Shown in pieces: positions 1-64,000 of a DNA stretch of 64,000 bases; positions within the stretch are counted from its first letter, which is position 1; the number at the start of each line of letters is the position of its first letter. The notes below the pieces were generated by a model. It ran no database searches and was not told the origin of the DNA. It saw only the letters and a program-made list of their open reading frames with translations. The stretch lies in the sequence record PV419677.1; one strand, given 5' to 3'. A program made the translations under genes and the position numbers. The DNA is from a phage.

Positions 1-223
1 GTTGTACAACCATAATTTCACGACGACCTTTTGCGTTTGACACGTTCAAGTAGATACCTTTGTTCATGTCTGTTTCTTTATCATATACCGCAATTTTATT
101 GACAGTAAAGATTTTACCACGAATATTTGCAAATGCACATTCAAACGCTTCAGTCAGACCTGCTTCAGCAGCTTGAAGAGCAGACATTTCATATTGTTGG
201 CCAATTTCAAAAGAAGTAATCAT
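1..223 (-). CDS. hypothetical protein, truncated at window edge (gene downstream of dexA)
   Basis: ATG at 221-223 preceded by GAGGA Shine-Dalgarno and the conserved early leader CATCAACTACTGATGAGG; frame stays open to position 1. Confidence 0.4.
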   Translation of the reverse strand, partial: MITSFEIGQQYEMSALQAAEAGLTEAFECAFANIRGKIFTVNKIAVYDKETDMNKGIYLNVSNAKGRREIMVVQ

Positions 224-254
224 TTTGTTATCCTCATCAGTAGTTGATGAGGTG

Positions 255-295
255 ATTATGTCTCTTTCCATTGGCCTTGTACACTACTTTTTATC
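255..295 (-). promoter_or_regulatory. T4-type early sigma70 promoter (-35 TGTACA, -10 CATAAT)
   Basis: minus strand reads AAAAAGTAGTGTACA-N18-CATAAT followed by conserved leader and SD. Confidence 0.5.
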
Positions 296-974
296 GTTTT
301 TTCGGTAAAGATAACGGGTCTGCATCTTCTTCGGAAGGAACTTCATCCAAACCAAGAGCATAGCGCTGGGCATACTTAAGCATCAAAATATCTTTCGCGC
401 AGTCATGCACCGAATCGTGCGCCACAAATCCGTCTAAAGTCCCCTTCGGTAATGGAGTTTCACACATCTTACGGACGAGTGACAGGGCTTCGATTGCTGT
501 TCTGATATCTCGCTGGTTCCAGAATACAACCGGCTCCAGGCCATAGGTATTCAATTCACGCTCGGGAATACCCTCATTGCGCTGTAGGTCACGGATAAGG
601 TCAACAAACAACGGGAAGTCAAAAGACATTCCACGACACCACATAAGGCTTTCGTATTTGTTAATTCCATTACCATTCAGATAATCAATTGCCTGTTGGA
701 TACCGGTCAGAGTATCAACATCTTGCGCAGAAGGAGCCAAGTTAACACGGGCTTCTGCTGATTGCTTTTTCCACCAACCCATGGTTGTTGTATCGAACAG
801 ACGCTTACCTTTTTGGTATTCAAGGCTAAACTTGATACGTTTGCCGCGATTAACCAGGGTTTCGAATGATTCCACAATAACAGGGTCAGATTCGAATGTA
901 ATCAGGGCCAGGTCAATAACGGCTCCCTTCGAGCCGTTTCCCAGAGTTTCAAAGTCAATAATAGCATCAATCAT
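291..974 (-). CDS. dexA: exonuclease A (DEDDh 3'-5' exonuclease)
   Basis: 227 aa; near-colinear with remembered T4 DexA (IIDFETxG N-terminus, CRGMSFDFP, GFVAHDSxHDCAKDI). Confidence 0.9.
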   Translation of the reverse strand: MIDAIIDFETLGNGSKGAVIDLALITFESDPVIVESFETLVNRGKRIKFSLEYQKGKRLFDTTTMGWWKKQSAEARVNLAPSAQDVDTLTGIQQAIDYLNGNGINKYESLMWCRGMSFDFPLFVDLIRDLQRNEGIPERELNTYGLEPVVFWNQRDIRTAIEALSLVRKMCETPLPKGTLDGFVAHDSVHDCAKDILMLKYAQRYALGLDEVPSEEDADPLSLPKKR

Positions 975-1206
975 CGCACATCTCTTTTAATTTTTGAATT
1001 TCACCAGCAACATAGTCGGAGATAAAAATCCCTGGCTCTTCATTGTTAAAATATTCAATCGCGGCCATACGTTTCCGAATAAGATTCAGTTCCAGCAAAA
1101 CGTAATTACCCTGCACGACGATAGTCGGATTATCTTCGAAAAATTCAACCGCGTCCTGAATACCATAGATAAGATTATCTAAATCTTCTTTATGTACTTT
1201 ATACAT
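967..1206 (-). CDS. hypothetical small protein (dda.1 position)
   Basis: ORF trimmed to ATG at 1204-1206 immediately after dda stop at 1199-1201. Confidence 0.45.
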   Translation of the reverse strand: MYKVHKEDLDNLIYGIQDAVEFFEDNPTIVVQGNYVLLELNLIRKRMAAIEYFNNEEPGIFISDYVAGEIQKLKEMCDD

Positions 1207-2527
1207 AATATGCGTCGTACCTCGCTCGTGTGATTCCAACATAAGCCAACTGGCTCGCTAATGAAGCTTCGGCCATATGGATGCATGGAGTATAGATGAA
1301 TGCTTTGTCCACTGAAACGCCTTGGGCCTTGTGGATTGTACTGACCGGAAGAGCACGGACTTTCAAGAAGGTCCTGCGCGCTTTCCAGAAGTCTTTCCAC
1401 TCTGGACGTTTACCAGCGGCTTTCATCTGTTTGTATGTGTCAGCAACTTTCGCCAGATATGCCTGGAATTTTGGTTGCTGGTCTTCTGGTAAAACTTTAA
1501 TGCGGTCAACCTGATATTCTTCATCTTCATCAATTGACTCAACTTCCAGGTCCCAGTAATTAATCACTAACTGGTGCGATTCGCCTTTACAACGGAGAAT
1601 GGTGGAAGTGTATTTGCAATCCTTGATGCGAACCAACTGACCATTATTAAAAATGGTTTCGCTGAATTTCTTACCTTCAAATTCCAGCTCTTTCATGTGC
1701 GGCTCTTGCATAACCAGGACTTCATACGGTAAAAATGCTTTATCCGTTTCATAGAGCTTGCGACGAATAATATTGTTCAGTTTTTCAACTGATTTATTCG
1801 TGTATGCATACATCCTGTTTTCCATCAACATATCAGCATCTTTTACAATACTGAAATAGTTTACCAGGAAATCCTTTAAAGCGGTTTGTGAGGTGAAACC
1901 TTGCACGCCATGACCTTCATACATACAGTCACGGAACCAGCCGCCATTGCGAATTTCTGTCGCCACTTCAATGATAGGAGCATTGCTTCGCATGACCTCA
2001 GTCAGATGAATCTGTTTGAACTTAGGATGCGTAAAGAACGGGCTTATCTTTTGCTGTGTGCTTCCCGGGTCAACTGGCTGCAGCTGGTGCATATCACCAA
2101 TTCCAAGAATAGTGCACCATTTAGGAACAGAGTTAAGAATAATCTTAAACAGAGACCCGTCATACATACTTGCTTCATCACAAACCAGAACATTGCATTT
2201 TGACATGTCAGGCATTTCGCGCTGTTCAAAAACGTTTTGGTCTTCATATGTCGTTGGGTTAATCTTCAAGATACTATGGATTGTATTCGCTGTTTGACCA
2301 GACAATTTAGATAAAACTTTTTTCGCCTGGTGAGTTGGTGCAGCAAGCACAATTCCCATAACTCCATTACGCACTAAGTGGTCAATGACAAATTTTGTCA
2401 GAGTGGTCTTACCTGTGCCAGCTGGACCATTCAGAGTGATACATTCCCCTGAACGTCGCTGAATAGCTTCAGTAATATAATCAAAAGCTTCTTTTTGTCC
2501 TGTGTTCAAGTCTTCAAATTTAATCAT
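1199..2527 (-). CDS. dda: Dda DNA helicase (SF1B)
   Basis: 442 aa; Walker A GPAGTGKTT, Walker B CDEASM; size and position as T4 Dda. Confidence 0.9.
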   Translation of the reverse strand: MIKFEDLNTGQKEAFDYITEAIQRRSGECITLNGPAGTGKTTLTKFVIDHLVRNGVMGIVLAAPTHQAKKVLSKLSGQTANTIHSILKINPTTYEDQNVFEQREMPDMSKCNVLVCDEASMYDGSLFKIILNSVPKWCTILGIGDMHQLQPVDPGSTQQKISPFFTHPKFKQIHLTEVMRSNAPIIEVATEIRNGGWFRDCMYEGHGVQGFTSQTALKDFLVNYFSIVKDADMLMENRMYAYTNKSVEKLNNIIRRKLYETDKAFLPYEVLVMQEPHMKELEFEGKKFSETIFNNGQLVRIKDCKYTSTILRCKGESHQLVINYWDLEVESIDEDEEYQVDRIKVLPEDQQPKFQAYLAKVADTYKQMKAAGKRPEWKDFWKARRTFLKVRALPVSTIHKAQGVSVDKAFIYTPCIHMAEASLASQLAYVGITRARYDAYYV

Positions 2528-2823
2528 GCCAATTTTACTCGCTTAACATATAAAGTATCTAAAATTAATTTCAATTCTCGTGCGTGTTCTTCAGTAGGAA
2601 AAACAGTTTTTGTTTCCCACTTATCAAACCACCATTTTCTAGGTGTGCATACTGTTTCAATACGTCCCATGCGTAAATAGCGCCTTGTAGTATATGAATA
2701 GTTGGCAAGTTCATATTCTGCGCCCACTTTTGTGGTGTATAAGGTAACCTTTCCATCATACTCCAATGGGTGTTCAAAACCATCTTTATCTTTGTGGACC
2801 AGCACATATGCGTAGTACATCAC
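2524..2823 (-). CDS. hypothetical protein
   Basis: 99 aa minus-strand ORF, stop/start overlap with dda. Confidence 0.5.
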   Translation of the reverse strand: MMYYAYVLVHKDKDGFEHPLEYDGKVTLYTTKVGAEYELANYSYTTRRYLRMGRIETVCTPRKWWFDKWETKTVFPTEEHARELKLILDTLYVKRVKLA

Positions 2824-2824
2824 A

Positions 2825-3571
2825 TTAACCTCTAATCAGTTTAAAAATTGACGCGTTCAAAGGCAGACCACGTTTCAGTTTTAATTTACCAATAAAACCA
2901 ATCTTCTCAAAACGCTCAAGACCTTGAATGATTTTATCATAGCAATCAAAAAGCGTTTCAGCATTAGTTAATTTCTTGGTAACTTTCCAGTCATTACCTT
3001 TGAGCAAGACGTTCAATTTAGTAAGCTCATGACCTTCCGCAATACGGGAACCATCAATGCGAGCCTTCAGAGCAACCATTTTTAATTGGTTTTCTTTGGA
3101 CTGCTCTGATTTACTCATTTGAGCATAATGCTTAACGCGATTCTCACGTTTGTGTTGGATGTTCTTGATATGGGTATATGACTTTTTAATCTGTTCCCAT
3201 TTCTCTGCAGACAGATTTAACTTTTCAATCTTCTTGACAGATGGACGAGCAATTTTTACAGCAACATCATCACGACGTTGTTTAAGCTCATCCAGGGACC
3301 AATCAGAACGCATAGTGTTGTATTTCTTTTTAACAGGAATAACATTACCTTTGATATAACCAATGTCATTGTTAAAACGCTCTAATGATAGCTTCTCACC
3401 TTCAATAGAGTTATTAAATGTTTCACCAGAATAAGCACAAACTTTTTGGTCAAGAATGTTAACCAGGTAATTGAAATCCAGGTTAAAGTCCTTGCCACGA
3501 CGTTTAGCAGAAGCTTGAGTGTGTTCCAGGCGACGTTTAACTTTCAGCGTTTTGGTTTTTGATAAAGTCAT
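2825..3571 (-). CDS. hypothetical early protein at the T4 srd position
   Basis: 248 aa basic protein between dda and modA; identity to Srd inferred from position and size only. Confidence 0.4.
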   Translation of the reverse strand: MTLSKTKTLKVKRRLEHTQASAKRRGKDFNLDFNYLVNILDQKVCAYSGETFNNSIEGEKLSLERFNNDIGYIKGNVIPVKKKYNTMRSDWSLDELKQRRDDVAVKIARPSVKKIEKLNLSAEKWEQIKKSYTHIKNIQHKRENRVKHYAQMSKSEQSKENQLKMVALKARIDGSRIAEGHELTKLNVLLKGNDWKVTKKLTNAETLFDCYDKIIQGLERFEKIGFIGKLKLKRGLPLNASIFKLIRG

Positions 3572-3611
3572 GATATTTTTCTCATCTTACGGACGATTTG
3601 GTAACTCAGTA

Positions 3612-3655
3612 TGGATTCATTATACACCATCCATTAGGTGTGTACACTACTTTTT
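3612..3655 (-). promoter_or_regulatory. T4-type early promoter upstream of the srd-position gene
   Basis: minus strand AAAAAGTAGTGTACA-N16-TATAAT then GAATCCATACTGAGTTACC leader. Confidence 0.55.
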
Positions 3656-3706
3656 CGCCTTTAACGCTTTTATTTTTACTGTGTATAATGGTTCTAAGGT
3701 CTTTGG

Positions 3707-4321
3707 TTAGTTCAAAACAGTCAAATGCCAAACAGTATACAGGTTATTCAATGGGTGTGTTTCAATCAAGTCTACGCGGAGCGTAGTCCCAGCGGGAAAC
3801 ATAAACTCATCTTCATCATTAACCAGGTGCAAGTTTGACTTCCTGGTTGCTTCTGGATATGCACCATTGAACTCTTCAGGAGGAGCACCACAAATCATTT
3901 TGAAGATTGCTTCCTGATAGTTATACGCATATGGTGCATTGTTTATGCAGAAAATATTCCTTGTTCCATAGAAACTGTATGATGCGAAATTTCTTGCAAC
4001 CTGCCAGTCCCTGGAAAAACTCATTACACGATTGAATTCAATTGTTGCCCCAACATATCTTAAATCTTCCAGGTATTCCATAGTTTTCTTTGATATACCA
4101 CGGAACAACGCCGCTGGCGGGGCAGTATTCAGATTGTTGCGGATAATCCTGGACAAGTCTTCTTGAATCAGGTCAGGTTTATTTTCCATACACTGCCAGA
4201 GTACTGATTGCTCATTATCTGTATAAAGAGCATCAATCTCCGCTTGACATTGGTTACGAAAAGACTCACTAGAAGCGGCGGTGTCAATAATTCCATTCAA
4301 AACGTCATCAGTGTATAGCAT
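3707..4321 (-). CDS. modA: ADP-ribosyltransferase, ModA-like
   Basis: R-S-E signature (LFRG, SFS, EDEFMFP); about 204 aa after trimming start to ATG at 4319-4321 with SD; position as T4 modA. Confidence 0.65.
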   Translation of the reverse strand: MLYTDDVLNGIIDTAASSESFRNQCQAEIDALYTDNEQSVLWQCMENKPDLIQEDLSRIIRNNLNTAPPAALFRGISKKTMEYLEDLRYVGATIEFNRVMSFSRDWQVARNFASYSFYGTRNIFCINNAPYAYNYQEAIFKMICGAPPEEFNGAYPEATRKSNLHLVNDEDEFMFPAGTTLRVDLIETHPLNNLYTVWHLTVLN

Positions 4322-4352
4322 TTTATTATCCTCATCAGTAGTTGATAGGAAC

Positions 4353-4385
4353 ATCTTAACGTGTCTTATTGTTCTTGTACACAGT
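4353..4385 (-). promoter_or_regulatory. early promoter-like element upstream of modA
   Basis: TGTACA -35, 17-nt spacer, weaker -10 TAAGAT, then conserved CTATCAACTACTGATGAGG leader. Confidence 0.35.
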
Positions 4386-4926
4386 CAAGAACATAATAAT
4401 CATCAATAAATCCAGCATCAACTACCACGAATTTCTGGTCAACTGGAACAAACCATTCAAGCTCGGAATCAATCATGTCCATGTATTCTTCACGCCTTAA
4501 TGTAGCTGCCCGGTCGGAACCAGAAGCTGTATTGAAGAATTCAAGTGGAACATCAAGTGCGATTTTGCGCATCGCATCATGGTAACAAAAAGCTTTGGTC
4601 TGATTCAATCTGACGATAGTCCTAGTCACATATTCCATTGCAGCAAAATCCCTGGCAATACCATAGTCTTCTGTAAAGGAGGTTATCCGTCCAAATTCAA
4701 AAGGTTGCATTGATTCTTTTGCTTCATCTAACAAATCAATCTCTTGCTGGGTTACTCCGCGCCACAAGACTGTATCGGGTATAGACAACCTTGACTTGAT
4801 GATTGAGTTGACATTTGAATGCAAGGTCTTATCAACCTTTGATGTGCGGCATTCAAATAATGAAGCTATCTCCATTTCACTAAATTTTAACTGGTTGGGT
4901 TCGGTATCAGATTTGATGATGTTCAT
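4366..4926 (-). CDS. modB: ADP-ribosyltransferase, ModB-like
   Basis: 186 aa, similar architecture to the adjacent ModA-like gene (LWRG, SFTEDYGIARDF, acidic C-terminal E-x-E region). Confidence 0.6.
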   Translation of the reverse strand: MNIIKSDTEPNQLKFSEMEIASLFECRTSKVDKTLHSNVNSIIKSRLSIPDTVLWRGVTQQEIDLLDEAKESMQPFEFGRITSFTEDYGIARDFAAMEYVTRTIVRLNQTKAFCYHDAMRKIALDVPLEFFNTASGSDRAATLRREEYMDMIDSELEWFVPVDQKFVVVDAGFIDDYYVLDCVQEQ

Positions 4927-4982
4927 AATGGTCTCTCTGTTGTAAGAAAGACCATTATGACATTAGGAGGGGAGTAAGTAAA

Positions 4983-5252
4983 CTACTTAAATACTCCAAG
5001 TGGAACGCCAAAGACTGCAATGTCTACGGCCATACCAATCGGAGATTGATATGATGGAGATTGATATGATGAGTAAGAACTTTTCGATTTTATCGGGGTT
5101 TCGACTTTAATTGTCTCGGATTCAGTCTTAAGCCTTTGTAAACGATTAATTTTTTGTTGCTCGATTTCCTTATGAGCATGTTTACGGTCGATATCCAGCG
5201 CCGATGTGGGAATATTTGTTAACCAGTTCATTGTTTCACCCATGGTGCCCAT
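4983..5252 (-). CDS. hypothetical protein with Ser/Tyr-rich repeat
   Basis: 89 aa; contains SYQSPSYQSP encoded by an exact 15-bp tandem duplication at 5041-5070. Confidence 0.45.
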   Translation of the reverse strand: MGTMGETMNWLTNIPTSALDIDRKHAHKEIEQQKINRLQRLKTESETIKVETPIKSKSSYSSYQSPSYQSPIGMAVDIAVFGVPLGVFK

Positions 5253-5406
5253 GGAGGTGGGTCGTCGTAATATGAGGCCAGGTCGCGTAGAACTTCCAAG
5301 GGGAGGCTAAAACCGTGCTTCTGTATAATCGCATCAAGTTCGTCAACTAGGTCCACACGGGCTTCCGTAGGAGCTTTAGGCTCTTCAAAAAGTTCAAATA
5401 AATCCA

Positions 5407-5889
5407 TTAGTATCCACCGATAGGGCCGTAACCATACATACGAGCGCGCATCTTAGTATCGTGCAGAGCTTCTTCTGTTAAAGTAAAGCGCAGACCAATA
5501 TCAAAGTGTTTCCAAATCTGACGTTCAACTTCAGCAAGGTCTTCAGGTGCAGAAATCAGATATGTGCGACCTTTAAGTCGTTCAGTGGCCATTTTATCTC
5601 TATCTTTATAGAAAATGGTATCTTCGCCATAAAGGTCCGGGTGGCGATAGCCTTTGATGTGTAGAGCTTCGGAAACAGTAAACGGACACCCTTCGGCAAC
5701 ATCAACGTTTTTTCTATGAAATACCTTCAGCATAACGTTTTCTGGCATCGTCAGGTTCATTAATTTTGTTTCCAACTCAGTAACTGAATCCATGCCATTA
5801 TATGGCAAGATAAGACAGGCTGTTGCATCGTAAGGACGTGTCTGTCCAGCGGAATCACGGACATAGAATTCTAATTCATATACTTTCAT
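5407..5889 (-). CDS. hypothetical protein (mrh-region position)
   Basis: 160 aa minus-strand ORF. Confidence 0.5.
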
Positions 5890-6031
5890 AATGATTTCCT
5901 CTTACCGACTAATGGACCATCAGGAACTTTATTTTCCTTGATGTACTTTTCGTTTTCTTCCATCATTTTACTGCCAATTTTCAAAAGCAAATCCAGTGCT
6001 TCTTTTGCTCGGCGTTCAGCATCTTCTTGTG

Positions 6032-6226
6032 TCATGATTTATCTCCGTAGATATCACGCATCAGTTTAAGCGCTGCTCGTTCAGTCTTCTTTTCCTGCAT
6101 GGCTTTAAGCCCGTTAACGGCCCATTCTTCGGCTTCGCGCTGCATTTCTTCCTCGGCTCTGGCCACCCAGGAATCATCAATCCCTGGAGTAACCAACCAA
6201 TCTTTAAGCCAACTTGTAATTCTCAT
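6032..6226 (-). CDS. hypothetical protein
   Basis: 64 aa ORF abutting the next gene. Confidence 0.4.
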
Positions 6227-6568
6227 TTAATCACACGAGCTGGAAGACGAATCACAGCTTCCCGAATCATAGGAGGAATAAGACGAATCACCGGTCCACG
6301 AACTAACTGCGGCGGCGGTGACCACAATCGAAGTAGTATCGATACTACTTTGCGCTTGGGCTCTTTGTTCTTGCAGTCGAGTTAAACGTTTTTGTAAGTC
6401 TTCTTCTGACATTGTAGAATATAGGTCTTTTGATTTCGATTTGACCACTTCTTCCATCATGCCATCACCCATGTAAGCATATTCTCTTAGCTTAACATCC
6501 GGCAGGCTAACCGGAACCACACCCTCGTTTGGTTTGGTCTTGAACAAATTTTTGAGCCAACTAATCAT
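6227..6568 (-). CDS. hypothetical protein with Ser-rich C-terminus
   Basis: 113 aa; C-terminal DSSYSSYDSGSCDSSSSSCD. Confidence 0.45.
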   Translation of the reverse strand: MISWLKNLFKTKPNEGVVPVSLPDVKLREYAYMGDGMMEEVVKSKSKDLYSTMSEEDLQKRLTRLQEQRAQAQSSIDTTSIVVTAAAVSSWTGDSSYSSYDSGSCDSSSSSCD

Positions 6569-6762
6569 AGGAAACCTCGTTTAAATTCAACTTGACCATC
6601 ATCATAACGGATTTCAATATTGAATTCTAAAGAGTCATCGTCATGCATCATGAATGAATGTACGATAACTTCATCAAACACACCCAATCCGTACTTAAAA
6701 TGGACATCATGGGCAATAATTTCATCTAAAGTTTTGTTTGGTTTAATCCAACGGTTTAACAT
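6565..6762 (-). CDS. hypothetical protein
   Basis: 65 aa ORF, stop/start overlap. Confidence 0.4.
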   Translation of the reverse strand: MLNRWIKPNKTLDEIIAHDVHFKYGLGVFDEVIVHSFMMHDDDSLEFNIEIRYDDGQVEFKRGFL

Positions 6763-6838
6763 AGTATTCTCCTCTGTAATTGAAATAATTATACCGCTTC
6801 TATTAAAAGCAAAAAGGGAACCCGAAGGTTCCCTATAA

Positions 6839-7072
6839 TTAAACTACTGGGGTAGGCGTAAACATCGCCGCGTTCTTAGTTCGCCAATCAGCTGCACTAG
6901 ACGCTACGGTGACATAAGCGGCCTTTTCGGAAGGAAAAGTCTGATAGTGTGCATTCGCAATACGATGCTCATTTGAATAGATTTCAAACGGAACAGATAC
7001 TTCAACACCTTTAACTTCTTTACCTTCACCAGCTGGATGCGTAAAGGTTTTGATATTAACGAAACCACCCAT
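6839..7072 (-). CDS. soc: small outer capsid protein Soc
   Basis: 77 aa; VNIKTF...HYQTFPSEKAAY matches remembered T4 Soc. Confidence 0.85.
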   Translation of the reverse strand: MGGFVNIKTFTHPAGEGKEVKGVEVSVPFEIYSNEHRIANAHYQTFPSEKAAYVTVASSAADWRTKNAAMFTPTPVV

Positions 7073-7113
7073 AATTAACTCCTTTGTTGTTTAATTACGG
7101 GTGTATTTATAAC

Positions 7114-7632
7114 TTAATAACCCCGGTCCTGACGAGCGAAGTTTTCAGCATTTTTCAGGTAATACAGTTTAAAGATTTCTTCTGCTGACAGACCAAGACC
7201 ATGGAACATGTTCAGAACAAAGTGCAGGATGTCAATCATCTCAAATTTAATTTCGAGCTGGTCTTCAGGAGACAACTCATCAATACGACGATTACGGAAT
7301 TCAGCATGTTGGGCTTTCCACGGTTTCCAACAACTTGAGGCTGCTTTCTCGCCATTAGACATACCCCCGAGAGAAGTCAGAAGTTCACGGAATTCATCAT
7401 CGACATAATCTTTCTGGTTGCGAAGCCATGCAACAACATCACCTGCAGTAGCCAATTCATCTGGATGTGAGTTATATTCAGGTTTTTCGGTAGCCAGACG
7501 AACTTGCAATGATTTCTGCATATCAAGCATAATCTGCAGCGGGTCAATACCTTTTGTAATTGCATTGTCATAAGCCAGAGCAGCTTTATCAACGCCAGCA
7601 ATCAGTTGTGAACATTCATTAAAATGAGCCAT
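7114..7632 (-). CDS. 56: dCTP pyrophosphatase gp56 (MazG-like)
   Basis: MAHFNEC start at ATG 7630-7632 with AAGGA SD; about 172 aa; position next to soc. Confidence 0.75.
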   Translation of the reverse strand: MAHFNECSQLIAGVDKAALAYDNAITKGIDPLQIMLDMQKSLQVRLATEKPEYNSHPDELATAGDVVAWLRNQKDYVDDEFRELLTSLGGMSNGEKAASSCWKPWKAQHAEFRNRRIDELSPEDQLEIKFEMIDILHFVLNMFHGLGLSAEEIFKLYYLKNAENFARQDRGY

Positions 7633-7671
7633 TATATTTTTCCTTATCAATTCATGTTATTTTGTATGTTA

Positions 7672-7697
7672 ATTATATCATATTGGTTTGAAGCATA
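7672..7697 (-). promoter_or_regulatory. putative MotA-dependent middle promoter upstream of gene 56
   Basis: minus strand TTATGCTTCAAA (MotA-box-like TGCTTCA) 11 nt upstream of TATAAT. Confidence 0.45.
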
Positions 7698-7717
7698 AAT
7701 ACACGGAAGGGGGATAT

Positions 7718-7915
7718 ATGCTCAAACTATCTAGTCTAATTCAAGCCATCAAAGGCAGTCGTAAGCGAACGATTCTGGTCCTTTCGATACTCTGTTTAGT
7801 TCTACTCTGGAACTTCGTTGTTGCCCCTGTTGCATTGACACATGGTGTTATATTACCAGTCATTGCACTCGAATCAGTTGTAGATATTTTACTGGCATTA
7901 ATCGGCCTTATATAG
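7718..7915 (+). CDS. small hydrophobic membrane protein (opposite strand)
   Basis: ATG at 7718 preceded by GGAAGGGGG SD; 65 aa, two predicted TM helices; sits in the 56-61 intergenic gap. Confidence 0.4.
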   Translation: MLKLSSLIQAIKGSRKRTILVLSILCLVLLWNFVVAPVALTHGVILPVIALESVVDILLALIGLI

Positions 7916-7918
7916 ATG

Positions 7919-7940
7919 GAATAATGTGAATATTATTCCA
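7919..7940. terminator. hairpin between convergent gene ends (possible bidirectional terminator)
   Basis: perfect 8-bp inverted repeat GGAATAAT...ATTATTCC. Confidence 0.35.
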
Positions 7941-8033
7941 TCGGATTTGGAAATTAACCAGTAAGAAAGACAAGAAACATCATGGGCTTTTTAGCTCTTG
8001 ATGTTTTTCTGCGGAACTTACCGGAATTCCTTC

Positions 8034-9062
8034 CTAAACTTTTGCGTACTTCGAAAGTCGCATTCTCGCCATCAACCCTTGAGCAACGTTATCGGCCATA
8101 TATGATTCGATTTGTTCAGGGGTTGCGCCCTCCGATTTAACCATCTCATTTATGTCTTTCGTATGCCATGGTGCATTGTCCCAGAACATAACGGCTTCAC
8201 CCGCTTCAACGAGCTTCTTCATACGTTTAATCGTATCCGGATGTCTTGGCTCGTTGTCCATTACCCATACTCGGGTTTCAGCATAAGGAACGGCTTCCAA
8301 TGCTAATGTTCCACCAGTTATCGCAATGCTGTTAGGGATAAACAAACTATCAATCGGACCTTCCATTACCCACACGCGCTTGCGCTCATCAATCTTGTCT
8401 ACGCCATAGACTTTGGAAGCTTCTGGGTGAGCTTTGATTGTGATATATTTTTGTGGTGCATCTTTGCGAAGAGCTCGTCCTTGGAAAGATTCGATTTCTT
8501 TTTTGCCGTTGAAGATAGGAATAACCAAGCGTGGTTCATTCGTTTCATTCTTATACGTCCCAGGATTAACGGAGTTAACTAATGCAGGCCATTTGTTTGT
8601 AAACCATAACCGGTTCCAAACATTGCTCGGAATACACCGACTTTTTACATACTTAACTATCGGATGCTCTTCTGGTAAAGTATCAATTCTTTCACAAAAA
8701 GCAAGCTCTTCAATAACCGGAGTTTTTTCTGGTTCTTTCGGAGCTTCTGCAACTTCATTACGTTGTCGACCGAAGGCATTCTCCTTATACTTCTCAACCA
8801 TATATTCCCGGTGCAAATCCGGCTCAAACTCTTTTATGTATTTGCTTATATGCGTGGAGTAGTCACAGTTAAAACATTTCACGTAAACCGCACCATCAGA
8901 CGGATTGGTATACGCCCAGAATCGAGCCTTGTGCGAATCTTTCTGGGAGTCACCACAAACCTTGCAACGACAGTTTGCCTTAAATGTGCTCCCGGTGACT
9001 TCTCTATAACGTGGTTGATACGATAAAGCTCTGACTGCAAATTCTCTATCAATATATGACAT
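8034..9062 (-). CDS. 61: DNA primase gp61
   Basis: 342 aa; N-terminal zinc ribbon CKVCGDS...CFNC, TOPRIM-like core; size as T4 gp61. Confidence 0.9.
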   Translation of the reverse strand: MSYIDREFAVRALSYQPRYREVTGSTFKANCRCKVCGDSQKDSHKARFWAYTNPSDGAVYVKCFNCDYSTHISKYIKEFEPDLHREYMVEKYKENAFGRQRNEVAEAPKEPEKTPVIEELAFCERIDTLPEEHPIVKYVKSRCIPSNVWNRLWFTNKWPALVNSVNPGTYKNETNEPRLVIPIFNGKKEIESFQGRALRKDAPQKYITIKAHPEASKVYGVDKIDERKRVWVMEGPIDSLFIPNSIAITGGTLALEAVPYAETRVWVMDNEPRHPDTIKRMKKLVEAGEAVMFWDNAPWHTKDINEMVKSEGATPEQIESYMADNVAQGLMARMRLSKYAKV

Positions 9063-9094
9063 AGTTTCCTCATTTCAATGCCCCCGAAGGACCA

Positions 9095-9262
9095 TTATAC
9101 TGTAGGTTTATCGTCTTTATTCTTACGCTTTTTTGATGGGATTTGTTCAGGGCCTTTATTGACAACTGCCCCGGAAGTGGTACCTGTTGCGATATTAGTT
9201 GGGTTTCCACCTGCATCACCGGCAACCATATCTTCGTTGATAAAATCTTTGAATGTTTTCAT
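9095..9262 (-). CDS. small protein with capsid-targeting-like N-terminus
   Basis: ATG 9260-9262 with AAGGGGG SD; 55 aa; N-terminus MKTFKDFINED resembles the T4 internal-protein CTS. Confidence 0.45.
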   Translation of the reverse strand: MKTFKDFINEDMVAGDAGGNPTNIATGTTSGAVVNKGPEQIPSKKRKNKDDKPTV

Positions 9263-9278
9263 AACACCCCCTTTCCGC

Positions 9279-9286
9279 TATTTATA
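9279..9286 (-). promoter_or_regulatory. T4 late promoter-like TATAAATA
   Basis: exact TATAAATA on minus strand about 17 nt upstream of the ATG of the 9095-9262 gene. Confidence 0.4.
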
Positions 9287-9473
9287 CAACGAAGATAGCT
9301 TTATCACCATTTGCATCAGTCACTTCATAAGTGTCTTCATGATACAACGGAATAATCCAGGTAACACCATCATCAGCGATAACATGGATTGCTTCTTGGT
9401 CTTGCGACACGATTTCATATTCTTCAAAAATCTGGAAGACCGAAATCTTAGAGCCCGTACACATTGCAGTCAT
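9282..9473 (-). CDS. hypothetical protein
   Basis: 63 aa acidic ORF. Confidence 0.4.
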   Translation of the reverse strand: MTAMCTGSKISVFQIFEEYEIVSQDQEAIHVIADDGVTWIIPLYHEDTYEVTDANGDKAIFVV

Positions 9474-9474
9474 A

Positions 9475-9843
9475 TTAACCTCGCTTCATGAAAGCATTAA
9501 AAATCTGGTCATCAATATCAGTAGGCGGTTCTTGAGATTTAACCCAGCCAGCATCCAGAATGTCATTTGCTTCAGTAGATAGCATGACCCCAATTTCAGG
9601 ATTTCCGGTTATCCACGCTGCACAATCGCGTACATTCTTTTTATCAAATGGATAGCCACGAGTATCTTCATAAGGCCCATTCATTACCATAAATGAGCGA
9701 GCCTTTATGATAACGCCATCTTTAACAATAATATAACCAATCGCCTGATTATAACGAGGCTCGCGGAATTCATAATGAGCATTACCATCATTATTTTTAA
9801 CTAATTCAAAATTCAGATAAGACAAATCGCTTTGAATATACAT
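9475..9843 (-). CDS. hypothetical protein, paralog A
   Basis: 122 aa; C-terminus DDQIFNAFMKRG shared with next gene. Confidence 0.55.
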   Translation of the reverse strand: MYIQSDLSYLNFELVKNNDGNAHYEFREPRYNQAIGYIIVKDGVIIKARSFMVMNGPYEDTRGYPFDKKNVRDCAAWITGNPEIGVMLSTEANDILDAGWVKSQEPPTDIDDQIFNAFMKRG

Positions 9844-9844
9844 A

Positions 9845-10282
9845 TTAATCTCGCTTCATAAAGGCATTAAAAATTTGGTCGTCAACTGAATATACAGGGG
9901 TTTCCAGAAGTTTCAAAAGACTGTTTTTAATGTACTTACCCGGGATACCCATATTAACAATACTGTCATTCAATTCATTGTTAGGATTGATGTCTTTAAA
10001 TTCAAACCCATCAAATTCAACCTTGTCAGGAATACCATCAGCGAAAAAATAAACCAATTGGTGCATTGTATTGCATGAAAATAATTTAGACTTGACTGCA
10101 ATAAGTTCTTGCCAATGGTTTAATTCTTTGTTAAGAAGCTTATGAGCAAACGTAATTCTATCATCACTATCAACAAGAAAATAACCCAGGTATTGAATTT
10201 CGTCGCTCCAAAACACCCGGTATGCCTGTGCATTTGGATTTTTACAGCGAAGTTTTTTGATAACTAAATTTCTGTTAATCAT
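9845..10282 (-). CDS. hypothetical protein, paralog B
   Basis: start trimmed to ATG 10280-10282; C-terminus DDQIFNAFMKRD. Confidence 0.55.
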   Translation of the reverse strand: MINRNLVIKKLRCKNPNAQAYRVFWSDEIQYLGYFLVDSDDRITFAHKLLNKELNHWQELIAVKSKLFSCNTMHQLVYFFADGIPDKVEFDGFEFKDINPNNELNDSIVNMGIPGKYIKNSLLKLLETPVYSVDDQIFNAFMKRD

Positions 10283-10283
10283 T

Positions 10284-10577
10284 TTATTCACCTGTAACCC
10301 ATTGAACAATTTTGCTATTGTCAAATGAAGCATCGCAATACAGAACATAGTTATACTGCATAACGTCACCAGAAGTCAATTGGTCAGATACTTCTTTAAC
10401 CATATCAGGGTGGTCACGTTTAGTTATGTTCATGATATCAGCATAAATCTGATGTTCAACATCAGTCTGGTCGGCAGTCATAGACCACTCACAAAGGTCT
10501 TTATCAAGTCCAGCAGTAACTGGAGCTGTACCACATGATGCTACGGTAAGAATTGCCGCGATTAATAACTTTTTCAT
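10284..10577 (-). CDS. putative lipoprotein
   Basis: 97 aa; signal peptide with lipobox-like TVASCG. Confidence 0.55.
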   Translation of the reverse strand: MKKLLIAAILTVASCGTAPVTAGLDKDLCEWSMTADQTDVEHQIYADIMNITKRDHPDMVKEVSDQLTSGDVMQYNYVLYCDASFDNSKIVQWVTGE

Positions 10578-10580
10578 TTC

Positions 10581-10640
10581 AATCTCCTCAGTAGTTGATA
10601 GGGATAATATACAGCATTACCCCTTTGTTGTACACTATTT
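10581..10640 (-). promoter_or_regulatory. T4-type early promoter with conserved leader
   Basis: AAAATAGTGTACAA ... TATATTATCCCTATCAACTACTGAGGAG. Confidence 0.45.
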
Positions 10641-10874
10641 TAATGCATCTTCCAGATAAATTTTGCGGAATTTGCGTTTTGTCTGACGAATCTGACGCTT
10701 GGTAGGTTTCACAGGAAATTCGAAGAACTCTACGTATTCTTGTTCATAATCATTGTGGCCGACTGAAAGAACTAGTTCCCAGCTGCTTACGGTGCGTTGG
10801 ATAAACATATTATGCTTACCAAAAGATTTATTCCAAAAAGAACTAGGGGTAGGTTTCATTAATGTGATATTCAT
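10635..10874 (-). CDS. hypothetical protein
   Basis: 79 aa; C-terminal PTKRQIRQTKRKFRKIY motif, also seen in 35232-35465. Confidence 0.45.
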   Translation of the reverse strand: MNITLMKPTPSSFWNKSFGKHNMFIQRTVSSWELVLSVGHNDYEQEYVEFFEFPVKPTKRQIRQTKRKFRKIYLEDALK

Positions 10875-11081
10875 TTAAATTTCCTCAATGCGGCGGGCAT
10901 CATATTCAAAAACTTTATTGTCATTAACAAAGGCTTTAACCAGCGCATTATTCACTTCTGCATACTGCACTGTAACCCATTCAATCATATTTTGGTCACT
11001 AACATCCAGCGCGGTTTCTTTGGTAAACATATTACCATTTTCAAACCAACCAATAAATACTACGTTTTCTAATTTATACAT
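10875..11081 (-). CDS. dmd: Dmd-like small protein (possible antitoxin against RnlA/LsoA-type toxins)
   Basis: 68 aa; VVFIGWF...MFTKE...YAEVNNALVKAF resembles remembered T4 Dmd (gene 61.5); lies in the 61.x cluster. Confidence 0.45.
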   Translation of the reverse strand: MYKLENVVFIGWFENGNMFTKETALDVSDQNMIEWVTVQYAEVNNALVKAFVNDNKVFEYDARRIEEI

Positions 11082-11399
11082 TTAGATTTCCTCGCAGAAG
11101 GCCCAGGCAGCGTGATAAACTGTTGCGCCTTTAGTATCATTTAAACAAACCACGTCAACCGGTGCAATCACACGATAAAGACGGGGTTCTCCTCCATATG
11201 AGCGGGCTGCTCTTCCTGCATAGATACGGGCCAAACCAATATCTTCAGTAAAAAACACACGCCCTAAATTTTTCTTGCGCCCAACTTCTGACAGAACACC
11301 AGTTGCATCAGGAGGGCAAAGCATATTTTGGATTCCAGCATTAGAGCTTGAGCCATGATAATAAACTTTGTATTCCGCCTTGCAATCAATAGTTTTCAT
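11082..11399 (-). CDS. small protein with PARP-like H-G-S motif
   Basis: 105 aa; VYYHGSSSNAGIQNML and GRVFFTED resemble the PARP/H-Y-E ART motifs HGS...AGIL and GKGIYFAD. Confidence 0.35.
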   Translation of the reverse strand: MKTIDCKAEYKVYYHGSSSNAGIQNMLCPPDATGVLSEVGRKKNLGRVFFTEDIGLARIYAGRAARSYGGEPRLYRVIAPVDVVCLNDTKGATVYHAAWAFCEEI

Positions 11400-11438
11400 T
11401 TTATTCTCCAGTAGTTGATAGAGTCATTATAACATAAG

Positions 11439-11460
11439 AAAAAGGGGCTGTAAGCCCCTT
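11439..11460 (-). terminator. intrinsic terminator hairpin
   Basis: minus strand GGGGC-TTACA-GCCCC followed by TTTTT. Confidence 0.55.
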
Positions 11461-11467
11461 TGTTCAC

Positions 11468-11770
11468 TTACGCCAACTCATAGTTGTGCATAGTCAGACA
11501 ACGAATTTTCCCAGTAGTTGGGTGCATAACAGTCACACTAATTGTGTAATCATCACACACGTTAACAAAAGGTTCAGCGATAACATATACTGCCCCACCC
11601 GCCAACAGGTATTCACGAAGAGAGCTGCGAACAGATGAAGGTTGAACATCGCTTTTGAGCTTTATTAATTTACCAGTTTGAATGCCTGATGCGATAAGAG
11701 CAGCACAGTTTTCATCACGGCGAGCGAATTGTCCAAAATAGTAACGATTCATGTCGGTTTGATTAAACAT
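11468..11770 (-). CDS. hypothetical protein
   Basis: 100 aa ORF downstream of gene 41. Confidence 0.5.
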   Translation of the reverse strand: MFNQTDMNRYYFGQFARRDENCAALIASGIQTGKLIKLKSDVQPSSVRSSLREYLLAGGAVYVIAEPFVNVCDDYTISVTVMHPTTGKIRCLTMHNYELA

Positions 11771-11819
11771 ATGGTTTTCCTTTTAACAGTTGGTTTATTG
11801 TGTAACTCAGTATGGAATC

Positions 11820-11856
11820 ATTATGTCCTAAGACAAGGGGCTTGTACACCCCTTTT
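11820..11856 (-). promoter_or_regulatory. T4-type early promoter
   Basis: GGTGTACAA -35, 17-nt spacer, CATAAT -10, then GATTCCATACTGAGTTAC leader. Confidence 0.5.
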
Positions 11857-11866
11857 TAAAAATATT

Positions 11867-13306
11867 TTAAAATTTCATTTGAGCAGCAAGGTCATCCAGG
11901 TCGCTCCTGTTGACCCTGGTTTGTCGATTCATTTCGGCCTGGCGATTCATCTCACCGGTGGCTTCTTTAACCGTAGGGCCTTGTTTAGGAGCCGAATCAT
12001 CATCAACCTCATACCAGCGCTGATTACCTTTCTTAACACCCATCTTGAATTTATTATAGTAGTTCTTATCACCATAACGAGACTTAAGCTGTTTGATTAA
12101 CTGCAGCCCCATTTGAGCGAATTCTTCGGTCTCAACAACACCCAACATAAAGTCAGCCGTGTGAGCAATACCAAAGGATTCTGCAATGTCAGCCATATCA
12201 ATCTCGGCTGCAACGTTAGCGCCCCTGGTTGTCTGCGCTGCAGTCCACAAGACCACATTTTTCTCAACTGCCAACCCACGAAGTTCTTCTGCAACCATCT
12301 TAATCAGACCGTAACTGTTTTCGGTAAACGTTTTCAGTCTTGAGCTTGCACAGATTGCCAGGTAGTCAACAATAATCACATCCGGTACAAACCCTTGCTT
12401 CAGTTTGTATTCGTTCAGTAATGCACGGAAAGTATCCGCATGAGCACCACCAGTTGGATATTGTTTTATCTTCAGAGTCCCAAGAGTCCCGGAAGCACGC
12501 CATTTTTCCATCTTAGCTTTATATTCTGCCCATGATATATGACCTTCATCAATATCATCCAGAGACACATCCAGCAAGTTGGCATCAATACGTTTGGCAC
12601 ATACTTCTTCGGCCATTTCCATGCTTATATAAAGAACGTTATGACCAGTCTGAAGATAGTCAGCCGCTAACGAACAAAGTCCTAGAGATTTCCCGACGTT
12701 TGTCCCGGCCAGTAAAACGTTCTCTGTACCATACTCAACTCCACCCTTCGTGATTTTATTCAGGATGTTAATGCGGAACGGAACCTTTTTCGATTTGTTC
12801 AGATAAGTCTGGAATCGAGCTTCGTAATCGTTTAACCAGTCATGGCCCAGGGCAGAGTCAAAACAGATAGATAATGCATCACGCATGATATCAGGGATAG
12901 CACCAATATCCGGGATTCGTTTATCACGTTTATCTTTCGGAAGTTCGGCATTGCTCTGGATTTCGATAATCCTGGATGTAGCATTGAACATCGCAGACTT
13001 CTGTACATACTTCTCGGTTTCTCTAACCAACCATTCCTGGTCTTCTGGAGTATCGGCCAAGACTCCTAAGAGTTTCTTGGTGCCTTCATATTCAACTTCA
13101 GAAAGGTCAGAACTGTCGAGCGCGATATCAAGTGCAGTCTTAGTTGGCACCGCCTGATATTCTTTTACGTGTTCGTTAATCGTATTAAAAAGGGTCTTCG
13201 CTGGACCCTTTTCAAAATATGTGCTATTCAGATATGGCCAGACTTTAACAAAATATTCCTTGTTAAAGAGCAGCTGGGATAAAATAGTTTCTACCACTTC
13301 CACCAC
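11867..13306 (-). CDS. 41: replicative DNA helicase gp41 (DnaB-like)
   Basis: 479 aa; Walker A GTNVGKS; colinear with remembered T4 gp41. Confidence 0.9.
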   Translation of the reverse strand: MVEVVETILSQLLFNKEYFVKVWPYLNSTYFEKGPAKTLFNTINEHVKEYQAVPTKTALDIALDSSDLSEVEYEGTKKLLGVLADTPEDQEWLVRETEKYVQKSAMFNATSRIIEIQSNAELPKDKRDKRIPDIGAIPDIMRDALSICFDSALGHDWLNDYEARFQTYLNKSKKVPFRINILNKITKGGVEYGTENVLLAGTNVGKSLGLCSLAADYLQTGHNVLYISMEMAEEVCAKRIDANLLDVSLDDIDEGHISWAEYKAKMEKWRASGTLGTLKIKQYPTGGAHADTFRALLNEYKLKQGFVPDVIIVDYLAICASSRLKTFTENSYGLIKMVAEELRGLAVEKNVVLWTAAQTTRGANVAAEIDMADIAESFGIAHTADFMLGVVETEEFAQMGLQLIKQLKSRYGDKNYYNKFKMGVKKGNQRWYEVDDDSAPKQGPTVKEATGEMNRQAEMNRQTRVNRSDLDDLAAQMKF

Positions 13307-13635
13307 CTCTTTTTCATTTTAATCTTATCAATTTCATCTTGTATTTGCATTGTAACACACTTTTCTACATGCACTGCAAGCTCCGCTTTGCGGTCTTCAG
13401 AAGGGGTGCCGAAATCAACTGAAACTTTTCCCGATGGTTCAATTTTAATTCCGGTTACGTACACAATGTGATTGGACCCATCAGGGAGTGATAACAGAAT
13501 TTCCTGCCGTACAGTTCCCATGGATTGCCGGATAATCTCCAAACTTTTTTCGTAGTAAGGTACAGAAGGAGCCTTAGCTCCCTCCGCATCTTTCTCGAAA
13601 TTATCTAAATCAGATAAATCGATATCATTCATCAA
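13291..13635 (-). CDS. hypothetical protein at the gene 40 position
   Basis: 114 aa between uvsX and 41; called by position only. Confidence 0.4.
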   Translation of the reverse strand: MMNDIDLSDLDNFEKDAEGAKAPSVPYYEKSLEIIRQSMGTVRQEILLSLPDGSNHIVYVTGIKIEPSGKVSVDFGTPSEDRKAELAVHVEKCVTMQIQDEIDKIKMKKRWWKW

Positions 13636-14803
13636 GGTCTTCCATCATATCTAAATCGTTTTCGATATCTGCCGCAGATGGTTTTGCCTTACCTTCGGGA
13701 GCAGAGTATTTTTCAACCTTGGAGGCAATAAGCGCATCAACCTCGGCGTCAACAACAGCATTGCTATCGATTGCACCCAGCTGGTAATGTCGTTTGATTG
13801 CATCACGGAAAGGTTCGTGCTTGAACAACGGACCCCAGAATTCGGTACAGTTAGTATCTTTTGCACGCCATGATTTTTCTTCGCGGACCATTTCACCGGT
13901 CTCAACATCAAGATATTCACGGTTATACCAACCAACTTTCGGTTTCACCACAAATCCGATTTCCATTGCCATATCAAGCAGGCCAGAATACGGGTCAATA
14001 CCCCCATCGAATTTTACATCAATGAAGAATTTACTTTTCTCTTTGACCATACGAGATTTTTCGGCGTTCAGAACAAATTGGAAACCTTCAAGTTCTTTAC
14101 CGGTTTCTTTAATCTGGCGTTTGCCGATAATGAATACGGTGTCCGCAGAATACATAACACCTGTACCACCGGTCATAACGGTTTTGCTGTACATCTCAAT
14201 CGTCTCGATTGTATGGTTAACCGCGACACAAGGAATATCCTTGATACTAAAATATGGGGTAACAATACGGAACAGAGATTTCAGGGATTTAGCACGAGTC
14301 ATATCACCAACGACTTTTTCGTTCATCGCATCTTCTGTTTCTTTTTTCGACGCCATGTTACCGATTGAGTCAATAAAGATAATGACTTTTTCACCGCGCT
14401 CAATTGCTTCAAGCTGGTTAACCATATCAACTTTCAATTGTTCAACCGACTGGATTGGTGTGTGGATAACACGCTCCGGGTCTACTTTCATTGCACGCAG
14501 ATAGGCCTCTGTGATACCAAATTCTGAATCGTAGAACAAACAGATTGCGTCGGGGTATTTGTTCATATATGCAGAGACCATCGTTAAACCCATATTGGAT
14601 TTAAAGTGTTTTGACGGACCAGCAAAAATAGTCAAACCTGACTGCATACCACCATCTAGTGCACCGCTGATTGCAATGTTCAGCATCGGGATTTTTGTAC
14701 GAACTACATCTTTATCATTAAAGAACTTGGACTTGGTAAGAGTCGCGGTCATTTTGGATGTAGAAGCTTTAATCAAACGGGATTTCAAATCTGCAATAGA
14801 CAT
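13625..14803 (-). CDS. uvsX: UvsX recombinase (RecA-like)
   Basis: 392 aa; near-colinear with remembered T4 UvsX (KSRLIKASTSK, GPSKxFKSN). Confidence 0.9.
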   Translation of the reverse strand: MSIADLKSRLIKASTSKMTATLTKSKFFNDKDVVRTKIPMLNIAISGALDGGMQSGLTIFAGPSKHFKSNMGLTMVSAYMNKYPDAICLFYDSEFGITEAYLRAMKVDPERVIHTPIQSVEQLKVDMVNQLEAIERGEKVIIFIDSIGNMASKKETEDAMNEKVVGDMTRAKSLKSLFRIVTPYFSIKDIPCVAVNHTIETIEMYSKTVMTGGTGVMYSADTVFIIGKRQIKETGKELEGFQFVLNAEKSRMVKEKSKFFIDVKFDGGIDPYSGLLDMAMEIGFVVKPKVGWYNREYLDVETGEMVREEKSWRAKDTNCTEFWGPLFKHEPFRDAIKRHYQLGAIDSNAVVDAEVDALIASKVEKYSAPEGKAKPSAADIENDLDMMEDLDE

Positions 14804-14888
14804 TCATTTTTTCCATAGGCACCATTATATTTTTCTCACAGGTTTAAGATAGGATAATTATATCACTGTATTTTTAGAGCAATTAATG

Positions 14889-15419
14889 TTAGTTAATACC
14901 TTGGCGTGCTTTCTCTTTAGCTACACATTTATTAATATAGCTCAGACGGTTTTGAGCAGAACGCTGATACATATCACGATACTCATTAGCTTTTGGAGAA
15001 CCAGCCTCTGCTGCCTGATAAGCTTCCGCGCGCATGATGTTTATCTGCATATTGATGTATGACATGCAGACCTGTGAAATCTGGTTAACAGTATCCAGGT
15101 CATTTTGGCGCTTGGTTTCTGCTTCCAGTTTAGCAATGATTTCGTCATGCTTCGCAGCTTGTTCGCGTTTGTACTCAATTTCACGTTGAGCATATTTCGC
15201 GCAGTTATTTCCACATTGATTGTTGTCGCGTTTGTAGATAAGTCCAGTACCACCTTTGAAATCAAAGGAACCATTATGCACCTGACGGTCTGCAGCAATT
15301 CGCGCTTTACCAATCTCATTGGCATTAACAACATCGCCCTGGTAAGCACAACCAGATAGCAGCATAACAGCTGCGATAGCTAACTTTTTCATTGTATTTT
15401 CCTCAATTAAAACATTCAT
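14889..15419 (-). CDS. putative lipoprotein
   Basis: 176 aa; signal peptide ending LSGC; occupies the slot where T4 carries beta-gt and 42. Confidence 0.5.
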   Translation of the reverse strand: MNVLIEENTMKKLAIAAVMLLSGCAYQGDVVNANEIGKARIAADRQVHNGSFDFKGGTGLIYKRDNNQCGNNCAKYAQREIEYKREQAAKHDEIIAKLEAETKRQNDLDTVNQISQVCMSYINMQINIMRAEAYQAAEAGSPKANEYRDMYQRSAQNRLSYINKCVAKEKARQGIN

Positions 15420-15542
15420 AGCGGGCTTGGAGTCCCAAAAATATCCAACCCAAAATTAAAGTTGGAGTCATATGTGGAGTCATTATTGCCCAATAGATTG
15501 ACATACTAAAAAATGCAATCAGTACAATAATTGTAATTATCT

Positions 15543-15785
15543 TCATTTGGTTTCCTTGATGATAATTACATGTGCATTTGATTTACGCTCAGCAACGAGT
15601 GCCCAGATAAATGCAATAAACCATCCGACCATTGTCCAACCTAACAGGAGGTTAACAAAGAAGATTCCGCAATTACTTTTGGTTCCTCGCAGTAGCGCGA
15701 TAATCCACGGCAGAAAATATGCCAGTGCAGCCAGGAAGAAAGAACCAGCACCAAGAACAACAGTACCTGCAATTAATGTTTCCAT
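15543..15785 (-). CDS. imm: superinfection immunity protein Imm-like
   Basis: 80 aa two-TM protein with NLLLGWTxVGW...IWAL motif; position upstream of gene 43. Confidence 0.6.
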   Translation of the reverse strand: METLIAGTVVLGAGSFFLAALAYFLPWIIALLRGTKSNCGIFFVNLLLGWTMVGWFIAFIWALVAERKSNAHVIIIKETK

Positions 15786-15857
15786 TTTAATATCCTTAAT
15801 TTAATCATCAGTAGTTGATGGAGTAATCATACGGCAATCCTTTGCTGTTGTAAACAC

Positions 15858-17267
15858 TTAAAAATCAAACATATCAAAAAGAGATGCTTTTTTCTCGTAA
15901 TCAACCTTAGCTGCTTCAGAGAACCCTGTTAACGGTTTGACAAAAGTCTTCTGGAACAGTGTGTTGTAGTCCATCCACTGCAAGACTTGGTCACGGATTT
16001 CAATCGGGAGTTCAATCCCAGATGGCCATGCAATCACGGTTTCACCAAACGGGTTGCCGACTTTAAGAGGAAGTACATACACCTTTTCCCCTTCCATGAT
16101 TTGTGGAACAGTCTTCAGACCTTTAGTTGCACGCATATATGCAAGCACACCTTTGATATGAGCCGGGCACTTAAATCCAGGGAAACCACCCTCATTATAT
16201 TTCTGAATGTTGTTAACCGATGATACACCTGCGATGGTCATGTAGTTAAGCTCATTAAATTCCTTATTGAATTCCTTGAAGTATGTCTGCAGAGATTCTT
16301 CACCTTCTTGCAGCATGCGACGGATACATTCTTTCAGAGCTTTCTGACATGCTTTTGGTGTGCTCGACTTTTGAGTTTCCAGACCCATGATTTTCAGTTT
16401 CGGAACAGCATATCGTGTGCCTTCCATATCGTACACATTCAGAGCATAACGCTTCTTCGCTGTCCAGAATCCACCAACACCTTTAGAACCAAGCGGAGGA
16501 CATGCAATCGCTTCACGGTCCATAAACATAAGGTGCTGTTTGTTGTTCATGTATTCAGCCAGTTCACGGAAAGCTTTATCGATTGCCGGTTCCAGACGGT
16601 CTTTCGCAAACTTGTCCATGAAGTCAACCAGGTGGTTTGTATCGCGGAATTTCGATTCGCCACCAACCTTTTTAATCAGGTTATCGCACTGGATATAAAT
16701 GGAGTCAGTATCGCCATAGAATACATATGTTTCACCACTTGTACCACAAACACTATCAAAATATTCGTTAACTTTACGCTCAATCCACTGCAATGCAAGT
16801 TGTCCGAAAGATGTAATCGCGGTTGCATTTCGCAGGTCAAAGTAACGGAACCAGATATTTCCCACAATTTTGTTCAGTTGAAGTCGTTAATTTCAACCCG
16901 GAATTATATCCAGCTGCATGTTGCCATGCAGAGCAGACTATATCATCATCTTTCGATGCCATGCGCTTCCAGCCACTTGGCTGTACTCCTTTCGGATAGT
17001 CGTTGCACGTTCCTATAATAGGCTTCGCTCAGGATTGTCTCATAGAGATGTCCCCTGAATTCACATGGTTTAAAGTGCGCCGGAATACTTGGTTAACGCA
17101 CCATAACAACTGTTGATAAGCAATTTGCGGTTAATCTGTGCAGTATTTGCCGCAATTTCTGCCATTTGCGAATTATGCAAATGACTTTCCAAATCCGCCC
17201 TTGATAATGTTTTTAAATATGCAATTTGCGAATCATCAAAATCTATATTATAATCAATATTCATCAT
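15858..17267 (-). CDS. 43: DNA polymerase C-terminal subunit gp43B, two exons: join(15858..16864, 17096..17267) if the intron is spliced
   Basis: exon 1 encodes motif B KLLINSCYGAL, exon 2 encodes GNIWFRY... and motif C YGDTDS; both in the same frame, separated by 231 nt with stops. Confidence 0.75.
16865..17095 (-). other. putative ORF-less group I intron in gene 43
   Basis: exon ends in U pairing with G of an internal GCGCAC guide; R-like CAACGACUAU and S-like GAUAUAGUC can form P7; GNRA hairpin CUGCAUG-GCAA-CAUGCAG; last nucleotide G. Confidence 0.6.
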
Positions 17268-18082
17268 TTATTCCTACAGTTATCAAAATGCCAACGTTTC
17301 ATGCCTGCTAATATACCTTCTTTTCCACAATGTGGACAAACTGCTTTAACCTCTTTTGCTTGTTTCCAATATTCCTTTCTGGCATCAGAAATAGCTTGAT
17401 TGTGTTCATCTGAATTTTTGTGTCCCAATCTGGTTTTAACGATATCTGGATTTTTAGCAACACGTTCTTTCATAAACTCAGATTTCGCTGCACGCATTTC
17501 TGGTGTCCAGGCATCGGAGCATTTTTGTTTGTGGTCGTCGGATATAGTTCCATTTTTCAGCACAGACTCATTGTTCTTATAATGTTCAATTAAACTTTGT
17601 GAACGTTTTTGACAAGTTTCTACCGAGTGTTTTGTTCCAGTATTTTTAATTGAGGCGATTTTAAAATTATCAATTGAAATTTTATTGTAATAATCTGGAT
17701 TTTGGGCCCGGGTATATTTGATACTATCGGAAACCTTTTTGGCAACTACTGGATTATGCATCGCATTTGGTAAATTTAAAGAATTGACATAATCCCACCC
17801 ACCTTTACCACCTGGGGTTAAATTATATGTGTCAGTACGTGTGATAAATTCATTATCAACTAATTTGGCTTCAAGTGCATATGCATCATCTTCGTTATCA
17901 AATTCAGCAATGATTGATTTGACCAGGTTATGCTTGCCATATTTTTCTTTCGCAGCTTTCACAATGGGACCCGAACCCAGATAATCATCCAACAAATTAT
18001 AAGATTCACATTTATGAACTCCAATGTAAATCTTATCGTTCACTAAATTTTTAATTTGATAAACAGTGTATACATTTTTCAT
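17264..18082 (-). CDS. GIY-YIG homing endonuclease (seg-like) inserted in gene 43
   Basis: 272 aa; N-terminal VYQIKNLVNDKIYIG, NLTPGGKGG; C-terminal zinc finger CPHCGKEGILAGMKRWHFDNC; own SD AAGGAG. Confidence 0.7.
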   Translation of the reverse strand: MKNVYTVYQIKNLVNDKIYIGVHKCESYNLLDDYLGSGPIVKAAKEKYGKHNLVKSIIAEFDNEDDAYALEAKLVDNEFITRTDTYNLTPGGKGGWDYVNSLNLPNAMHNPVVAKKVSDSIKYTRAQNPDYYNKISIDNFKIASIKNTGTKHSVETCQKRSQSLIEHYKNNESVLKNGTISDDHKQKCSDAWTPEMRAAKSEFMKERVAKNPDIVKTRLGHKNSDEHNQAISDARKEYWKQAKEVKAVCPHCGKEGILAGMKRWHFDNCRNK

Positions 18083-18104
18083 AATGTCTCCTTAATTTAA
18101 AAAT

Positions 18105-18138
18105 ATTTTAGCGCGCTTCCTTGCGCTTGTACAACTTA
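18105..18138 (-). promoter_or_regulatory. promoter-like element upstream of the gene-43 HEG
   Basis: TTGTACAA -35, 18-nt spacer, TAAAAT -10. Confidence 0.35.
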
Positions 18139-19659
18139 AAGATGGTTTAAAAGGTCTTTAATCAATTCACTATTACGTTGTGCCGCCAACATCTTTTTCT
18201 TTTCGGTTTTTCGTTGATTAAAAACTTTCTCAACTTCTGTCGGAATAATACCTGCAACATCTTTAAAATACATCATGCCATTTGGAGCACAACTAAATGT
18301 ATCAGATGGACGGTCAGCAGTTCCTGCGATGTATTCATACATCGGCGCAGGAGCAAATGAACCGGCAATCGTTTCTGGACTGATGTTAATCTGTCGGATG
18401 ATGCTCGGATACAGAGATGTCAAGTCACAGCTCATAACGTATTTGTATGCGTTCGGAATCGGTTCCTTAACAAATGCACCAGGGAATGATTGACGAACAT
18501 GCGATTTGGTTTCCGGAATGACTTTGTTTTGAGTCTTCAGGCTGTTAAAGATAATCGCATCCCAAGTTTTGATTGGGCTGAATACAGACTGAATCTGCAT
18601 TTTTGCGTAATAACCCATTGACTGGCTAAGGTTAATAAACTGGCGCTTACGGTCAATCTGTACAACACGATAAACATCGATGATGTTATAAGAAATATAC
18701 CGTTGGTGATTTGATTCACGCAGTTTAGAAATCGGACCATCATACGGGAGTTTACCAACACCCAGCTCAGATTCCGCAACATAATCCAACGAATAAGACG
18801 GTTGGTTTGTGAAGCTGAACTTTTTATACAGGTCCAGATAATCCAGAACAGAGATACCCAGAATCTGAATGATTTCTTGTTCTTCACCAAAGCCGTTGTT
18901 AATTACTTTAACTTTTGTACGACGATGTGGGCTCAGACGTTTTGCTGTGGCTTCACCAAATACATTTTTAAGGCGGTTGTAGATATACGGAATATCAAAC
19001 TTCTCGATGTTCCAACCAGTTAACATAACCGGAGTTTTCTCGTTCCAGAATACCAAATACTGCTGGAGCATTTCTTCTTCTGAATCGAAAGCCATATAAA
19101 CAATTTTTTCCAGGATTTCTTCAGGGACTTCATCGCCGCCATCTTCTTGCAGCTTGGCAGCAATATCAATAGACCATTGCTCCACAGTGGCGTATGGTGA
19201 GCTCAAAAGGTCAAAGACATAGAATTTATCGTCTACCGAATCATAGTGCGTCAGGGCATCAATAGGGTGACGTGCTTCAGACGGCTCAGGGAACCCATCC
19301 GGAGATGTCACCTCGATATCGAAGTTAGCCACACGGATTTTACTTGAATCGTATTTGATTTCGTGTGGATAACGGTCGGACAAGTATGCGAGTTTAAAGT
19401 CATCCATACCCATAGCTTCGAGACCCATGTCATTCATTCGCTTCATCCACTGGGATGCATCACGCATGGAATCGAATTCTTTTTTCACACAACCTTTATT
19501 ATAGATGTCTGTATACTTTGCAGCCTGGTCTTCGCGAGCATGCATAAACAAGCATGGAGCATAAGGGATTTCACGAACACGTTCATGACCATTCTTGTCA
19601 ATGTATCGTTCAAGCAGATTGTCACCGATTTGTTCGATAGTTAAATAAAATTCTTGCAT
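18136..19659 (-). CDS. 43: DNA polymerase N-terminal subunit gp43A (N-terminal and 3'-5' exonuclease region)
   Basis: 507 aa; N-terminus MQEFYLTIEQIGDNLLERYID matches remembered T4 gp43; ends in-frame with stop before the HEG. Confidence 0.9.
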   Translation of the reverse strand: MQEFYLTIEQIGDNLLERYIDKNGHERVREIPYAPCLFMHAREDQAAKYTDIYNKGCVKKEFDSMRDASQWMKRMNDMGLEAMGMDDFKLAYLSDRYPHEIKYDSSKIRVANFDIEVTSPDGFPEPSEARHPIDALTHYDSVDDKFYVFDLLSSPYATVEQWSIDIAAKLQEDGGDEVPEEILEKIVYMAFDSEEEMLQQYLVFWNEKTPVMLTGWNIEKFDIPYIYNRLKNVFGEATAKRLSPHRRTKVKVINNGFGEEQEIIQILGISVLDYLDLYKKFSFTNQPSYSLDYVAESELGVGKLPYDGPISKLRESNHQRYISYNIIDVYRVVQIDRKRQFINLSQSMGYYAKMQIQSVFSPIKTWDAIIFNSLKTQNKVIPETKSHVRQSFPGAFVKEPIPNAYKYVMSCDLTSLYPSIIRQINISPETIAGSFAPAPMYEYIAGTADRPSDTFSCAPNGMMYFKDVAGIIPTEVEKVFNQRKTEKKKMLAAQRNSELIKDLLNHL

Positions 19660-19720
19660 TTGGTTTCCTTTATAGTCGAGTGATTGACTTTTGTTTTATG
19701 ACTTGATGTTATTATACTAC

Positions 19721-19741
19721 AAAAGGGACCGAAGTCCCTTT
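19721..19741 (-). terminator. intrinsic terminator hairpin
   Basis: minus strand GGGAC-TTCG-GTCCC followed by TTTTG. Confidence 0.5.
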
Positions 19742-19744
19742 GCT

Positions 19745-19972
19745 TTAAATTTCTATTGTACGTCGTTCGATGGTTGGATTACCCTTTTCATCTTTAGTTC
19801 TAACCATAGCCTGGAAGACTCTCTGTCCAGGATGCAATAATTTCTTGAGTTCCTTTTGAAATTCTATTTGAAGTTCTTCGGAAAGGTCAAAAATAGTTTG
19901 ATTTGGGGAAAGTCCATATATTTCTTTAAGGCGTTCGCATGTTTCAATTTCATGCTTCATATCAATTACCAA
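19745..19972 (-). CDS. hypothetical protein
   Basis: 75 aa ORF between regA and 43. Confidence 0.4.
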   Translation of the reverse strand: MVIDMKHEIETCERLKEIYGLSPNQTIFDLSEELQIEFQKELKKLLHPGQRVFQAMVRTKDEKGNPTIERRTIEI

Positions 19973-20330
19973 TTGTGTATTTGGCTACAAGCTTCCAGTC
20001 GTCTTTTTGTTTAAAGGAGATAACACGGAAGTTGTTTGTTACTGCGAACAATTCATTATGCTCTTCTTCTTTGATAGTGATTAAGCCCCAGTCTTCGAGC
20101 AGTTGAGCAATGGAATCACGGCGCTGATAGTCTTCACCATCAATATCCACCTGGCGACCATCCATGCGCAGCATTTCTTTGAAGTGAACAATATAATAAC
20201 GGCCTTGCTTCTGGAGGATGTGGCAGCTCTGGTACAGCACACGGTCTTTATTATTTGCGATGCCCATACGGGTCAGAGTTTCTTTAACTTTCAGGAAGTC
20301 TTCAGGTTGCTTTAATGTAATTTCAATCAT
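19962..20330 (-). CDS. regA: translational repressor RegA
   Basis: 122 aa; MIEITLKxPEDFLKVKETLTRMGIANNKD matches remembered T4 RegA. Confidence 0.9.
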   Translation of the reverse strand: MIEITLKQPEDFLKVKETLTRMGIANNKDRVLYQSCHILQKQGRYYIVHFKEMLRMDGRQVDIDGEDYQRRDSIAQLLEDWGLITIKEEEHNELFAVTNNFRVISFKQKDDWKLVAKYTIGN

Positions 20331-20331
20331 T

Positions 20332-20910
20332 TTACCATTCCAATATTTGTTTTTTAATTTCTTTTTGTTCTTTCACATTACTGGTAACGGTCTTTAAGAA
20401 TTCATCCGTCACCAGACCTTTTGTCTTTTTCAAAACATCTTTAAGACTACCTTTGGCTTTCAATGTTTCCATATACATCAAAGCATCATCTGCATTAATT
20501 GTATAATATTTCATTAAAAGCTTTAACACAAGCTGGACGCTGACTACATCCGGCTCAGCCTTCGCCCATTTACCATAACGCTTGCCTTGCGGAACTGCAT
20601 GCAGCAAATAATTATAATGCTGTTGGTCTGTTAACCCGGAACCGATTAAGTTCATCACGTTTACCTGCATGATGCAATCGACATGTTGGCTCAACGCGTT
20701 TTCCAACCAGAATTTATTGTAGTTTTCCGATTGAATCAGGTTCCGTGGTTTTTTGCTAACGGTTATGTCATTAAGAATCGCAAACAATTCATTTTCTGCT
20801 TTCTCTTTGTATGAATCGGACAATTCCTGAATTTTGTTAAAGTCGCGTGATTTCCACGCAACCTCATGTTCGTTTAATTGAACGTCATCACCAAAGAGAC
20901 TTACAGCCAT
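20332..20910 (-). CDS. 62: clamp loader small subunit gp62
   Basis: 192 aa; colinear with remembered T4 gp62 (GKRYGKWAK, LKGLVTDEFLK). Confidence 0.8.
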   Translation of the reverse strand: MAVSLFGDDVQLNEHEVAWKSRDFNKIQELSDSYKEKAENELFAILNDITVSKKPRNLIQSENYNKFWLENALSQHVDCIMQVNVMNLIGSGLTDQQHYNYLLHAVPQGKRYGKWAKAEPDVVSVQLVLKLLMKYYTINADDALMYMETLKAKGSLKDVLKKTKGLVTDEFLKTVTSNVKEQKEIKKQILEW

Positions 20911-21878
20911 TTCATTTCCCCAGCCAGTTGAGCAAACAGATAAGTCAAGTGAACTTCGGTATTGGCCGCAATGCCATGGTACTGATTATTCTCACCTACA
21001 ATCTCATACATGCGGATGATACTTGCACCAGTCAGTTTGCCATACATTTCATCAGCCAGCTTTGCAATGAAGCTTGAATAATCATTTGCATGCTTAGGAG
21101 CCAGACCACGGAGAACTTTAAAGTTACGGTCCTTAAGGGCATCAATCACATCATCAATTGGCGTGCGATTGTTTGTCACGATACTCAGAATACCAGAATC
21201 GATAACACCCTTTGCAGAGTAACGGTCAAGCTCGTTAATTGTCTTACGCAGGTCCGGGAAGTTATGCTTAACCAGAGCAGCAACAACTTTCAGGTCTTCG
21301 ATTTCAACGCCTTCGTTTTTACATATCGCAACCGCACGATGAATCATCTCTTTCATCATAGTAGTCTGGTCAGCTGGAGTTGCTTCACCAAACTTAATTA
21401 CGCGACAACGAGACTGCAACGGAGTAATGATGCCATCGATATTGTTCGCGGTCATAATGATTGAACAGTTGCTCGAATAAGCTTCCATAAAGCTACGGAG
21501 GTGTCGTTGTGATTCTGCCAGACCTGCACGGTCGAACTCATCGATAACAATTACCTTACGGCGACCTTCGATTGATTTGGATGATGCAAAGCGAGTCAAT
21601 TCATTACGCACAAAGTCAATTCGGCAATCGGAGCCGTTAACAAACAGCATATCAGAATTCGTATCTGCGCACATAGCTTTTGCAACTGTTGTCTTACCAG
21701 TACCAGGGGAACTACTGACCAGAATCAAGTTAGGAATCAAACCTTTTTTAACAATCGCCTCTAATGTTTCTTTATCGTGAGCCGGGAGAATACACTCTGA
21801 TAATGTACCTGGGCGGTATTTTTGTTCCCACATGAAGTCGGATTCGTTGACTGTCAAACCGTTAATTACTGTTGCCAT
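20901..21878 (-). CDS. 44: clamp loader large subunit gp44 (AAA+)
   Basis: Walker A SPGTGKTT, DEFDR Walker B; start trimmed to an internal Met. Confidence 0.9.
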   Translation of the reverse strand: MATVINGLTVNESDFMWEQKYRPGTLSECILPAHDKETLEAIVKKGLIPNLILVSSSPGTGKTTVAKAMCADTNSDMLFVNGSDCRIDFVRNELTRFASSKSIEGRRKVIVIDEFDRAGLAESQRHLRSFMEAYSSNCSIIMTANNIDGIITPLQSRCRVIKFGEATPADQTTMMKEMIHRAVAICKNEGVEIEDLKVVAALVKHNFPDLRKTINELDRYSAKGVIDSGILSIVTNNRTPIDDVIDALKDRNFKVLRGLAPKHANDYSSFIAKLADEMYGKLTGASIIRMYEIVGENNQYHGIAANTEVHLTYLFAQLAGEMKWL

Positions 21879-22439
21879 TATTATTTTCCTCATTAAATTT
21901 TTTAACTATTTTATTCAATTCATTGGCTGAATAATTATACCCATAGTTCCGCAAAAGCGTACTGAACTTACCGCGCTTTGGTTTATCCAGCTCTATCCAA
22001 ATTTTTAACAGTTCATCATAGTGATTCCAAACTTCAGAACGCTGCCATAACGAACAATTCAATTTATGTGTTTTACTAAATGTTCGAGATACACCAGTAC
22101 GTGATTCAGACATTTGTCTACGAGTTTCTTCTGTATGAAAATCAACTCCACCATTACCGCCTGGATGAACATTAACACATTTATTTCCATATTCAATAAG
22201 ACCTTTGGCAACAATCAAAGATTCATAGTGTTTAGCTTCTTTGAAAGTTTTTACTTCTTTAATAATTTTTGTATCGAATAACCAAAGCCCAGGAATTAAA
22301 TCATTTTCTTTTCGACAAGCTTTAATAAACGTTCCACTGCCGTGATATTCTTCACCGGTCAAACGATGTCTACCAAAATAATGATAAACATCGTTTGATG
22401 CAGTATTTGTTATTTTTGTATGATAACAAATGTATGACA
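21862..22439 (-). CDS. GIY-YIG homing endonuclease (seg-like) between genes 45 and 44
   Basis: start at ATG 22437-22439 with GGAG SD; SYICY...VYHYFG, YHGSG and NVHPGGNGG motifs shared with the gene-43 HEG. Confidence 0.55.
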
Positions 22440-22471
22440 TTTTATTCTCCATGGGGCCGAAGCCCCATTTA

Positions 22472-23167
22472 TTAATCTTGGAATTCGTGGCTAGAGCCTT
22501 GTTCCATCGCAATCACATAGCTTGCTTGTGTGCCTTCAAACTTCGTAGCAAATTTATCATCTTTCGCCCAAAGCATAACACGGTAATCAGCCGGAATCAT
22601 TTTCATGTTCAGTTTGTTAATGATAAATTTAAACGCTGCATCGCCTTCGTAGTCGCCACATACCAGGGAATACAATGGACGTGCTAATTCTTTATCTTCG
22701 AGCTGGTTATAACCATGGATAACAATCTTACCGTCTTTGTTGGTGATTGCAAAGGTGTCCAGAGACAAACCACCAGCCACACGCAGAAGCTGCTGCAGGT
22801 CACTACCTTTCAGGTCGAAAATAACCTTAGCTACCGGGAAAGGAATCTTTTTAGCAGGGAACACGATAGTGCTCGGGTCTGCAGCTGGCCAGTGAATCGT
22901 TGAACGTTGGTCTTTGATAATGATGTTTGATGCGTCTTCAGCCAGAGATACTTCAGCTTGGTCAGTTACCAGGCCCAGGATACTTAAGAAGCCGTTCAGG
23001 TCATAAATCGCAGCTTCAAAGTCAATTGTATCATTGATTTCGGCTTCGCCATATGACGCTCCAGTTACGGAACGAGTCAGGATGGTATTACCTGGCTTAA
23101 GCATAATGCCAGAGTAAATGGAAGTAAAGTTTTTCAATACCGCGATTGTGTCCTTTGAGAATTTCAT
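22472..23167 (-). CDS. 45: sliding clamp gp45
   Basis: 231 aa; MKFSKDT...LKNF...GIMLK colinear with remembered T4 gp45. Confidence 0.9.
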   Translation of the reverse strand: MKFSKDTIAVLKNFTSIYSGIMLKPGNTILTRSVTGASYGEAEINDTIDFEAAIYDLNGFLSILGLVTDQAEVSLAEDASNIIIKDQRSTIHWPAADPSTIVFPAKKIPFPVAKVIFDLKGSDLQQLLRVAGGLSLDTFAITNKDGKIVIHGYNQLEDKELARPLYSLVCGDYEGDAAFKFIINKLNMKMIPADYRVMLWAKDDKFATKFEGTQASYVIAMEQGSSHEFQD

Positions 23168-23232
23168 GTAATTACCTTTTATTCAATATTCAGTTAATGA
23201 GAATTAATTATACAACGTTTATTAACGTGCAG

Positions 23233-23658
23233 TTAAGCAATAACTGTCATTTGTTTGCGGATAGCTTCCGGAAGAGATTCAATATACTCTGGAAGTTGCG
23301 CAGCAATAATAGAACCAGCTTGCACCAGATGGTCGTCAGAGTTAACGCAATAATCATCTTCAAGACGTTCGGAACCGTCACGGTCGATAACCAGTTTAGC
23401 ACCAGCAGCCAGTGAATCGTTGTAGTGATTGCGCATCAGTTCAATCCACTTATCAGATACATCAGCATCGATAACACCATACAACATGAATTTAACTTCT
23501 TGAGGAAGTGATTTCAAACGGGTGGCAGATACTTCATCACACGCCAGGACCCAGGATTTACGGATGCGGTTTTGGTTATGTGGGTTAGCGTCAGTGCGGA
23601 TGGTTTTAACTTGGATATCTTTAGCAGTTACGTTGTTCATAATATTCTCTCTATTCAA
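23233..23658 (-). CDS. hypothetical protein at the rpbA position
   Basis: 141 aa between 45 and 46; called by position only. Confidence 0.35.
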   Translation of the reverse strand: MNRENIMNNVTAKDIQVKTIRTDANPHNQNRIRKSWVLACDEVSATRLKSLPQEVKFMLYGVIDADVSDKWIELMRNHYNDSLAAGAKLVIDRDGSERLEDDYCVNSDDHLVQAGSIIAAQLPEYIESLPEAIRKQMTVIA

Positions 23659-23895
23659 TTCAATTAATCAAAGTATTCATATGCGAACCAGGCATTGTGT
23701 CTGTTCGCGATTATTTTAACATATTCTTCACCGAAAGCGTTTTGCAAGTCACGTTCAGTGACAAGGTGTTCATCTTTCGAAAAGGTATTAACTAACACAT
23801 ACCGTTTAATTTCAGGGACAGCCAGTAAATGCTGCCCGGTTAAAAAATTGCTCATAAATAATATTATCCGTTGCAGTATCAAACAAGGGTCTGAT

Positions 23896-24612
23896 ATGAA
23901 TTATAACATCATTTACCAAAAGCTTATTAGCAGAGCATTGAATCGCAAATTAACCACATACTCTGAAAGCCATCACATTATACCCCGTTGTATGGGTGGG
24001 GCTGACGACGCTTCAAATCTTGTTGATTTAACTCCCGAGGAACATTTCGTTTGCCATCAACTGTTGGTCAAAATGCATCCAAATAACGCTTCTTTGGTCT
24101 ATGCCGCGCGCATGATGACAGTTTCTGCACCAAATGCCGACAGAAGCAAAAATAAATTATTTGGATGGCTTCGTCGTAAAAACTTGGAAGCTCAACAAAA
24201 TAAAATTTTCTCCGATGAAACCAGAAAGAAAATGTCAGAATCCGCCAAATTAAAACCGAGAGTCGAATGTCCACACTGTGGAAAAACCGGTCTCGCTGGC
24301 AATATGAATCGTTGGCATTTTGATAACTGTTCCAAAGGTCCAAACAAGGTTGTTCATACTATTCCGGAAAAGCAAAAGCAAAAAATTTCAGTAGGTTTAA
24401 AACAAGCTAAACATGAAATTTTAAATTGTGAATTTTGCGGGCTTGAAGGTAAAAAGTGTGTTATATCCACTCACCGACAATTCTGCAAATCCAATCCAAA
24501 CCGGAAGAAAAAGGTGGACCCCAAAATTCAGTGTCCACACTGTAATGTAGTCAGTACGCCAGCTAATATGAAACGTTGGCATTTTGATAACTGCAAAATG
24601 AAGCCTCAATAA
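23896..24612 (+). CDS. HNH homing endonuclease with three C-terminal zinc-finger repeats
   Basis: start trimmed to ATG 23896; HHIIPRCMGGADDASNLVDLTPEEHFVCH; three copies of a CPHCGK...RWHFDNC-type module; only large plus-strand gene in the region. Confidence 0.7.
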   Translation: MNYNIIYQKLISRALNRKLTTYSESHHIIPRCMGGADDASNLVDLTPEEHFVCHQLLVKMHPNNASLVYAARMMTVSAPNADRSKNKLFGWLRRKNLEAQQNKIFSDETRKKMSESAKLKPRVECPHCGKTGLAGNMNRWHFDNCSKGPNKVVHTIPEKQKQKISVGLKQAKHEILNCEFCGLEGKKCVISTHRQFCKSNPNRKKKVDPKIQCPHCNVVSTPANMKRWHFDNCKMKPQ

Positions 24613-24617
24613 GAGGC

Positions 24618-26312
24618 TCATTCCAGAACAGTAAATCGACCGACTTTTTTCATTTGAAGATGCTGTCCATATGCTTCTGGGTCATGGTCTCGGTGACTGA
24701 TGATAAACACGTTTTGACCTTCCAATTTATTGATAATTGCCTGGATAGCTTTGATGCCTTCGGCGTCAGTGGCTGAATCCATGACCTCATCCAGAATCAA
24801 CGTACTAATTTGCACACCAGATACTTTCGCAGCAATATCGCGCCATGTAAACAGCAATGCAATATCTATACGAGCTTTTTCACCCTGGCTAAATGATGCA
24901 TAGCTAAAGTCTTCACGTCCACGAGATTTAATCGTTTCGTTGAACTCTTCATCTAACGTAAAGCTATAATCAGCTTCCATAACTTTAAGATAAGCGTTTA
25001 TCTGCTTATTAAAGATAGGAATATATTTCTTAATAATCGCGCCCTTAATACCAGAATCTTTCAACATATCCGTTAGGATACCACGTTGATATTTTTCCAT
25101 CACAAGGTCGGATTTCTGTTTGACTATTTTATCAAGCTGGTCTTGGAGCATTTTAATGTCTGCTGCATGGTCAATGAATTCCGACTTGGCTTGCTCGATT
25201 AATGCTTTAACCTTTTTAGCTTTTTCGACAGTCTGGACTAAGGTTTGTTTCTTAGTTTGAATGTCTTGAGCTATTGTACGCTGGTTTTGTCTTGCCTTGG
25301 TATACGCATCAAATTGCTCCTGAACAACATTCTGGCGAGCTTTATGCTTATCAGCCGAAGCATTACATTCTTCAATCTTTGACTCAATCCTGGCGACAAT
25401 AGGGTCTCCTGGATGCAACTGACTGGCACAGGTCTGACAACAACCACCTTTCTCGTACAGACCAACAACCTTTCGATAATCGTCAATCTTCGACTTAATC
25501 AGGAATGATTCTTGCTTTAACTTCGTGAGTTCATGCTCAGGGTCTTCTCCCAAGATTATCTCGGTCAGTCTTGTCGTTGCTTCTTCGATAGTTGTCTTGA
25601 TTCCACGTGCTTCTGTGGCAAGTTCATCATACATCGTTTGCAGTCGCAACAGATTATCGCCTGACAATTTTCTTTGACGGTCTTCGTTGTCCTGATAGAT
25701 TTTAATCTGTTGAACAATACCATCATGCTGCACATCCATCACCTGGATTTGGCTATTGACTTCGCGGATAAGAGATTTGTTCAACTTATCCATATCGGCC
25801 AGTACAGAAACCTCTAAAAGGTCTTCGACAAGCTTTCTTCTGGCAGGAGTGGATAGGCCCATAAAAGGGGTATATCCAGCTGTGCCGAGTACGACAATTT
25901 GTTTGAAACTGGCGTATGACATTCCGATAAGCTGTTCAAATTCCGCTTGGAAGTCTTTACTGCTGGCAGATTCATCAAGACGTTTACCGCCACAAGAGAT
26001 TTCAAAAACATTGGGTTTTTGCCCGCGTTTGATATAGTATTCTTTTCCATCATATTCCATCCACAATTCAACGAGCATATCTTTTTTGTTGCTCGAGTTA
26101 ATCAGCTGACCTTTCTTTACATCACGGAAAGGCTTACCGAACATAGCAAAGGTAACCGCTTCAAGGAACGTAGATTTACCTGCGCCATTCTTGCCGGTGA
26201 CCAGAGTTTTCTGAACTTTATCCAGTTCAACAGTAATCGGTTGAGCACCAACCGACATAATATTTTTATAGATAACTTTCTTAAGCTTAAAAGTCTTCAT
26301 CGTAATAAGCAT
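24618..26312 (-). CDS. 46: recombination nuclease subunit gp46 (SbcC/Rad50-like ATPase)
   Basis: 564 aa; Walker A GKNGAGKST, long coiled-coil, C-terminal signature and Walker B. Confidence 0.9.
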   Translation of the reverse strand: MLITMKTFKLKKVIYKNIMSVGAQPITVELDKVQKTLVTGKNGAGKSTFLEAVTFAMFGKPFRDVKKGQLINSSNKKDMLVELWMEYDGKEYYIKRGQKPNVFEISCGGKRLDESASSKDFQAEFEQLIGMSYASFKQIVVLGTAGYTPFMGLSTPARRKLVEDLLEVSVLADMDKLNKSLIREVNSQIQVMDVQHDGIVQQIKIYQDNEDRQRKLSGDNLLRLQTMYDELATEARGIKTTIEEATTRLTEIILGEDPEHELTKLKQESFLIKSKIDDYRKVVGLYEKGGCCQTCASQLHPGDPIVARIESKIEECNASADKHKARQNVVQEQFDAYTKARQNQRTIAQDIQTKKQTLVQTVEKAKKVKALIEQAKSEFIDHAADIKMLQDQLDKIVKQKSDLVMEKYQRGILTDMLKDSGIKGAIIKKYIPIFNKQINAYLKVMEADYSFTLDEEFNETIKSRGREDFSYASFSQGEKARIDIALLFTWRDIAAKVSGVQISTLILDEVMDSATDAEGIKAIQAIINKLEGQNVFIISHRDHDPEAYGQHLQMKKVGRFTVLE

Positions 26313-26550
26313 CCTTGATGCATGATTCAGCCATATGAATTAATGTCTCTGGAGTATCATCTTCCATTACATTAAAACTAAATTCTACGGCCCAATCGGT
26401 GACTACATAGACTTTGATAAGTTGACCGGTTTCCCGGTCAGTGATAGCTTCAAACCAATACTTAATAGTATTTGGTTGATTATCGTCGTCAACCACATCA
26501 CATTCGCGGATATGTTCAAGCCCCGCTTCATTAAAATCATAAAGTCTCAC
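26287..26550 (-). CDS. hypothetical protein
   Basis: 87 aa acidic ORF between 46 and 47. Confidence 0.4.
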   Translation of the reverse strand: MRLYDFNEAGLEHIRECDVVDDDNQPNTIKYWFEAITDRETGQLIKVYVVTDWAVEFSFNVMEDDTPETLIHMAESCIKDAYYDEDF

Positions 26551-27593
26551 GGTTGCACCTCAAGATATAATTTGTTGGCCAATGCTTTAAGAGCTTTTGA
26601 TTCTTTCTCATTGGTGTCAGGTAATGCATCAATATATTCTGCCATCATATCAGTTAAGCGTTTTATGTCTAACTCTTCTTCGGAGTCAGTCGTATCAACA
26701 CTGTTATCAACCTTATTGACAACACGCAATTCATGTACACGCTTTTCTAATTCAGATTCGAACTTGGTCAGGTCTTTATCGACTTTTTCTACAATAACAC
26801 GGACTGATAAGTCTTTGAAGTCGTCGTAGTTAATAGTTTCGTTTGGATAGAAAATCTTCCGATGCCAGGTGGTTTCATTCGGAATAAATTTCATCTCTTC
26901 GGTTTCTGTATCAAATTCCCAGAATCCGCGCGGGTCATTCTCATCACCTGCTGTTAATGTCCATGGTGTCCCGATGTACTTAACGTTTGCAGCTTCTGAA
27001 ATGGTATGAAAGTGACCAGACCAAACTTGCTTGTACTTCTTAAGGAAATCAGGCTCAAGCCCGTGGGATTTCAATCCTTTATAGAAATAAAACCCGGTTA
27101 ATTCCCAGTGACCGATGCAATATTCAGCCCCAGAAGTTTTGATGTGTTGATGAATGTCAGTTGCGTTCTCGTCGCACATCCATGGAATCATATCAATCTG
27201 GCAACCGTCAAAATCAACAGTCGTTGGCTTATCATAGATTTTAACATGGTCATACTTATTCAGGAGTTCAGTGATAGCATTAGGATGAATCTTATTCTTC
27301 AGATTCATGTCATGGTTCCCGACTATCGTGTGCATAGTAATTCCTGCTTCACGAAGGAGTTCCATAATCTCACGGCTGAATTCCATTGTCTTATGCGTTA
27401 CGGCCTTACGGACGTCAAAAATATCACCATATTGAATCCAGACTTTAATCCCATTCGCTTTGGAATATGCAATCGCCTGTAAAATACCATCGCGTTGAAT
27501 GTTTTGAGCCCATGGGTCGTCAGCTTTGACACCCAAGTGCCAATCACCTAAATTTAAAATTTTCATAAGCCAAGCGCCGTTATCGCAGTGCAA
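26547..27593 (-). CDS. 47: recombination nuclease subunit gp47 (SbcD/Mre11-like)
   Basis: 348 aa; phosphoesterase motifs GDWHLG, GDIFD, GNHD. Confidence 0.9.
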   Translation of the reverse strand: MHCDNGAWLMKILNLGDWHLGVKADDPWAQNIQRDGILQAIAYSKANGIKVWIQYGDIFDVRKAVTHKTMEFSREIMELLREAGITMHTIVGNHDMNLKNKIHPNAITELLNKYDHVKIYDKPTTVDFDGCQIDMIPWMCDENATDIHQHIKTSGAEYCIGHWELTGFYFYKGLKSHGLEPDFLKKYKQVWSGHFHTISEAANVKYIGTPWTLTAGDENDPRGFWEFDTETEEMKFIPNETTWHRKIFYPNETINYDDFKDLSVRVIVEKVDKDLTKFESELEKRVHELRVVNKVDNSVDTTDSEEELDIKRLTDMMAEYIDALPDTNEKESKALKALANKLYLEVQP

Positions 27594-27749
27594 AATAAAA
27601 TTATTGAAATGAACCCGTCAGGAGTAGAAAAGAATCCTATCCAACAAGCTCGTGTGAATGTGTAGAATGCCATGAATAACACGACATATCCTAAAAATAA
27701 TTCCATATGTTCTCCTCAGTTGGTTCATTTTATCATCCCGAATATAAAG

Positions 27750-27776
27750 CAAAAAGGAAGCACTAGGCTTCCTTTC
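27750..27776 (-). terminator. intrinsic terminator hairpin
   Basis: minus strand AGGAAGC-CTAGT-GCTTCCT followed by TTTTTG. Confidence 0.45.
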
Positions 27777-28017
27777 CAATTAATACACCGTACAGAGGTT
27801 CGTGAGAAGACCTGAACTTGATAGGCTTATAGGTAATAGTACCTTCATTTTCTGCTTTAATGCGAGCGGCTTCAAATTGAAGTATCATCTCATTTTTGTC
27901 AGATTTAATCTTATCAAAATCCGTCGAATTCGTCATTCATAAAACCTCTTAAACTTTTTCGTATTCGTCATGCATAAGCTTAAAAATCCGGGTGTTCGTC
28001 TTCAAAGCAACCGATAT

Positions 28018-28218
28018 TCATCGCTGCCACCATTTCTTAAGTTGATGTGAATCCACCCAAACCTTGGCCACGGGCTCAATCTGAAAAATACCATCAGAAT
28101 ACTGCCCAACCATTTTATATTCGGTTTCAGTCTGCTTGATACAGATATTACCATATGAGCGAAGTCTGAAAGCGGCTCCAACAAGAAGCCGTTTAAAAGG
28201 TTTATTTACTAATGCCAT
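28018..28218 (-). CDS. hypothetical protein
   Basis: 66 aa ORF, ATG at 28216-28218 next to upstream stop. Confidence 0.4.
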   Translation of the reverse strand: MALVNKPFKRLLVGAAFRLRSYGNICIKQTETEYKMVGQYSDGIFQIEPVAKVWVDSHQLKKWWQR

Positions 28219-28513
28219 TTACGATTTCCCAAATTTGTTTGCGAGTAGTTTCCCACATCAACTTAATCAGGTCTTCCGTAACTGGTTGGCGGTAAATTCC
28301 ACGCAGTTTAACTAAAGCATATTTGTATGCTTCAAAATTGTTTTCCAGCACTGCCCCTTGAGCATGCTTATTCAGTCGTGCAATTTCACGAGCATTCTTT
28401 TTCAGAATCTTTGCTGCTTGACTCTGTGCTTCGAGTGCGTTCGCTTCTTCGAGACGTTCCTGTGCTTCTTCAATCTGCTTATCGGTCAGTTGAGAAATAT
28501 CTGGAGCTTGCAT
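28202..28513 (-). CDS. hypothetical protein
   Basis: 103 aa ORF. Confidence 0.45.
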   Translation of the reverse strand: MQAPDISQLTDKQIEEAQERLEEANALEAQSQAAKILKKNAREIARLNKHAQGAVLENNFEAYKYALVKLRGIYRQPVTEDLIKLMWETTRKQIWEIVNGISK

Positions 28514-28514
28514 A

Positions 28515-28766
28515 TTAATCCTTGGGAGTTAACTCAATTGTAAAATATAGATTAGCATTATCCACATGATAACGGTAATCAACGTTATTATCCGGTGAAG
28601 TAAATTCCAGATTCCGGACGTTTAAAGGGTCGATATCAATTGGAAGACCTTTTATGTCTCGCAGATAAAGTTTAATGAAATATGGGAGCGCAGTAAAGTC
28701 TTCCTCGATTTTATCTAAAAAATCGGTAATATCAAATTGATGTTCCATATAAAAAATCCAAATCAC
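28515..28766 (-). CDS. hypothetical protein
   Basis: 83 aa ORF. Confidence 0.45.
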
Positions 28767-29289
28767 CTTCTTTATCTTTGGCGCTCTTATCAGACCCTGG
28801 CGCTTTAACTAAAGAGGATTCGTACTGTGTCATTTTGTCATAGATGTCCTGGATAAATGTTTCATCAGCCAGAGCCACCATATCGTCGTCACGTGAATCA
28901 TACACGTTGTGAACGAAGTAGCTATATTTCTTTGCCATTTCTTTACGTTCTTTTTTGATACGCTGAACGAAAGCATTGAAGCAAGCCATTGTTATGTAAG
29001 CATGTGGATTATCGTATTTTGTTTCGTCGAAGTTATGAAGACCTTTTATTGCGGCCTCAATTCCGTCTGCAATCATTTCTTGCTTCCAGGATTGGGTATA
29101 TCCGGAGAAGTTGAAACGTTTGCTAAGACCTTCGGCTATAAGCATAATTGCCAGACCAATAACATCGTTCTGGCGAATAATTTTATTCGGGTCGGTGTTC
29201 GCATTCAGCTTCTGTTTCCACTCCGAAATAGCTTTCAGAAGCTCTTTATTATTTACATAGTTATTCTTGGTTAATTTAATTTCGTTCAT
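28732..29289 (-). CDS. 55: late sigma factor gp55
   Basis: 185 aa; NYVNNKELL...[38 protein letters not shown] matches remembered T4 gp55. Confidence 0.85.
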
Positions 29290-29337
29290 ATCGCCTCACT
29301 TAGTATATTAATATTATATCGTCCTTGATATAAAGCG

Positions 29338-29604
29338 TTAGCGAAGTAAACAGTAAGCCTGGAAGACCTTCTCCATAATTGCCTTAAATTCGTGGATGTC
29401 AATATAAGGGATAACCTCCGCATCACTAATGAATTCCATCAAACGGTCATGCTCGTTGCGGTATTGTCCTTCATTCAGCATACCGATATGGGACTCCCAA
29501 GAGCCATACCCTTCTGCATGCGGGAAGAATGTTATTTTCATGAATTCATCCACCCAAAATGTTCCCAGGTCCTGGATGGATATCATTGTATGATTGATGT
29601 GCAT
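29338..29604 (-). CDS. hypothetical protein
   Basis: 88 aa ORF. Confidence 0.4.
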   Translation of the reverse strand: MHINHTMISIQDLGTFWVDEFMKITFFPHAEGYGSWESHIGMLNEGQYRNEHDRLMEFISDAEVIPYIDIHEFKAIMEKVFQAYCLLR

Positions 29605-29870
29605 CAGTATACCATCTGGGCAGCTTCTAAAACATCATCAAGCTTATCAAACTGGTCAACATAATCAATCCCACCAACTTCATCTTTAGCATACAACCAA
29701 TACTGATGGAATTCATATTCAATAATAAAGTGGTCGCCTTCAATCTGGAGGACACCAACATCATTAAATTGAACTGCATAACCCGTCAAGCGGACATCAT
29801 TCAGGAGTTCTTCTTTCATAGTAATCATTTCCAGGTTTTTCTCATAATGAGAGAGTTTAATTTTAATCAT
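29604..29870 (-). CDS. hypothetical protein
   Basis: 88 aa ORF. Confidence 0.4.
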   Translation of the reverse strand: MIKIKLSHYEKNLEMITMKEELLNDVRLTGYAVQFNDVGVLQIEGDHFIIEYEFHQYWLYAKDEVGGIDYVDQFDKLDDVLEAAQMVY

Positions 29871-30126
29871 TTAAGTAGTCCAGGAATTCGTCTAATGTCA
29901 TGCCTTCCGCCCAAGCTTCCCAAGCATCGATTTTGGTGTACTTGGTTTTAGTACACATAGGATAGATTCTGAATTCATATCCCATTGAAATGAAATAATT
30001 TAAAGTCCTTTGTAAATAGTAACCTTGACTAATTTTATGAGCTCGGCGAATTCCATTAGCATACGTATGTTTGTATGATACTATTACCGCAACACCTTCA
30101 GGTAATTCAATAGCAGGACACATCAT
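29863..30126 (-). CDS. hypothetical protein
   Basis: 87 aa ORF. Confidence 0.4.
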   Translation of the reverse strand: MMCPAIELPEGVAVIVSYKHTYANGIRRAHKISQGYYLQRTLNYFISMGYEFRIYPMCTKTKYTKIDAWEAWAEGMTLDEFLDYLND

Positions 30127-30449
30127 TTCGCACCCTTAATAATTTTCAGGTCAACAAAACCTTTCTTGCGCTGGGACTTCATACGCTTGATAGCTTTATC
30201 AGAAACTTCTTTGTTTTCACGCAGAAGCGGCAGACCAAACGCTACTACATCAAATTCATTCAGGATATACTGGACAAGGCTTTCACGAATACGCGCTTTA
30301 CCCATTGTCTGACCTTCTGCAATAATCAGTTTCTGTACATCGCCTTCCCACTGGTCCAGAATCTCAGGGGTAACAAAACCAGATTTCATCAGAGTGTTAA
30401 CTTTAGCAAATGCGAAATTAGCGATGATGTTAGTGATAGATGCAGTCAT
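30123..30449 (-). CDS. hypothetical protein
   Basis: 108 aa ORF. Confidence 0.45.
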   Translation of the reverse strand: MTASITNIIANFAFAKVNTLMKSGFVTPEILDQWEGDVQKLIIAEGQTMGKARIRESLVQYILNEFDVVAFGLPLLRENKEVSDKAIKRMKSQRKKGFVDLKIIKGAK

Positions 30450-30521
30450 GATATATTCCTCAGTCTCATTAAATTAAAATTTTATTATCCTGGGGTCATT
30501 ATACCATGACCCCGTTGGTTT

Positions 30522-30812
30522 TTACTGCGCTTTAGCGCCTTTCCAGCCTTCATACATCATTGCAACGGACAAAAGCAGTGCGCCTTCGCATGCTGCGTAC
30601 TTATTATTCCAAAACCAGTTCAGAAAAACTTCATCCTCAATGCCAGAGTGTTTCATGTTCTGAAAAAATTTGGCACGTTCTTCTGCAATACGTTGTGACA
30701 ATTTAGATTGTGGATTCATATTTTCCTCAGCTATAGTAATAACAGATATTAGCTTTACGTTTGGCTGTTCGATGTGAAGTATTGTAATCCGGTTCGTCAT
30801 CCATGTAAACAT
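30522..30812 (-). CDS. hypothetical protein
   Basis: 96 aa ORF; overlaps the next ORF, start uncertain. Confidence 0.35.
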   Translation of the reverse strand: MFTWMTNRITILHIEQPNVKLISVITIAEENMNPQSKLSQRIAEERAKFFQNMKHSGIEDEVFLNWFWNNKYAACEGALLLSVAMMYEGWKGAKAQ

Positions 30813-31020
30813 CCTTTTTCAGCTTTCTCACTTCCCCGCGAGCAATTCGGTTCTGTTCGTTTTTAACTTCAGAAGAAATACCACCCATACGCTTCCATTT
30901 GTCTGAACGGAAGATATTTTCTTCAACTAAATCCTGACTTACGCCGTCTGGTGCTTTACGACGTCCGGAATAATAAAAATCTTTTACAGACAATTCTTTG
31001 CGACGAATAGTTTTACCCAT
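30727..31020 (-). CDS. hypothetical protein
   Basis: 97 aa basic ORF. Confidence 0.35.
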   Translation of the reverse strand: MGKTIRRKELSVKDFYYSGRRKAPDGVSQDLVEENIFRSDKWKRMGGISSEVKNEQNRIARGEVRKLKKDVYMDDEPDYNTSHRTAKRKANICYYYS

Positions 31021-31022
31021 AG

Positions 31023-31277
31023 TTACCTCAACAGTTTGTATCCAATAAGATTTTTAATGTACTGGATATCTTTGACATCCAAATCCAACTTAAGGTCTTT
31101 CAGACGGTCACCCAGGGTCAAAAAGGTTACATGCTTCCAATTCTTCACTGGGCAGCAATAAGTCTTAGGACCATTTGCAATTTCAATATTCTTATCAGTG
31201 ACGGTGAGAAAAATTAGGCGCTCATCATCCAGATTAAGGGTAATGATATTTTTCATTGAGTGTAATTTCAGGTTCAT
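31023..31277 (-). CDS. hypothetical protein
   Basis: 84 aa ORF. Confidence 0.4.
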   Translation of the reverse strand: MNLKLHSMKNIITLNLDDERLIFLTVTDKNIEIANGPKTYCCPVKNWKHVTFLTLGDRLKDLKLDLDVKDIQYIKNLIGYKLLR

Positions 31278-31528
31278 AATTTAATTTCCTTAGCTATCGA
31301 ACAAAACACTCCACGGTCACAAATCATTTTAATACCAAGGTCAATTATGGTATACCACACATCCAGGCTAGATATTTCAGTTACTAAAACAGCTTTGCCG
31401 TTGATTGAATAATACTGGTTGACTTTAATTTCTTTATCATTGATAGTCATTTTGTTTTCCTCATCAGTAGTTGATGGGATAATGATACACCGTTCAAAGG
31501 GGCTTGTACACCCCTTTTTAATCTTCAA
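31274..31528 (-). CDS. hypothetical protein
   Basis: 84 aa ORF preceded by an early promoter/leader motif at 31451-31510. Confidence 0.45.
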   Translation of the reverse strand: MKIKKGCTSPFERCIIIPSTTDEENKMTINDKEIKVNQYYSINGKAVLVTEISSLDVWYTIIDLGIKMICDRGVFCSIAKEIKL

Positions 31529-31835
31529 TTAAGTCCTGGTCATACCCCAGGGATATCAGTTTTGTTTTAAAGGCAGGAATATTTGTCATTTTTTCATCAT
31601 TGACAAAAATCACTGGGTAACGAATGTTAAGGGTAGGATATCCAGCACGCTTAGCCAAAGACACGATTAAAGGTCTGTCATAAGCGATTTCAGAGCCTTG
31701 TTTGTTAAGGACTGAATAGAATGTATAAGGAAGGTTTAAGGAGCCCAGAAGGCTCCTGACGTGCATACAACCAGGGCATCGACCGACTTCTTCGGGGATA
31801 CCATAGATTTCAATCTTAGTCGAGTTTTGGCCCAC
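31518..31835 (-). CDS. glutaredoxin/thioredoxin-like redoxin (NrdH-like)
   Basis: 105 aa; CxxC motif CPGC near N-terminus; upstream of nrdG/nrdD. Confidence 0.5.
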   Translation of the reverse strand: MGQNSTKIEIYGIPEEVGRCPGCMHVRSLLGSLNLPYTFYSVLNKQGSEIAYDRPLIVSLAKRAGYPTLNIRYPVIFVNDEKMTNIPAFKTKLISLGYDQDLIED

Positions 31836-32115
31836 AGGAAATCACTCCTTGGTAGTTCCAGGTTTTAATAACTTCTTCATCGTTGGCGGTTGCATACGGG
31901 ACATAAATCTGAATAAGGAAACCTGTGTCATCGAAAGAGAAATAAACCGTCGGTTTGATTCCATGAATCTCAGATAGAGCATAGATATCTTTAAGGTCTT
32001 CTTCTTTATCAGCAAAGAATTTCGGGTCCAAGTCACAGTCATGGAAGTACCATTCATCACCGAACTTGTCCCACGCGGTCCAATTAGTAGCTACATATTC
32101 TTCAAAACGTTTCAT
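31816..32115 (-). CDS. hypothetical protein
   Basis: 99 aa ORF. Confidence 0.4.
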   Translation of the reverse strand: MKRFEEYVATNWTAWDKFGDEWYFHDCDLDPKFFADKEEDLKDIYALSEIHGIKPTVYFSFDDTGFLIQIYVPYATANDEEVIKTWNYQGVISCGPKLD

Positions 32116-32351
32116 TCTTTCACCTTCATCATTTTTGCAATGGTACTATGAATAGTCTGGATTCTTTTGTTGAATTCAGAGCTTTCGAGGCCAGGATTGG
32201 TGCTTAACCAACCGATAATAACAAACAGTAAACCAAACGGGATAGCCAGAATAAGCAGACAAACGATGAACAACACAAGCATTATGTTTGCCAGAATATC
32301 TGCTGTAGCATTACGAAATTTATTCATATTTACCCTTAATTGATTAACCAA
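32112..32351 (-). CDS. small membrane protein
   Basis: 79 aa with two hydrophobic helices. Confidence 0.4.
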   Translation of the reverse strand: MVNQLRVNMNKFRNATADILANIMLVLFIVCLLILAIPFGLLFVIIGWLSTNPGLESSEFNKRIQTIHSTIAKMMKVKE

Positions 32352-32441
32352 GCATTGATAAACACTAAACTATACTGCGAATAAAATTCTGGACCAAAAT
32401 GAAAAATCATATCATTTATAGTATCCATAATGTAATTCAAT

Positions 32442-32912
32442 TTAATCATGTTTCCACACCCCATCGGTATTTGACCAAAGTCGCTGATTATCTGACCCTC
32501 GCCACAGTTTTTTGGTCGGAAGATTTTTCTCATACTTCCCATCAATAATAACATCAACATATTTAAGCATTTCTAGTTGTTTAATATCTTCAAACTTATA
32601 TCCTGTCCACAACCAAATGCTTTTATTGGGATAAAGATTTTTAATAGTTTGAACCACAGAGTGAATAACATCTCGGTTATCAGGATAGAGAGGGTCTCCT
32701 CCGGTTATAGTTAATCCTTCTATATAATCATTATTCAAACATTCAATTAATTGTTCTAGTGTTTCGCCAGTGAATGGAATACCATTTCTAGCGTTCCATG
32801 TTGATTTATTATAACACCCTTCGCATTTATGCAAACAACCTGTAACGAAAAGAACGACCCTGCATCCAGGGCCATTCACAAAATCGCAAGGATAAAATCT
32901 ATCATAATTCAT
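32442..32912 (-). CDS. nrdG: anaerobic ribonucleotide reductase activating protein NrdG (radical SAM)
   Basis: 156 aa; cysteine cluster CLHKCEGC. Confidence 0.85.
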   Translation of the reverse strand: MNYDRFYPCDFVNGPGCRVVLFVTGCLHKCEGCYNKSTWNARNGIPFTGETLEQLIECLNNDYIEGLTITGGDPLYPDNRDVIHSVVQTIKNLYPNKSIWLWTGYKFEDIKQLEMLKYVDVIIDGKYEKNLPTKKLWRGSDNQRLWSNTDGVWKHD

Positions 32913-34726
32913 TGGTGTTTAACCCTATGCATGATTTCTTTATTTTTGCCGAGATTAAATCCGCGTTCGTTCGGATTTCCCAAATAACCACAAGTTCTTC
33001 TTATTGTGTTCATCTTTTTAGGATCAGTTTCTCCACAAATAGAACAAACAAATCCGTTTTCAGTAGGAGTCATTTCATGGGTACTTCCACACGTAAAACA
33101 TTTATCTACTGGCATATTAACACCAAAATAATCTAAATGTTGTGCAGCATAATCCCATACAGCCTCAAGACCTTTTAAGTTATTTTTCATATCAGGAAGT
33201 TCAACATAAGAAATGTGACCACCTGTTGCAATGAAATGATATGGTGCTTCGCGAGAAATCTTTTCAAACGGGGTGATATTTTCTTCTACTGAAATATGGA
33301 AACTATTAGTGTACCAGCCTTTATCAGTAACATCCTTTACATTTCCATATTTTTCAGTATCAAGTTTACAGAAGCGATAACAAAGGTTTTCAGCAGGTGT
33401 AGAATACAAACTAAAAGCAAAACCGGTTCTTTCAGTCCACTGCTTAAGACGAGCATTCATTTTAGTTAAAATTTCTTGCCCAATATCACGACCGGCAAGA
33501 ATATTCAATTCGTGAATACCAATGTATCCCAAAGACACTGAACTTCTACCGTTTTTAAATAACTCAATTATATCATCATCAGGTTTAAGACGAACCCCGA
33601 ACGCACCTTCTTGGTAAAGAATAGGAGCAACAGTCGCTTTAACTCCTTTTAAAGAACTAATTCTACACATCAAAGCTTCAAAACATAAATCCATTCGCTC
33701 ATTGAACAATTCGATAAATTTCTGTTCATTGAACTGTGTTCCAATATAAGAATCTAATGCAATACGAGGAAGATTCAGTGTTACAACACCAAGATTATTA
33801 CGTCCATCAAGAATTTCATTACCAGTCGAATCTTTCCATACGCCCAAGAAACTACGACAACCCATTGGAGAAACAGGAATAGATGAACCGGTGATAGCTT
33901 TATTATTCTTAACTGAAATAATATCAGGATACATTCTTTTGCTTGCACACTCTAGAGCAAGCTGCTTAATATCATAGTTCGGGTCGTCTTTATAAAGATT
34001 AACACCTTCTTCAACGAACATAACAAGTTTAGGGAAAATAGGAGTTATCCCATCGCGACCAAGACCTTTGATACGATTTTTCAGAATTGCTTTCTGAATC
34101 ATTCGTTCAGTCCAGTCAGTTCCCGTACCAAATGTAATGGTTACAAAAGGCGTTTGTCCGTTTGAACTAAAGAGAGTATTTACTTCGTATTCATAAGCTT
34201 GGAATGCATCGTATACGTCTTTTTCTGTTTTAGATTGGGCATAATTCAATGCATCAGTGATTTGCCATTTTTCTGCGTCTTCAATATGTTTTGCGTATGT
34301 ACGTTTAACATAAGGAGAAAATACTTTATCTACATTCGCAAAAGTCGTTCCGCCATATTGATGGGAAGCAACCTGTGCAGTAATTTGTGCCATAATTGCA
34401 GTAGCAACACTGATTGATTTAGGAGTTTCAATCTGTGCATTACCGAGCTTAAACCCGTTCTCAAGCATTCCTTTTAAATCTACTAAACAACAATTAGTAA
34501 ATGGAAGAGCAGGGGAATAATCAATATCATGGAAATGGATAATTCCGCTTTCATGCGCTTTCATAATAAAAGATGGGACCATATTTTTGGCAATGTGTTT
34601 AGACACAATACCAGCCATAAGGTCACGTTGAGTTGGAAAAACACGAGAATCTTTATTAGCATTCTCGTTTAAAAGGTCTTTATTAGTTTTATGAATCAAT
34701 CCTTCAATTTCGTTTTCAATTGTCAT
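32909..34726 (-). CDS. nrdD: anaerobic ribonucleoside-triphosphate reductase NrdD
   Basis: 605 aa continuous ORF; C-terminal glycyl-radical motif RRTCGYLG; zinc ribbon CxxC...CxxC. Confidence 0.9.
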   Translation of the reverse strand: MTIENEIEGLIHKTNKDLLNENANKDSRVFPTQRDLMAGIVSKHIAKNMVPSFIMKAHESGIIHFHDIDYSPALPFTNCCLVDLKGMLENGFKLGNAQIETPKSISVATAIMAQITAQVASHQYGGTTFANVDKVFSPYVKRTYAKHIEDAEKWQITDALNYAQSKTEKDVYDAFQAYEYEVNTLFSSNGQTPFVTITFGTGTDWTERMIQKAILKNRIKGLGRDGITPIFPKLVMFVEEGVNLYKDDPNYDIKQLALECASKRMYPDIISVKNNKAITGSSIPVSPMGCRSFLGVWKDSTGNEILDGRNNLGVVTLNLPRIALDSYIGTQFNEQKFIELFNERMDLCFEALMCRISSLKGVKATVAPILYQEGAFGVRLKPDDDIIELFKNGRSSVSLGYIGIHELNILAGRDIGQEILTKMNARLKQWTERTGFAFSLYSTPAENLCYRFCKLDTEKYGNVKDVTDKGWYTNSFHISVEENITPFEKISREAPYHFIATGGHISYVELPDMKNNLKGLEAVWDYAAQHLDYFGVNMPVDKCFTCGSTHEMTPTENGFVCSICGETDPKKMNTIRRTCGYLGNPNERGFNLGKNKEIMHRVKHQ

Positions 34727-35196
34727 TTTAAACTCTTTCTAAGCTGCTTCTTAAATGAAGCCATTAATTGTGTTTTGGTGTCAGATTCATTATAAGTCAT
34801 ACCATTCAAAAGCATTTCCCGAATCATTTCTTCTTTTCCCAGACGACCGAACTCTTTGGCTTTGTCTGTTACAAAATTGGGGTGAATATTGTTTTCGGTA
34901 TAATCAGATTTCAGATAGACAAGCAAACTCTCTAACCATTCCAGGTAGTCAACATCACGACCTTTCAGACCCGAGCGGCTGAACTTATGCTTCATTTGCC
35001 CTTCTGTCCCATTGCACAGATTGCATAGTAACCCGCGAACCTTACCAGCTTTTGGCCCGTTCAATTCGTGGTCATGGTCAAGATGATTGGCCTGAACATC
35101 GGAGTCCAAATCACGGTGGCAAATTGGACACTTACCAGCTTGTGCATCATAAAGTTTTTGTTTTTCTTCTTTGTATAATTTGCCAGTCAACAACAT
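34723..35196 (-). CDS. 49: endonuclease VII gp49 (Holliday junction resolvase)
   Basis: 157 aa; CPICHRDLD...HLDHDH...CNLCNG zinc-binding N-terminus. Confidence 0.8.
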   Translation of the reverse strand: MLLTGKLYKEEKQKLYDAQAGKCPICHRDLDSDVQANHLDHDHELNGPKAGKVRGLLCNLCNGTEGQMKHKFSRSGLKGRDVDYLEWLESLLVYLKSDYTENNIHPNFVTDKAKEFGRLGKEEMIREMLLNGMTYNESDTKTQLMASFKKQLRKSLK

Positions 35197-35231
35197 AATA
35201 AACCCTTACCATTATTAGATAAGGGTATTTA

Positions 35232-35465
35232 TTATTTTTCGAATGTACTATAAAACGAGCGATGCAATCGTTTAAATTGACGAATCATCTTTTTGGTAGG
35301 TCGAGTATACAATCCTACACAGGTGGCCATAAACTGGTCGGTAGGACTTCCTTTGATAAGAAGTTTCCAGACCTTAGTGCCATTTAGTTTTTCAGTATAA
35401 ATCAGTTCAGTTTTCATAGTAAAACCCAAACTCCATATCGATGAAATCATTGTTTGAAGGTTCAT
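35232..35465 (-). CDS. hypothetical protein
   Basis: 77 aa; PTKKMIRQFKRLHRSFY motif shared with 10635-10874. Confidence 0.4.
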   Translation of the reverse strand: MNLQTMISSIWSLGFTMKTELIYTEKLNGTKVWKLLIKGSPTDQFMATCVGLYTRPTKKMIRQFKRLHRSFYSTFEK

Positions 35466-35539
35466 TATACTCTATTTCGGAATCGTTGTAAACAGGTTCC
35501 TCTGGCTCGGTAGTTTTCCACCGAGCGACATACCATGGC

Positions 35540-35848
35540 TTAACGGTCACACCACCAACTACTTACTTCAAAATCAGGTTCACCGTGTTCCCAGTACCAA
35601 GGACCGACTGGGTGCCAATCGCCATGTTCATCTTCTTCGTATTCTTCAGATTCGAGCCCAACGTATTGCCATTGGACTTCATAAGCAGTGCCACCGATTA
35701 CAACAGTGTTCTCGCCATATGGATGGGCTACAGCAAAGTCTATACCTTCTGCTTTGGCTAACCAAACCATATATTCGTATAGCTTATATTCCAGGTCATC
35801 TTCGGTGCCATCACCTAGAAAAATGGTTTGTTCGTTTAATTCAATCAT
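35540..35848 (-). CDS. hypothetical acidic protein
   Basis: 102 aa ORF. Confidence 0.45.
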   Translation of the reverse strand: MIELNEQTIFLGDGTEDDLEYKLYEYMVWLAKAEGIDFAVAHPYGENTVVIGGTAYEVQWQYVGLESEEYEEDEHGDWHPVGPWYWEHGEPDFEVSSWWCDR

Positions 35849-36033
35849 AATTCCACCATAAATTCAAATAGCTGGTCACGTACACAAGTATCAGTCCAAC
35901 CCCATTTGTTGGCTTCTTCTTTTAACCAATCCGGGAGATTTGTCAATACGGTTTCTTTACTAGGCGCGGGAGTATCAAACTCTCTCGTCAACTCTCTTGC
36001 GCAGGTTTTATAGGCCATATCAAATTCAGTCAT
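35845..36033 (-). CDS. hypothetical protein
   Basis: 62 aa ORF. Confidence 0.35.
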   Translation of the reverse strand: MTEFDMAYKTCARELTREFDTPAPSKETVLTNLPDWLKEEANKWGWTDTCVRDQLFEFMVEL

Positions 36034-36187
36034 TTAAAGTTCCAGAATGAAGCACCAACCAGAAATAAAGGCCAACAAATCATAGATGTCAGCCACCAAC
36101 AAAAGTCACCGGAGTCATCCAATTTAGCTAGGGTCTTAGCATAACCAATACCGATGATAAGATACAAAACAACCAACGATAATTCAA

Positions 36188-36451
36188 TCATTTGAAGTAT
36201 GCTCGCAGTTGGTCGAAGCCACCAATATGACTTCCGTCGGGGGCAAATACTTGCGGCATGGTCAAACCAATTTGGGATTCGCGGCCAAGCGCAGCCAGGA
36301 GTTGGGCAATCTTCTCATCATCAAACACACCTTTTTCTGGCATAACGTTGATGAACTCGTAAGGTTGTTTTTTAACATCCAAAAAACGTTTTGCATTATC
36401 GCAGAATACACAGCGATGAATAGATGAATCATAACCATATACTTTAAACAT
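36188..36451 (-). CDS. nrdC: glutaredoxin NrdC
   Basis: 87 aa; MFKVYGYDS...CVFCDNAK...MPQVFAPDGSHIGGFDQL matches remembered T4 NrdC. Confidence 0.85.
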   Translation of the reverse strand: MFKVYGYDSSIHRCVFCDNAKRFLDVKKQPYEFINVMPEKGVFDDEKIAQLLAALGRESQIGLTMPQVFAPDGSHIGGFDQLRAYFK

Positions 36452-36452
36452 A

Positions 36453-36710
36453 TTATTCCTTAATTCCTAATACTTGTTTGAAGGTCTCAGTATAATCGGG
36501 GTATTGACCGGTTTGTTCTTTATGTTTGACCATAATACCATAAACTCCTGAACGCATATTATTATATGAACGAGTTAAAGCAGATTTCAATACTGAATAA
36601 CTATCCGGAAGTTTACCGTGTTCTTTATAATAGGCCAGAGTTAATTCACGGACCGCCTTATCAGCAGTCTCAAGATATTCTTTACGCTTTGCCATTTTCG
36701 TCTCGCTCAA
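36453..36710 (-). CDS. hypothetical protein
   Basis: 85 aa ORF. Confidence 0.4.
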
Positions 36711-37026
36711 ATTTGTGTTTACAATGTCTGCATTTGTAACGAAGAGTACTAGTCTGCCAATGGACTAACTGGACCTGTTCAGTTCCGCATTCTGGACAGT
36801 TAGGAACGCTCTTAGAAGCACGTTCACGGCGGCGAACCATAGCCATTACCATATCCCAATCAGGAACCTGACTATAATCATCACAGCCATGAATCTTTCC
36901 TAACTGCACAAGGTCAACGCCCTCAGCGTTTTCAATAAATTTTAAAAGACCTTTATTAAACCCCGCCCCGGGTGTCCATTCTGGAAATGCAGTTTCTGCA
37001 ATATCTTCAGCTAAACGTTGTTTCAT
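36682..37026 (-). CDS. zinc-ribbon protein
   Basis: 114 aa; CPECG...CRHCKH. Confidence 0.45.
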
Positions 37027-38012
37027 TTCAGCAGCTCCAGAGCCTGTTCCAGTTTATCCAGACGATTAGTTGATTCTTCCCAAAATCGCTTGGCTTTGGT
37101 ATAGTCTTCAGTTGCCTTTTTATTAACAGCAAGAGCTTTATTATACGCTGTTTCCAGGGCAACAATTTCAGGCGCTTTTTGTTCCACTGACTCATTATTC
37201 AGATTATCAATCAGGTCTTCAAGGGTGGTTTCTTGCGGAGCGTTCATAATTTCCTCACTTTTCTTTTTATGGATTTCTGCAATAGTTGGTTGCTTTGCAC
37301 ATTTAACTTCACGCAATGTCACCACAATTTTCCAACCTTTCCAACCATGAGTACTGGTGATAGGGTCTACTTTAATTTTTTCAACAGTGCGCATATAATT
37401 AAGGGCACACTGCAGCTGATGAACAAGAACACATGCAACATCAAGATACTTTTTGACATTTTCTGGGGTAGCCACCGGCGTAAAGAATTCATACTTAACT
37501 GCAATAATTACCTGGTTTTCACCAGACTCTTTAACATTTATCATGTGCTCAGCCAAATGGGAGATAGTGCGAAAATCACCGCCCATCAATTTTGTCGCTG
37601 ATTTTATGATAGACATTTTGTTATCTCTGAATTCACGAGCCCAACAATTTGCGAATTCAGAAACAGTATAGCCTTGCTTATCAAGGTAGTATTTTTCAAC
37701 ATCACCAAACCAATGATATCCAATTGTACCTTTACCGCGTCTGGATTCAACGCCAAACTTATTAAGAAGGTCTTTATTAACCAGGTATGCCAGGACTCGG
37801 GAACCTTTAAAAGTTTTCTTGATATCATCATTACCGGCACGACTCGCAATAGTTGCAATGTCTTTCTTGAAGCGACCAGATGCAACAATCGTCGAGTCAA
37901 TCTGATTTAACCAGTAATTGATAATTAAAAGGATAGCCGATTCGCCTATCAATGGTTTTACTTTTGTGTCGATAGTTGCGTTAAAGGCCTGGATATATTC
38001 ATTACGTGTCAT
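37023..38012 (-). CDS. hypothetical protein
   Basis: 329 aa ORF. Confidence 0.5.
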   Translation of the reverse strand: MTRNEYIQAFNATIDTKVKPLIGESAILLIINYWLNQIDSTIVASGRFKKDIATIASRAGNDDIKKTFKGSRVLAYLVNKDLLNKFGVESRRGKGTIGYHWFGDVEKYYLDKQGYTVSEFANCWAREFRDNKMSIIKSATKLMGGDFRTISHLAEHMINVKESGENQVIIAVKYEFFTPVATPENVKKYLDVACVLVHQLQCALNYMRTVEKIKVDPITSTHGWKGWKIVVTLREVKCAKQPTIAEIHKKKSEEIMNAPQETTLEDLIDNLNNESVEQKAPEIVALETAYNKALAVNKKATEDYTKAKRFWEESTNRLDKLEQALELLK

Positions 38013-38070
38013 AGTGTTCTCCTCATAAAGTAGGAATTCATTATACTCCCTCCATCCTTGGAAGTAAACA

Positions 38071-38976
38071 TTATTTTAATGCTAAAATCGCCGCCTGCAA
38101 TTTATTGCGTTGCGTTTCCATATTCTTGATGCGATTCAGAACATCCTGAATACCCTTTTTCTCATCTTCAATCAGACCGTTTAAGCGGTTGACTGATTCC
38201 TGGATAGCATCAGCATGATAACTCTCAATAGGCTTCATTGGTGGGTTAAAGATTTCAAGAGAGCTATCCGGTTGGACTTTCCATTTGTACATGTTTTTAA
38301 CGTCCACTGGCGAAATTTTAGCCTGGTCGTAAGATTTAAACTGACCTGTAACTGCTGGGTTATATGTCGCAGTAGGGATATGTTCTGCCATTTCTGGTTC
38401 CTTTTTCTCTTGATAAGGTGCATAAGACAAAAGATATTCTTTAGTTAATTTAATATCAATGACTATAGTTTTAAGGAATTTTTCCGTTTGGTGGATATAA
38501 TTTGTATCTTCTTCAAACGTGTATGCTTCAACAGCATGGCGCATATAAAACAGCGCGATACCCATAACCTCTTTAAAGGTATCACAAAGAACAACGTCGC
38601 CCTTGGTGGTTGGTTTGAACTTAATCTGTATACCATCATTCTTGATATTGATAATCAAGTTACTGGAGTTAAAATTATAGTTCTTGATGTTAACCGGAGC
38701 TTTACGAATACGAAGTCCAGCTGCCAGGATTTCCTTGATGCTCTTACGAACTGTGGCACCAAACAAAAACGCCGGGCGGCGGCAGTAATCATTCAGAGAG
38801 TTAATTCTTACAATACGTTGTCCATACCCCTGGGTGGCAGAACCTGATTTGATTTTGCCAAAGTTGACCAGAGAATTCATCGCGATAAGACGGGTTGCAC
38901 GTCCTTCACGCTGTTCAAATCGAGAATATTCTTTACGTGTTTTAATGTTCATATCAAAGTCCAAATAATTTTTCAT
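38071..38976 (-). CDS. hypothetical protein
   Basis: 301 aa ORF. Confidence 0.5.
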   Translation of the reverse strand: MKNYLDFDMNIKTRKEYSRFEQREGRATRLIAMNSLVNFGKIKSGSATQGYGQRIVRINSLNDYCRRPAFLFGATVRKSIKEILAAGLRIRKAPVNIKNYNFNSSNLIINIKNDGIQIKFKPTTKGDVVLCDTFKEVMGIALFYMRHAVEAYTFEEDTNYIHQTEKFLKTIVIDIKLTKEYLLSYAPYQEKKEPEMAEHIPTATYNPAVTGQFKSYDQAKISPVDVKNMYKWKVQPDSSLEIFNPPMKPIESYHADAIQESVNRLNGLIEDEKKGIQDVLNRIKNMETQRNKLQAAILALK

Positions 38977-39154
38977 AGAGTTTAGCTAAAGGCCAAGTCA
39001 CAATAGAAACTATTCCAAATAAAGCAAGCACCGGCCAAATAAAGGTAGCGAATACTGCTTCGCCACCTGAGCTAATTTCCATATGATTTCGACCAATCAG
39101 AACAGTAATAAATCCTATCACGAGATAAGCAAGAATAAAACCAATAATTTCCAT
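38954..39154 (-). CDS. small membrane protein
   Basis: 66 aa, two hydrophobic helices. Confidence 0.4.
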   Translation of the reverse strand: MEIIGFILAYLVIGFITVLIGRNHMEISSGGEAVFATFIWPVLALFGIVSIVTWPLAKLYEKLFGL

Positions 39155-39156
39155 GA

Positions 39157-40002
39157 TTAATCCTTAAGAAGATTTAAGATATCGATATATTTCTGACGTT
39201 CAGCCTTGGCCTTAGCATTCAGACCAGAGAGTCGGAAAATCTCATCATCTTGTTGTTGAATTGTAACATTCAAGCAAGTAAGCAAATTGCTAAAATACTC
39301 GATTTGAGCTTGATGTTTCTCATTGCTGCGCACTGGAACAGGTTCCATTTTAGGAGCTTGCTCTGAAGGCTCCTCAGCCTGGTCTTTAATTTTATAAAGT
39401 TTAATACGCTGACCCACTCCAGTTTCGGCATCACCAAAACTAAGAACGCCGTGCTGTTCTAATTCAGACAGGGCCAAGCGGAGATGGAACTTCCAGTTGT
39501 CATATTGACAACCACTAAAAGTTGAAATGGTATACTCATTTTCATTTCCGGGGTGGTTAACAATATTAAAGATAATCCAATCACCTGAACCGTTAGTCTT
39601 AAATGTCATTTGTTTATCAAGACCTTTTGCAAGACGAGCACCAAGGGCCAGTAGACGACGTTGATTAGTATTAAGGTCTTTAACAACTTCGCCAAATGAC
39701 ATCGCCGGGATTAAACGACCATAAAGGTCGTAGCCTTTGTTATAATTTTTAAGAATAATTTTGGCATTAGCACGAGACAACATACCTGTTTTACGAAGAG
39801 TTTTCATGACTCGGTCTTCTAAGGTAAACGAACCTTTAGTCTTGTCAAAGATTTTAGTGAAGTCATCTTTAACAGTACAAACATTGAACTTGTCCCACAT
39901 CATATATAGGACCTTTTCAACCACTTCTTTAGTGCTTGGAATACTGTTAAATTTAACAACTTTTTTAACTTCAGAACGAATTTCATTAATTGCTTGTGAC
40001 AT
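39157..40002 (-). CDS. hypothetical protein
   Basis: 281 aa ORF. Confidence 0.5.
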   Translation of the reverse strand: MSQAINEIRSEVKKVVKFNSIPSTKEVVEKVLYMMWDKFNVCTVKDDFTKIFDKTKGSFTLEDRVMKTLRKTGMLSRANAKIILKNYNKGYDLYGRLIPAMSFGEVVKDLNTNQRRLLALGARLAKGLDKQMTFKTNGSGDWIIFNIVNHPGNENEYTISTFSGCQYDNWKFHLRLALSELEQHGVLSFGDAETGVGQRIKLYKIKDQAEEPSEQAPKMEPVPVRSNEKHQAQIEYFSNLLTCLNVTIQQQDDEIFRLSGLNAKAKAERQKYIDILNLLKD

Positions 40003-40065
40003 AATAATTTCCTCAATAGATTAATCAAAGGTCAGAACCATTATACCATCCTTGGTATAAAGCGT

Positions 40066-40656
40066 TTATGCGAGAACCGTCTTTAAACGCTCTTCAAACT
40101 TCTGAAGGAGTACCTGGCGCTCTGCTCTTTGTTTGGTATAGGTTTCAATACGCTCTGAAGTGAGATTGTATTGTTCATTAACTGATTCCCTCATGAATTC
40201 AGGAATCTCTTTACATGCTTTGATTTCATTGAACTTATCAAGCACCGCTTGTTGTTCAGCAATCAGACCATCATAATATTGGATATCTGATTTGATGTTT
40301 TGTACATCAGATTCAGTTGGCATGTTTTTCTTCGCTCTTGCTGCTTGATACTCAGCATTAGTCTCTCTTGACCAGAATAAAGAACGGTTTTTATTGGTGT
40401 TTTTATACACATCAACAATACCAACTGAATCAACAGTCACAATCCAGTTCCAGGCGTTTTTATAAGTTTGACCACCTGATACTGTAATCTCACCAGCACA
40501 AGCAACATCATTAAAGAACTTGCTTTGTGCTTCTGATTTAAAATTACCATTATTGTAATTAATCAGGTTAAAGATTGATTTGGCTTCCATTTTATTCTCC
40601 AGTATTTGGTAACTCAGTATGGGAACATTATACGCCCATCCCCATACCATGTACAC
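40066..40656 (-). CDS. hypothetical protein
   Basis: 196 aa ORF; early promoter/leader motif upstream at 40600-40660; start may be internal. Confidence 0.45.
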   Translation of the reverse strand: MYMVWGWAYNVPILSYQILENKMEAKSIFNLINYNNGNFKSEAQSKFFNDVACAGEITVSGGQTYKNAWNWIVTVDSVGIVDVYKNTNKNRSLFWSRETNAEYQAARAKKNMPTESDVQNIKSDIQYYDGLIAEQQAVLDKFNEIKACKEIPEFMRESVNEQYNLTSERIETYTKQRAERQVLLQKFEERLKTVLA

Positions 40657-40658
40657 AT

Positions 40659-40961
40659 TTAATTAAAAGTTCTTTCAGTATTTTCACCACTGAACCAGAC
40701 GCTCTTAACGGCTTGCTGGGCGCGATGGAGCTGCTCTGCCATATAAACACCAAGGGCCTCAGCTTTACGCGTTCTGTGAGCTTCTGCGGCGACCATTTGC
40801 AGCTTATCCATCATGATAAGAGCTTTGCATTTCTCCTTCAGAGCATATCGCTTCTTCTCTTCTGGAGTTTTGACCATTCCTCTTAACTTGTGCATTTTCA
40901 ACTTAAAATGGTCAGCAGATTTCAGACATGCCTCAATCATGTCAAGTTCATACTTTTTCAT
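40659..40961 (-). CDS. hypothetical protein
   Basis: 100 aa ORF. Confidence 0.45.
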   Translation of the reverse strand: MKKYELDMIEACLKSADHFKLKMHKLRGMVKTPEEKKRYALKEKCKALIMMDKLQMVAAEAHRTRKAEALGVYMAEQLHRAQQAVKSVWFSGENTERTFN

Positions 40962-40967
40962 AATTCC

Positions 40968-41174
40968 TCACTTGCGACGACGTTTTGGTAATGGTTTAGG
41001 GAAGAACATTGCTTTACCGGCAGGGGTCAAAGTCACACGCAAAGCATTACCAATACCAAGGGATGCTTTAACCAGACCTTTGGCTTTTAACTCACCAAAT
41101 GCTTGACGTTGTTCAGGGTCACGAGTGTTAACCATCAGACCTTTTTCACCAGCAGCTTTGATTAATTCTAACAT
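40968..41174 (-). CDS. hypothetical basic protein
   Basis: 68 aa ORF downstream of promoter 41216-41252. Confidence 0.45.
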   Translation of the reverse strand: MLELIKAAGEKGLMVNTRDPEQRQAFGELKAKGLVKASLGIGNALRVTLTPAGKAMFFPKPLPKRRRK

Positions 41175-41215
41175 TTTATTCTCCGTTTGTTTATTTGGTA
41201 ACTCAGTATGGAATC

Positions 41216-41252
41216 ATTATGCATCATGACCATCTGGTTGTACACTACTTTT
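41216..41252 (-). promoter_or_regulatory. T4-type early promoter
   Basis: AAAAAGTAGTGTACAA, 17-nt spacer, CATAAT, then GATTCCATACTGAGTTACC leader. Confidence 0.55.
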
Positions 41253-41260
41253 TAAAATAA

Positions 41261-41285
41261 AAAAGGACCCCGAAGGGTCCTTAGA
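41261..41285 (-). terminator. intrinsic terminator (UUCG tetraloop hairpin)
   Basis: minus strand GGACCC-TTCG-GGGTCC followed by TTTTT, directly after the 41288-42328 gene. Confidence 0.6.
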
Positions 41286-41287
41286 AT

Positions 41288-42328
41288 TTAACGATAATAG
41301 GAATTGTGGTTGTCAAGATATACCTCCTCAACAAACTTGTCCCAGAACTTCATGTCCACCTTCGCAGGCATACCATTCTTAGCAGCCTGGATGGCCAGAA
41401 CTTCAACTAAATCGACAGTATCTTCAAGAAGTTCTTGAACTTCTTTAAATGGTAATTCACCAGCTTTAATCAGCTTAATGATAGAGGCTTCACGCAATGG
41501 GAATACCAAGTCACCTGTTTGGTAGATTTCCATCAATTGATACCCTGCACGATATGCATGGCTCAGTGCTTTCCAGTCAATACCTTCATTAGCTTCAGCC
41601 TTACGAGCACGTTCACCATATTCGGCGTCGAGTTTATCCAGAGATTGCTTGAGCTCGATTAATGATAGAGTAGTTTGGTATTTACGACCGAGGACAGTAT
41701 AGAACGTTTGAGGACCTGTTTTCTCATGGTTATGAAATACCCATTCGCAGAACTCGTTTTCAGGGAGTCGATGTTTGATATCTTCTACCTTAGTGCGACG
41801 TTGCTTAGTCGAACCGTCTTCTTGATAATCAACCCACTGTTCAGGAATCTGATTAACGATTGCCAGTACACCACGCAGTGCAGCCAATCGAGAACCTTTA
41901 ACACCATATTTGGAAGCTTGCTTACGGACATACCCCAAATAGGCTTTCATGTTAGTTGTATAGAACCGCGAACGGTTGTCTTGAATAAACTTCCATACAT
42001 CTGGTAAATCGGATTTGACTACCAGGTCAGCCGGTGTGTGAATCATATCCAGAGCAACGGTTTCGCCTTCAGCAGCCAGTTTAAAGAAATATTTCAGACT
42101 ATAAAGTTCATGGTCAACATCATCTTTTGTATTTTTGGTAGCCGTGTTATTCGTGTTCAGGTTGGTATGGTTCATCGCGGTTCCGAGCAGGATATCTCGC
42201 GGATGAGGAACAAAGATTTCTTTAAAATCGACATCAGATTCCGGAGTACTTGTTCCATAAAGGTGGGAGCCAAAATATCCCTTCATAACAGTTCTCATTT
42301 TTTGTCCTCGAAGTGGATTACAGGGCAC
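41288..42328 (-). CDS. predicted nucleotidyltransferase (Pol-beta superfamily motif)
   Basis: 346 aa; N-terminal GSHLYGTSTPESDVD fits the GS-x9-13-DxD NTase signature. Confidence 0.45.
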   Translation of the reverse strand: MPCNPLRGQKMRTVMKGYFGSHLYGTSTPESDVDFKEIFVPHPRDILLGTAMNHTNLNTNNTATKNTKDDVDHELYSLKYFFKLAAEGETVALDMIHTPADLVVKSDLPDVWKFIQDNRSRFYTTNMKAYLGYVRKQASKYGVKGSRLAALRGVLAIVNQIPEQWVDYQEDGSTKQRRTKVEDIKHRLPENEFCEWVFHNHEKTGPQTFYTVLGRKYQTTLSLIELKQSLDKLDAEYGERARKAEANEGIDWKALSHAYRAGYQLMEIYQTGDLVFPLREASIIKLIKAGELPFKEVQELLEDTVDLVEVLAIQAAKNGMPAKVDMKFWDKFVEEVYLDNHNSYYR

Positions 42329-42747
42329 ATCTTAGATTTACGAGCTTTAATGTATTGAATAACGATGTTTTCTTTAGTTTCCTTTCCTTCACGTTTGGCT
42401 AGAATACGTTGCCATTCCTTTTCTTCTTTACGTAAATCATACCAGGACCATAAATTCATTAGACCATACATTAAACCAAATGCTACCGCCAGAATAAGAG
42501 CCAGTGTAGCTAGTCCTAAAATAAACCCTAAACCTAAACCAACCGGGGTACTTAATACAAAGAAATGCTCTAATACACCAGCCCCCGCGACAGTGAATCC
42601 AAAAACCACACTACCGATAAAAATGGCACAAACAAAACAGGCCCAAACCATTTTCCAAAAGTAAGCACACAATGAGTGTGGACGAGAATGGCGGTCATAA
42701 AATTTATCGTGGAAACGAGCATGCCAAGAGTTTGCATTGATAATCAT
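42295..42747 (-). CDS. membrane protein
   Basis: 150 aa, multiple hydrophobic helices. Confidence 0.45.
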   Translation of the reverse strand: MIINANSWHARFHDKFYDRHSRPHSLCAYFWKMVWACFVCAIFIGSVVFGFTVAGAGVLEHFFVLSTPVGLGLGFILGLATLALILAVAFGLMYGLMNLWSWYDLRKEEKEWQRILAKREGKETKENIVIQYIKARKSKMCPVIHFEDKK

Positions 42748-42757
42748 AATATTTTCC

Positions 42758-43318
42758 TTAAGAGTTCATAGTTGGGATAACAGAGTTCAGATAAGAGACT
42801 AAAACTTTTAGCTCGTCTTTAGTAAATACGACTTCACTTTCACCGTCATGTCTTTGGACAATGGACAACAAGTCACGACCGTTATGTTGAACAACAGTCA
42901 GTTCAGTATTATAATTCAATTCCTCTTCATCGCCTTCAAACGTTTCACTAGAACGAATCAGTGCATCTTGACCTGGGACTTTCCATTCAACTTCTGGTTT
43001 ACATTCTTCCTGGAAGAGTTTGAAAATACAATCAAAGAATTTATCAGAATCGCTAATGCTCAGGCATTCTATACCATTTTCCAGATTAAACCCATTTTCA
43101 TTTTTATAGATATAAGCGTATAGCTCATCGTTAATATCGACAGGAGCACTATGACGACCGTTAAGATATTCATCTTTATCCAAAACCATTAAATCATAAA
43201 GTGGTTTAATATCAGCGATAGTCAGTACGATTTTATCGTCTTCTTGACAAAGCTCAATTGCGTTATTAACTACTTCAGCGGTCAGTTCGCCAAACAATTC
43301 AGTTGTTTCAATAATCAT
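42758..43318 (-). CDS. hypothetical acidic protein
   Basis: 186 aa ORF. Confidence 0.5.
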   Translation of the reverse strand: MIIETTELFGELTAEVVNNAIELCQEDDKIVLTIADIKPLYDLMVLDKDEYLNGRHSAPVDINDELYAYIYKNENGFNLENGIECLSISDSDKFFDCIFKLFQEECKPEVEWKVPGQDALIRSSETFEGDEEELNYNTELTVVQHNGRDLLSIVQRHDGESEVVFTKDELKVLVSYLNSVIPTMNS

Positions 43319-43328
43319 TTTCTGTTCC

Positions 43329-43601
43329 TCAACGGTTATGTTTTAAAATACTATAAAGCTCTTCGACTTGGTCTGCATTCAGACAAATCATATCATTTTC
43401 TTGCTGGATTGTGATTCCACCTTTTTCTTCCCAATCTTTAACAAAGATGTCATCGTCGGATTCTTCATCATCTGCTAAAAGGACAATAATACCATCTTCA
43501 GAATTACCACTCGGGTCATATAACATTACAGTTTCCTCGCTAACCATGAAAAGAATAAACCAATTAAAACAGGTCCTACAGCCATTGTTAACCAAGCCCA
43601 A
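43329..43601 (-). CDS. hypothetical protein
   Basis: 90 aa ORF. Confidence 0.4.
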   Translation of the reverse strand: MGLVNNGCRTCFNWFILFMVSEETVMLYDPSGNSEDGIIVLLADDEESDDDIFVKDWEEKGGITIQQENDMICLNADQVEELYSILKHNR

Positions 43602-43617
43602 GGTTCAAGATAGTAAA

Positions 43618-43875
43618 TCATCTCATGCTCCTGTGCCAACAATTTCGTGGCTCACGTTTAAAAATTTCATCATGCATTGATTGACAACCAACACAATATA
43701 TCACACCTTTAATCGCTTGTCTCCGCGCTTCAGGAATTTTTTCGTCGCAGTCAAAACAGAATTCAGCAGACTCCCTTTCAACTGCAACTTGTGCTCTCGC
43801 ATGGGTGATAGCGGCTTGGACAACCGCTTCCATCTCTAACTGTTCAGCACCATCTTTTGCAAATCCAACAGCCAT
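43618..43875 (-). CDS. DksA/TraR-type C4 zinc-finger protein
   Basis: 85 aa; CFDCDEKIPEARRQAIKGVIYCVGCQ (CxxC-x17-CxxC). Confidence 0.5.
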   Translation of the reverse strand: MAVGFAKDGAEQLEMEAVVQAAITHARAQVAVERESAEFCFDCDEKIPEARRQAIKGVIYCVGCQSMHDEIFKREPRNCWHRSMR

Positions 43876-44057
43876 TATTCTTTCAACTCATTAAGATACT
43901 CAACCAATGCTGCTTTAGAATTCGCTAAATCTCGTTTACACTGCTCTATTCCGGAATATGAATAGCCTTCACAATGTTCAACAGCCAATTCATAAGAGTT
44001 AATTTCAACATCACGAGCGAGTTTGATAATTTTTTCAATCTGTTCAGTAGTTAACAT
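43875..44057 (-). CDS. hypothetical protein
   Basis: 60 aa ORF. Confidence 0.35.
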   Translation of the reverse strand: MLTTEQIEKIIKLARDVEINSYELAVEHCEGYSYSGIEQCKRDLANSKAALVEYLNELKE

Positions 44058-44061
44058 AATA

Positions 44062-44298
44062 TCACCAGTATTTTTTGATGGTAGAAATTAATTCTTGGAT
44101 TTGAGTGGTCTTCAGCTTACACCCACACCCCCTTAAGGTGTCTTTAAGGAGCCATGGCTCCTTGAGCTCGTCCTTTTCCATGCGGATTCTATATCCGCGG
44201 TAATCAGCAAATATGCTTCCGTCATCAAATATCTTAATTTCAAGAATATGATTATTGGTTTCATATTCCAATGAAACCATGGTATTTGTAAGTTTCAT
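44062..44298 (-). CDS. hypothetical protein
   Basis: 78 aa ORF. Confidence 0.4.
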   Translation of the reverse strand: MKLTNTMVSLEYETNNHILEIKIFDDGSIFADYRGYRIRMEKDELKEPWLLKDTLRGCGCKLKTTQIQELISTIKKYW

Positions 44299-44501
44299 TA
44301 TTCCACCACATATGATAATGAGAAAATTGCTGATGAAAGATGAGTAGCATCTTCTTCACACAGTTCAAATGGAGCTTTCTGTAAGAGTTCAACCACTTCT
44401 TCATCAGTGGCACTGTCCATAAAGATTGCATAATCATTAAGATAGATAACAACCTCATCACCAGTATTAACTGCATTAATCTTGATATTTTTAATTCTCA
44501 T
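44298..44501 (-). CDS. hypothetical protein
   Basis: 67 aa ORF. Confidence 0.4.
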   Translation of the reverse strand: MRIKNIKINAVNTGDEVVIYLNDYAIFMDSATDEEVVELLQKAPFELCEEDATHLSSAIFSLSYVVE

Positions 44502-44569
44502 TGTGTTCTCCTCAGTAGTTGATGGGATAATAGTACACCCTTTTTATGAGGATGTAAACCCCTTAATGA

Positions 44570-44599
44570 AAAAAGGTCCACCCGAAGGCAGACCTTTTG
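44570..44599 (-). terminator. intrinsic terminator hairpin
   Basis: minus strand GGTCTGCC-TTCG-GGTGGACC followed by TTTTT. Confidence 0.5.
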
Positions 44600-44601
44600 A
44601 A

Positions 44602-44985
44602 TTACTCTAATGTTAACAGATACTTAGTCTGAAAGAAAACTCCAACGATATCGTCCAGAGTCGATTGAATAGCCTTAGGTACAACTTTATAGACTCTTTC
44701 CGAGCTTTTAATCATTTCATCTAAAAACAAAATTGTATCTTTCGGCAAGTCCGAGGCGGACGGTAATGCAGCTTTGTATTGTTTCCCGCTGTAACCTAAC
44801 CATTGCTCACTGAACTGGTCGAGTGGACCTTGGATTTCTGTGAAGTAGAAATCATAAGCTTTATGGCGGGCGTAACTTTTGGTTTCAAGATGGGCGGACT
44901 TAAAATAAGCCAAAGAGACTAACAACCACCCAATATATGAATCCACCTCAGACCCACGACCCGTTACGAAATCATCAAATTTCAT
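44602..44985 (-). CDS. hypothetical protein (rI.1 position)
   Basis: 127 aa ORF downstream of rI. Confidence 0.45.
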   Translation of the reverse strand: MKFDDFVTGRGSEVDSYIGWLLVSLAYFKSAHLETKSYARHKAYDFYFTEIQGPLDQFSEQWLGYSGKQYKAALPSASDLPKDTILFLDEMIKSSERVYKVVPKAIQSTLDDIVGVFFQTKYLLTLE

Positions 44986-45268
44986 CTTCCAATTTTACCT
45001 TCATTAATTTAGCGTACTCGACTGCAGCAGCCCGGCCATCAATTTGACATGTGATTTCATTTACACATTGACTCTTATTGTTCCATTCAGTTTTAATAAA
45101 AGCCCAAAATTGTTCGGACTGCTCGACGCTGGGTTCTTTGAATTGCGAATAGATTTGCATCGCACTATCTGCATACTGGGTAAATTTACCATCTGTAGCA
45201 GAGGACATATTTGGGCCTAAACAGCCCATTAGTAATAGACTTAGAGAAAGTCCTCGAATAAGGTCCAT
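44975..45268 (-). CDS. rI: lysis inhibition regulator RI-like
   Basis: 97 aa; signal-anchor N-terminus; SVEQSEQFW and C-terminal AYARxMxxKLE resemble remembered T4 RI; located next to tk. Confidence 0.6.
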   Translation of the reverse strand: MDLIRGLSLSLLLMGCLGPNMSSATDGKFTQYADSAMQIYSQFKEPSVEQSEQFWAFIKTEWNNKSQCVNEITCQIDGRAAAVEYAKLMKVKLEDEI

Positions 45269-45340
45269 AAGGACTCCTATTGTTGGTCATGATTACGCTT
45301 TGCAGCCTTAACATAGCGGAATACTAGTTAGTAACTGTAT

Positions 45341-45616
45341 TTATAGACGTTTAAAATTAAAGCAGTACTCTGAAAATAAACCTGCAAAATTACGTTCAAC
45401 CCAGACCCGTTGTTTTGGGCTAGTGACCATTGACAAATAGTATGCTTGTTGCAGGCTTATTCCATTTTTATTAGGACACTCTTTGTTGAACGAGTGATAG
45501 GTACTTGCAACGATTTCGACTTCGCGCTCATACCTTTCCTGGTCCTGCTGCATAGGAACAAAAACCAAAACCAGGAATATCAAAATAGAGATATACGTCC
45601 AAACCTTGTATACCAT
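45341..45616 (-). CDS. small membrane-anchored protein
   Basis: 91 aa; N-terminal hydrophobic helix. Confidence 0.4.
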   Translation of the reverse strand: MVYKVWTYISILIFLVLVFVPMQQDQERYEREVEIVASTYHSFNKECPNKNGISLQQAYYLSMVTSPKQRVWVERNFAGLFSEYCFNFKRL

Positions 45617-45623
45617 GCGAACC

Positions 45624-46196
45624 TCAGCTTGTTAATTCGAGCCAATGTTTTCTGCACAAAGATACGTACGATTCATTCCCACCGACCAATACTTGCTCGC
45701 CGTCCTTTACAGCAGCACCGTCGATTACTCGAGCGGTCATGGTTGCTTTCCGGCCGCAATGGCAGACGCCCTTTAATTCAACCAGTTTATCCGAAATAGC
45801 CAGAAGTCTGGCTGAACCGGGAAATAATTGACCCCGAAAATCTGTTCTTAACCCGTAACACATAACGGGGATATTGTAATTATCGACCACTTGAGCTAAC
45901 TGGTCAATTTGCTCTGGTAACAAAAATTGAGCTTCATCGACCAGGACACAATGGATATCCTTTTGAGACTCGGCCCATTTATAGAATTCAAACAGGTTCA
46001 TGTCGGCCGTTACCAGGTTTGCTTCCTGGCTAATACCGATGCGTGATTTAATTTCAGATTCCGAGTCCCGATTATCAATAACAGGTTTTAGCAAAAGCAC
46101 ACTCATTCCACGCTCTTTATAGGAATAAGCTGCAGTCAGCAATGAAGCTGTTTTGCCTGCATTCATTGCTGCGTAATGATAAATTAAACTCGCCAT
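45624..46196 (-). CDS. tk: thymidine kinase
   Basis: 190 aa; P-loop YAAMNAGKT, conserved C-terminal cysteines; colinear with remembered T4 Tk. Confidence 0.9.
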   Translation of the reverse strand: MASLIYHYAAMNAGKTASLLTAAYSYKERGMSVLLLKPVIDNRDSESEIKSRIGISQEANLVTADMNLFEFYKWAESQKDIHCVLVDEAQFLLPEQIDQLAQVVDNYNIPVMCYGLRTDFRGQLFPGSARLLAISDKLVELKGVCHCGRKATMTARVIDGAAVKDGEQVLVGGNESYVSLCRKHWLELTS

Positions 46197-46205
46197 ATCA
46201 CCTTC

Positions 46206-46391
46206 TTAAAGCGTATTCACATAAGCTATTAATTCGTTTTCTTTCTCGTCAAATCGACTAGCAAATTCTTCCAGATGGTCGGCATCTATTGGGCCATATT
46301 CATCGTAAAAAGCGTTTGCTTCGGCATGCTCTTCCAAAAGCTCATGGATGAGCTCAAACAATCTACTTTTCTGACTAATACTTAAACTCAT
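46206..46391 (-). CDS. hypothetical acidic protein
   Basis: 61 aa ORF. Confidence 0.35.
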   Translation of the reverse strand: MSLSISQKSRLFELIHELLEEHAEANAFYDEYGPIDADHLEEFASRFDEKENELIAYVNTL

Positions 46392-46594
46392 TTCGGTTCA
46401 CCATATCGCACAAATTTAGGATGTTCGCAATAACCAGAATGAAAACCTTCACCCTTATGATTAGAACATCCTTTATTAGAACAGTACCACCAGTAATCAT
46501 ATTCGCAATTCATTTCATCATTGCATAAAGCTGCGATTACTGGCCATTCGCATTTTTCACATTTGGCCGTTTTAAGAATTCGGGCTTGGCTCAT
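46388..46594 (-). CDS. cysteine-rich small protein
   Basis: 68 aa, 9 cysteines. Confidence 0.4.
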   Translation of the reverse strand: MSQARILKTAKCEKCEWPVIAALCNDEMNCEYDYWWYCSNKGCSNHKGEGFHSGYCEHPKFVRYGEPK

Positions 46595-47045
46595 AATCCA
46601 CCACTATTAAATCAATGTCAGGAGTAAACATATCAATTAATTTAGAAACCTTTTCCCAATCTCCACCTGCAATACCACAACCAATACGCGGAATATAAAT
46701 TACCGGTTTAAACAAAAGGGTTTCTGCTTGTAGATTTAATTCTATCATACAATTTACTAAAGCACCATAATCAAGATTAGGGCCCGGTTCATATTGGGTG
46801 TACAAATTATAACACATACCAAACCCATTGGGCTTATGTTTAAAAACAATAGACATATCACCGAGTTTTTCTCTGGAACCGTATTCAGTAGTGGTTTTAT
46901 CTATTTCTAAAACTTTTGGATAAGCCTTCGCCAACTGTCCGGCAACACCAGAACCCATTGTGTGGAAGCAGTTACAACCATGGGCAATAATATTACCTTG
47001 AAGAAAGAGGGCGACGATATCGCCCTTAATATACTGGGTAATCAT
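46572..47045 (-). CDS. macro domain protein (TARG1/OARD1-like)
   Basis: 157 aa; IKGDIVALF...HGCNCFHTMGSGVAG and PRIGCGIAGGDWEKV resemble the TARG1 motifs CRMGAGIA and PRIGCGLDRLQWENV. Confidence 0.55.
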   Translation of the reverse strand: MITQYIKGDIVALFLQGNIIAHGCNCFHTMGSGVAGQLAKAYPKVLEIDKTTTEYGSREKLGDMSIVFKHKPNGFGMCYNLYTQYEPGPNLDYGALVNCMIELNLQAETLLFKPVIYIPRIGCGIAGGDWEKVSKLIDMFTPDIDLIVVDYEPSPNS

Positions 47046-47401
47046 TTAGAGTTCAATCCTCTATTATATGAATCCACTAACCTGTCAACCATACTGGTGC
47101 AGGCCGCCTTATATTTTGCACTTGACAGAATGCAATCCATTTCAAATAATTTCTTTTCATATTTGTTGGATAATACATTCTTTTTCAAAAGCGTATGTTC
47201 AACATCATTTTGGCCATCTTTATAGGCTGCAGTGAGCTTGGCACTGAACTGGATTACACAATCCACATTGCTTGCTGCGCAATAATCTTTGGCCGTCCTC
47301 GTTGCATATTCTATGATGCTGTTGTTGTCGTCGCTCTGTACTGAAGCTATTCCTCCCATGCTGAATACTAACCCTATGGCTAAAGTGATAACTCTTACCA
47401 T
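47042..47401 (-). CDS. secreted/periplasmic protein
   Basis: 119 aa; N-terminal signal peptide, several cysteines. Confidence 0.45.
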   Translation of the reverse strand: MVRVITLAIGLVFSMGGIASVQSDDNNSIIEYATRTAKDYCAASNVDCVIQFSAKLTAAYKDGQNDVEHTLLKKNVLSNKYEKKLFEMDCILSSAKYKAACTSMVDRLVDSYNRGLNSK

Positions 47402-47403
47402 TT

Positions 47404-47946
47404 TTAATCCACCGTTTTTAATAGGCCTCGTGATTTCAAGTAGTTAGCTTTTTCTAGGACCTGTGAAGCATACGTATTACCAGCTTTCACATTCCACCCT
47501 GCGTTATATGATGATAGTGTTTTTCTTATATCCCCCTTATGAATATTCAACCAGTATGAAAGCTCAATATAAGCCCAGCGTGCACTGTTCTCTCTCTTGC
47601 TTATCATCTTGATTATTTCTTTATCTGTCATTGTCCACCCAACCTGTTTCACTCGTTCGCGTACGGTTGGAAGATAATTTTGGAATATACCATATGCATG
47701 ATGCTTATCTTTATTTAATCCAGTATTAATCCCAGCAGAACTCTCCTGCCAGGTTAAACCAGCCATGATATATCCCAAACCATTATGTTGGTGCGGATTT
47801 TCTTTGTACTTACCATTTTTCTGGAATTGTTCTCCAAACGCATAAGCATATTGGAGGTTTTCCATTTGTTCATTACTGAAAGTAGGCTCTACGCTATGGG
47901 CAGACATACTAACTGTCAATAGTAAGGTGGCGATTACTTTTTTCAT
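47404..47946 (-). CDS. secreted lytic transglycosylase-like (SLT domain) protein
   Basis: 180 aa; signal peptide; LTWQESSAG...AYGIFQ resembles the SLT catalytic E-S...GLMQ region. Confidence 0.5.
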   Translation of the reverse strand: MKKVIATLLLTVSMSAHSVEPTFSNEQMENLQYAYAFGEQFQKNGKYKENPHQHNGLGYIMAGLTWQESSAGINTGLNKDKHHAYGIFQNYLPTVRERVKQVGWTMTDKEIIKMISKRENSARWAYIELSYWLNIHKGDIRKTLSSYNAGWNVKAGNTYASQVLEKANYLKSRGLLKTVD

Positions 47947-47956
47947 GAATTCCCCA

Positions 47957-48415
47957 TTAGATATAAATCACTTTTGTGCTAATTTTTCCTTCCAGACGAT
48001 TAGAGTTAACAAACGCCATACGACAACACATGGTCGGAGACTTCCCAGGAATAGCGGGGTTAACTGTCATTCCTAACCACAGGTTCTTGTCTGTGATTTC
48101 CAGACGAAGTGGACGGTAGTTCACATTCGGGTCAATTTGTGCTTCAACTTCCGGGAGTGGTTTCATTTCCAGGAATTCAACGATTTCTTTTACATGTGGT
48201 GTGATTTTTCCAAACAAGTCAAAAACATATTGTTCATCAATTTCACGTTGGATTGCACGGTCCAACAGGTGCGGACTGTACTTAATGAAGAATGCTTCAA
48301 GGCCTGCTTCTTTACAAGCCTTGTTGATAGCATTATTAATTTTGAGGAACTCCGTTTCAAAAATGCGACGAAGTTTATTGCGGCGAATGTAAACACTTGA
48401 ATCGATAGTAGTCAT
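47957..48415 (-). CDS. hypothetical protein
   Basis: start trimmed to ATG 48413-48415 with AAGGAG SD; early promoter-like motif at 48425-48480. Confidence 0.45.
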   Translation of the reverse strand: MTTIDSSVYIRRNKLRRIFETEFLKINNAINKACKEAGLEAFFIKYSPHLLDRAIQREIDEQYVFDLFGKITPHVKEIVEFLEMKPLPEVEAQIDPNVNYRPLRLEITDKNLWLGMTVNPAIPGKSPTMCCRMAFVNSNRLEGKISTKVIYI

Positions 48416-48471
48416 GATTATCTCCTTTTGTTTGATGGGATAATCATAACTCATTTCAATCTGCTTGTACA

Positions 48472-49051
<580 letters not shown>

Positions 49052-49055
<4 letters not shown>

Positions 49056-49285
49056 TTCACTTCCTCGCCAGTTGCGATATCATATTCCACCAAACGAATG
49101 CCGTCAGTCCAACCTTGCACGGAGATATAAGTAGTTGGATAAATCATTTCTTTACCATTCCACTGACCGCCATTCCAGACTTCCAGAAAGTCTTGTTCAC
49201 CGGGTCCATTAAACCATTCAACAAATCTTTTCAGAGCTGCGTCAGAACCTTCAATAGTCAATTTAGACATATTTTTTCCAGTCAC
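49052..49285 (-). CDS. hypothetical protein
   Basis: 77 aa ORF. Confidence 0.4.
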
Positions 49286-49562
49286 TAATTAATCGCACAT
49301 CCTGGTCATAGGTCAGGAGGCTACGAGTTATAATACCCTTACACGGTCCAGAAATAAATTCCAGAGTAAAGTAAGGAACCAACTTCATCAAGCGAATACT
49401 CGGAGCAGTGCAACGAAATCTGGACCCAATAAAAGGTCCAGACAAAAACACATACTCAAAGAAATTAGCTTTATTAAAGATTTCATAATTCTTTACGAAA
49501 TCCTCAGACCGAACCTTTGGGCTAAAATAGATTTGGTCAAAAAGCTCTTCATGGGTCATCAT
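49263..49562 (-). CDS. hypothetical protein
   Basis: 99 aa ORF. Confidence 0.4.
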   Translation of the reverse strand: MMTHEELFDQIYFSPKVRSEDFVKNYEIFNKANFFEYVFLSGPFIGSRFRCTAPSIRLMKLVPYFTLEFISGPCKGIITRSLLTYDQDVRLISDWKKYV

Positions 49563-50101
49563 TGCATTCCTATCACAAAGAACAGAGGACGTGTGGTTTG
49601 ATTGGTTTCTTCACATGATGCACGACAACAATGTTGCACTACCTTTATATGAGCATCATAAATCTTATCCATATCAGGCGTTTTAACAGGCTCATCAATT
49701 ATATACAGAACCCGTGAAAGTGATAATCCACGGAATTTGCATGCAGTGTTACCAATAAAACTACGAACAGAATCAGTGTACAAACGGTACTTAATACTTT
49801 CTGTATGGTTATTAAAATATTCCTTTCGGATTGCAGTAGCCGAAACATTAGCATACGCGGCGCAATTAGACAAAATAATTACAGTCCCACCACCTGCGAG
49901 CCAATCAGACGCAAAAATGGATACTGCCCTTGTTTTACCAGATTGGCGTCCACCATCAAGTTTTAGGGTGCAGTATTCTTTAAACAGGGTTTGTGAATCG
50001 GGTACATAAAACCCACTATTACAAATGTGTTCTACTCTAGCATCAGAATGGTTTGCAAAAGCATTCATCAGGGATAGATAACTACCGGTTAAAAATTTCA
50101 T
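49559..50101 (-). CDS. small P-loop NTPase
   Basis: 180 aa; Walker A GGRQSGKT, Walker B-like LYIIDEP. Confidence 0.45.
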   Translation of the reverse strand: MKFLTGSYLSLMNAFANHSDARVEHICNSGFYVPDSQTLFKEYCTLKLDGGRQSGKTRAVSIFASDWLAGGGTVIILSNCAAYANVSATAIRKEYFNNHTESIKYRLYTDSVRSFIGNTACKFRGLSLSRVLYIIDEPVKTPDMDKIYDAHIKVVQHCCRASCEETNQTTRPLFFVIGMQ

Positions 50102-50244
50102 AGTTGTCTCTTAGTTGTGGGGCCGTTCCTTGGCGCATCATTCATCCCTTCCTGCATTTACCCATTACCGCACTCGGGCTCGACCTTATTACAGGTTGGC
50201 GGGAGTCCCTCAGGATTGAGGTCCAGGTTGCTCCCATTTAATTA

Positions 50245-50508
50245 TTACGCTTTACCGCCAGAAACAATACCAAAGGTATCAAAATCCCATTCAATATTGT
50301 CAACATCAACTTTCTTACCAGCAACCACGAATGCGATTTCGCGGCGTTTTGCATAGGTAACAATTTCTTTACCATCGCCGCCAAAGAAAGAATAACCATT
50401 GCGCTTCATGGTGCCAAAGTCTTCAGCATCACCAGCGAAGGCGCGGACTTTAAAAGCACCGGTAGGAGCTTTAGCAGATTCAGTAATAAATTCTTGATAA
50501 GTTTTCAT
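50245..50508 (-). CDS. internal protein (IPII-like) with capsid targeting sequence
   Basis: start trimmed to ATG 50506-50508; MKTYQEFITE CTS; GDAEDF...KRNGYSF shared with 61805-62104. Confidence 0.6.
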   Translation of the reverse strand: MKTYQEFITESAKAPTGAFKVRAFAGDAEDFGTMKRNGYSFFGGDGKEIVTYAKRREIAFVVAGKKVDVDNIEWDFDTFGIVSGGKA

Positions 50509-50556
50509 TTTATATTCCATTGTTTGGTTGATAAAATCATTATACAACCTTTTTAG

Positions 50557-50973
50557 TTAAGCGTACACAGCTTTCCCATAGTATTTGTACCAGGTAGGCT
50601 TTTGAGAAATTTTCTCATTCAGTCTGGCTTGACTGATTTCAATTGACCAGATTGATGGTTGATAATCATTTTTCCATTCATCAGGAATATCACTTAAATC
50701 TTGGGTAGAAATATCTTTTATGTTAAACCCTCGCTTTAAACATTCTGCAATAAGTTCTTGATGACGGTTTTTAAGGAACAAAAGTTTATCATAAAAGAAG
50801 GTAACATGACCAGTCCCTAAAAGAAAAGATGATGGAATTTTAAAGTCAGAAACCTTTTTACCATTTTGCACATGCTTACGAACAGCGCCAAAAACGCGAG
50901 GAAGTTCACGATATTCAGCCATAAGATGTTGGTCAGCAAGTTCAGATACCAGGGTTAAATTAATGCGAGTCAT
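50557..50973 (-). CDS. denV: endonuclease V (pyrimidine dimer DNA glycosylase) DenV
   Basis: 138 aa; [34 protein letters not shown] matches remembered T4 DenV. Confidence 0.9.
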
Positions 50974-51028
50974 GTTTGTTCTCCGTAGTTGATAGGGTCA
51001 TTATAACCCTATCATTTGGAGATGTACA

Positions 51029-51517
51029 CTAATATGCGTCAAAAGTTCCGGTACGGAACGTTTCTATAACTCGTTTGGCTCGGTTCGGAGTCTGGACTTT
51101 ATACCATCTTGAGTCCGCCAGTTCCTTAGCAGCCGCTTCCCATGATTTAGCCTTCAGAAGTCGCATACCCTTAGGAAAACCAGCAACACCAGCAACACCC
51201 ATCTGGAATACCATATTAATGAGTGCACAACGACGAACTTCATCAAGTACATCATAAACAGGTTTTAAGACAGGGTGTCTCAAGATTCCGGCTTTAGCTT
51301 TTTCGACCGAACGATTAAACAATGTTTCAGCTTCGTGTTGGGTTATACGGCCATTACAGACACGACCCATGAGCTTGTCGAGCTCGGCGCGAGCGACATC
51401 TTTAGATGGGTTCTTAGTTATCAGTTGCCCGATACCAATGGTCCAATAGCCTTCAGTATCTTTATACAAATCCAACTTACAACCTTCATCTATGCGTAAC
51501 ATTTCGAATATATTCAT
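51029..51517 (-). CDS. e: lysozyme (gene e endolysin)
   Basis: 162 aa; [12 protein letters not shown]...[13 protein letters not shown] matches remembered T4 lysozyme. Confidence 0.9.
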
Positions 51518-51543
51518 AATACCCCCTTATATAGGGGTATTTA

Positions 51544-52077
51544 TTATCCGAAAATTTGAGTCATTACCTTGTACATCGATTTACCCATCACATACTGCCA
51601 TTGACTCGGTTTAATCAAAGCAAATGCATCGAACTCTGGAACCGAACTACCATCCGGAAAGGTATGATAGGCAGAGCATTTACTATGTCTGAACTGCTCA
51701 TGCTCGACCGGAACCGTGTACAAAAACAGGTGAAGGTTTTTATTATCTGAATAACGGAACTCACCCAGGTCCTTTAAGAATGCTGGGTCATATTGGGTAA
51801 ACCCAGTTTCTTCTTCGCATTCACGGATAGCAGCTTCAATCGGGGATTCACATGCTTCAACATGACCCTTAGGGATGTCCCATTTGTGCGCAGGCATACC
51901 TGGTTTACGAGAACCGGTAACACGACCCATGAACAACTCTTTATCTTCAGTCATGAAAATAATGCCAGCAGATAATTCTTTCACCTTGTTTTTCTTACTC
52001 ATCGTCGCGCTTCCAAGATTTTTTAAAGATTTCGGCCATAATAGTTTCAACGCATGTTTCTGTTGATGGGCTTTCAC
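51544..52077 (-). CDS. nudE: Nudix hydrolase NudE-like
   Basis: 177 aa; Nudix box GHVEACESPIEAAIRECEEETGF. Confidence 0.75.
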   Translation of the reverse strand: MKAHQQKHALKLLWPKSLKNLGSATMSKKNKVKELSAGIIFMTEDKELFMGRVTGSRKPGMPAHKWDIPKGHVEACESPIEAAIRECEEETGFTQYDPAFLKDLGEFRYSDNKNLHLFLYTVPVEHEQFRHSKCSAYHTFPDGSSVPEFDAFALIKPSQWQYVMGKSMYKVMTQIFG

Positions 52078-52231
52078 TATCAGTTATTCGAACCATATAG
52101 TCGGAAATTGGTCGGAACATATCCAAGTCAGTTTCTAAATCATCTTTGATTTTCTCTTCTGATGTACCTGTATCATAGGAATACAGATAAGAATCACACG
52201 ACTCTGATTTAATATAAATTGCAATACTCAT
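51995..52231 (-). CDS. hypothetical acidic protein
   Basis: 78 aa ORF; start uncertain (overlap with nudE). Confidence 0.35.
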   Translation of the reverse strand: MSIAIYIKSESCDSYLYSYDTGTSEEKIKDDLETDLDMFRPISDYMVRITDSESPSTETCVETIMAEIFKKSWKRDDE

Positions 52232-52815
52232 TTACGGCATTCCTCAATAAAAGAGTTCAATGTATTTTTCTTGGCGATATCGTCGTATACCTTTTTAACT
52301 TTAGAAATACGAAAAGGTACTTCAATAACCATAGTCCATAAAAGTGATGCAATAAGTCCAACAGCAGCAGAAGAAACGCACGCGCCCATTACAGCTACAG
52401 GTGCTTCATTTTTACCTGTCAGGAAAAACCACAGGATTGGTAAAAATAAGATTCCAGCCCATGCATAAAATCTGGAACAAATTAACTTATCAAATTCATC
52501 TTTCCAGGTACGAAATCCATATTTCTTGCTATAAGAAATTAATGGGTCTGGTGTCTGTTCTTTGAGTGGTTCTGGTTGATGCCCATTAATGATGTATCCC
52601 ATTTTATATTCCTTAATTAAAAGCTCTTTCATATGACGATTGCATCGCGACCAATCAACATTTTCAACCTTGATTCCTTCATCACCATCATCAAGGTTTG
52701 CCCAATATTTTTTGGTAATCATAAATTCATCTCTTGATACAATTATACCTGCATTTTCTGCCCGCCGGATGAAGTTTACATCAACACCCATACAGCCAGG
52801 TTCATAAAGGGCCAT
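52228..52815 (-). CDS. membrane protein with C-terminal FIEECRK motif
   Basis: 195 aa; TM segments in C-terminal half. Confidence 0.45.
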   Translation of the reverse strand: MALYEPGCMGVDVNFIRRAENAGIIVSRDEFMITKKYWANLDDGDEGIKVENVDWSRCNRHMKELLIKEYKMGYIINGHQPEPLKEQTPDPLISYSKKYGFRTWKDEFDKLICSRFYAWAGILFLPILWFFLTGKNEAPVAVMGACVSSAAVGLIASLLWTMVIEVPFRISKVKKVYDDIAKKNTLNSFIEECRK

Positions 52816-53558
52816 TACCAGCCCTCCATGGGGAATTCCAGATATACTTGAGCATTAACGCGGATTTCATTTGTAATCTTTTTAACACGGTCGGTATTAC
52901 GAGACACACGACCAAACCAGCGCCAGCCGTTACTTACTGCGCGGGAACCTGTATGCCATGTCTGCCAATCAAACTGGAGCAACGTGCGGTCAGGAGCATC
53001 CCACTTAGTTAATTCATTGGACTCAATTTTTTCCAGAACTTCTTTATGCCACTGTCGATAGATAAGTTCACCATCAGGAATCTGACTAAATTGCGCAGTT
53101 CCTGTTGCAAAATAAGTAGGACACACATCAGCGTTAACAAGACCAAGAATATGTTCAGAATGGTAACGAGGATTATCATAATCAGGTTGTCCTGCGGTAA
53201 TAAAGTGTCGACCAACCGGAATATCTGGGCGTGGTACATCATCATGGTGATAACCTGGGATAGCAGGATACCAACCAGGCATCAGCATATGAACCCGGGA
53301 ATCAAATACAACCTGGTCAGTGTTCCAATCATCCGGCAGACTCATGATAAAGCTACGAGTAATAGGACCGCCATTGTCAAAAGCGAAAGCCAATGAGCTG
53401 TTGAAGAACATAGTTTCGTTTTTGATTTTATCATTAGAAATTTTACCAGCGAAACTACCTACTGCATGAGCTTGGGAATTAAAAGTTTTTGGACCGTTCA
53501 TAATATTTTCCTCATTGATTGTGGGACCATTGTGTCGTAGTCCCACTTGGATATACAC
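52815..53558 (-). CDS. hypothetical protein
   Basis: 247 aa ORF. Confidence 0.5.
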   Translation of the reverse strand: MYIQVGLRHNGPTINEENIMNGPKTFNSQAHAVGSFAGKISNDKIKNETMFFNSSLAFAFDNGGPITRSFIMSLPDDWNTDQVVFDSRVHMLMPGWYPAIPGYHHDDVPRPDIPVGRHFITAGQPDYDNPRYHSEHILGLVNADVCPTYFATGTAQFSQIPDGELIYRQWHKEVLEKIESNELTKWDAPDRTLLQFDWQTWHTGSRAVSNGWRWFGRVSRNTDRVKKITNEIRVNAQVYLEFPMEGW

Positions 53559-53560
53559 AA

Positions 53561-54541
53561 TTATTTTTCGAAAGGACGAATTAAATGTTGGTTAGCCTTG
53601 AAACGTTTAACATAGTCTTCGTGACCCAGGGTGTTGTACATATTAACCACTTCCTGGTAATGTTCCCAGGCATACTCGCGGAACCATCCAGAAGTAATGG
53701 AGGTACAGACTTTTTCTAGTGCAATATGGAAGCTCACGGATGGAGAAATATTGAACTCATTAGGAACCTGCGAACGCTCCAGAGCAAGTACACATGCTTC
53801 TTCATAAACCCCAGCCAGTTTAATAATCTCAGGGAGTGCTTCAAATTTTTCACGCGAGGTCATAACTTCTGAATTATCCTTCATATAGAACTTATATGCA
53901 GGCTTATCAGCAAGCGCCACGGCCTCGTGGATGGAGTCATGGTCAAGGGTATAGATTGTATCATTAAAGAAAGCTTTCTTATCCACGTCTAGTTTAGGGT
54001 GGCTATATGACAATGTTTCTGCCTGGCGCTGCAGCATGATTTTATGCAGTTCGTCATTAAGAACAACCCCCTTATTGCGAAGGTAATTAATATGACTCAT
54101 GGTCTTCAGGAAGAATGGATTGTTCTTCAGGTAACGATGAGACAATTTAATTGCCAGACAAATATCAGGAGTCGCCCAATAGAAACCAGATAGACGGTCT
54201 TTCTGAATATTTGCCTTCGCATATTTGAGTAAACGATAACTGGAGGTAAAATCTTCCTCTTGTAGCTCATCAGTCAGCTCACGAACACTTGTCAATGCGC
54301 GGACGATGTACGCTTCAAAATAGGTTTCTTTACCATTGTGCATACATTTAAAAGCTTGAACATCTGGGTTATCCACATGCACATGTTGTCCCATCATCTG
54401 GGTTTTAAAGCTATTCCAGGAGCCCTGGTCAGCGATAAAGTCCCAATCAGAGTTTTCAATTTTCTGACTTTCAATCAGACCAGCGTTATGTAATGCACGA
54501 GAACCAATAACTAACATCATAATATTTTCCTCAAATAACAC
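53561..54541 (-). CDS. hypothetical protein
   Basis: 326 aa ORF. Confidence 0.5.
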   Translation of the reverse strand: MLFEENIMMLVIGSRALHNAGLIESQKIENSDWDFIADQGSWNSFKTQMMGQHVHVDNPDVQAFKCMHNGKETYFEAYIVRALTSVRELTDELQEEDFTSSYRLLKYAKANIQKDRLSGFYWATPDICLAIKLSHRYLKNNPFFLKTMSHINYLRNKGVVLNDELHKIMLQRQAETLSYSHPKLDVDKKAFFNDTIYTLDHDSIHEAVALADKPAYKFYMKDNSEVMTSREKFEALPEIIKLAGVYEEACVLALERSQVPNEFNISPSVSFHIALEKVCTSITSGWFREYAWEHYQEVVNMYNTLGHEDYVKRFKANQHLIRPFEK

Positions 54542-54772
54542 TTAAATTTCAGCAGCAGAGATATTAGATTCATCTATCATCTCAGAGGCGGACCCCTTAA
54601 CGATAGGAACCAATTTGCCATAGAGGTCTTCATTGTAAGGGTCGTTGATACAGTGTGCATCTTCAAAACAAACACCGTAATCAGACTTCTTATAAACGAG
54701 ACCGTAAATCTTTGTAAACTTAGCACGACTAATTTTTACAGGCTCATCAGTCATTGGGGCGTAATACCACAT
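54542..54772 (-). CDS. hypothetical protein
   Basis: 76 aa ORF. Confidence 0.4.
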   Translation of the reverse strand: MWYYAPMTDEPVKISRAKFTKIYGLVYKKSDYGVCFEDAHCINDPYNEDLYGKLVPIVKGSASEMIDESNISAAEI

Positions 54773-54875
54773 AATGTTTTCCTCATTAGTTGACGAAATA
54801 ATGATACTACATTTCTTTAGGCTTGTACACTAAATTTCTGCACATAAGTCCTCCTACCACATCCGTGTGGCTAAA

Positions 54876-55103
54876 TTATTTTCCCAACGAAATACGAGTA
54901 GGTTTTTTGCCAAAATATTCTTCATAAGAACCATCTAAACGACCTGCTTTAGACCGACAATATGAATCATACTTTTTATAATAGGTCAACTCGGTATTAT
55001 AACGTGGGTGTCTATCAGCCATAATAATACTTAACGGCCAACCTTTGGCATAATCGCGAAGACCATTTATTTTACGAATGTATCTTTTCTTTAATTTTAG
55101 CAT
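54876..55103 (-). CDS. hypothetical basic protein
   Basis: 75 aa ORF. Confidence 0.4.
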   Translation of the reverse strand: MLKLKKRYIRKINGLRDYAKGWPLSIIMADRHPRYNTELTYYKKYDSYCRSKAGRLDGSYEEYFGKKPTRISLGK

Positions 55104-55321
55104 GAGCTCGGGTACCAGATTTTACCATCGGAGCGAGCAACGAAGGTACGACCAGCTTCTTCACCATAACAAGAGCTATTCAGCCAATCTTCAAGACGAA
55201 CTTCACCGTCGTAATCATCTAGCTCAACACCAAAATCTTGAGCGTTAGCCATATCTTTTACTTTCTTATACAGCGCAGCCAGTTCAAGAGCTGCTTTTTC
55301 CAATTCATTAATATTAGACAT
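55097..55321 (-). CDS. W-x-SS-C C-terminal family member 1
   Basis: 74 aa; ends KIWYPSSC; internal WLNSSCYGEE. Confidence 0.5.
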   Translation of the reverse strand: MSNINELEKAALELAALYKKVKDMANAQDFGVELDDYDGEVRLEDWLNSSCYGEEAGRTFVARSDGKIWYPSSC

Positions 55322-55330
55322 TTTTATTCC

Positions 55331-55561
55331 TTAGCAAGACATAGAGGAGTTAAACCAGAAACCCTGGCCATCATTGATGCCATAATCACTGCGAATCCAG
55401 TCATATTCTTCATATTCTTCGCTAGAAGCCGGAATATAACGTTGGAAACGGTCTGCGGCGTGTAAATTAAAAATTTCACCGGTTTTATCGGCTAACTGCT
55501 CACCTTCACAGATTAGTGCACGGATTTGGTCTTCAATTTCTTTAACAGTTTTAGTAGTCAT
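55331..55561 (-). CDS. W-x-SS-x-C C-terminal family member 2
   Basis: 76 aa; ends FWFNSSMSC. Confidence 0.5.
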   Translation of the reverse strand: MTTKTVKEIEDQIRALICEGEQLADKTGEIFNLHAADRFQRYIPASSEEYEEYDWIRSDYGINDGQGFWFNSSMSC

Positions 55562-55570
55562 TTTATAACC

Positions 55571-55783
55571 TTAGCATTCATAAGAGGAGGACACCCAAGA
55601 GGTACCGCTAATAGTAATACAACCATTATAAAGCGTAATATGTTGTTCCAGATTACGCTGACCGTCAATATAGATATCAGCTTCTTCGCGTTCTTCTTTG
55701 CAAATCTGGATAACGTTTTCAATAGCTGCCGCGGCAGTACGGATTGCACAATCTAATTCACGAGACATATAATTCCTTAACAT
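55571..55783 (-). CDS. WVSSS-x-EC C-terminal family member 3
   Basis: 70 aa; ends SWVSSSYEC. Confidence 0.5.
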   Translation of the reverse strand: MLRNYMSRELDCAIRTAAAAIENVIQICKEEREEADIYIDGQRNLEQHITLYNGCITISGTSWVSSSYEC

Positions 55784-56058
55784 TCAGAAGAGGAGGACAC
55801 CCAACCGCCATTTTCTAGGTCGGTTGTGTAGTCATGAGTATTAACAATAGCCCATTCAGGATGACCATCTTCTTCCCAATGAGCAAGGTCAGCTTTCAAG
55901 GCGCCAGGAGAATAATAGTCACCGCCCATACCGCGAGCAGGGTATATATTAAAATGAGTCTCATATTTGTCTGCAATTTCCTCAGCACGGCGAATGGCTT
56001 CATGGATTTCTTTTACTGCGGCCAGAAGCTCTGGTTGGTTATGGTTATCATTCATCAT
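55777..56058 (-). CDS. WVSSS-x-EC C-terminal family member 4
   Basis: start trimmed to ATG 56056-56058 (GAGG SD), 1 nt after upstream stop; ends GGWVSSSSEC. Confidence 0.5.
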   Translation of the reverse strand: MMNDNHNQPELLAAVKEIHEAIRRAEEIADKYETHFNIYPARGMGGDYYSPGALKADLAHWEEDGHPEWAIVNTHDYTTDLENGGWVSSSSEC

Positions 56059-56059
56059 A

Positions 56060-56350
56060 TTAGCACACCTCAGAAGAGGAAACCCATGCACCAACAGTAA
56101 CAACACCGTTTTCAACTCGCCCGCCGTTGTTTTCAATATGGTGAGCAAACCATTCAGAACATTCATAACCAACTGGATGATATGTACGGCCGGTGCCATA
56201 ATCGCCAGTGCTGAATTCAATACCGTACTTGTCGGCAATTTCTTCACATTTGGATTCGATGGTGTCTACTTTACTCAACAGGTCATAGATGGCTTTTTCT
56301 GCAGATTTCTCGTCGGTGTATCCAGGGATTTCAATTTCAATTTTATTCAT
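56060..56350 (-). CDS. WVSSS-x-EC C-terminal family member 5
   Basis: 96 aa; ends GAWVSSSEVC. Confidence 0.5.
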   Translation of the reverse strand: MNKIEIEIPGYTDEKSAEKAIYDLLSKVDTIESKCEEIADKYGIEFSTGDYGTGRTYHPVGYECSEWFAHHIENNGGRVENGVVTVGAWVSSSEVC

Positions 56351-56700
56351 GATTTACATTCCTTAATAAAGGTTTCAAGGTCATTACGTTTTGTTTTGTC
56401 TAGGAACTTATTATACTCAGCCATTGCCAAAGCGTATCTCTTCCGGCTAGGAGCATTCACGGCGTTTGTATGACAGATATCATACACAACAGGGATAAAA
56501 TAAGCCACAACAGCCGGAGCGATTATCATAAAGAACCCCATCTCAATAGGCATGACTCCCTCGATTGCAGCCATAACCGTGGTCATTACCAGACCAACCA
56601 AACCACCGAGCATGGCGGTGACAATTCCCAATAATAAATTGCCGCCAATATCATATTCAGCCAATTGATAAACATGTGATGCAAGACTAGGCCGTTCCAT
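56347..56700 (-). CDS. membrane protein with C-terminal FIKECKS motif
   Basis: start trimmed to ATG 56698-56700 with AAGGAGG SD; two TM helices. Confidence 0.45.
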   Translation of the reverse strand: MERPSLASHVYQLAEYDIGGNLLLGIVTAMLGGLVGLVMTTVMAAIEGVMPIEMGFFMIIAPAVVAYFIPVVYDICHTNAVNAPSRKRYALAMAEYNKFLDKTKRNDLETFIKECKS

Positions 56701-57046
56701 TACGAACCTCCTTAATAAATTCTTCGGCACATTTAATTTTGTGCTCTTCTTGTAGGGAAACACATTTTTGTTCCCACTCTTTAACTCGCCCACGATATCC
56801 TTTATTCATATGATTTTGATGCCACGCATTTATCAATATCATACTCAGGACCGTAATAAAAGGAGCTGCGATTATTAGCGCCCAGGCAACTCCAACACTA
56901 ATGATATCCATATCCCCACAAAGCACCATCATTATAACCCCAACGATGCACATGGACAAAGCTCCAAATGGAGGCATAAGGTCTTTATCAATCTTGTCTG
57001 CGTATACAAATTTTTCTGGTTTACTTGGCAGATATAACGTTCGCAT
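56687..57046 (-). CDS. membrane protein with C-terminal EEFIKEV motif
   Basis: start trimmed to ATG 57044-57046 with AAGGGG SD; two TM helices. Confidence 0.45.
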   Translation of the reverse strand: MRTLYLPSKPEKFVYADKIDKDLMPPFGALSMCIVGVIMMVLCGDMDIISVGVAWALIIAAPFITVLSMILINAWHQNHMNKGYRGRVKEWEQKCVSLQEEHKIKCAEEFIKEVRNGTA

Positions 57047-57593
57047 TTTGAACCCCTTTAGCATATTCACGACATTCAGCAATAAAACGATTAAGCTTAC
57101 GTTTCCGTTTACGACTCTCTAATGTATACTCAGCCGCCAAATCAAGAAGCTCATCTTTATCATAATTTTTAATATCAGTATAAGCTGGGCGGCGGTCAAC
57201 CATTCCAAATACATCGCCATTCTCTAGCGCCACATAACATACTAAATGGTAATCATCATCGGCCACATTAAGAAGTACGCAATCGTTGCTCTCGTTTAAA
57301 GCATACACTGAATAACGTAGTCCAGCGAATTCTGCTTGTTGGATACTCAGATTTACATCAATAATTTCCAAGGCATCTGCAAAAGAAAGGTCTTCAGCTA
57401 AAGCAAAAATAAAAGGCAATTTTGTAGTATCGCCGCGGCTAGTTGTTCTTCTTAAGAAATCATTGGAATAACCCAGGTCACCACGGATTCTATAAAGAAC
57501 TGTGTTAGTTTCAGTGGCAAGACCGCTCCCACCAAACCAATCTACATTTGATATAAGGTCAGTATATAAGCTCATAATATTCTCCTCTCCCAA
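57021..57593 (-). CDS. hypothetical protein with C-terminal RFIAECREY motif
   Basis: 190 aa ORF. Confidence 0.45.
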   Translation of the reverse strand: MGEENIMSLYTDLISNVDWFGGSGLATETNTVLYRIRGDLGYSNDFLRRTTSRGDTTKLPFIFALAEDLSFADALEIIDVNLSIQQAEFAGLRYSVYALNESNDCVLLNVADDDYHLVCYVALENGDVFGMVDRRPAYTDIKNYDKDELLDLAAEYTLESRKRKRKLNRFIAECREYAKGVQNANVISAK

Positions 57594-57617
57594 TTAGGGG
57601 GCAAAGCCCCCTTTATC

Positions 57618-58211
57618 TTACTTAAGTGAATTGATGTATTCTTCAATGTCAGCGGACGTGGTATCCACACCAACCTGTGGGCCTTTGAAGGTTTCAACAC
57701 GCATCAGGGTGTCTTCAATATCAATCTTAGTCAATGCAGCGATTTCAACAACATCATCTGCAGTCGCAATACCCAGGGCAGATACCTTACGGGTTTCGCG
57801 GATGTATTCCAGTTTAACAGCTAGTTCCTGACGAGAATCATCCAGCTCTTTAACTTTCAATTTAATTTCATTACGCATTTCAACATAATCATCGGCCTTC
57901 TTACGAAGTTGTTTAGCAGTGCGGCGATACAGGAGACCCAGTTTAGCATGGACCTGGACATCCGCACCATCAGCAATCAGTTTGCGGATTTCACGCTCTT
58001 TTGAAGCGGCGAGTTGGTCTTTTTCATCGGCCAACGCACGAATGCGTTTTTCTTCATTAACAGACTTAACGTGGGCGGTCTGGAGCTCAGTAATCTTGTC
58101 AATCAGGGTAGAAGCCGCTTGAGTATATTGGTCTTCAATAGACAGGTTTTTTGCCATTGCAGTACCCAGTTTGGAGCGGATGAATTCAACAAGTTTCTTT
58201 AAAGTATTCAT
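57618..58211 (-). CDS. coiled-coil protein (possibly PspA/IM30-like)
   Basis: 197 aa, heptad-rich alpha-helical sequence; family assignment weak. Confidence 0.35.
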
Positions 58212-58286
58212 GGTATTTCCTTCAGTTGGTTAATGTTTTATTATCCAGGGAACATACTATCATGTTCCCAGAGGTATGTAAACATT

Positions 58287-58715
58287 TTATTTCATTTTTG
58301 CGAGGCAGATTTCATTGGCTTCCCATTGAGCTTGCTTAATAATAGCTTTTGATACAGGAACCTTTTGGCCATAAGTTTTTGACGTTGAGAGAACAATATA
58401 TTTGTTTGTCTCATTATGACAACCCCATGATTTTTCGCCATGAGTACCTTTAACTACAGCTGACACCTCAACAGAACAACCATCAGCTCCAATCTTGGTA
58501 TCCACAATCCATTCATTTCGCTTAATTGCTTCTTCCAATGTTGCCGCTTCCGCCATCCAGTGCGTTTCAGGGTCTATTTGTTCAATCTCACGAGTTAACG
58601 CAACTCCCAAGTCTTTTGCATATTTTTGTTGTTCAGGAGTTAATGAGTCATATAACTTTTTCATTTCTTTATCTTCAATATTCATAATATTTTCCTCAAG
58701 GGGCTTTCGCCCCAT
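58287..58715 (-). CDS. hypothetical protein
   Basis: 142 aa ORF; GC hairpin immediately upstream of its SD. Confidence 0.45.
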   Translation of the reverse strand: MGRKPLEENIMNIEDKEMKKLYDSLTPEQQKYAKDLGVALTREIEQIDPETHWMAEAATLEEAIKRNEWIVDTKIGADGCSVEVSAVVKGTHGEKSWGCHNETNKYIVLSTSKTYGQKVPVSKAIIKQAQWEANEICLAKMK

Positions 58716-58719
58716 TCAT

Positions 58720-59052
58720 TTAGATTTTGTTTTCCTGCACACCATAATAAAGTTCATCAGACACAATATCCAGGATGCGGCGAACATATTCATCATGGTA
58801 TTGGCAGTCAAAATCAAATGCAACAGTAGTTTCCGCTTTGCGAGTGAATTTAACTTGCACATTCAGGTGATTAACAACGTTAGTTAATTTATCAGTAAAG
58901 AACTCTTTTGCTACCGCCTGTTGGACTTGCACTTTAAACTTGGTGTTACGAATCATATTTTCAGCAGATGCGAAATTACCAGTTTTATCAAAGTCAACAA
59001 GTGCCAGGTTGATGATGAATTTCATTTTATTCTCCAGTGTTTTATTGTGCAA
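58720..59052 (-). CDS. hypothetical protein
   Basis: 110 aa ORF downstream of promoter 59066-59100. Confidence 0.45.
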   Translation of the reverse strand: MHNKTLENKMKFIINLALVDFDKTGNFASAENMIRNTKFKVQVQQAVAKEFFTDKLTNVVNHLNVQVKFTRKAETTVAFDFDCQYHDEYVRRILDIVSDELYYGVQENKI

Positions 59053-59065
59053 CTCAGTATGGAAT

Positions 59066-59100
59066 CATTATGCCTTAAAGCAGGGGGCTTGTATACCCCC
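59066..59100 (-). promoter_or_regulatory. T4-type early promoter
   Basis: TGTATA -35, CATAAT -10, GATTCCATACTGAGTTGC leader. Confidence 0.45.
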
Positions 59101-59107
59101 TTTTTAA

Positions 59108-59602
59108 TTAAATTTCAAATTCTTTGCGGAAGTTGGAAGCATAAGACTGAACTGATGCTTTGTTGAATCCAAACTCACGCACAATCATATCAATAACAGC
59201 TCTGCGAGCAGCACCATTAGACATATTAACAGTTTTGAACATATCATAGCATAAATCTTTGTTGCTCATACCGGAGCGTTTAGGTGCCTTACGTTCAGCT
59301 TTTGGTTCAGTCTTAGGAGTAGGTTTAACTTCTGGTTTAACCTGTCCATCATTCAGACCTTTAAAAATTTTACCTGCCAGTGTTGCCAGTTTAGCAGCTT
59401 CGCCACGAGTGATACCAAATACTGCCGGGTTAAATGAAATACCTTCAGCTGTCAGACGTTTGAAGAACATACGTGCAGCGGATTGTGCTTCAGCTTCAGA
59501 AGAGTTGTTTAATGCCAGTTTAACATACTTAACCAATTTTGAAGTTTTCATTTTATTATCCCGTTTGTTTATTTGGTAACTCAGTATGGGATAATTATAC
59601 AC
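59108..59602 (-). CDS. hypothetical protein, paralog pair member
   Basis: 164 aa; C-terminal GAARRAVIDMIV...QSYASNFRK shared with 59635-60141. Confidence 0.5.
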   Translation of the reverse strand: MYNYPILSYQINKRDNKMKTSKLVKYVKLALNNSSEAEAQSAARMFFKRLTAEGISFNPAVFGITRGEAAKLATLAGKIFKGLNDGQVKPEVKPTPKTEPKAERKAPKRSGMSNKDLCYDMFKTVNMSNGAARRAVIDMIVREFGFNKASVQSYASNFRKEFEI

Positions 59603-59634
59603 TATCCCACCTGGAAGTAAAACACTTTTCTCAA

Positions 59635-60141
59635 TTATTTTTGAGCTTTGCGGAAGTTGGAAGCATAAGACTGAACAACAGTCTTTTTGATATCATGGGT
59701 GTTAACCAGAACATCAATCAGAGCGCGACGAGCTGCACCATCTGCCATATCAATTTCTGCAAATGCCTGGAAGCAAATGTCACGAGCATTACCAGATTTG
59801 GACCGGATTTTTTCTTCTTTAACTTCTTCAATTGGGAATTCAATCATTTCAGCTTGGATTAATTCAATGATAGATTCTTTTGACTGTTTGGTGTTTACCT
59901 TCAGTTCAGAATTAAGGGACTTGGCAATGGCAACAATCTGGGTTGAAGTCAGATGAATAAGTGCATCTTCACGAATGCAGATTTCACATACTTCGTCAGC
60001 AACCATTTTGTTGGTGATGCGGGTAACAGAGAATGCAGAGGTCAGGGTCAGGAAGTTCATTTTATTTCTCCAAAGTTTTGTTTGATTCAGTGTGTAACTC
60101 AGTATGGAATCATTATGCACCCGGTCAATTCGGATGTACAC
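59635..60141 (-). CDS. hypothetical protein, paralog pair member
   Basis: 168 aa; C-terminal GAARRALIDVLV...QSYASNFRK. Confidence 0.5.
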   Translation of the reverse strand: MYIRIDRVHNDSILSYTLNQTKLWRNKMNFLTLTSAFSVTRITNKMVADEVCEICIREDALIHLTSTQIVAIAKSLNSELKVNTKQSKESIIELIQAEMIEFPIEEVKEEKIRSKSGNARDICFQAFAEIDMADGAARRALIDVLVNTHDIKKTVVQSYASNFRKAQK

Positions 60142-60148
60142 TACTTTT
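60112..60148 (-). promoter_or_regulatory. T4-type early promoter
   Basis: AAAAAGTAGTGTACA, 17-nt spacer, CATAAT, GATTCCATACTGAGTTACAC leader. Confidence 0.55.
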
Positions 60149-60188
60149 TGAAGAAAATTTCAAATTTATTCGGGGTATAAAAAAGCCC

Positions 60189-60217
60189 CAACCTTTCGGA
60201 AGGGGCTATGCCTTGCG
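60189..60217 (-). terminator. intrinsic terminator downstream of the tRNA region
   Basis: minus strand AGCCCC...GGGGCT hairpin followed by TTTTTT. Confidence 0.5.
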
Positions 60218-60269
60218 GCAACCTTGTCGGGGTTCCACCTGCTAAGGCAAGTGTTTGTACGAAACGCCG

Positions 60270-60360
60270 GGATTTGAACCCGGTTATTAAGTAGTTGACG
60301 CTACTCAATATTTTTAAAAGGCCATATCTCGACCATATCCGAACGTTCCGTCAAAAACGC
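60270..60360 (-). ncRNA. tRNA-like element (acceptor stem and T-arm only)
   Basis: 7-bp acceptor-like stem CGGAACG/CGTTTCG and T-arm CCGGG-TTCAAAT-CCCGG, but no canonical D or anticodon arm; internal 9-bp hairpin. Confidence 0.35.
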
Positions 60361-60599
60361 TGCTCGGCTTACGGCAAAGATATTCCCTCGAATCGATAAT
60401 TCTGTGCGCCGTTTCAGCTGTGATATAAGGGGACATCAACAAATCGTAAAGATTTATTAATGCCAGTCCTTAAACAGGGAACTTCAGTCCGACGACTTAC
60501 CGGTAGCGACCCGGTTTCTTGTTTGTTGCGCCGGTGAATGCTGATAATCAGTCTTCATACGACGGCTTGACTATATAATAGTCTTCATTTGGTATCCCG

Positions 60600-60674
60600 C
60601 CCTGGGATCGAACCAGGACCGCAAACTTAGAAGGATCGTATGCTATCCATTACACCAGCGGGACATAGTTGGTG
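60600..60674 (-). tRNA. tRNA-Arg (anticodon UCU)
   Basis: hand-folded cloverleaf: acceptor GTCCCGC/GCGGGAT, anticodon loop CTTCTAA, T-loop TTCGATC, encoded CCA. Confidence 0.75.
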
Positions 60675-60679
60675 ACCCA

Positions 60680-60756
60680 GACCAGATTTGAACTGGTAAC
60701 CTTTCCCTTATGAGGGGACTGCTGCTAACCATTGAGCTACAGGGCCTTAATTCTAT
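60680..60756 (-). tRNA. tRNA with anticodon CAU (Ile2 or Met type)
   Basis: hand-folded: acceptor GGCCCTG/CTGGGTC, anticodon loop CTCATAA, T-arm ACCAG-TTCAAAT-CTGGT, encoded CCA. Confidence 0.65.
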
Positions 60757-60845
60757 TATGAAAGGTTCTTTGAGGGAAGAACCTTTGGTAATAGAGGGTA
60801 CTTAATAATGATATAGTAATAATATCACATAATTCTTAAAGCATA

Positions 60846-61274
60846 TCAACCTTCATCAACAATAGTATGTGTATTGGCATTGACAATCTGCCACCAGTCA
60901 AAACGGTTGAAACCATAACAAGGCTTATTCTCGTTTTCTTTAATGATAACACGCAGTTCATCTTCGGTCGCAGCCTTTGCGATTAAGTCAGCATAACCGC
61001 CGCGAGGATAATAGTTATCACCTGCAAAAAGCAAAAAATTTGTTTTGATATTCTTGAATTCTTCAAGAGTAATAACTGTTCCACCAGGTTGAACAATATC
61101 TACATAACTATACCCTAATTTTTGAGCTTCATCTACCGCTTCAAGCAGGGTGTCATGTGCCCGCCCAATTTGACAATCTGGTTTTTCAGATGGATTTGCC
61201 TGATAATCCGCATACACTTTATACATTTTACTCACCTTTAGAGATTTTATCCATAACGAAAGAGATTGAACCAA
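60846..61274 (-). CDS. hypothetical protein
   Basis: 142 aa ORF. Confidence 0.5.
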   Translation of the reverse strand: MVQSLSLWIKSLKVSKMYKVYADYQANPSEKPDCQIGRAHDTLLEAVDEAQKLGYSYVDIVQPGGTVITLEEFKNIKTNFLLFAGDNYYPRGGYADLIAKAATEDELRVIIKENENKPCYGFNRFDWWQIVNANTHTIVDEG

Positions 61275-61413
61275 TTAAAAATGCAACTACTAAAGAGATT
61301 ATATTCTCAGAAGTTGAAAGCATATTCAACATAAAGCCAGCAAACATGCTAAAACCAAAAGCGGTAACAGCAACAAGGGCAGTAACATTTCTAATTAATT
61401 CACAACGTTTCAT
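61228..61413 (-). CDS. small membrane protein
   Basis: 61 aa, two hydrophobic helices. Confidence 0.35.
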   Translation of the reverse strand: MKRCELIRNVTALVAVTAFGFSMFAGFMLNMLSTSENIISLVVAFLIGSISFVMDKISKGE

Positions 61414-61470
61414 TTTATTCTCCTCAGTAGTTGATGGGATAATTATAATGCAGTTATCCCATCACGTACA

Positions 61471-61749
61471 CTAAATTTTTGTATATTGTCCAGCTTTAAC
61501 TTTTTTCAGTTCACGAGGGCTTACCGCATAAGTGAATGGAGCATTCCAGGAAGAACTGACTTTGTAACCTTTAGTCAACATCATTGCTGAAACTTTCTTG
61601 TTATCAGGACCGTTTTCGCCTTTAACAAGAAACAACTCAAATGCGCCACCATCAACCGGTTTGGCCTTAACCATCAGATGTCCTTTCAGGTCTTCCAGCA
61701 TGTCCGGGTGACTAATTGATTCGTTAATAAATTCTTGATAAGTTTTCAT
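61471..61749 (-). CDS. internal protein (IPI-like) with capsid targeting sequence
   Basis: 92 aa; N-terminal MKTYQEFINE; early promoter/leader motif upstream. Confidence 0.6.
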   Translation of the reverse strand: MKTYQEFINESISHPDMLEDLKGHLMVKAKPVDGGAFELFLVKGENGPDNKKVSAMMLTKGYKVSSSWNAPFTYAVSPRELKKVKAGQYTKI

Positions 61750-61804
61750 TAGTAGCTCCAGTAGTTGATGGGATAATTATACTGCAACTATCCCATCACG
61801 TACA

Positions 61805-62104
61805 TTACATTTTTGAACCACGAATTACGCCATAAGCGGCGAAGTCGTCAGTGATATTTTTAGGAGTGTTTTTACCCGTTTCAATGAAAGCAATGCTTGA
61901 TTTCTGACTAAAAGAGGTAATTTTGTTATAGTTAGAGTCAAGGAAGGTATAACCATTTTTACGCAGCTGGTCAAAGTCTTCAGCATCGCCTTTACCTTTG
62001 AAGTCAACCCATTTGTAGGTGTTTTTCTTCTGAAGGCCCAGAGGCCAGGTTTTTGCTTCCGCCAGGTAATTGTTTTCTACCAAAAATTCATGGAGCGTTT
62101 GCAT
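61805..62104 (-). CDS. internal protein-like (CTS variant)
   Basis: 99 aa; MQTLHEFLVEN; GDAEDF...RKNGYTF shared with 50245-50508. Confidence 0.55.
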   Translation of the reverse strand: MQTLHEFLVENNYLAEAKTWPLGLQKKNTYKWVDFKGKGDAEDFDQLRKNGYTFLDSNYNKITSFSQKSSIAFIETGKNTPKNITDDFAAYGVIRGSKM

Positions 62105-62112
62105 TTGAAATC

Positions 62113-62385
62113 CTATTTTAGATAAATTGCGTATTTTTTATAACCAGCTGTCTCATGACGGAGACCCTTGTCATTGGCAAAACGCTCAATGTTATTAATT
62201 TGGTTCTGGTCAAGTTCTGAAATGTCAAACGCGAAAAAGTTGCGTTTGTTGCCAATTGTTATATGGTCAGTTAAGTCAATGCTATACAGGTGATTGATAT
62301 TGTCAATCATAGCTTTGACTGCTTTACTAATTTTTACTTCTTCATTCAGTTGTGACTCGTTGAAAAATTCATTGAAAGTTTTCAT
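62113..62385 (-). CDS. internal protein-like (CTS)
   Basis: 90 aa; MKTFNEFFNES. Confidence 0.55.
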   Translation of the reverse strand: MKTFNEFFNESQLNEEVKISKAVKAMIDNINHLYSIDLTDHITIGNKRNFFAFDISELDQNQINNIERFANDKGLRHETAGYKKYAIYLK

Positions 62386-62393
62386 AAGAAACC

Positions 62394-62726
62394 TTATTTA
62401 TAAAGTTTTGCCAGTTCTTTACGTCCGCGAGCAGACATAATAAATTGTTCATCGCCAATTTTAAAATAAGCCATACCGCCGTCAACAGCGATACCAATTT
62501 CTTTAGTACCTTCTTTGCCTTTCCACTTGCCACCAGATTTCAGGACAGCTTCAACTGCAGCTTTGGAATATTTGGACGTTTGAAAACGTTCATTACCAAT
62601 CTGAAAGAAAACACCATCTGCATTTTTGGTTAAACCAAATTTCAGAGAGCCTTCACTATCATCAATTGATTTGGTCTCATTGATGGCGGATTCGGCTAAA
62701 AACTCGTTGTAAGTTTTGATGTTCAT
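62394..62726 (-). CDS. internal protein-like (CTS)
   Basis: start trimmed to ATG 62724-62726 (GGAG SD); MNIKTYNEFLAES. Confidence 0.55.
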   Translation of the reverse strand: MNIKTYNEFLAESAINETKSIDDSEGSLKFGLTKNADGVFFQIGNERFQTSKYSKAAVEAVLKSGGKWKGKEGTKEIGIAVDGGMAYFKIGDEQFIMSARGRKELAKLYK

Positions 62727-62789
62727 ATTAACTCCATTGTTCATTCGTTGGTGTAGGAACATAATACTGCACCTACACTTATTTGTACA

Positions 62790-63480
<691 letters not shown>

Positions 63481-63481
<1 letters not shown>

Positions 63482-64000
63482 TATATTACCTTATTAATTT
63501 TATCAAAAAGTTCTTCGAGTGTGCCATTGTTTTTAATAACAATGTCACTAGCTAGTGGTGGAAGTCCAGCTTCCGTAATGTGTGTATCAGTAGAATGATT
63601 TGCTTCATCGCGTTCTACAAAGATTATTGTAGCACCCATCGCCCGAAGCGAATCAAGTTCGTTCTTTTGACGAACATCTGGGACAACGTAATATTTATAT
63701 CCAGAATAGAGGTTGTCAAGATAATCGCACGCAAAAGTTTTAATCCAAAACATGCTGTCGAACTCTGTACAAACGATGTCAGTTCCAAGGGTCTGCATGA
63801 AACGTCTAACTGTCCAGGGCTCAACATTATTTAGTGTGTGAAATTCAATGATTTTACGAACCATATCTGGATTCGGAAGGTCAAGATTGTATTGTTGTTT
63901 CAACCATTCAAGAGCATCAACCAGAAGAATATAAGCTTCGGTGTTGTTCATTATCAAGGTTTTTTCACGGTCATAACCTTGTCCATCAAAATTTTCCAGG
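63481..64000 (-). CDS. 1: dNMP kinase gp1, partial (5' end beyond window)
   Basis: C-terminal region WxVRRxMQxLGTD...DTHITEAGLP matches remembered T4 gp1; frame open upstream of the listed Met to the window edge. Confidence 0.75.

Follow-up and report, generated by a model that had tools for sequence, protein, structure and literature searches.

An ORF-less group I intron and a free-standing homing endonuclease gene in the split DNA polymerase gene of an SP18-like phage

The model of collaborative or trans homing is said to have been set out by Bonocora and Shub in 2009; in that year Zeng, Bonocora and Shub reportedly described such a partnership between F-CphI and the cyanophage psbA intron, and Wilson and Edgell reportedly found that the MobE endonuclease of T4 mobilises the nrdB intron. 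For Aeromonas phage 25, the 2010 J Mol Biol paper of Petrov, Ratnayaka and Karam reportedly describes self-splicing of the intron and cleavage of intron-free alleles. The passages of PMC2993671 and PMC2988022 that cite Petrov et al. 2010 name the two phage 25 elements 'Intron 25.g43B' and seg43(25), and the passage concerned in PMC2988022 states that the 43A and 43B products of phage 25 co-purify with polymerase activity. The GenBank record of the phage (DQ529280) has 43B as 'split by group IA2 intron'.

The element described here lies in the window, by which we mean the whole 64,000-nucleotide stretch of record PV419677.1 that was analysed. Judged by sequence comparison it is homologous to the phage 25 element, and the arrangement was already described in 2010. 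Phage 25 and the Aeromonas phages Aes508, phiAS4, AS-gz and UP87 have the same order of parts as the window, namely 43A, a spacer, a GIY-YIG homing endonuclease gene (HEG) and 43B with an ORF-less intron, and the phage 25 system shares with the window the point at which gene 43 is split, at the tip of the fingers. The intron insertion site, after the first base of the Leu codon in YGA-L-GN, is identical to the nucleotide in all five and in the phages G2285 and PSD2002. Phage 25 and AS-gz further share with the window the 5' exon sequence TATGGTGCGT and the guide GCGCAC. The intron cores of the Aeromonas phages are homologous to that of the window (71-80% identical), as are their HEGs (39-46% amino-acid identity, with a shared C-terminal CPHCGKEGI..M.RWHFDNC). 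Several differences are nevertheless apparent. The window represents an SP18-like Gaprivervirus (E. coli/Shigella), whereas the phage 25 system is that of a Tulanevirus of Aeromonas (Aeromonas salmonicida); its intron is 231 nt long, with minimal P6, P7.1 and P9.1, compared to 271-352 nt in the Aeromonas phages; Aes508 and AS-gz carry an intein in 43B that the window does not; and the window's own close relatives are entirely without the cassette.

Introns 89% identical to that of the window, at the same site, are present in Escherichia phage vB_EcoM_G2285 (MK327933, a Mosigvirus; G2285 here) and in PSD2002 (OK335775, a Dhakavirus). G2285 also has the 43A/HEG/43B layout, with 62.5% amino-acid identity to the window in the HEG and about 75% in the polymerase, and its record carries an Rfam-flagged intron copy with the remark 'unable to determine intron/exon boundaries'. 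In PSD2002 the gene is unsplit and holds just the intron, which is unannotated. Our literature search found no paper on either intron copy.

In intron class and placement the window resembles the IA-type phage introns with P7.1 and P7.2 that occupy conserved catalytic regions of DNA-metabolism genes. These move by homing and co-convert the exons on either side, as is proposed for the window, but they keep the HEG inside the intron and lie in another host gene, whereas the window intron is ORF-less and its HEG free-standing. The F-CphI/psbA and MobE/nrdB systems are like the window in that the proposed agent of mobility for a nearby HEG-less intron is a free-standing endonuclease; in each the intron interrupts the target, and the carrier genome would therefore be protected. 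Endonuclease families and host genes differ from those of the window, where the HEG insertion also splits the host gene into two cistrons. The phage 25 paradigm, in which a split essential gene, its ORF-less intron and an endonuclease encoded on its own evolve as one transfer unit, is now found in tractable coliphages. The gain over the phage 25 work is incremental, the principle being already known; what is new is population-level evidence pointing to current mobility of the cassette, and the presence of the element in an SP18-like coliphage, whose intronless relatives make collaborative homing and split PolB assembly directly testable in E. coli.

Intron boundaries and RNA structure

A first-pass annotation, made from the letters alone, had proposed an ORF-less group I intron in polymerase motif B of gene 43, and had named an empty Rfam search as grounds for withdrawing the proposal. 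The search returned instead a match to RF00028 over the full length of the model (1-253), with a score of 81.4 bits, the gathering score being 50, and E = 3.9e-19. The intronless Shigella phage SP18 aligns flush with both edges of exactly these 231 nt, and the MFE z-score of the intron is -3.05. By these measures the group I signal is far above chance, and they support reading the interruption as a group I intron with no ORF, whose splice sites are exactly those proposed.

The reading frame behaves as the annotation had it. On the minus strand, 43B reads ...KLLINSCYGAL, continues through seven intron codons (TKYSGAL) to a stop codon, and is picked up in the same frame by GNIWFRY 231 nt downstream of the end of exon 1. 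Joining 17096 to 16864 gives GCG-U/UG-GGA, i.e. A-L-G (the slash marks the junction), and with the intron excised ...NSCYGAL/GNIWFRY... aligns to RB69 gp43 free of gaps at the intron junction, bearing out the uninterrupted Y-G-A-L-G-N that had been predicted. Over the spliced product as a whole (residues 1-899 against 1-903 of RB69 gp43) the sole gap is one of 6 aa, at the 43A/43B split. The intron is inserted at the C-terminal edge of PolB motif B (KxxxNSxYG-A-L/G), within the codon of Leu570 (RB69 numbering). The annotation was correct in naming motif B, but the gene is not otherwise intact, having already been split into 43A, HEG and 43B. Its quotation of an uninterrupted T4 sequence agrees with polymerase chain 9e5y (898 residues), in which NSLYGALGNIHFRYYDL is uninterrupted. 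T4 itself is not known to have an intron at this site, which does have precedents in the copies of phage 25 and G2285.

The ORF map contains no HEG-sized ORF inside the 231-nt intron, and an Rfam search of 15700..19800 (E <= 1) gave a single group I match, hence no second intron around the HEG. An intein was considered and rejected: there are stop codons in frame, the interruption is explained by the RNA structure, and the domain search gave no Hint/intein match.

The secondary structure was assessed on an alignment of 13 related phage introns, with slid alignments as controls. The P1-P10 structure is paired in 94.1% of cells, compared to 34-46% in the slid controls, there are compensatory changes in 39 of the 65 pairs, and the observed covariation score was matched by none of 500 shuffles. 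RNAalifold, run unguided, gave the same helices, with 34 of the 48 predicted pairs covarying, and MFE folding, applied to the window's sequence by itself, also finds the core helices.

The 5' splice site falls directly after U17096, which forms a U.G pair with G17080 within a 7-bp P1 (GGUGCGU with GCGCACU, 17080..17074); the U.G pair at this position is seen in 10 of 10 homologues. In Aeromonas phages, synonymous changes in the exon are matched by covariation at two P1 pairs (GGUGCGU/GCGCACU as against GGAGCUU/GAGCUCC). P10, of 5 bp (UUCCG with UGGGA), covaries across hosts with the first five bases of exon 2, the exon/guide pairs being UGGGA/UUCCG in the window, UGGGU/ACUCG in G2285, UAGGU/ACUUG in Aes508 and UGAUG/CAUCA in phiA009, and here too the covariation falls on synonymous exon positions. 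P7 is formed by the R-like CAACGACUAU (17001..16996) and the S-like GAUAUAGUC (16941..16936); it is 96% paired, with 5 of its 6 pairs invariant in 13 of 13 sequences. The final base, omega-G, is G16865, a G being found there in all 10 introns with defined ends. The first-pass annotation had picked out this P1 with its guide GCGCAC and terminal U-G pair, the two segments of P7, the GNRA-capped hairpin CUGCAUG-GCAA-CAUGCAG (now seen to be P9) and the terminal G, and all are in place.

P2 is absent and P5 minimal. The P7.1 and P7.2 hairpins between the 5' strand of P7 and P3' are an IA2 trait and, together with the wording of the phage 25 record, lead us to call this intron, which lacks P2, IA2-like. 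By analogy with the phage 25 homologue and the literature, splicing would be GTP-dependent and would ligate the exons. The RNA is predicted to fold into the P3-P9 core, with guide GCGCACU and exon GGUGCGU forming P1; exogenous guanosine would attack 3' of U17096, guide UUCCG would then pair with UGGGA of exon 2 as P10, and the terminal G16865 would enter the G-binding site of P7. Ligation would yield GCG-UUG-GGA (Ala-Leu-Gly), restoring motif B and the fingers helix.

Table 1. Features of the gene 43 locus in window coordinates (nucleotide n of the intron lies at 17096-n)
Feature	Coordinates	Strand	Basis or remark
43A cistron, 507 aa	18136..19659	minus	Pfam DNA_pol_B_exo1 and DNA_pol_B
Intercistronic untranslated spacer (IC-UTS), 53 nt	18083..18135	minus	43A stop codon to HEG start
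Seg-like GIY-YIG HEG, 272 aa, free-standing	17264..18082	minus	Pfam, PHROG 314, homologues
43B exon 1, 172 nt	17096..17267	minus	~514-570 of RB69 gp43
43B exon 2	15858..16864	minus	alignment to RB69 gp43
Imported mosaic tract, ~1.4 kb	16860..18250	minus	identity blocks against SP18, four contigs
ORF-less group I intron, IA2-like, 231 nt	16865..17095	minus	RF00028, SP18 alignment, covariation
P1 5' strand GGUGCGU (last 7 exon bases)	17096..17102	minus	pairs with guide
Internal guide sequence	17074..17085	minus	P10 guide UUCCG (17085..17081) and P1 3' strand GCGCACU
Core domains within P3	16959..17068	minus	covariation, RNAalifold, MFE
P3	17068..17062 with 16965..16959	minus	98.9% paired, 5 of 7 pairs covarying
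P4	17058..17053 with 17034..17029	minus	100% paired
P5	17048..17045 with 17041..17038	minus	4 bp, 3-nt loop
P6	17028..17026 with 17009..17007	minus	
P6a	17022..17019 with 17015..17012	minus	94% paired
P7 pseudoknot helix and G-binding site	16936..17001	minus	GACUAU (17001..16996) with AUAGUC (16941..16936)
P7.1	16995..16988	minus	
P7.2	16983..16970	minus	100% paired, 4 of 5 pairs covarying
P8, GAAA loop	16958..16947	minus	
3' domain: P9, P9.1, P9.2, tail, omega-G	16865..16931	minus	covariation
P9 CUGCAUG-GCAA-CAUGCAG, GCAA loop	16931..16914	minus	100% paired
P9.1	16913..16898	minus	
P9.2, conserved loop AUUAACGAC	16897..16877	minus	100% paired, 6 of 6 pairs covarying

The split cistrons and the free-standing endonuclease

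The 43A cistron, which aligns to residues 1 to ~507 of RB69 gp43, contains the exonuclease domain, motif A (DLTSLYPS) and the first fingers helix, and ends in ...AAQRNSELIKDLLNHL followed by a stop codon. The 6-aa gap against RB69 gp43 (~507-513) places the 43A/43B split at the tip of the fingers. Exon 1 of 43B encodes MMNIDYNIDF...KLLINSCYGA(L), motif B included, and its ATG (17267) overlaps the stop codon of the HEG (ATGA). Exon 2 encodes (L)GNIWFRY...YGDTDS (motif C)...FDMFDF and then a stop codon.

The HEG is situated between the two, 169 nt upstream of the intron. It is free-standing rather than intron-encoded, since it has its own ribosome-binding site (AAGGAG) and ATG, and a stop codon closes the 43A frame. 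Its product passes the Pfam GIY-YIG cut-off marginally (PF01541, 23.0 bits against 22.6), matches PHROG 314 'homing endonuclease' with E = 2.7e-47 and has a C-terminal CPHCGKEGILAGMKRWHFDNC motif; a weak PDB match (E = 0.29) aligns its VYQIKN..NDKIYIG with IYQIKN..NNKVYVG of I-TevI. The closest relatives of the HEG, in G2285 (62.5% identical), phiAS4 and Aes508 (45.6%) and phage 25 (39.5%), all sit between 43A and 43B.

Three products would be translated, gp43A of 507 aa, an endonuclease of 272 aa and, after splicing, gp43B of 392 aa, and gp43A and gp43B would assemble into a two-subunit polymerase, as is suggested by the phage 25 homologue and the literature. The cleavage specificity expected of the endonuclease is likewise that of its described homologues: in a mixed infection it would cut those alleles of gene 43 from which the intron or the cassette is missing, and recombinational repair of the cut genome would bring in the cassette, together with flanking exon of variable length, by collaborative or trans homing. 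The composite mobile cassette so envisaged would comprise the 43A tail, the 53-nt spacer, the free-standing GIY-YIG HEG, the 43B head and the intron.

Mosaicism and probable mobility of the cassette

Comparison with SP18 in blocks of 50 nt shows identity of 92-100% almost throughout outside a tract that runs from the 43A tail through IC-UTS, HEG, 43B exon 1 and intron to nucleotide 5 of exon 2; inside it, identity is 70-86% or absent. The first bases of exon 2 differ from SP18 at +5 only, and the block 16850..16801 is 100% identical. SP18-like relatives with 96-97% identity to the window do not have the cassette.

Four metagenome contigs, one from ENA and three from Logan runs (ERZ27275844, SRR14369232, SRR9943764 and DRR251916), carry the cassette. 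Over its 1,271 nt (18135..16865) they differ from the window at 0-1 positions, while their flanking exons diverge from it by 2.3-5.4%, although such short contigs can be chimeric. The contrast between cassette and flanks gives Fisher p values of 4e-6 to 2e-19 or, with the HEG excluded, of 1e-4 to 3e-8; as the contigs were picked for an exact match to the HEG protein, the comparison is biased in its HEG part. Where the identical tract ends depends on the contig: upstream at 18338, 18252 or 18168, downstream at 16807 or 16861. The near-absence of differences in the cassette beside diverged flanks points to homing as the means of a recent spread.

PSD2002 has the intron but no HEG, and its co-conversion tract is short: relative to the insertion site, its differences from WG01, which is intronless, are concentrated at -16..-1 and +2..+59, and the sequence there is largely G2285-like. 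In the window, exon 1 at ~17140..17104 looks SP18-like between cassette-type segments, and HEG and intron may therefore have been acquired on separate occasions. The donor of the cassette was not found, the best match being G2285 with an HEG only 62.5% identical.

We consider it very probable that the locus holds an IA2-type self-splicing intron in 43B of a split PolB gene, within a composite mobile cassette that spreads by trans homing. An alternative, which we regard as improbable, is that the intron is functional but an immobile, vertically inherited passenger, the HEG being unrelated or inactive and the pattern arising from ordinary homologous recombination or selection. T4-like phages do recombine heavily in any case, the HEG is just 39-62% identical to its homologues and its specificity here is read across from them; the exon-intron junction pattern, moreover, had 0 matches in IMG/VR and 0 in JGI metagenomes, as would suit an element that is not abundant, and we make no claim of abundance for that reason. 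Passive inheritance nevertheless accords poorly with 0-1 differences in 1.27 kb beside immediate flanks diverged by 2.3-5.4%, with tract ends specific to each contig, or with the co-conversion tract of PSD2002, which has the insertion site at its centre. Across three coliphage genera the intron is 89-96% identical while the polymerase genes are only 71-76% identical, and in phages of both Aeromonas and E. coli the HEG family is always at the locus adjoining the intron. Review literature credits the free-standing HEG with intron mobility (PMC2993671).

Less likely again, and in our view very doubtful, is that the intron is a decayed relic that does not splice, the polymerase consisting of 43A, a 64-aa peptide (...YGALTKYSGAL) and a C-terminal fragment started at GTG (16865..16863). 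An ORF with this start (16865..15858) was listed, and the PolB enzymes of this family tolerate a split at the 43A/43B junction (PMC2988022). The GTG has no Shine-Dalgarno sequence upstream (ACUGAACAAAAUUGUG), however, and the break would come inside the conserved fingers helix, two residues past motif B and with no loop there, so a separate start for exon 2 was rejected. Against decay, the ribozyme core is whole, 31 bits over the Rfam threshold; P1 and P10 fit the phage's own exon bases; the intron differs from that of the window nowhere in the four contigs; and PSD2002 has the same intron in a gene otherwise unsplit. Chimeric joining of a foreign intron and HEG to a phage contig during sequencing or assembly is barely conceivable: the window's exact genome is absent from the phage collection searched, but four independent assemblies (one ENA, three Logan) run colinear and gap-free over both cassette junctions, and the reading frames, the stop/start overlap and the fit of P1 and P10 to local exons are all coherent.

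Beyond the mobile cassette itself, we lean slightly towards the view that it is actively homing and spreading among SP18-like coliphages, that the system has crossed between the T4-like phages of Aeromonas and of Enterobacteriaceae, and that intron and HEG are mobile both jointly and separately. With such a crossing the system may have entered at least three coliphage genera, in which intron and HEG can travel together (window, G2285) or apart (PSD2002). If true, the window, G2285 and PSD2002 would be a natural series of collaborative-homing intermediates, and the cross-genus transfer would be a counter-example to the statement, in the relevant passage of a 2010 review, that there was 'no convincing evidence' for the passage of such elements from one phage cluster to another when their hosts belong to different genera (PMC2993671).

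Annotation and the intercistronic spacer

Gene 43 of this phage is best annotated as two cistrons, 43A and a spliced 43B whose minus-strand location is join(17267..17096, 16864..15858), rather than as three or four 'DNA polymerase' fragments. Correction is equally due for G2285, as regards the intron boundaries, and for PSD2002, where the polymerase is annotated as two CDS.

The IC-UTS of the window contains a hairpin, AGCGC-N8-GCGCU (18127..18110), with a 5-bp stem and a terminator-like tail. It is indistinguishable from shuffled sequence (z = -0.75), and no claim is made here for a regulatory hairpin of the kind discussed for seg43(25). Hairpins with other stem sequences occur at the same position of the spacer in G2285 and Aes508.

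The intron and its predicted splice junction

Reading of the minus strand bore out the frame break in gene 43 proposed in the first-pass annotation: the polymerase frame runs through ...AQINRKLLINSCYGAL, continues for seven more codons (TKYSGAL) to a stop, and is picked up in the same frame 231 nt downstream with GNIWFRYFDLRNATAIT. Joining of U17096 to U16864 yields GCG-U|UG-GGA, encoding Ala-Leu-Gly, and splicing in silico leaves 43B, the downstream cistron, as an open frame of 392 codons. The intronless gene of the related Shigella phage SP18 (96% identical to the window overall) aligns flush on either side of exactly these 231 nt. Concatenated 43A (the upstream cistron) and spliced 43B, residues 1-899, align to residues 1-903 of RB69 gp43 (1clq) and run gap-free through the intron junction, placing the intron in the codon of Leu570 (RB69 numbering), two residues past motif B (K560-x3-N564-S-x-Y567-G568). 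The uninterrupted motif earlier quoted from T4 is matched by the 898-residue polymerase chain 9e5y, which likewise reads NSLYGALGNIHFRYYDL without a break.

The covariance-model check suggested at that stage returned Rfam RF00028 (17127..16914, minus strand; 81.4 bits against a gathering score of 50, E = 3.9e-19), with the full model covered; this was the sole RNA family matched in 15700..19800, even at E <= 1. This match, the flush SP18 alignment and a covarying structure show the original group I reading to be correct, and the elements it had listed are all present: the guide GCGCAC(U) at 17080..17074, the R-like and S-like segments CAACGACUAU and GAUAUAGUC, forming P7, the hairpin CUGCAUG-GCAA-CAUGCAG, which is P9, and the terminal G at 16865. 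P7.1 and P7.2 mark the intron as being of the phage IA type; the GenBank record of the Aeromonas phage 25 names the homologous intron 'group IA2'.

Class, boundaries and secondary structure were established computationally. The full structure, derived in an intron numbering n (window coordinate = 17096 - n), lacks P2, and most of its helices were also found by MFE folding of the window sequence alone (z = -3.05). Covariation was assessed in an alignment of 13 related introns. Seven phages contributed introns of gene 43; the remainder interrupt genes for terminase, DnaB helicase or RNA polymerase in other phages. Wherever the ends of an aligned intron are defined, joining at the proposed sites recreates a conserved motif (YGALGN, GAGTGVGKT, LVDEAT). 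Pairing is present in 94.1% of alignment cells, compared with 34-46% after a shift of 1-3 columns between partners, both-sided changes are seen in 39 of the 65 pairs, and the observed covariation score was reached by none of 500 shuffles. Unguided, RNAalifold predicted P3, P4, P5, P6, P6a, P7.1, P7.2, P9, P9.1 and P9.2, with 34 of its 48 predicted pairs compensatory.

Features of gene 43 and of its intron (helices in intron numbering n; cistrons in window coordinates)
Feature	Position	Strand	Remarks
43A	19659..18136	-	507 aa; stop codon after ...AAQRNSELIKDLLNHL
Spacer between 43A and HEG			53 nt
ORF of homing endonuclease gene (HEG)	18082..17264	-	272 aa; own AAGGAG ribosome-binding site
P1	exon -7..-1 with 16-22		
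P10	11-15 with exon +1..+5		
P3	28-34 with 131-137		
P4	38-43 with 62-67		
P5	48-51 with 55-58		
P6	68-70 with 87-89		
P6a	74-77 with 81-84		
P7	95-100 with 155-160		
P7.1	101-102 with 107-108		
P7.2	113-117 with 122-126		
P8	138-141 with 146-149		
P9	165-171 with 176-182		GCAA loop
P9.1	183-187 with 194-198		
P9.2	199-204 with 214-219		
omega-G	231		

Independent support for the predicted splice sites comes from the 5' site, where 10 of 10 sequences have the U.G pair, and from covariation in both P1 and P10. In P1, GGUGCGU/GCGCACU is replaced by GGAGCUU/GAGCUCC where synonymous differences occur in the Gly and Ala codons, and the P10 guide varies in step with the opening five bases of exon 2 (UGGGA/UUCCG in the window, UGGGU/ACUCG in coliphage G2285 and UAGGU/ACUUG in the Aeromonas phage Aes508). 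As a separate observation, the P9.2 loop (L9.2, 16891-16883), AUUAACGAC, holds a second copy of the AACGAC(U) found in the J6/7-P7 5' strand (17003-16997), and AACGAC is kept at both places in nearly all related introns covering the region; one possibility is a tertiary contact, another that the repeat offers the P7 3' strand an alternative partner for pairing.

The split polymerase gene and its relatives

Gene 43 has a second, upstream interruption, overlooked in the first-pass annotation. In the alignment to RB69 gp43 it shows as a gap of 6 residues at the fingers tip, and it is occupied by a 272-aa ORF whose TGA stop overlaps the ATG of 43B (ATGA, 17267..17264). By its sequence matches this ORF is a GIY-YIG homing endonuclease (Pfam GIY-YIG, 23.0 bits against a cut-off of 22.6; PHROG 314, E = 2.7e-47; a weak match to I-TevI). 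Its closest relatives among 50,697 phage records, in G2285 (62.5%), phiAS4 and Aes508 (45.6%) and phage 25 (39.5%), are all located between 43A and 43B.

The same architecture occurs in Aeromonas salmonicida phage 25, with 43A, IC-UTS, free-standing seg43(25) and a 43B bearing the ORF-less 'Intron 25.g43B', as outlined in two reviews (PMC2993671 and PMC2988022), both of which cite Petrov, Ratnayaka and Karam (J Mol Biol 2010). Computational comparison establishes homology to the phage 25 element, its 5' exon (TATGGTGCGT|TAA), guide sequence and insertion site all being as in the window, and Aes508 is annotated like phage 25. The phage 25 intron reportedly self-splices, and the HEG of that phage is said to cut intron-free 43B alleles.

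Only two coliphages in the phage collection carry this intron. G2285 has the split, HEG and intron, as in the window, its record giving an 'Intron_gpI' with the remark 'unable to determine intron/exon boundaries', whereas PSD2002 has the intron only, its polymerase being annotated as two CDS; a literature search found no paper discussing either copy. The window element is a phage 25-type composite in an SP18-like coliphage, of a known kind and not a discovery; it is of value for correct annotation, for bringing the system into tractable coliphages and as natural evidence that mobility is ongoing.

In some Aeromonas relatives (Aes508, 4420-5931; AS-gz) the records annotate an additional break in 43B, a split intein on either side of an extra ORF whose product has a VSR-like endonuclease domain, bringing to as many as four the kinds of invasive element in one polymerase gene.

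Mosaicism and probable mobility of the cassette

Compared with SP18 in 50-nt blocks, gene 43 is 92-100% identical in almost every block, with a drop to 70-74% at 18250..18151, no counterpart across the HEG, 60-86% in 43B exon 1 and a return to 100% in the exon 2 block 16850..16801. Beside the intron the exons differ from SP18 at -5, -2, -1 and +5, bases that form P1 and P10, with +5 the sole difference among the first bases of exon 2. A finer mosaic lies within 43B exon 1, where at about 17140-17104 (minus strand) GCACAGATTAACCG...AACAGTTGTTA is of SP18-like type (it encodes NSCYG, whose Cys is typical of SP18-like phages), with cassette-type sequence upstream and intron-associated TGGTGCGT downstream; this would reflect either patchy gene conversion or separate acquisition of HEG and intron.

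Identity between the window intron and its G2285 and PSD2002 counterparts is 89%, and between those two 96.5%, whereas the polymerase exons of the three are only 71-76% identical, a contrast part of which is explained by structural constraint on the intron.

Four metagenome contigs encode the exact HEG protein, three of them from Logan runs and the fourth from ENA, and each is colinear with the window. Over the 1,271 nt of spacer, HEG, exon 1 and intron, these contigs show 0-1 differences from the window, against 2.3-5.4% in the adjoining 43A and 43B exons (Fisher p 4e-6 to 2e-19; 1e-4 to 3e-8 with the HEG left out, since the contig look-up was conditioned on its protein sequence). The ends of the identical tract vary by contig, at 18338, 18252 or 18168 upstream and 16807 or 16861 downstream. 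The mosaic and population pattern is itself computationally established; a near-identical cassette in diverged flanks is what would be expected from recent homing with variable co-conversion, although short contigs may be chimeric. One contig (Logan SRR14369232), whose intron has 0 differences from the window, carries C, not A, at exon 2 +5 (window 16860), cutting P10 to 4 bp and implying that the conversion tract stopped no more than 4 nt past the 3' splice site.

PSD2002 and the intronless WG01 share about 97.5% identity overall. Their differences cluster around the insertion site (five at -16..-1 and 11 at +2..+59), and inside this tract PSD2002 is mostly G2285-like; the intron therefore came in on a short tract, unaccompanied by the HEG.

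These elements would fit together as follows. The intron would undergo GTP-initiated self-splicing, 43B translation would be coupled to the HEG, and gp43A and gp43B would assemble; the HEG would cleave alleles without the cassette, with recombinational copying to follow. The 75-nt stretch of exon 1 between HEG and intron is homologous to SP18, and repair ending inside it would plausibly give intron-only transfer, as in PSD2002, while longer resection could plausibly carry over the HEG and split too. That the intron is instead an immobile passenger is possible but disfavoured by the mosaic, population and PSD2002 evidence for cassette mobility. A decayed intron, with the downstream part of the polymerase restarting at a GTG, is very unlikely: the GTG is without a Shine-Dalgarno sequence, a helix would be interrupted by the break, and the ribozyme, still intact, is matched to its own exons. 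An assembly artefact is excluded by the independence of the four colinear contigs.

Other differences from SP18

A 448-nt insertion relative to SP18 (58270-58717) contains an ORF of 142 aa (58287-58715, minus strand) with no Pfam match. Two tRNA genes, Arg-TCT and Met-CAT, lie at 60590-60746 (minus strand); SP18 has three (Arg, Asn, Met), the Asn gene being missing in the window.

Between the genes for gp44 and gp45 there is a 547-nt insertion relative to SP18 (21894-22440), with an ORF of ~196 aa (21862-22452, minus strand). Its product has a match to PHROG 314 'homing endonuclease' (E = 3e-16) and a weak one to NUMOD3; the replication gene cluster thus holds a second free-standing HEG of the Seg-like kind. 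A further insertion of 776 nt relative to SP18 (23844-24619), between gp45.2 and gp46, contains an HNH homing endonuclease gene (23893-24612, plus strand; PHROG 655, E = 5e-67), whose neighbours all lie on the other strand. Its product has a repeated CPHCGKxG..M.RWHFDNC, also the terminal motif of the gene-43 GIY-YIG endonuclease, which suggests a zinc-ribbon DNA-binding module common to more than one HEG family.

Follow-up and report, generated by a model that had tools for sequence, protein, structure and literature searches.

The DNA polymerase gp43 of T4 and RB69-type coliphages has been classed as monocistronic (PMC3061061), and both natural and engineered splits of PolB polymerases are tolerated at the fingertip. 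Split gp43 of phages 44RR, 31, 65 and 133 and an engineered split Pfu polymerase are divided at this place, and their chains assemble without ligation (PMC3061061); the cistrons of these phages are separated by a short spacer only, or by unrelated inserts of up to 3 kb. In Aeromonas phage 25, of the Tulanevirus lineage, gene 43 is annotated as 43A, a GIY-YIG endonuclease gene and 43B with a group IA2 intron (IC-UTS, seg43(25)/helc25 and intron 25.g43B), an arrangement described by Petrov, Ratnayaka and Karam (J Mol Biol 2010; via PMC2988022, PMC2993671 and PMC2677866). As summarized in reviews, the phage 25 polypeptides gp43A and gp43B purify together, with polymerase activity, and its intron has been predicted to make use of the free-standing endonuclease. 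Researchers have also found a free-standing endonuclease gene beside an endonuclease-less intron that interrupts the presumed target in cyanophages (psbA intron and F-CphI; Zeng, Bonocora, and Shub 2009) and in T4 (mobE and the nrdB intron; PMC2988022).

Here, we analyzed a 64,000-nt stretch of phage DNA (PV419677.1, hereafter the window) from an SP18-like Gaprivervirus of E. coli, in which gene 43 has the same order of parts and the same fingertip split as in phage 25. The endonuclease is homologous to the phage 25 enzyme over its whole length and its gene likewise abuts the 43B start, and a homologous ORF-less intron with the same P1 lies at the identical YGA-L nucleotide. The combination, which the preliminary description had considered unusual, thus has a precedent in phage 25. 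The two systems differ in their host lineages (Tulanevirus of Aeromonas versus Tevenvirinae of E. coli), in the identity of the endonucleases (just 39.5%), in the spacer, whose sequence is unrelated, and in the intron, which is 347 nt in phage 25 and 231 nt here, where it is without the large P6-region extension; in addition, a 2-nt gap separates the endonuclease stop from 43B in phage 25, whereas stop and ATG overlap in the window. Unlike in the psbA and nrdB systems, the host gene is itself interrupted by the endonuclease gene and so consists of two cistrons; the target of the enzyme is putative.

Organization of the split gene 43

The features of the locus are listed in Table 1. The ORFs and the alignments of both cistrons with RB69 gp43 agree with a bicistronic gene 43, as initially proposed, and the 43A ORF with its own stop and the endonuclease gene overlapping 43B (ATGA, at 17267) were both confirmed. 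43A encodes the N-terminal, exonuclease and first palm segments as well as the first fingers helix of a PolB polymerase, and matches RB69 gp43 residues 1-504 (E 1.5e-266). Spliced 43B would encode 392 aa, of which residues 2-392 match RB69 residues 514-903 (E 2.5e-196). The split point thus falls between RB69 residues 504 and 514 at the tip of the fingers domain, where it aligns with the phage 25 split, and each cistron has its own stop or start. It had been noted that few residues are lost, and this holds, because 43A and spliced 43B add up to 899 aa (507+392) versus 904 aa in the uninterrupted SP18 gp43 and 903 aa in RB69. A second in-frame ATG directly follows the first at 17264 and may be the real 43B start, because 43B of TH15 and G2285 begins with MN.

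Table 1 Features of the gene 43 locus in PV419677.1
Feature	Coordinates	Strand	Description
Cistron 43A	19659..18136	minus	507-aa ORF, own TAA stop
Intercistronic spacer	18135..18083	minus	53 nt, untranslated
GIY-YIG endonuclease gene	18082..17264	minus	272 aa, free-standing; TGA stop
43B exon 1	17267..17096	minus	Second fingers helix with motif B (KLLINSCYGA-L)
Group I intron	17095..16865	minus	231 nt, ORF-less, Rfam RF00028
43B exon 2	16864..15858	minus	Palm motif C and thumb
Apparently mobile cassette	18240..16865	minus	43A tail, spacer, endonuclease gene, 43B exon 1 and intron; ~1376 nt

The spacer holds the endonuclease Shine-Dalgarno sequence (AAGGAG, 5 nt before the ATG), which had been recognized before, and a hairpin (AGCGC-N8-GCGCT, 18127..18110). 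The corresponding spacers of G2285 and of Aeromonas phages 25, UP87 and AS-gz each contain a hairpin as well, with unrelated sequence. The promoter-like element that had been ascribed to the endonuclease gene did not stand up, as it is a 9/12 match to sigma-70 in a region with 16 such matches versus 12.0 ± 3.2 in shuffled sequences, which is chance level. A spacer promoter, a terminator and an RBS-sequestering hairpin were all rejected at chance level (hairpin stability versus shuffles, z = 0.07), and no T4 late promoter (TATAAATA) was found near the endonuclease gene.

Comparison with uninterrupted and split alleles

Gene 43 is uninterrupted in the closest genomes (SP18, VR7, VR20 and about 30 others), so that the comparison with relatives lacking the insertions, suggested earlier, could be made. 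43A is 95.8% identical to SP18 gene 43 at the DNA level up to about 18240 and divergent beyond, and exon 2 is 96.1% identical to SP18 beginning directly past the splice site, whereas exon 1 is just 77-90% identical to TH15 and SP18. The codons at the splice site are GCG TTG GGA here versus GCT CTG GGY in intron-less Gaprivervirus alleles. Gaprivervirus TH15 has the same split and an identical 43A tail with a different, more distantly related GIY-YIG gene and an uninterrupted motif B, and Aeromonas phages UP87 and AS-gz are split without any endonuclease; the idea that this endonuclease caused the split is therefore not established. Phage C6, considered as a further split allele, turned out to have an uninterrupted gene. 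An import of the fingertip module from Aeromonas phages was also considered, as EKK.ML and YL.TLS looked shared, and was rejected as unsupported, because tblastn with the 43B N-terminus ranks TH15 and G2285 at the top, followed by ordinary monocistronic enterobacterial phages and not by Aeromonas phages.

A counterpart in another E. coli phage is vB_EcoM_G2285 (Mosigvirus, MK327933), which has an identical layout and total length (3802 nt), an endonuclease with 62.5% aa identity and an intron with about 90% identity; its exons are only 74-76% identical to those of the window, which marks it as a different genus. This set of elements went unrecognized in its annotation, which reads "unable to determine intron/exon boundaries"; the paper that reported the genome makes no mention of the layout.

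The group I intron and the GIY-YIG endonuclease

The ORF-less group I intron seen earlier in motif B was confirmed: Rfam RF00028 is matched over the full model with 81.4 bits (E 3e-20; gathering score 50), and there is no ORF within the 231 nt. As in introns of the phage 25 type, it interrupts motif B of 43B between the first and second bases of the Leu codon (YGA|L), and has the P3-P9 core, a U.G pair in P1 and a terminal G. A U precedes the 5' splice site (GGUGCGU|UAACC), the intron ends with ...AAAAUUG|UGGGAAAU, and the internal guide GCGCAC (17080..17075) would form P1 with GUGCGU, which places U.G at the splice site. In an alignment with seven homologous gene 43 introns, compensatory changes were found in 21 of the 55 consensus pairs, two of them in P1, where they track the exon sequence (GGUGCGU/GCGCAC versus GGAGCUU/GAGCUCC). 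The insertion nucleotide is the same as in phage 25 (TATGGTGCGT|TAA...G|TGGG), and the two introns are 81% identical over shared columns. The intron is 89-90% identical to those of G2285 and PSD2002, although the exons of these phages are only 74-79% identical. PSD2002 has the intron without endonuclease and without split, indicating that the intron can exist alone. A scan of IMG/VR for the exact intron 5' junction gave no matches.

The 272-aa protein scores 23.0 bits with Pfam PF01541 (GIY-YIG), just over the cut-off of 22.6, and it has the features of GIY-YIG homing endonucleases, namely an N-terminal GIY...YIG, conserved Glu and Asn, and a separate DNA-binding region. Y8, Y19, G21, E71, Y86 and N87 are invariant in the family alignment (15 homologues) and a C-terminal zinc-finger-like motif (CPHC...WHFxxC) is conserved, while no clear counterpart of I-TevI R27 could be placed in this alignment. 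Full-length homologues with 39-46% aa identity are the gene 43 endonucleases of phage 25, phiAS4 and Aes508, and the family also occurs in Aes512. The phage 25 enzyme aligns over residues 4-272 (99% of the length; tblastn E 3e-54), and both genes are free-standing between the cistrons; because identity is only about 40%, the specificity could differ between the two enzymes. The dN/dS of the gene versus G2285 is 0.12, and purifying selection thus acts on the endonuclease. Its GC content is 0.32-0.35 versus 0.40-0.46 in the exons. It is not an intron-encoded endonuclease of the I-TevI type, since its gene lies outside the intron with the motif B-coding exon 1 between them, and the distance from its stop down to the 5' splice site is 168 nt, close to the 170 nt first estimated. 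In peptide-pattern scans of IMG/VR and JGI metagenomes based on the endonuclease alignment, most of the matches were generic endonucleases of the Seg-like kind, and just one was a close member of the family.

A nearly identical cassette in diverged backgrounds

Contigs from metagenomes or sequencing runs were collected by exact identity of the endonuclease protein, and part of the identity is therefore given by construction. The tract from the 43A tail to the intron end (about 1.4 kb) is essentially identical across four contigs (L007-L010). L007, L008 and L009 have 0-1 mismatches in it, whereas their flanking exons differ by 3-6%; in L008, there is 1 mismatch per 1376 nt in the cassette versus 64 per 1097 nt in the flank. 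This also applies to the 557 nt that remain when the endonuclease ORF is left out (0-1 mismatches in L007-L009). L010, which has no 5' flank for comparison, has 6 mismatches in the 43A tail and 1 in the endonuclease gene. On the right, the tract ends within 5 nt (L008) or 58 nt (L007 and L009) of the 3' splice site; its left edge varies between contigs. Since L007 and L009 share their background, there are only about three independent recipients. The intron accompanies the endonuclease allele in all five contigs that carry it. These patterns fit a recent transfer of the cassette as a unit among diverged Gaprivervirus backgrounds, and the phage 25-type layout appears, from the sequences compared, to be spreading among E. 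coli phages.

Proposed mechanism and alternatives

We consider it likely that the locus is a coliphage member of the phage 25-type system, with a two-chain PolB, an endonuclease gene in the gap, an intron in motif B and homing of the cassette; we infer where the enzyme cuts, that the intron is spliced and that the subunits assemble. In a mixed infection, gene 43 alleles that lack the intron would be cut by the endonuclease at the motif B site or close to it, and the phage's own copy would be safe from cutting, because the intron breaks the cut site. Repair by recombination would then transfer to the recipient a donor tract that runs from the endonuclease gene to the end of the intron, and polymerase function would be preserved by intron splicing and non-covalent assembly of gp43A and gp43B. 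The likeness to collaborative homing pointed out in the preliminary description fits a free-standing endonuclease gene at this distance from an ORF-less intron, and the motif B site is interrupted, by an intron or a short gap, in nearly all loci of the endonuclease family. One family member (L096) has an uninterrupted motif B of divergent sequence, which counts against this explanation, as does the uninterrupted motif B of TH15, whose more distantly related GIY-YIG gene occupies the same split.

Seg-type enzymes usually cut close to their own insertion point (PMC2988022), and the endonuclease may instead target its own fingertip insertion site, with the intron as a co-conversion passenger or an older independent resident; the intron of PSD2002, alone in its gene, and the endonucleases at the fingertip position of TH15 and L096, without an intron, agree with this. 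We nevertheless regard such fingertip homing as unlikely, because every contig with the window endonuclease allele carries the intron, the shared tract stops at the intron 3' edge, and in the wider family it is the site about 170 nt downstream that is nearly always interrupted. The phage 25 enzyme is also reported to cut intron-free 43B alleles, which counts against a fingertip target. Because T4-like phages recombine freely, the mosaic could arise without endonuclease cutting, and the cassette might then be fixed, a relic whose endonuclease is inactive or domesticated; the shared tract would in that case reflect recent common ancestry, with flanks swapped by ordinary homologous recombination. 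T4-like genomes are highly mosaic, the contigs were ascertained through endonuclease identity, and the lineages of L184, L186 and L187 show endonuclease decay with the split retained. However, the endonuclease ORF in the window keeps its full length without disruption, its catalytic residues are conserved and its dN/dS is low, the right edge of the tract lies at the intron end in independent backgrounds, and the intron is about 90% identical in three genera with exons at 74-79%, and we judge a relic to be improbable.

A single full-length polymerase might also be restored by split intein trans-splicing or by ribosomal bypass of the inserted gene, given that a split intein is present at another place in gene 43 of Aeromonas phage Aes508 and that bypassing is known in T4 gene 60. 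The interval to be bypassed spans 872 nt, within which lies an intact, conserved ORF. The end of 43A (about 504-506) and the start of 43B (about 513-514) lie about nine residues apart on RB69 and nearly adjoin, so there is no room for intein halves (about 100 and 35 aa); the fragment ends carry no extra residues of the kind found in a gene fractured at a split intein, which was thus rejected. A restored single chain is therefore highly improbable.

Related loci with short gaps

In uncultured T4-like phages, we observed endonuclease-bearing PolB loci without the intron, which instead have, at a distance of 5 nt from the intron site, a gap of 3-8 nt; the window itself has no such gap. A stop codon opens the gap, matching (synonymous) Gly or Ala codons flank it, the frame is shifted by +1 or +2, and the downstream frame opens exactly at the landing codon, where there is no start codon except for GTG in one locus (L095). 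Simple +1/-1 frameshifting, stop reassignment and reinitiation were rejected, because +1 meets a second stop and the frame opens at the landing codon without a start codon. Decoding would need ribosomal hopping, since the gap is stop-initiated and lies between synonymous codons, and the gap is thus a candidate for ribosomal bypass, with an expected junction peptide such as LNSLFGALGNEYFR. It is possible, and we propose this only tentatively, that the window cassette belongs, as one form, to a broader set of PolB fingertip cassettes that apparently has not been described before, in which the motif B target would be kept interrupted by an intron or a hopped gap.

A bypass cassette of T4 gene 60 with mobA was reportedly described by Bonocora and co-workers in 2011. 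As in gene 60/mobA, an endonuclease splits an essential gene in the related loci and a short untranslated insert lies just downstream, with matching flanking codons and an initial stop, and the insert is kept after endonuclease decay. The related loci differ in that the gap is 3-8 nt (20 nt in one clade) versus 50 nt, the gene encodes PolB and not a topoisomerase, the endonuclease is a GIY-YIG enzyme, and bypass is a candidate only. A 2022 preprint calls the gene 60 bypass cassette unique (bioRxiv 10.1101/2022.08.31.505936). If the bypass reading is true, these loci would be the second natural endonuclease-plus-bypass system after T4 gene 60/mobA, and, if confirmed, the stop-initiated gaps would matter more than the window cassette.

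Significance

What is new, judging from the genomes compared, is the layout in an SP18-like Gaprivervirus, whose sequenced relatives keep gene 43 uninterrupted, together with its unrecognized presence in the Mosigvirus G2285 and the nearly identical tract in the four contigs. With E. coli as the host, standard T4 genetics could be used to test both collaborative homing and how a two-chain replicase assembles. Homologous elements are found in phages of different host genera, and a 2010 review saw no convincing evidence of such spread across host genera; the shared tract also provides a sequence footprint of what would be a recent en bloc transfer. The gain from the window itself is modest but real: the phage 25-type combination of split polymerase, endonuclease and intron is now placed in T-even-type coliphages, which were previously classed with uninterrupted gp43.

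Results

The window belongs to a Gaprivervirus, a coliphage resembling SP18 and VR7, and its best identity to database genomes was 97.6%, none of them being an exact match. Gene 43, encoding the PolB DNA polymerase gp43, is uninterrupted and 2715 nt long in about 30 relatives. In the window it lies on the minus strand and is divided into the cistrons 43A and 43B, and the split with a GIY-YIG gene and an adjacent intron, which had been claimed in a preliminary description, was confirmed at the positions listed in the table. The combined length anticipated there, about 899 aa, was also obtained by computation (507 + 392 aa for 43A and spliced 43B), compared with 904 aa in SP18 and 903 aa in RB69. 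Because 43A aligns to residues 1-504 of RB69 gp43 and 43B to residues 514-903, the break falls at the tip of the fingers domain, and the same alignment revealed no intein-sized extra sequence there. Exon 1 of 43B ends with the first base of a Leu codon in motif B (KLLINSCYGA-L). Identity to SP18 is 96% over the exons, falling to 66-90% in the final ~100 nt of 43A and in 43B exon 1; a derivation of the fingertip peptides from Aeromonas phages was unsupported. Motif B itself (window 17114..17106, minus strand) reads INSCYGAL in the Gapriverviruses (window, SP18, TH15) and INSLYGAL in RB69, T4, and most relatives, the Gaprivervirus Cys replacing Leu in the nucleotide-binding helix. Elsewhere, two adjoining tRNA genes (Rfam RF00005, 48.8 and 53.9 bits) occupy 60593..60746 on the minus strand.

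Components of split gene 43 in the window, variant arrangements in other coliphages, and gaps at motif B in related loci (positions refer to the window or, for other entries, to the named record or contig)
Feature or locus	Position	Strand	Description
Cistron 43A	19659..18136	minus	507 aa, TAA stop
Spacer	18135..18083	minus	53 nt; small hairpin; SD AAGGAG
GIY-YIG ORF	18082..17264	minus	272 aa
43B exon 1	17267..17096	minus	ATG overlaps endonuclease TGA (ATGA); second ATG at 17264
Group I intron	17095..16865	minus	231 nt, without ORF
43B exon 2	16864..15858	minus
G2285 (Mosigvirus)			whole set, same 3802-nt length; endonuclease 62.5% aa, intron ~90%, exons 74-76% identical
PSD2002 (Dhakavirus, OK335775)	4065-4294		intron only, ~90% identical; gene unsplit, without endonuclease
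Escherichia virus TH15 (Gaprivervirus, MT446392)	3012-3709		same fingertip split, other GIY-YIG gene, without intron
L099, L101, L184-L187	L099 1351, L101 1062		GGT TAACTAA GGT
L172	908		GGT TGAATAA GGT
L182, L183, L188			GGC TGAATAA GGT
L065	2806		GGA TGACTAA GGT
L015	3927		GCC TGAATAA GCT
L027	1127		GGT TAACTACT GGT
L095	4417		GCG TGACCCGG GCT
L170	1091		GGT TAA GGC

Both the intron and the endonuclease of the window look functional, judging from conserved features. The intron matches the full-length Rfam group I model (81.4 bits, E 3e-20), its last base is G, and P1 is formed by GUGCGU at the end of the 5' exon and the intron guide GCGCAC, the splice site being marked by a U.G pair. In a good alignment of eight gene 43 introns, 21 of the 55 consensus pairs had compensatory changes, and P1 tracks the exon, one lineage having GGUGCGU/GCGCAC and another GGAGCUU/GAGCUCC. 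Residues Y8, Y19-G21, E71, and Y86-N87 are kept across the aligned endonuclease family, as is a C-terminal CPHC..WHFxxC motif, and the dN/dS between the window and G2285 endonucleases was 0.12. The GC content is 0.32-0.35 in the endonuclease region versus 0.40-0.46 in the exons. The promoter-like element previously proposed for the endonuclease gene did not hold up, its match in the spacer being at chance level, and the spacer hairpin was discarded as a meaningful element on account of its chance-level stability. A 216-aa ORF between genes 45 and 44 (21862..22512, minus strand; GC 0.31-0.34), whose N terminus has Seg-like features and which matches NUMOD3 weakly, probably represents a further free-standing homing endonuclease gene; among ~34 related genomes, it was found only in phage VR20 (99.4% identical).

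Discussion

The arrangement in the window is of the kind already known from Aeromonas phage 25, and it is the coliphage lineage that is new for it. Phage 25 is annotated as 43A, GIY-YIG endonuclease, and 43B "split by group IA2 intron"; the endonuclease of the window is homologous to that of phage 25 over its full length (39.5% aa identity; 46% to those of phiAS4 and Aes508), and the phage 25 intron lies at the identical nucleotide, between TATGGTGCGT and TGGGTAAC, beginning with TAA and ending with G. According to passages in reviews of Petrov, Ratnayaka and Karam 2010 (PMC2988022, PMC2993671, PMC2677866, PMC3061061), the system comprises a short sequence between the cistrons, a free-standing endonuclease, and an intron that lacks an endonuclease of its own, and gp43A co-purifies with gp43B and with activity. 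Of the initial interpretation, collaborative homing stands as the best-supported mechanism, but the combination is not unusual, having been described for phage 25. Four interruptions occur in gene 43 of Aeromonas phage Aes508 (952-6274), which combines the fingertip split and its endonuclease gene with the motif B intron and with a split intein on either side of a VSR-like endonuclease gene; GenBank already annotates all of these.

Since the states of G2285, PSD2002, and TH15 differ, the split, endonuclease, and intron evidently combine in various ways, as they likewise do in Aeromonas phages. The G2285 record notes only "unable to determine intron/exon boundaries", and the gene 43 set is absent from the discussion in the G2285 paper. 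The PSD2002 annotation breaks the gene into two "DNA polymerase" CDSs. The 43A tail of TH15 is that of the window over ~90 nt preceding the final codons; its 232-aa GIY-YIG gene is of the SegE/NUMOD3 type, with ends overlapping both cistrons, and the record carries no annotation.

In uncultured phages, other members of the endonuclease family likewise separate a 43A-like PolB ORF from a 43B-like one, and several of these loci lack an intron and have a short gap immediately 3' of the YGAL(G/A) Gly or Ala codon, 5 nt away from the position of intron insertion. The gaps are 3-8 nt long and begin with a stop codon, so that every such locus reads sense codon, stop, 0-5 nt, synonymous codon, and then the correct frame. 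The flanking codons covary (Gly/Gly or Ala/Ala), and the protein length is right if the flanking residue is decoded once only. The second codon is precisely where the downstream frame becomes open, with a start codon nearby only in L095 (GTG), and, judged from the comparison of L099 with L101 (12 of 30 post-gap codons differ, all 12 synonymously and none non-synonymously), this frame is under purifying selection. The gap is retained where the endonuclease is a remnant or absent. From the sequence, we hypothesize that in these related loci, not in the window, the gap could be a programmed ribosomal bypass site standing in for the intron, resembling the mobA-associated bypass of T4 gene 60. A 2022 preprint called the gene 60 cassette unique without mentioning polymerases (bioRxiv 10.1101/2022.08.31.505936), and we found no description of bypass in a phage polymerase in the literature searched. 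The gap loci are possibly more interesting than the cassette of the window. In another contig, L097 (SRR20950736; 1-430 and 1388-1509), with a 52% identical endonuclease and the motif B intron, an apparent second, related intron closely precedes YPSIIRQ (polymerase motif A); as intron sequence is repeated at the contig ends, the assembly may be collapsed.

The exact endonuclease protein of the window occurs, in the same layout, in four other assemblies (ENA ERZ27275844, SRR14369232, SRR9943764, and DRR251916; contigs L007-L010). Over ~1376 nt (about 18240 to 16865), L007, L008, and L009 have 0-1 mismatches, as against 3-6% divergence in the polymerase exons on either side; in L008, there is 1 mismatch in 1376 nt within the tract versus 64 in 1097 nt outside. 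L010, with no 5' flank to compare, differs at 6 positions of the 43A tail and at 1 position of the endonuclease gene. The right edge of the tract lies at most 5 nt (L008) or 58 nt (L007, L009) from the 3' splice site, and the left edge differs between contigs. The splice-site codons are GCG TTG GGA versus GCT CTG GGY in intron-less alleles. This pattern fits gene conversion begun near the intron site; a similar mosaic could arise from ordinary recombination, and the contigs were selected by endonuclease identity, with L007 and L009 representing one shared background. The sequence evidence suggests that the cassette is spreading at present in this coliphage lineage.

Follow-up and report, generated by a model that had tools for sequence, protein, structure and literature searches.

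A divergent seg-type GIY-YIG endonuclease gene between the sliding clamp and clamp-loader genes of a T4-like phage

In T4, gene 45 and gene 44 are separated by just a 51-nt spacer. What, then, is the 192-codon ORF that lies between these two genes in a relative of T4, and how did it come to be there? We addressed this question in a 64,000-nucleotide stretch of phage DNA (record PV419677.1; hereafter, the window). The window is from a T4-like phage of the genus Gaprivervirus (VR7/VR20/SP18-type), and its positions 20000-24000 are 96-97% identical to vB_EcoM_VR20, SP18, vB_YenM_P8, and others. The original prediction, made from the letters of the sequence, was that a seg-like GIY-YIG endonuclease gene had been inserted here into the clamp/clamp-loader operon, at a place where T4 has nothing; the T4 spacer agrees with the latter statement. 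The ORF itself is present, but the end first given for it (22439) is one base short, as the ATG begins at 22440; its stop codon ends at 21862, 17 nt into gene 44, such that the two frames overlap by 17 nt. The coordinates of all features are collected in Table 1. The ORF is 98.9% identical to VR20_051 (tblastn), which is annotated as a "hypothetical protein," and our literature searches found no paper on the seg-like element at 45/44.

Table 1. Features of the 45/44 region, and the endonuclease gene in gene 43, in window coordinates.
Feature	Position	Strand	Basis or remark
Seg-like free-standing GIY-YIG endonuclease ORF	21862..22440	minus	ORF list and sequence; 579 nt, 192 aa plus stop
Gene 45, sliding clamp, upstream neighbour	22472..23167	minus	identity from annotated relatives
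Gene 44, clamp-loader large subunit, downstream neighbour	20901..21878	minus	annotated relatives; Pfam AAA, Gp44_lid, Gp44_C
Inserted segment relative to empty-site Gapriverviruses	21893..22446	minus	alignment with VR20 and SP18, junction sequences
N-terminal GIY-YIG catalytic domain, aa 1-98	22147..22440	minus	Y6, Y21, E73, N90 conserved
NUMOD3-like linker motif, aa 100-116, DFHTEETRRQMSESRTG	22093..22143	minus	sub-threshold Pfam NUMOD3; 34/60 homologues
C-terminal helical, helix-turn-helix-like putative DNA-binding domain, aa 123-189	21874..22074	minus	
GGGGC-UUCG-GCCCC tetraloop hairpin, resident in 45-44 intercistronic region	22453..22466	minus	
GGAG Shine-Dalgarno of endonuclease, resident	22447..22450	minus	6 nt before ATG
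Gene 44 translation initiation region TGAGGAAAATAATAATG, inside endonuclease ORF 3' end	21876..21892	minus	
"Long-type" 5' end of gene 44, MATVINGLTVNESD, polymorphic patch	21837..21878	minus	
GIY-YIG endonuclease splitting gene 43	17264..18082		272 aa

Occupied and empty 45/44 sites

We compared the site among related genomes, as the original prediction had proposed, and the presence and absence of the element bear out an insertion. VR20 (99% nucleotide identity) was the only one of the 28 Gapriverviruses in our phage collection with the element; the other 27 have a clean empty site, and empty sites keep a spacer of 55-58 nt. Relative to SP18, 554 nt stand in place of 19 nt (TACAAAGTAGAAACTAATA), a net gain of 535 nt, with both junctions uncertain by a few bases. 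The distance from the intercistronic hairpin to an anchor in gene 44 is accordingly 616 nt in occupied sites versus 81 nt in SP18.

The Dhakaviruses are likewise mixed. Orthologues 58-64% identical to the window protein (tblastn) occupy the same 45/44 site in Bp7, PSD2002, LQ5, SHP1, and MX01, with the same orientation and domain order. In the collection, these five and one deleted copy were found among at least 37 Dhakaviruses, and at least 31 are without the element. Two genera are thus occupied at one site by diverged alleles. The 3' end of the Dhakavirus ORFs, GYNYSANELNKIVKxFNEENNN, is nearly identical to that of the window ORF and likewise holds the gene 44 ribosome-binding site. The 5' junctions differ: compared with seg- JS98 and QL01, the five seg+ Dhakaviruses have the cassette in place of the entire spacer and its local hairpin, whereas the window cassette sits downstream of a retained hairpin.

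Two contigs are informative about movement. An ENA metagenome contig (L010) carries an 88% identical allele at the same site, and its nucleotide identity to the window is ~85% within the element versus ~96% in the flanks. A second contig (L011) encodes an identical protein, but its gene 43 is unsplit and no HNH gene lies near its gene 46; the element at 45/44 and the endonuclease gene in gene 43 therefore assort independently. The element therefore travels separately from both its genomic background and the other endonuclease genes in the window. IMG/VR yielded only the VR20 and vB_EcoM_005 copies, and a JGI metagenome scan returned none. Such rarity is consistent with an element whose present spread is inefficient.

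We also considered other kinds of mobile DNA. No terminal repeats of the insert were found, and an Rfam scan of 21600-22800 found no intron; hence, we rejected transposon-like ends and an intron origin. The Rfam scan does detect a group I intron in gene 43 (16914-17127).

Family assignment and predicted fold

The seg-like identity of the 192-aa protein is not evident from standard domain models. Pfam GIY-YIG (PF01541) and SegE_GIY-YIG (PF19835) gave no match even at E <= 1, an NCBIfam scan gave none, and Pfam NUMOD3 scored 16.5 bits, under its cut-off of 20.4. PHROG_314 ("homing endonuclease") matched with an E value of 3.8e-15, and tblastn matched annotated segA of VR26 (28%, E 5e-7) and annotated segE of AR1/RB32 (26%, E 6e-4). 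A word-indexed protein search gave just three clusters; the seg relatives were reached by an exhaustive profile search, which yielded 199 proteins at E <= 1e-3. We aligned 60 of these as remote homologues and found NUMOD3 in 34, SegE_GIY-YIG in 17, and GIY-YIG in 13. The link from our protein to the Pfam GIY-YIG models is indirect, as it passes through these homologues. Searched against BFVD viral models with Foldseek, the protein matched seg-like or homing endonucleases. A single-sequence PDB search matched a capsid only, which we put down to chance. The profile evidence on which the original prediction was to stand or fall therefore exists, with Pfam GIY-YIG itself silent, and its assignment of the ORF to the seg-like GIY-YIG endonucleases is supported by PHROG_314, by segA and segE, and by the profile homologues.

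Structure prediction was the other point at which the assignment could have failed, and it returned a confident GIY-YIG fold. The AlphaFold model built from the 60-sequence alignment had a pLDDT of 90.7 (95-98 over aa 1-90), and an earlier model from three sequences had the same fold. Within aa 1-98, strands are predicted at 3-12, 18-26, and 53-63 and helices at 37-48 and 66-87; the predicted model thus has the core of the superfamily, that is, a three-stranded sheet with the GIY/YIG strand hairpin and packed helices. It also matches the GIY-YIG proteins 9u75, UvrC (1ycz), EndoII (2wsh), and Eco29kI (3mx4). The C-terminal fold match is to three-helix Myb/homeodomain-like structures.

Across the 60 aligned sequences, the putative catalytic residues Y6, Y21, E73, and N90 are each either invariant or conserved to at least 90%. 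They pair with Y6, Y17, E75, and N90 of I-TevI, the intron-encoded GIY-YIG endonuclease of the T4 td intron, in an HMM alignment that is statistically weak (E 2.1). The GIY-YIG superfamily has a universally conserved arginine in the first helix, R27 in I-TevI. Candidate equivalents in our protein are R24, R26, K40, and R43, of which K40 is invariant. The likeness to I-TevI extends to the linker, which a profile pairs with the DNA-binding region of I-TevI (1i3j, E 0.034), and to a two-domain layout with a C-terminal module of helix-turn-helix type, putative in our protein. In contrast to I-TevI, to which it has 14-15% sequence identity, the 45/44 protein is encoded outside any intron (Rfam, 21600-22800), has no zinc finger in its linker, and has a Myb/homeodomain-like C-terminus that does not match I-TevI_DNA-bd.

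A second point of comparison is within the window itself. The endonuclease encoded in gene 43 has a homologous nuclease domain (hhalign probability 85%, E 6e-6, 31% identity over 77 columns) and matches the same PHROG_314. The motifs said to be common to the two proteins were confirmed with one amendment: N-x-x-PGG-x-GG reads NVHPGGNGG in the 45/44 ORF and NLTPGGKGG in the gene 43 protein, but the first motif is shared as Y-x-GSG rather than as YHGSG, which is YLGSG in the gene 43 protein. The predicted lack of a C-terminal zinc finger also holds, since the 45/44 ORF has no C-terminal CxxC...C and the gene 43 protein ends in CPHCGK...HFDNC. Further differences are that the gene 43 endonuclease scores above the Pfam GIY-YIG cut-off (23.0 versus 22.6 bits) and interrupts a coding sequence, whereas the 45/44 ORF lies in a spacer.

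The closest known parallels are SegA-SegG of T4 and SegH of phage U5, which are free-standing GIY-YIG homing endonucleases. The 45/44 protein resembles the T4 Seg proteins in its GIY-YIG domain, which is N-terminal and bears the seg-type motifs Y-x-GSG and N-x-x-PGG-x-GG, in its NUMOD3-like linker and putative C-terminal DNA-binding region, and in the setting of its gene, which is free-standing, sporadically present, and placed in a short spacer flanked by conserved genes. It differs in being just 25-28% identical to named Seg proteins, in being too divergent for the Pfam GIY-YIG and SegE_GIY-YIG models, in having no zinc finger, and in its insertion site, as none of the T4 seg and mob genes in the site list of a review is at 45/44 (PMC2988022). 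The ORF is therefore a divergent member of the seg type at a site not earlier listed for seg or mob genes. With it, the seg-type catalogue gains the 45/44 site and a divergent subfamily that Pfam and NCBIfam miss, and the "hypothetical protein" annotations in VR20, Bp7, PSD2002, and MX01 can be corrected. T4-like genomes are full of such endonuclease genes, so a specialist would not be surprised by one more, and the understanding of seg-type elements is unchanged by it.

Resident start signals in the 45-44-62 operon

The original prediction placed a GC hairpin immediately upstream of the Shine-Dalgarno sequence of the endonuclease. We found it at that position, 2 bases upstream of the GGAG, but not as a feature of the cassette. 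The hairpin and the ATGGAG that follows it are identical in nine of the nine empty-site Gapriverviruses that we aligned; SP18, 212, VR25, VR7, and VR26 have the same CCCCATGGAG, and T4 has GGGCTTCGGCCC at the hairpin position. Because it is present in empty sites and in T4, the hairpin must be a resident element outside of the insert, and we discarded the idea that it belongs to the endonuclease cassette. The predicted fold of the 101-nt region includes the hairpin (minimum free energy of the whole region, -22.2 kcal/mol), and no U run follows it on the coding strand. Judging from these alignments, the endonuclease is positioned for translation from a pre-existing GGAG.

At the other end of the ORF, the start signals belong to gene 44. 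The gene 44 ribosome-binding site, GAGGAAAATAATAATG, lies in the last codons of the endonuclease ORF (...FNEENNNGNSN-stop), and the gene 44 start region is likewise inside the 3' end of the seg ORF in Bp7, MX01, and LQ5. The A/U-rich AAUAAUAAU of the initiation region and the A/U-rich AAAAUAAUAAUG at the gene 44 start both resemble the RB69 RegA SELEX consensus quoted in PMC3014915.

We searched for a promoter belonging to the seg ORF and rejected one: the T4 late promoter TATAAATA is absent in and near the ORF, and sigma-70-like matches there are no more frequent than in shuffled sequence. The seg ORF is hence a promoterless cassette in the 45-44-62 operon. This is a further likeness to T4, where segC, segF, and segG are promoterless cassettes that depend on the upstream operon (PMC2988022). 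In the Dhakaviruses, the seg ATG overlaps the gene 45 stop codon (TAATG), which suggests that translation of seg is probably coupled to that of gene 45.

Selection, homing, and the 5' end of gene 44

Is the gene intact and in use? Its substitution pattern indicates that the protein is under purifying selection. Relative to the L010 allele, dN/dS is 0.07 at a dS of 0.81 and is about equal in the nuclease and DNA-binding halves (0.06-0.08). An identical protein is encoded on two Logan contigs, and the ORF is conserved at 58-99% protein identity in at least eight genomes or contigs. These values leave next to no room for a chance ORF in AT-rich intergenic DNA, a reading that the GenBank labels at this position in VR20, Bp7, and MX01 ("hypothetical protein" or "unknown") might invite, even as UniProt names the MX01 orthologue "Homing endonuclease." The confident AlphaFold fold and the proper spacing from GGAG to ATG also speak against it, and we consider it excluded by conservation together with the selection signal.

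We conclude, with a probability of roughly 0.8, that the 45/44 ORF is best explained as a homing endonuclease gene of the T4 seg type, intact and free-standing; the enzyme is probably active. By analogy with seg biology (PMC2988022), we infer the following course. When a seg+ and a seg- phage infect the same cell, the Seg protein would cut both strands of the seg- genome in the 45/44 region; recombinational repair with the seg+ genome as donor would then transfer the seg gene, along with markers next to it, to the recipient. The outcome would be intronless homing, visible as localized marker exclusion.

The same gene could instead be catalytically dead or retired, and kept solely because its loss would take away or disturb the initiation region of the essential gene 44. 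The placement of the gene 44 ribosome-binding site and start inside the ORF is in keeping with this idea, and a review notes that seg genes are more readily retained when host signals are embedded in them (PMC2988022). The element is also rare, has no direct Pfam match, and is decaying in some copies, as seen from a locally scrambled patch in the C-terminal domain of the Bp7-type allele and a deletion in the vB_EcoM_005 copy. However, a dN/dS of 0.06-0.08 in both halves at a dS of about 0.8 is unexpected if just the last 20 nt mattered, and the protein keeps its catalytic Y, Y, E, and N. Moreover, loss is feasible, as clean empty sites are frequent and have a working ribosome-binding site for gene 44. 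We therefore regard a retired gene as improbable.

We searched ~700 nt of flank on each side in four to five seg+ and nine seg- Gapriverviruses for a haplotype indicative of co-conversion or immunity. The SNPs were mosaic and none was fixed between the two classes, which means that the cleavage site cannot be inferred from the sequences. The sole constant associate of the seg+ Gapriverviruses is a "long-type" 5' end of gene 44. All seg+ Gapriverviruses and all seg+ Dhakaviruses have this type; among the empty Gapriverviruses, 20 have a short type (MLTVNDKEF) and seven have the long type. Klebsiella phages share the long-type end in part. With no fixed flank SNP and seven seg- phages of the long type, neither a co-conversion tract nor a protected target is visible in the Gapriverviruses.

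The Dhakaviruses present a different picture. The two seg- members that we checked (JS98 and QL01) are both of the short type, and in the five seg+ members the first 42 nt of gene 44 are of the foreign long type, reading MSKVVNGLTINENDF versus MLTVNNNEF in JS98 and QL01. Such a patch fits co-conversion of sequence next to the seg gene, without placing the cut. It is not independent evidence of cleavage there, since any homologous exchange from a long-type donor would carry the patch.

These flanks also bear on whether the protein has been co-opted as a nuclease or DNA-binding protein that helps the phage without homing, either as a weapon against the replication operon of competitors or as a regulator at 45/44. 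The location within an essential replication operon, the purifying selection, and the absence of a protected target-site haplotype in the seg+ flanks would all suit such a role. Seg enzymes are known for marker exclusion (PMC2988022), and SegB is reported to help in immune evasion (PMC13096335). On the other hand, the element is sporadic and fixed in no lineage, and the adjacent sequence has been replaced in seg+ Dhakaviruses, as transfer by repair predicts. We think a co-opted role quite improbable as an alternative to homing, and we note that homing and competition through cleavage stem from a single mechanism and do not exclude each other.

If the ORF is a homing endonuclease gene, as we favour, the association with gene 44 raises a more speculative proposal, which we find doubtful but worth stating. 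The target of the endonuclease might be the 5' end of gene 44, which is variable. In that case, the cassette would include, besides the seg gene, the ribosome-binding site of gene 44 and its first 14 codons in the long-type form; it would drive exchange of the gp44 N-terminus between T4-like genera and act as a competition weapon against the replication operons of co-infecting phages. Carrying the start signals of gene 44, the cassette would not be readily lost either. Under this proposal, the seven seg- long-type Gapriverviruses would be either scars of past homing or cleavage-resistant survivors.

As a natural system in which intronless homing and co-conversion could be measured, the essential clamp/clamp-loader operon is tractable here: sites are found both occupied and empty, two diverged alleles sit in almost the same flanks, and the 5' end of gene 44 comes in two haplotypes.

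Alleles of the 45/44 endonuclease

We compared the window copy of the endonuclease gene between genes 45 and 44 (21862-22440) with a diverged allele on a metagenome contig (L010:93-671). The two proteins are 88% identical and their genes about 85% identical (dS 0.81), whereas the flanking sequence is about 96% identical. The element is either far older than its present background or was imported independently of it. The Bp7-type allele (L003:1519-2097, from the Dhakavirus Bp7) contains a locally divergent stretch in its C-terminal domain with two small insertions, reading KENLSKRARKYSDVWSEPVYSNLKT versus KLNCSKWQRSEIWQNYEELRK in the Dhakavirus MX01. This stretch looks like the product of compensating frameshifts, and hence the Bp7-type allele may be decaying.

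In Escherichia phage vB_EcoM_005 (MK295203.1, L004:220-1656), a deletion joins a Bp7-type endonuclease in frame to gene 44, with endonuclease codons 1-157 followed by gene 44 codon 6. The resulting ORF of 478 aa, which carries the annotation "clamp loader subunit", represents a genuine GIY-YIG::gp44 fusion affecting an essential gene, or else an error of assembly; the record has a length of only 155 kb.

RNA fold at the endonuclease start and gene 44 haplotypes

In the predicted RNA fold of 22400-22500 (minus strand; MFE -22.2 kcal/mol, z -2.3), the UUCG hairpin upstream of the endonuclease gene is lengthened as the endonuclease Shine-Dalgarno (GGAG/UGGA) pairs with UUCC, which lies at the end of gene 45. 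Such pairing could dampen endonuclease translation.

The ribosome-binding site and first codons of gene 44 occur as two haplotypes among Gapriverviruses (window 21837-21878; loci L002, L013-L017 and L020-L022). The "long" type (GAGGAAAATAATAATG, MATVINGLTVNESDF) is present in every genome with the endonuclease ORF and in seven without it; the "short", T4-like type (GAGGAAAATATATG, MLTVNDKEF) is present in 20 genomes that lack the ORF. The remainder of gene 44 is nearly identical between the two.

Endonuclease genes elsewhere in the replication cluster

The coding sequence of gene 43 (DNA polymerase; 15858-19659, minus strand) is divided into three pieces. From their order, one essential gene holds both an endonuclease gene and, about 140 nt downstream of it, an ORF-less intron. 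Within the phage collection, this arrangement was found in no other Gaprivervirus; relatives of the intron, 78-86% identical, occur in vB_EcoM_G2285 and PSD2002.

Coordinates of gene 43 pieces and associated elements in the window
Feature	Position	Strand	Match
Gene 43 piece, stop-terminated, 507 aa	18136..19659	minus	
Free-standing GIY-YIG and zinc-finger endonuclease	17264..18082	minus	
Gene 43 piece, 65 aa	17070..17267	minus	
Group I intron without ORF	16914..17127	minus	Rfam RF00028, 81.4 bits, E 5e-21
Gene 43 piece	15858..16865	minus	
HNH endonuclease with repeated zinc ribbons	23896-24612	plus	PHROG_655 homing endonuclease, E 8e-67

The HNH endonuclease gene lies between genes 45.2 and 46, oriented opposite to its neighbours, and is missing in phages VR20 and SP18 and in contig L011. 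Phage VR26 carries a different gene, a "putative DNA endonuclease" (L017:1621-1837), immediately 5' of gene 45 and overlapping its start; thus, in sister phages, differing spacers of the replication cluster hold differing endonuclease genes.

Follow-up and report, generated by a model that had tools for sequence, protein, structure and literature searches.

What kind of gene stands on the opposite strand between genes 45.2 and 46 of this phage, and why is a zinc finger of its product also found in an endonuclease of a different family encoded in the same DNA? These questions concern positions 23896–24612 of the window, i.e., of the whole stretch of 64,000 nucleotides (64 kb) of sequence record PV419677.1 that was analysed. 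In our opinion, this is very probably a free-standing homing endonuclease gene, whose product combines a MobE-type HNH domain, NUMOD3-like helices and three fingers of the I-TevIII type, homing being proposed from the homologues.

Locus and catalytic domain

The source phage is a T4-like coliphage of the genus Gaprivervirus, and the part of the window between positions 23000 and 25500 has 96–97% identity with phages MN01, vB_YenM_P8 and DK-13. The coordinates of the features considered are collected in Table 1. The HNH gene forms a convergent pair with gene 46 and a divergent pair with gene 45.2; its start codon agrees with those of the annotated orthologues and with the N-terminus of MobE, and the orthologues in other phages bear the annotation 'homing endonuclease'. 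The first-pass annotation had placed the left neighbour at the position of rpbA, but its Pfam match (Gp45_2, E 1e-23) identifies it as gene 45.2, and rpbA lies one gene further to the left. The description of the HNH gene in the same annotation as the only sizeable one on the plus strand is reasonable, the other plus-strand open reading frames of at least 110 aa either overlapping minus-strand genes or having no Pfam or PHROG match.

Table 1. Features of the HNH gene, its flanks and the GIY-YIG gene (positions in the window)
Feature	Positions	Strand	Basis
Gene 45.2 (left flank)	23664..23854	-	Pfam Gp45_2, E 1e-23
Segment of 773 bp with the probable homing endonuclease gene (HEG), replacing the 45-bp 45.2/46 spacer of HEG-less relatives	23847..24619	.	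blastn against SP18; junctions
HNH homing endonuclease gene (probable), free-standing	23896..24612	+	ORF call, 238 aa, ATG start
MobE-type HNH (beta-beta-alpha-Me) catalytic domain, aa 1–76	23896..24123	+	Identity with MobE; AlphaFold2 model
NUMOD3-like helix before finger 1, aa 107–119	24214..24252	+	AlphaFold2 helix; weak Pfam NUMOD3 match, E 0.23
ZF1, canonical, CPHCGKTGLAGNMNRWHFDNC (CX2CX12HX3C)	24268..24330	+	Regular expression; AlphaFold2 model
ZF2, divergent, CEFCGLEGKKCVISTHRQFC (CX2CX11HX3C)	24427..24486	+	Regular expression; counterpart of I-TevIII finger 1
ZF3, canonical C-terminal half, CPHCNVVSTPANMKRWHFDNC	24532..24594	+	Regular expression; counterpart of I-TevIII finger 2
Inverted repeat AGCCTC-AATAA-GAGGCT, spanning both convergent stop codons	24602..24618	.	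Sequence and RNAfold
Gene 46, Rad50/SbcC-like recombination nuclease subunit (right flank)	24618..26312	-	Pfam SMC_N and AAA_23; annotations of relatives
HEG-linked divergent tract, last ~65 codons of gene 46, Walker B to H-loop	24620..24813	-	Fixed differences
GIY-YIG (Seg-like) homing endonuclease in gene 43, with NUMOD3-like repeats and one finger	17264..18082	-	Pfam, PHROG
C-terminal finger of the GIY-YIG protein, canonical, CPHCGKEGILAGMKRWHFDNC	17276..17338	-	Regular expression; blastp

A scan of the surroundings of the HNH gene gave no clear promoter. The sole sigma-70-like site (23840–23867) is weak, a late-promoter-like CATAAATA at 23853–23860 agrees in 7 of 8 positions, and exact TATAAATA is absent from the scanned region. 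Nor does the 5' region of the gene contain a convincing hairpin that would hide the ribosome-binding site (-6 to -7 kcal/mol). At the other end of the gene, the inverted repeat may possibly form a transcript-end hairpin, as its predicted folding suggests.

The whole protein of 238 aa matches PHROG 655 ('homing endonuclease', E 8e-67). Its N-terminus aligns with MobE of phage RB3 with 46% identity over 106 aa (E 3e-25), and MobE of T4 matches the protein with 44% identity over 120 aa (E 8e-31); the Pfam HNH score, 16.8 bits, lies under the gathering cut-off of 21.4. The residues of the HNH motif are intact, namely H26/H27 (23971–23976), N41 (24016–24018) and H50 (24043–24045), and they parallel the catalytic H26/H27/N39/H48 of I-TevIII. 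The AlphaFold2 model, obtained with an alignment of 121 sequences, has a mean pLDDT of 93.5 and consists of an HNH beta-beta-alpha unit, a helical linker and three fingers, each formed by a beta-hairpin plus a helix and each preceded by a further helix; strands 24–27 and 42–45 and helix 47–60 of the HNH unit were modelled with pLDDT of about 98. The call of an HNH endonuclease in the first-pass annotation is borne out by the PHROG match, the identity with MobE and the intact motif, and on these grounds the product may be assigned to the MobE subgroup of HNH endonucleases, with nuclease activity predicted.

The likeness to MobE (T4 and RB3), whose N-terminal domain is 44–46% identical to that of the HNH protein, extends to the arrangement of the genes. 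MobE nicks nrdB of the HEG-less phage T2 at a polymorphic site near mobE and co-converts the flanks (Wilson & Edgell 2009, PMC2790892). Both genes are free-standing and lie between conserved genes, a neighbouring essential gene being the target (presumably gene 46 in the present case), and flank co-conversion appears to be common to them. Moreover, the T4 open reading frame nrdB.1, located downstream of mobE, encodes one canonical finger and is collinear with the HNH protein. However, the C-terminal region of RB3 MobE has no fingers, the mobE locus is nrdA/nrdB rather than 45.2/46, and mobE runs in the same direction as its neighbours and has no promoter of its own, whereas the HNH gene is placed on the opposite strand.

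Zinc fingers and their distribution among nuclease families

When the 64-kb window was scanned in all six frames with the regular expression CX2C-x(9-15)-HX3C, exactly four finger motifs were obtained, i.e., ZF1, ZF2 and ZF3 of the HNH protein and the C-terminal finger of the GIY-YIG protein. Shuffled DNA or shuffled proteins of the open reading frames contained on average about 0.2 such motifs, and chance occurrence of the four was ruled out by these controls. The three fingers reported earlier in the C-terminal half of the HNH protein were found again as three CX2C-x(11-12)-HX3C motifs. In the AlphaFold2 model, ZF1 has the beta-beta-alpha topology (strands 122–124 and 131–133, helix 134–144), ZF2 comprises strands 175–177 and 184–186 and helix 187–196, and the helix of ZF3 includes residues 222–232. 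The spacer consists of 12 residues in ZF1, ZF3 and the GIY-YIG finger and of 11 residues in ZF2, which is just outside the published range of 12–13.

The agreement of individual fingers with the consensus quoted in the first-pass annotation, of the type CPHCGK...RWHFDNC, is uneven. ZF1 and the GIY-YIG finger fit it in full. ZF3 has CPHC and NMKRWHFDNC, but departs from the consensus in the remainder, and in ZF2 the ligands are preserved, but the spacer is shorter by one residue and RWHFDN is missing. Both ZF1 and ZF3 fit the simpler formula CPHC-x12-HFDNC. A tandem triplication had also been proposed; the three fingers do exist, but the triplication is not recent, because Tequatrovirus orthologues with 56% identity retain the same layout and because ZF2 and ZF3 match the first and second fingers of I-TevIII.

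The proposed sharing of the finger with the C-terminus of the GIY-YIG protein encoded at 17264–18082 (CPHCGKEGILAGMKRWHFDNC) was confirmed by blastp. The segment aa 100–145 of the HNH protein, comprising a helix and a finger, aligns with the GIY-YIG protein with 48% identity over 46 aa (E 4e-11). With Pfam NUMOD3, matches short of the cut-off were obtained for the HNH protein (E 0.23) and the GIY-YIG protein (E 0.034).

I-TevIII, the HNH endonuclease of the nrdB group I intron of phage RB3 (Robbins et al. 2007, PMC1865063), resembles the HNH protein in its general plan, with the HNH domain at the N-terminus and tandem fingers in the DNA-binding domain at the C-terminus. Its C-terminus aligns with the HNH protein finger to finger, with 35% identity over 93 aa (blastp, E 4e-11), ZF2 being paired with its finger 1 (CDFCGHIGKGPGFYLKHNDRCKLNPNR) and ZF3 with its finger 2 (CPYCDKKDLSPSTYKRWHGDNC), and tblastn matched the loci of I-TevIII in RB3, T4 and numerous T-even phages. 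The fingers of I-TevIII were defined as CX2CX12-13HX3C, and about two zinc ions per protein were found in a zinc assay and lost in Cys-to-Ala mutants (PMC1865063). Disruption of either finger lowers DNA binding and cleavage. The finger fragment 194C alone does not shift DNA, the minimal binding domain beginning at residue 166 (PMC1865063), and the fingers are therefore necessary, while their sufficiency is not implied. The enzyme dimerises via its C-terminal region, which leads to a double-strand break (PMC1865063).

By ligand pattern and homology, the fingers of the 238-aa protein can be referred to the I-TevIII type, binding of zinc and DNA being predicted. The differences between the two enzymes are also considerable. 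I-TevIII is encoded in an intron, targets nrdB and has two fingers, whereas the gene of the HNH protein is free-standing beside gene 46 and encodes three; the HNH domain and long helical linker of I-TevIII have no detectable similarity to those of the HNH protein, and dimerisation and a double-strand break have been demonstrated for I-TevIII alone. The HNH protein appears to work like MobE or I-TevIII as a hybrid of the two, with a MobE-type catalytic domain and an I-TevIII-type binding domain.

Classical C2H2 arrays, such as that of CTCF, have the same predicted topology and CX2C-x12-H spacing as the phage finger, but the latter differs in its last ligand, which is Cys (HX3C), and in the distinct CPHCGK...RWHFDNC signature. 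Sequence and fold searches of solved structures with the HNH protein gave nothing significant (E >= 0.011), the faint resemblances, including weak Foldseek matches to C2H2 arrays, being to C2H2 and TRAF finger arrays and to HNH domains; one C2H2-like repeat protein was picked up by the finger profile. Searches for the finger itself in Pfam, NCBIfam and PDB sequences yielded only weak generic zinc-ribbon or RING/FCS matches. Pfam NUMOD modules (NUMOD1/3/4) are likewise small DNA-binding units arranged as beads on a string and occur in both GIY-YIG and HNH enzymes; the finger, however, stands outside these families, and neither Pfam nor NCBIfam contains a model for it.

A search with a profile of the three fingers revealed at least 1,707 proteins with 1–5 fingers each, a number to be read as a lower bound, since all the 120 matches listed were of no more than 237 aa and full-length RB3 I-TevIII was absent among them. 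The top 121 of these at least 1,707 proteins contained the Pfam domains HNH (24), HNH_5 (8), GIY-YIG (16), SegE_GIY-YIG (11) and NUMOD3 (31), and no finger-specific Pfam family. When the three canonical fingers of the window served as the query of an exhaustive profile search, 7,402 clusters (formed at 50% identity) scored E <= 1e-3, and their proteins had 1–8 fingers each; among the best 126 new matches, 69 were GIY-YIG and 38 HNH proteins. In a sample of 120 IMG/VR loci, chosen on RWHFDNC-coding DNA only, the finger belonged to GIY-YIG proteins in 71 cases and to MobE-like HNH proteins in 17, mostly as a single C-terminal finger. As a rule, the carriers are GIY-YIG enzymes, supplemented by two HNH subtypes. 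In T4, the finger is confined to nrdB.1 and the defective I-TevIII, being absent from SegA–G, MobA–D, I-TevI and I-TevII. In a full-text search (motif strings; homing endonuclease together with C2HC/CCHC), no description of the finger in GIY-YIG enzymes came up, perhaps because the T4 Seg proteins are devoid of it.

The spacer is of 12 residues in 527 of 644 fingers of the family, of 13 in 88 and of 11 in 20. The consensus of the 527 fingers is C-P-H-C-G-K-x-G-x-x-x-N-M-K-R-W-H-F-D-N-C, positions 7 and 9–11 being nearly free to vary; in the AlphaFold2 model, the variable positions are situated in the second strand and at the N-terminus of the helix. In a nearest-neighbour comparison, the fingers of GIY-YIG proteins do not separate from those of HNH proteins, but are intermixed with them. 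It may be concluded that the sharing of the finger between nuclease families is real, general and old, because its carriers span both GIY-YIG and HNH enzymes and their fingers are intermixed. [quoted passage not shown] The finger of I-TevIII, characterised in a single enzyme, is among the DNA-binding modules met most often in homing endonucleases of phages. Neither a database model nor a solved structure exists for it, and a curated profile would improve the annotation of phages.

Probable mobility and the divergent end of gene 46

The HNH gene is carried by 6 of the 63 related phage records, and the junctions of the 773-bp segment, seen when the carriers are compared with SP18, are sharp. When the flanks of six phages with the gene (HEG+) were compared with those of five phages without it (HEG-), 40 fixed differences were found in gene 46, all of them at positions 24626–24813 and none from 24814 to 26300. 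Within this tract the HEG+ and HEG- sequences have about 75% identity, and just beyond it 97%. The left flank contains a single HEG-linked difference, at 23844, and the first three codons of gene 45.2 differ between HEG+ and HEG- phages.

Three-finger orthologues adjoin gene 46 also in Tequatrovirus and in T4-like phages of Klebsiella, Enterobacter and Cronobacter. The orthologue at the same locus of RB68 (Tequatrovirus) has three fingers and is 56% identical to the HNH protein. The pattern recurs independently when RB68 (HEG+) is compared with T4 (HEG-): the final ~260 bp of gene 46 are 72–84% identical, and the sequence beyond them is 100% identical. The six orthologues of Gaprivervirus are all intact and keep the catalytic residues and zinc ligands; synonymous changes among them exceed nonsynonymous ones (e.g., 16:5), and the nonsynonymous differences are all in the DNA-binding half.

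With its presence/absence polymorphism and the probable co-conversion of its flank, the gene at 23896–24612 appears to behave as a free-standing homing endonuclease gene. The tract at 24620–24813 is a candidate for the co-conversion tract and target region; it marks the end of recombination, not the site of cutting. The target of the endonuclease probably lies in the 3' end of gene 46. The HNH gene would explain the recombination boundary inside gene 46.

Proposed homing, alternative explanations and the gene 43 cassette

By analogy with MobE and I-TevIII, the following course of events, including the target and the kind of cut, may be suggested. In a mixed infection, the array of fingers and helices would fix the enzyme to the gene 46 of HEG-less relatives, at a long and asymmetric site within the 3' end of that gene. 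The tethered HNH domain would then nick the HEG-less DNA, as MobE does, or, if the protein is dimeric like I-TevIII, produce a double-strand break. Recombinational repair from the HEG+ genome would copy the 773-bp gene segment together with about 190 bp of the donor end of gene 46, and this diverged end would presumably shield the carriers from self-cleavage. The finger common to the HNH protein and the GIY-YIG enzyme of gene 43 would represent a widespread portable module, spread by old and repeated shuffling of domains.

The DNA-binding role of the fingers in this scheme is opposed by another explanation, according to which they are structural elements (spacers, distance determinants or dimerisation scaffolds) and specificity resides in the intervening helices. 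The I-TevI finger, a small zinc module (Cys4, linker) within the DNA-binding region of a T-even homing endonuclease, is a distance determinant that makes no DNA contact of its own and is dispensable for DNA binding (PMC1865063; PMC2988022), although it has another set of ligands and no sequence similarity to the fingers of the HNH protein. The dimer interface of I-TevIII, residues 194–241, lies beside or overlaps its fingers, the 194C fragment did not shift DNA, and most finger positions are strongly conserved over thousands of proteins with different targets. Nevertheless, mutation of either I-TevIII finger weakened binding and cleavage, the variable finger positions are those where classical fingers touch bases, and the range from one to eight fingers per protein suits additive units of DNA contact, so that we consider a purely structural role rather unlikely. 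It is a speculative idea, also of low probability in our opinion, that the fingers form a large family of modular DNA-reading units, in which variable positions 7 and 9–12 would specify contacts additively, possibly on heavily modified phage DNA; if true, the finger would be a compact natural counterpart of the C2H2 array, recombinable to retarget nucleases. A quite different question is whether the HNH gene is still an active mobile element. Homing endonuclease genes often decay once fixed, as the defective I-TevIII and MobA of T4 illustrate, and the concentration of nonsynonymous differences in the DNA-binding half and the promoter scan without a clear result would suit a gene that is decaying or has been domesticated for exclusion of competing phages or for regulation. 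Against this, the reading frame is intact in all six carriers, it is under purifying selection with catalytic and zinc-binding residues kept, and occurrence in only about 10% of relatives suits an element that is still spreading or cycling; marker exclusion, in turn, would be the same mechanism and not a separate alternative. Loss of mobility is therefore judged to be distinctly improbable, and an active homing endonuclease gene is preferred.

The presence of one finger in two genes of this genome could also be attributed to recent recombination or gene conversion between the HNH and GIY-YIG genes. The RWHFDN codons of the three canonical fingers in the window are identical (CGT TGG CAT TTT GAT AAC), this string was met in only about 3 of the 120 RWHFDNC-coding IMG/VR sites, and the ends of ZF1 and ZF3 coincide in 28 of 30 nucleotides. 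However, Mosigvirus G2285 carries an orthologue of the GIY-YIG protein (62.5% identity) that already has the finger, with 20 of 21 aa the same as in the window and one codon different, and the finger therefore came with the GIY-YIG gene. Besides, ZF1 and the GIY-YIG finger agree in only 15 of 21 residues, each having closer relatives elsewhere (17–20 of 21); the N-terminal halves of ZF1, ZF3 and the GIY-YIG finger differ in DNA; and the RWHFDN codons are mostly those preferred in this genome. A recent exchange within this genome was rejected on the basis of the G2285 orthologue and the nearest-neighbour analysis, and we regard it as extremely unlikely in comparison with old shuffling of a portable module. 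The identity of the RWHFDN codons in the three canonical fingers is a minor loose end.

The GIY-YIG protein itself is recognised by Pfam GIY-YIG with 23.0 bits (cut-off 22.6) and by PHROG 314 with E 3e-47. Its closest T4 relative is SegD (35.6% identity over aa 5–190), although all the T4 proteins SegA–G differ from it in having no finger. The gene is absent from all other Gapriverviruses in the collection. It splits gene 43 into 43A (18136–19659) and 43B, and this break-up is unique among the collected Gapriverviruses. 43B contains a group I intron without an open reading frame (Rfam RF00028, 81 bits), which is located about 170 nt downstream of the GIY-YIG gene, within the motif KLLINSxYGAL|GN. 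The same cassette of endonuclease plus intron is present in Mosigvirus G2285, and its layout in gene 43 is reminiscent of collaborative or trans homing. Between genes 44 and 45 lies a third endonuclease gene, which is Seg-like and has no finger, and a stretch of 8 kb contains three homing endonuclease genes, the HNH gene among them.

The zinc finger beyond the window phage

A canonical copy of the I-TevIII-type Cys2-His-Cys finger, CPHCGKKVNKGNALRWHYDKC, was found in the 83-residue T4 product nrdB.1, annotated as a 'hypothetical protein', whose gene lies directly downstream of mobE in a different reading frame. Since the HNH protein of the window is collinear with mobE and nrdB.1 taken together, this T4 pair looks, from the sequences, like a frameshifted HNH-plus-finger gene. 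The paper on MobE (PMC2790892) mentions neither nrdB.1 nor zinc.

Using the profile of the three canonical window fingers, 38 matched stretches were found in a metagenomic protein of 3179 amino acids (P0153), the repeat unit of which has the C2H2-like form CPLCG...NMRRHFNQVH. This match suggests that the phage finger and classical zinc fingers are related.

Variation and shared codons of the HNH gene

All amino-acid differences among the six orthologues (23896-24612 of the window and its counterparts in L001, L003 and L008-L010) are located at residue 78 or later, in the linker and finger half of the protein, and the HNH domain (residues 1-76) is unchanged. The HNH gene and gene 46 converge, and a 6-bp inverted repeat, AGCCTC-AATAA-GAGGCT, extends across both of their stop codons; it could form a transcript-end hairpin restricting antisense read-through.

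The RWHFDN motif is encoded by the identical codons CGT TGG CAT TTT GAT AAC in all three canonical fingers of the window, and this exact string occurs at about 3 of 120 RWHFDNC-coding sites in an IMG/VR sample. By our own post hoc estimate, based on the codon usage of this genome, the chance probability of such three-way identity is about 1e-3. Gene conversion, codon preference or chance could each account for it.

Fragmented gene 43 and neighbouring endonuclease genes

The DNA polymerase gene 43 is in pieces in the window phage and uninterrupted in all other Gapriverviruses of the collection. The 43B start codon, ATG at 17267, overlaps the stop codon of the GIY-YIG endonuclease gene, and the group I intron matches Rfam RF00028 over 16914-17127 (81 bits, E 6e-20). 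Compared with relatives, the exon piece flanked by the intron and the endonuclease gene shows only 84% identity; outside this piece the figure is 96-98%. Mosigvirus G2285 also has this cassette of endonuclease and intron, which is a candidate for collaborative or trans homing.

A further Seg-like gene, devoid of a zinc finger, is situated between genes 44 and 45, where relatives have a mere spacer of about 56 bp.

Features of the window and of T4
Feature	Coordinates	Strand	Remark
RWHFDN codons	24310-24330, 24574-24594, 17276-17296		canonical window fingers
Inverted repeat	24602-24618		
Seg-like gene	21862-22452	-	third homing endonuclease gene; PHROG 314, E 3e-16; weak NUMOD3
Gene 43	15858-19659	-	
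43A	18136-19659	-	gene 43 piece
GIY-YIG gene	17264-18082	-	separates 43A from 43B
43B exon 1	end ~17094	-	...KLLINSCYGAL
Group I intron	~16863-17093	-	ORF-less; after 43B exon 1
43B exon 2	start ~16862	-	GNIWFRY...
T4 nrdB.1	within AF158101.6 139716-140416 (L158 39716-40416)		canonical finger

In phage TH15 (MT446392.1; L003 1653-2553), about 900 bp of additional DNA, absent from the window and the other relatives, lies between gene 45 and rpbA, and may be another mobile endonuclease gene.
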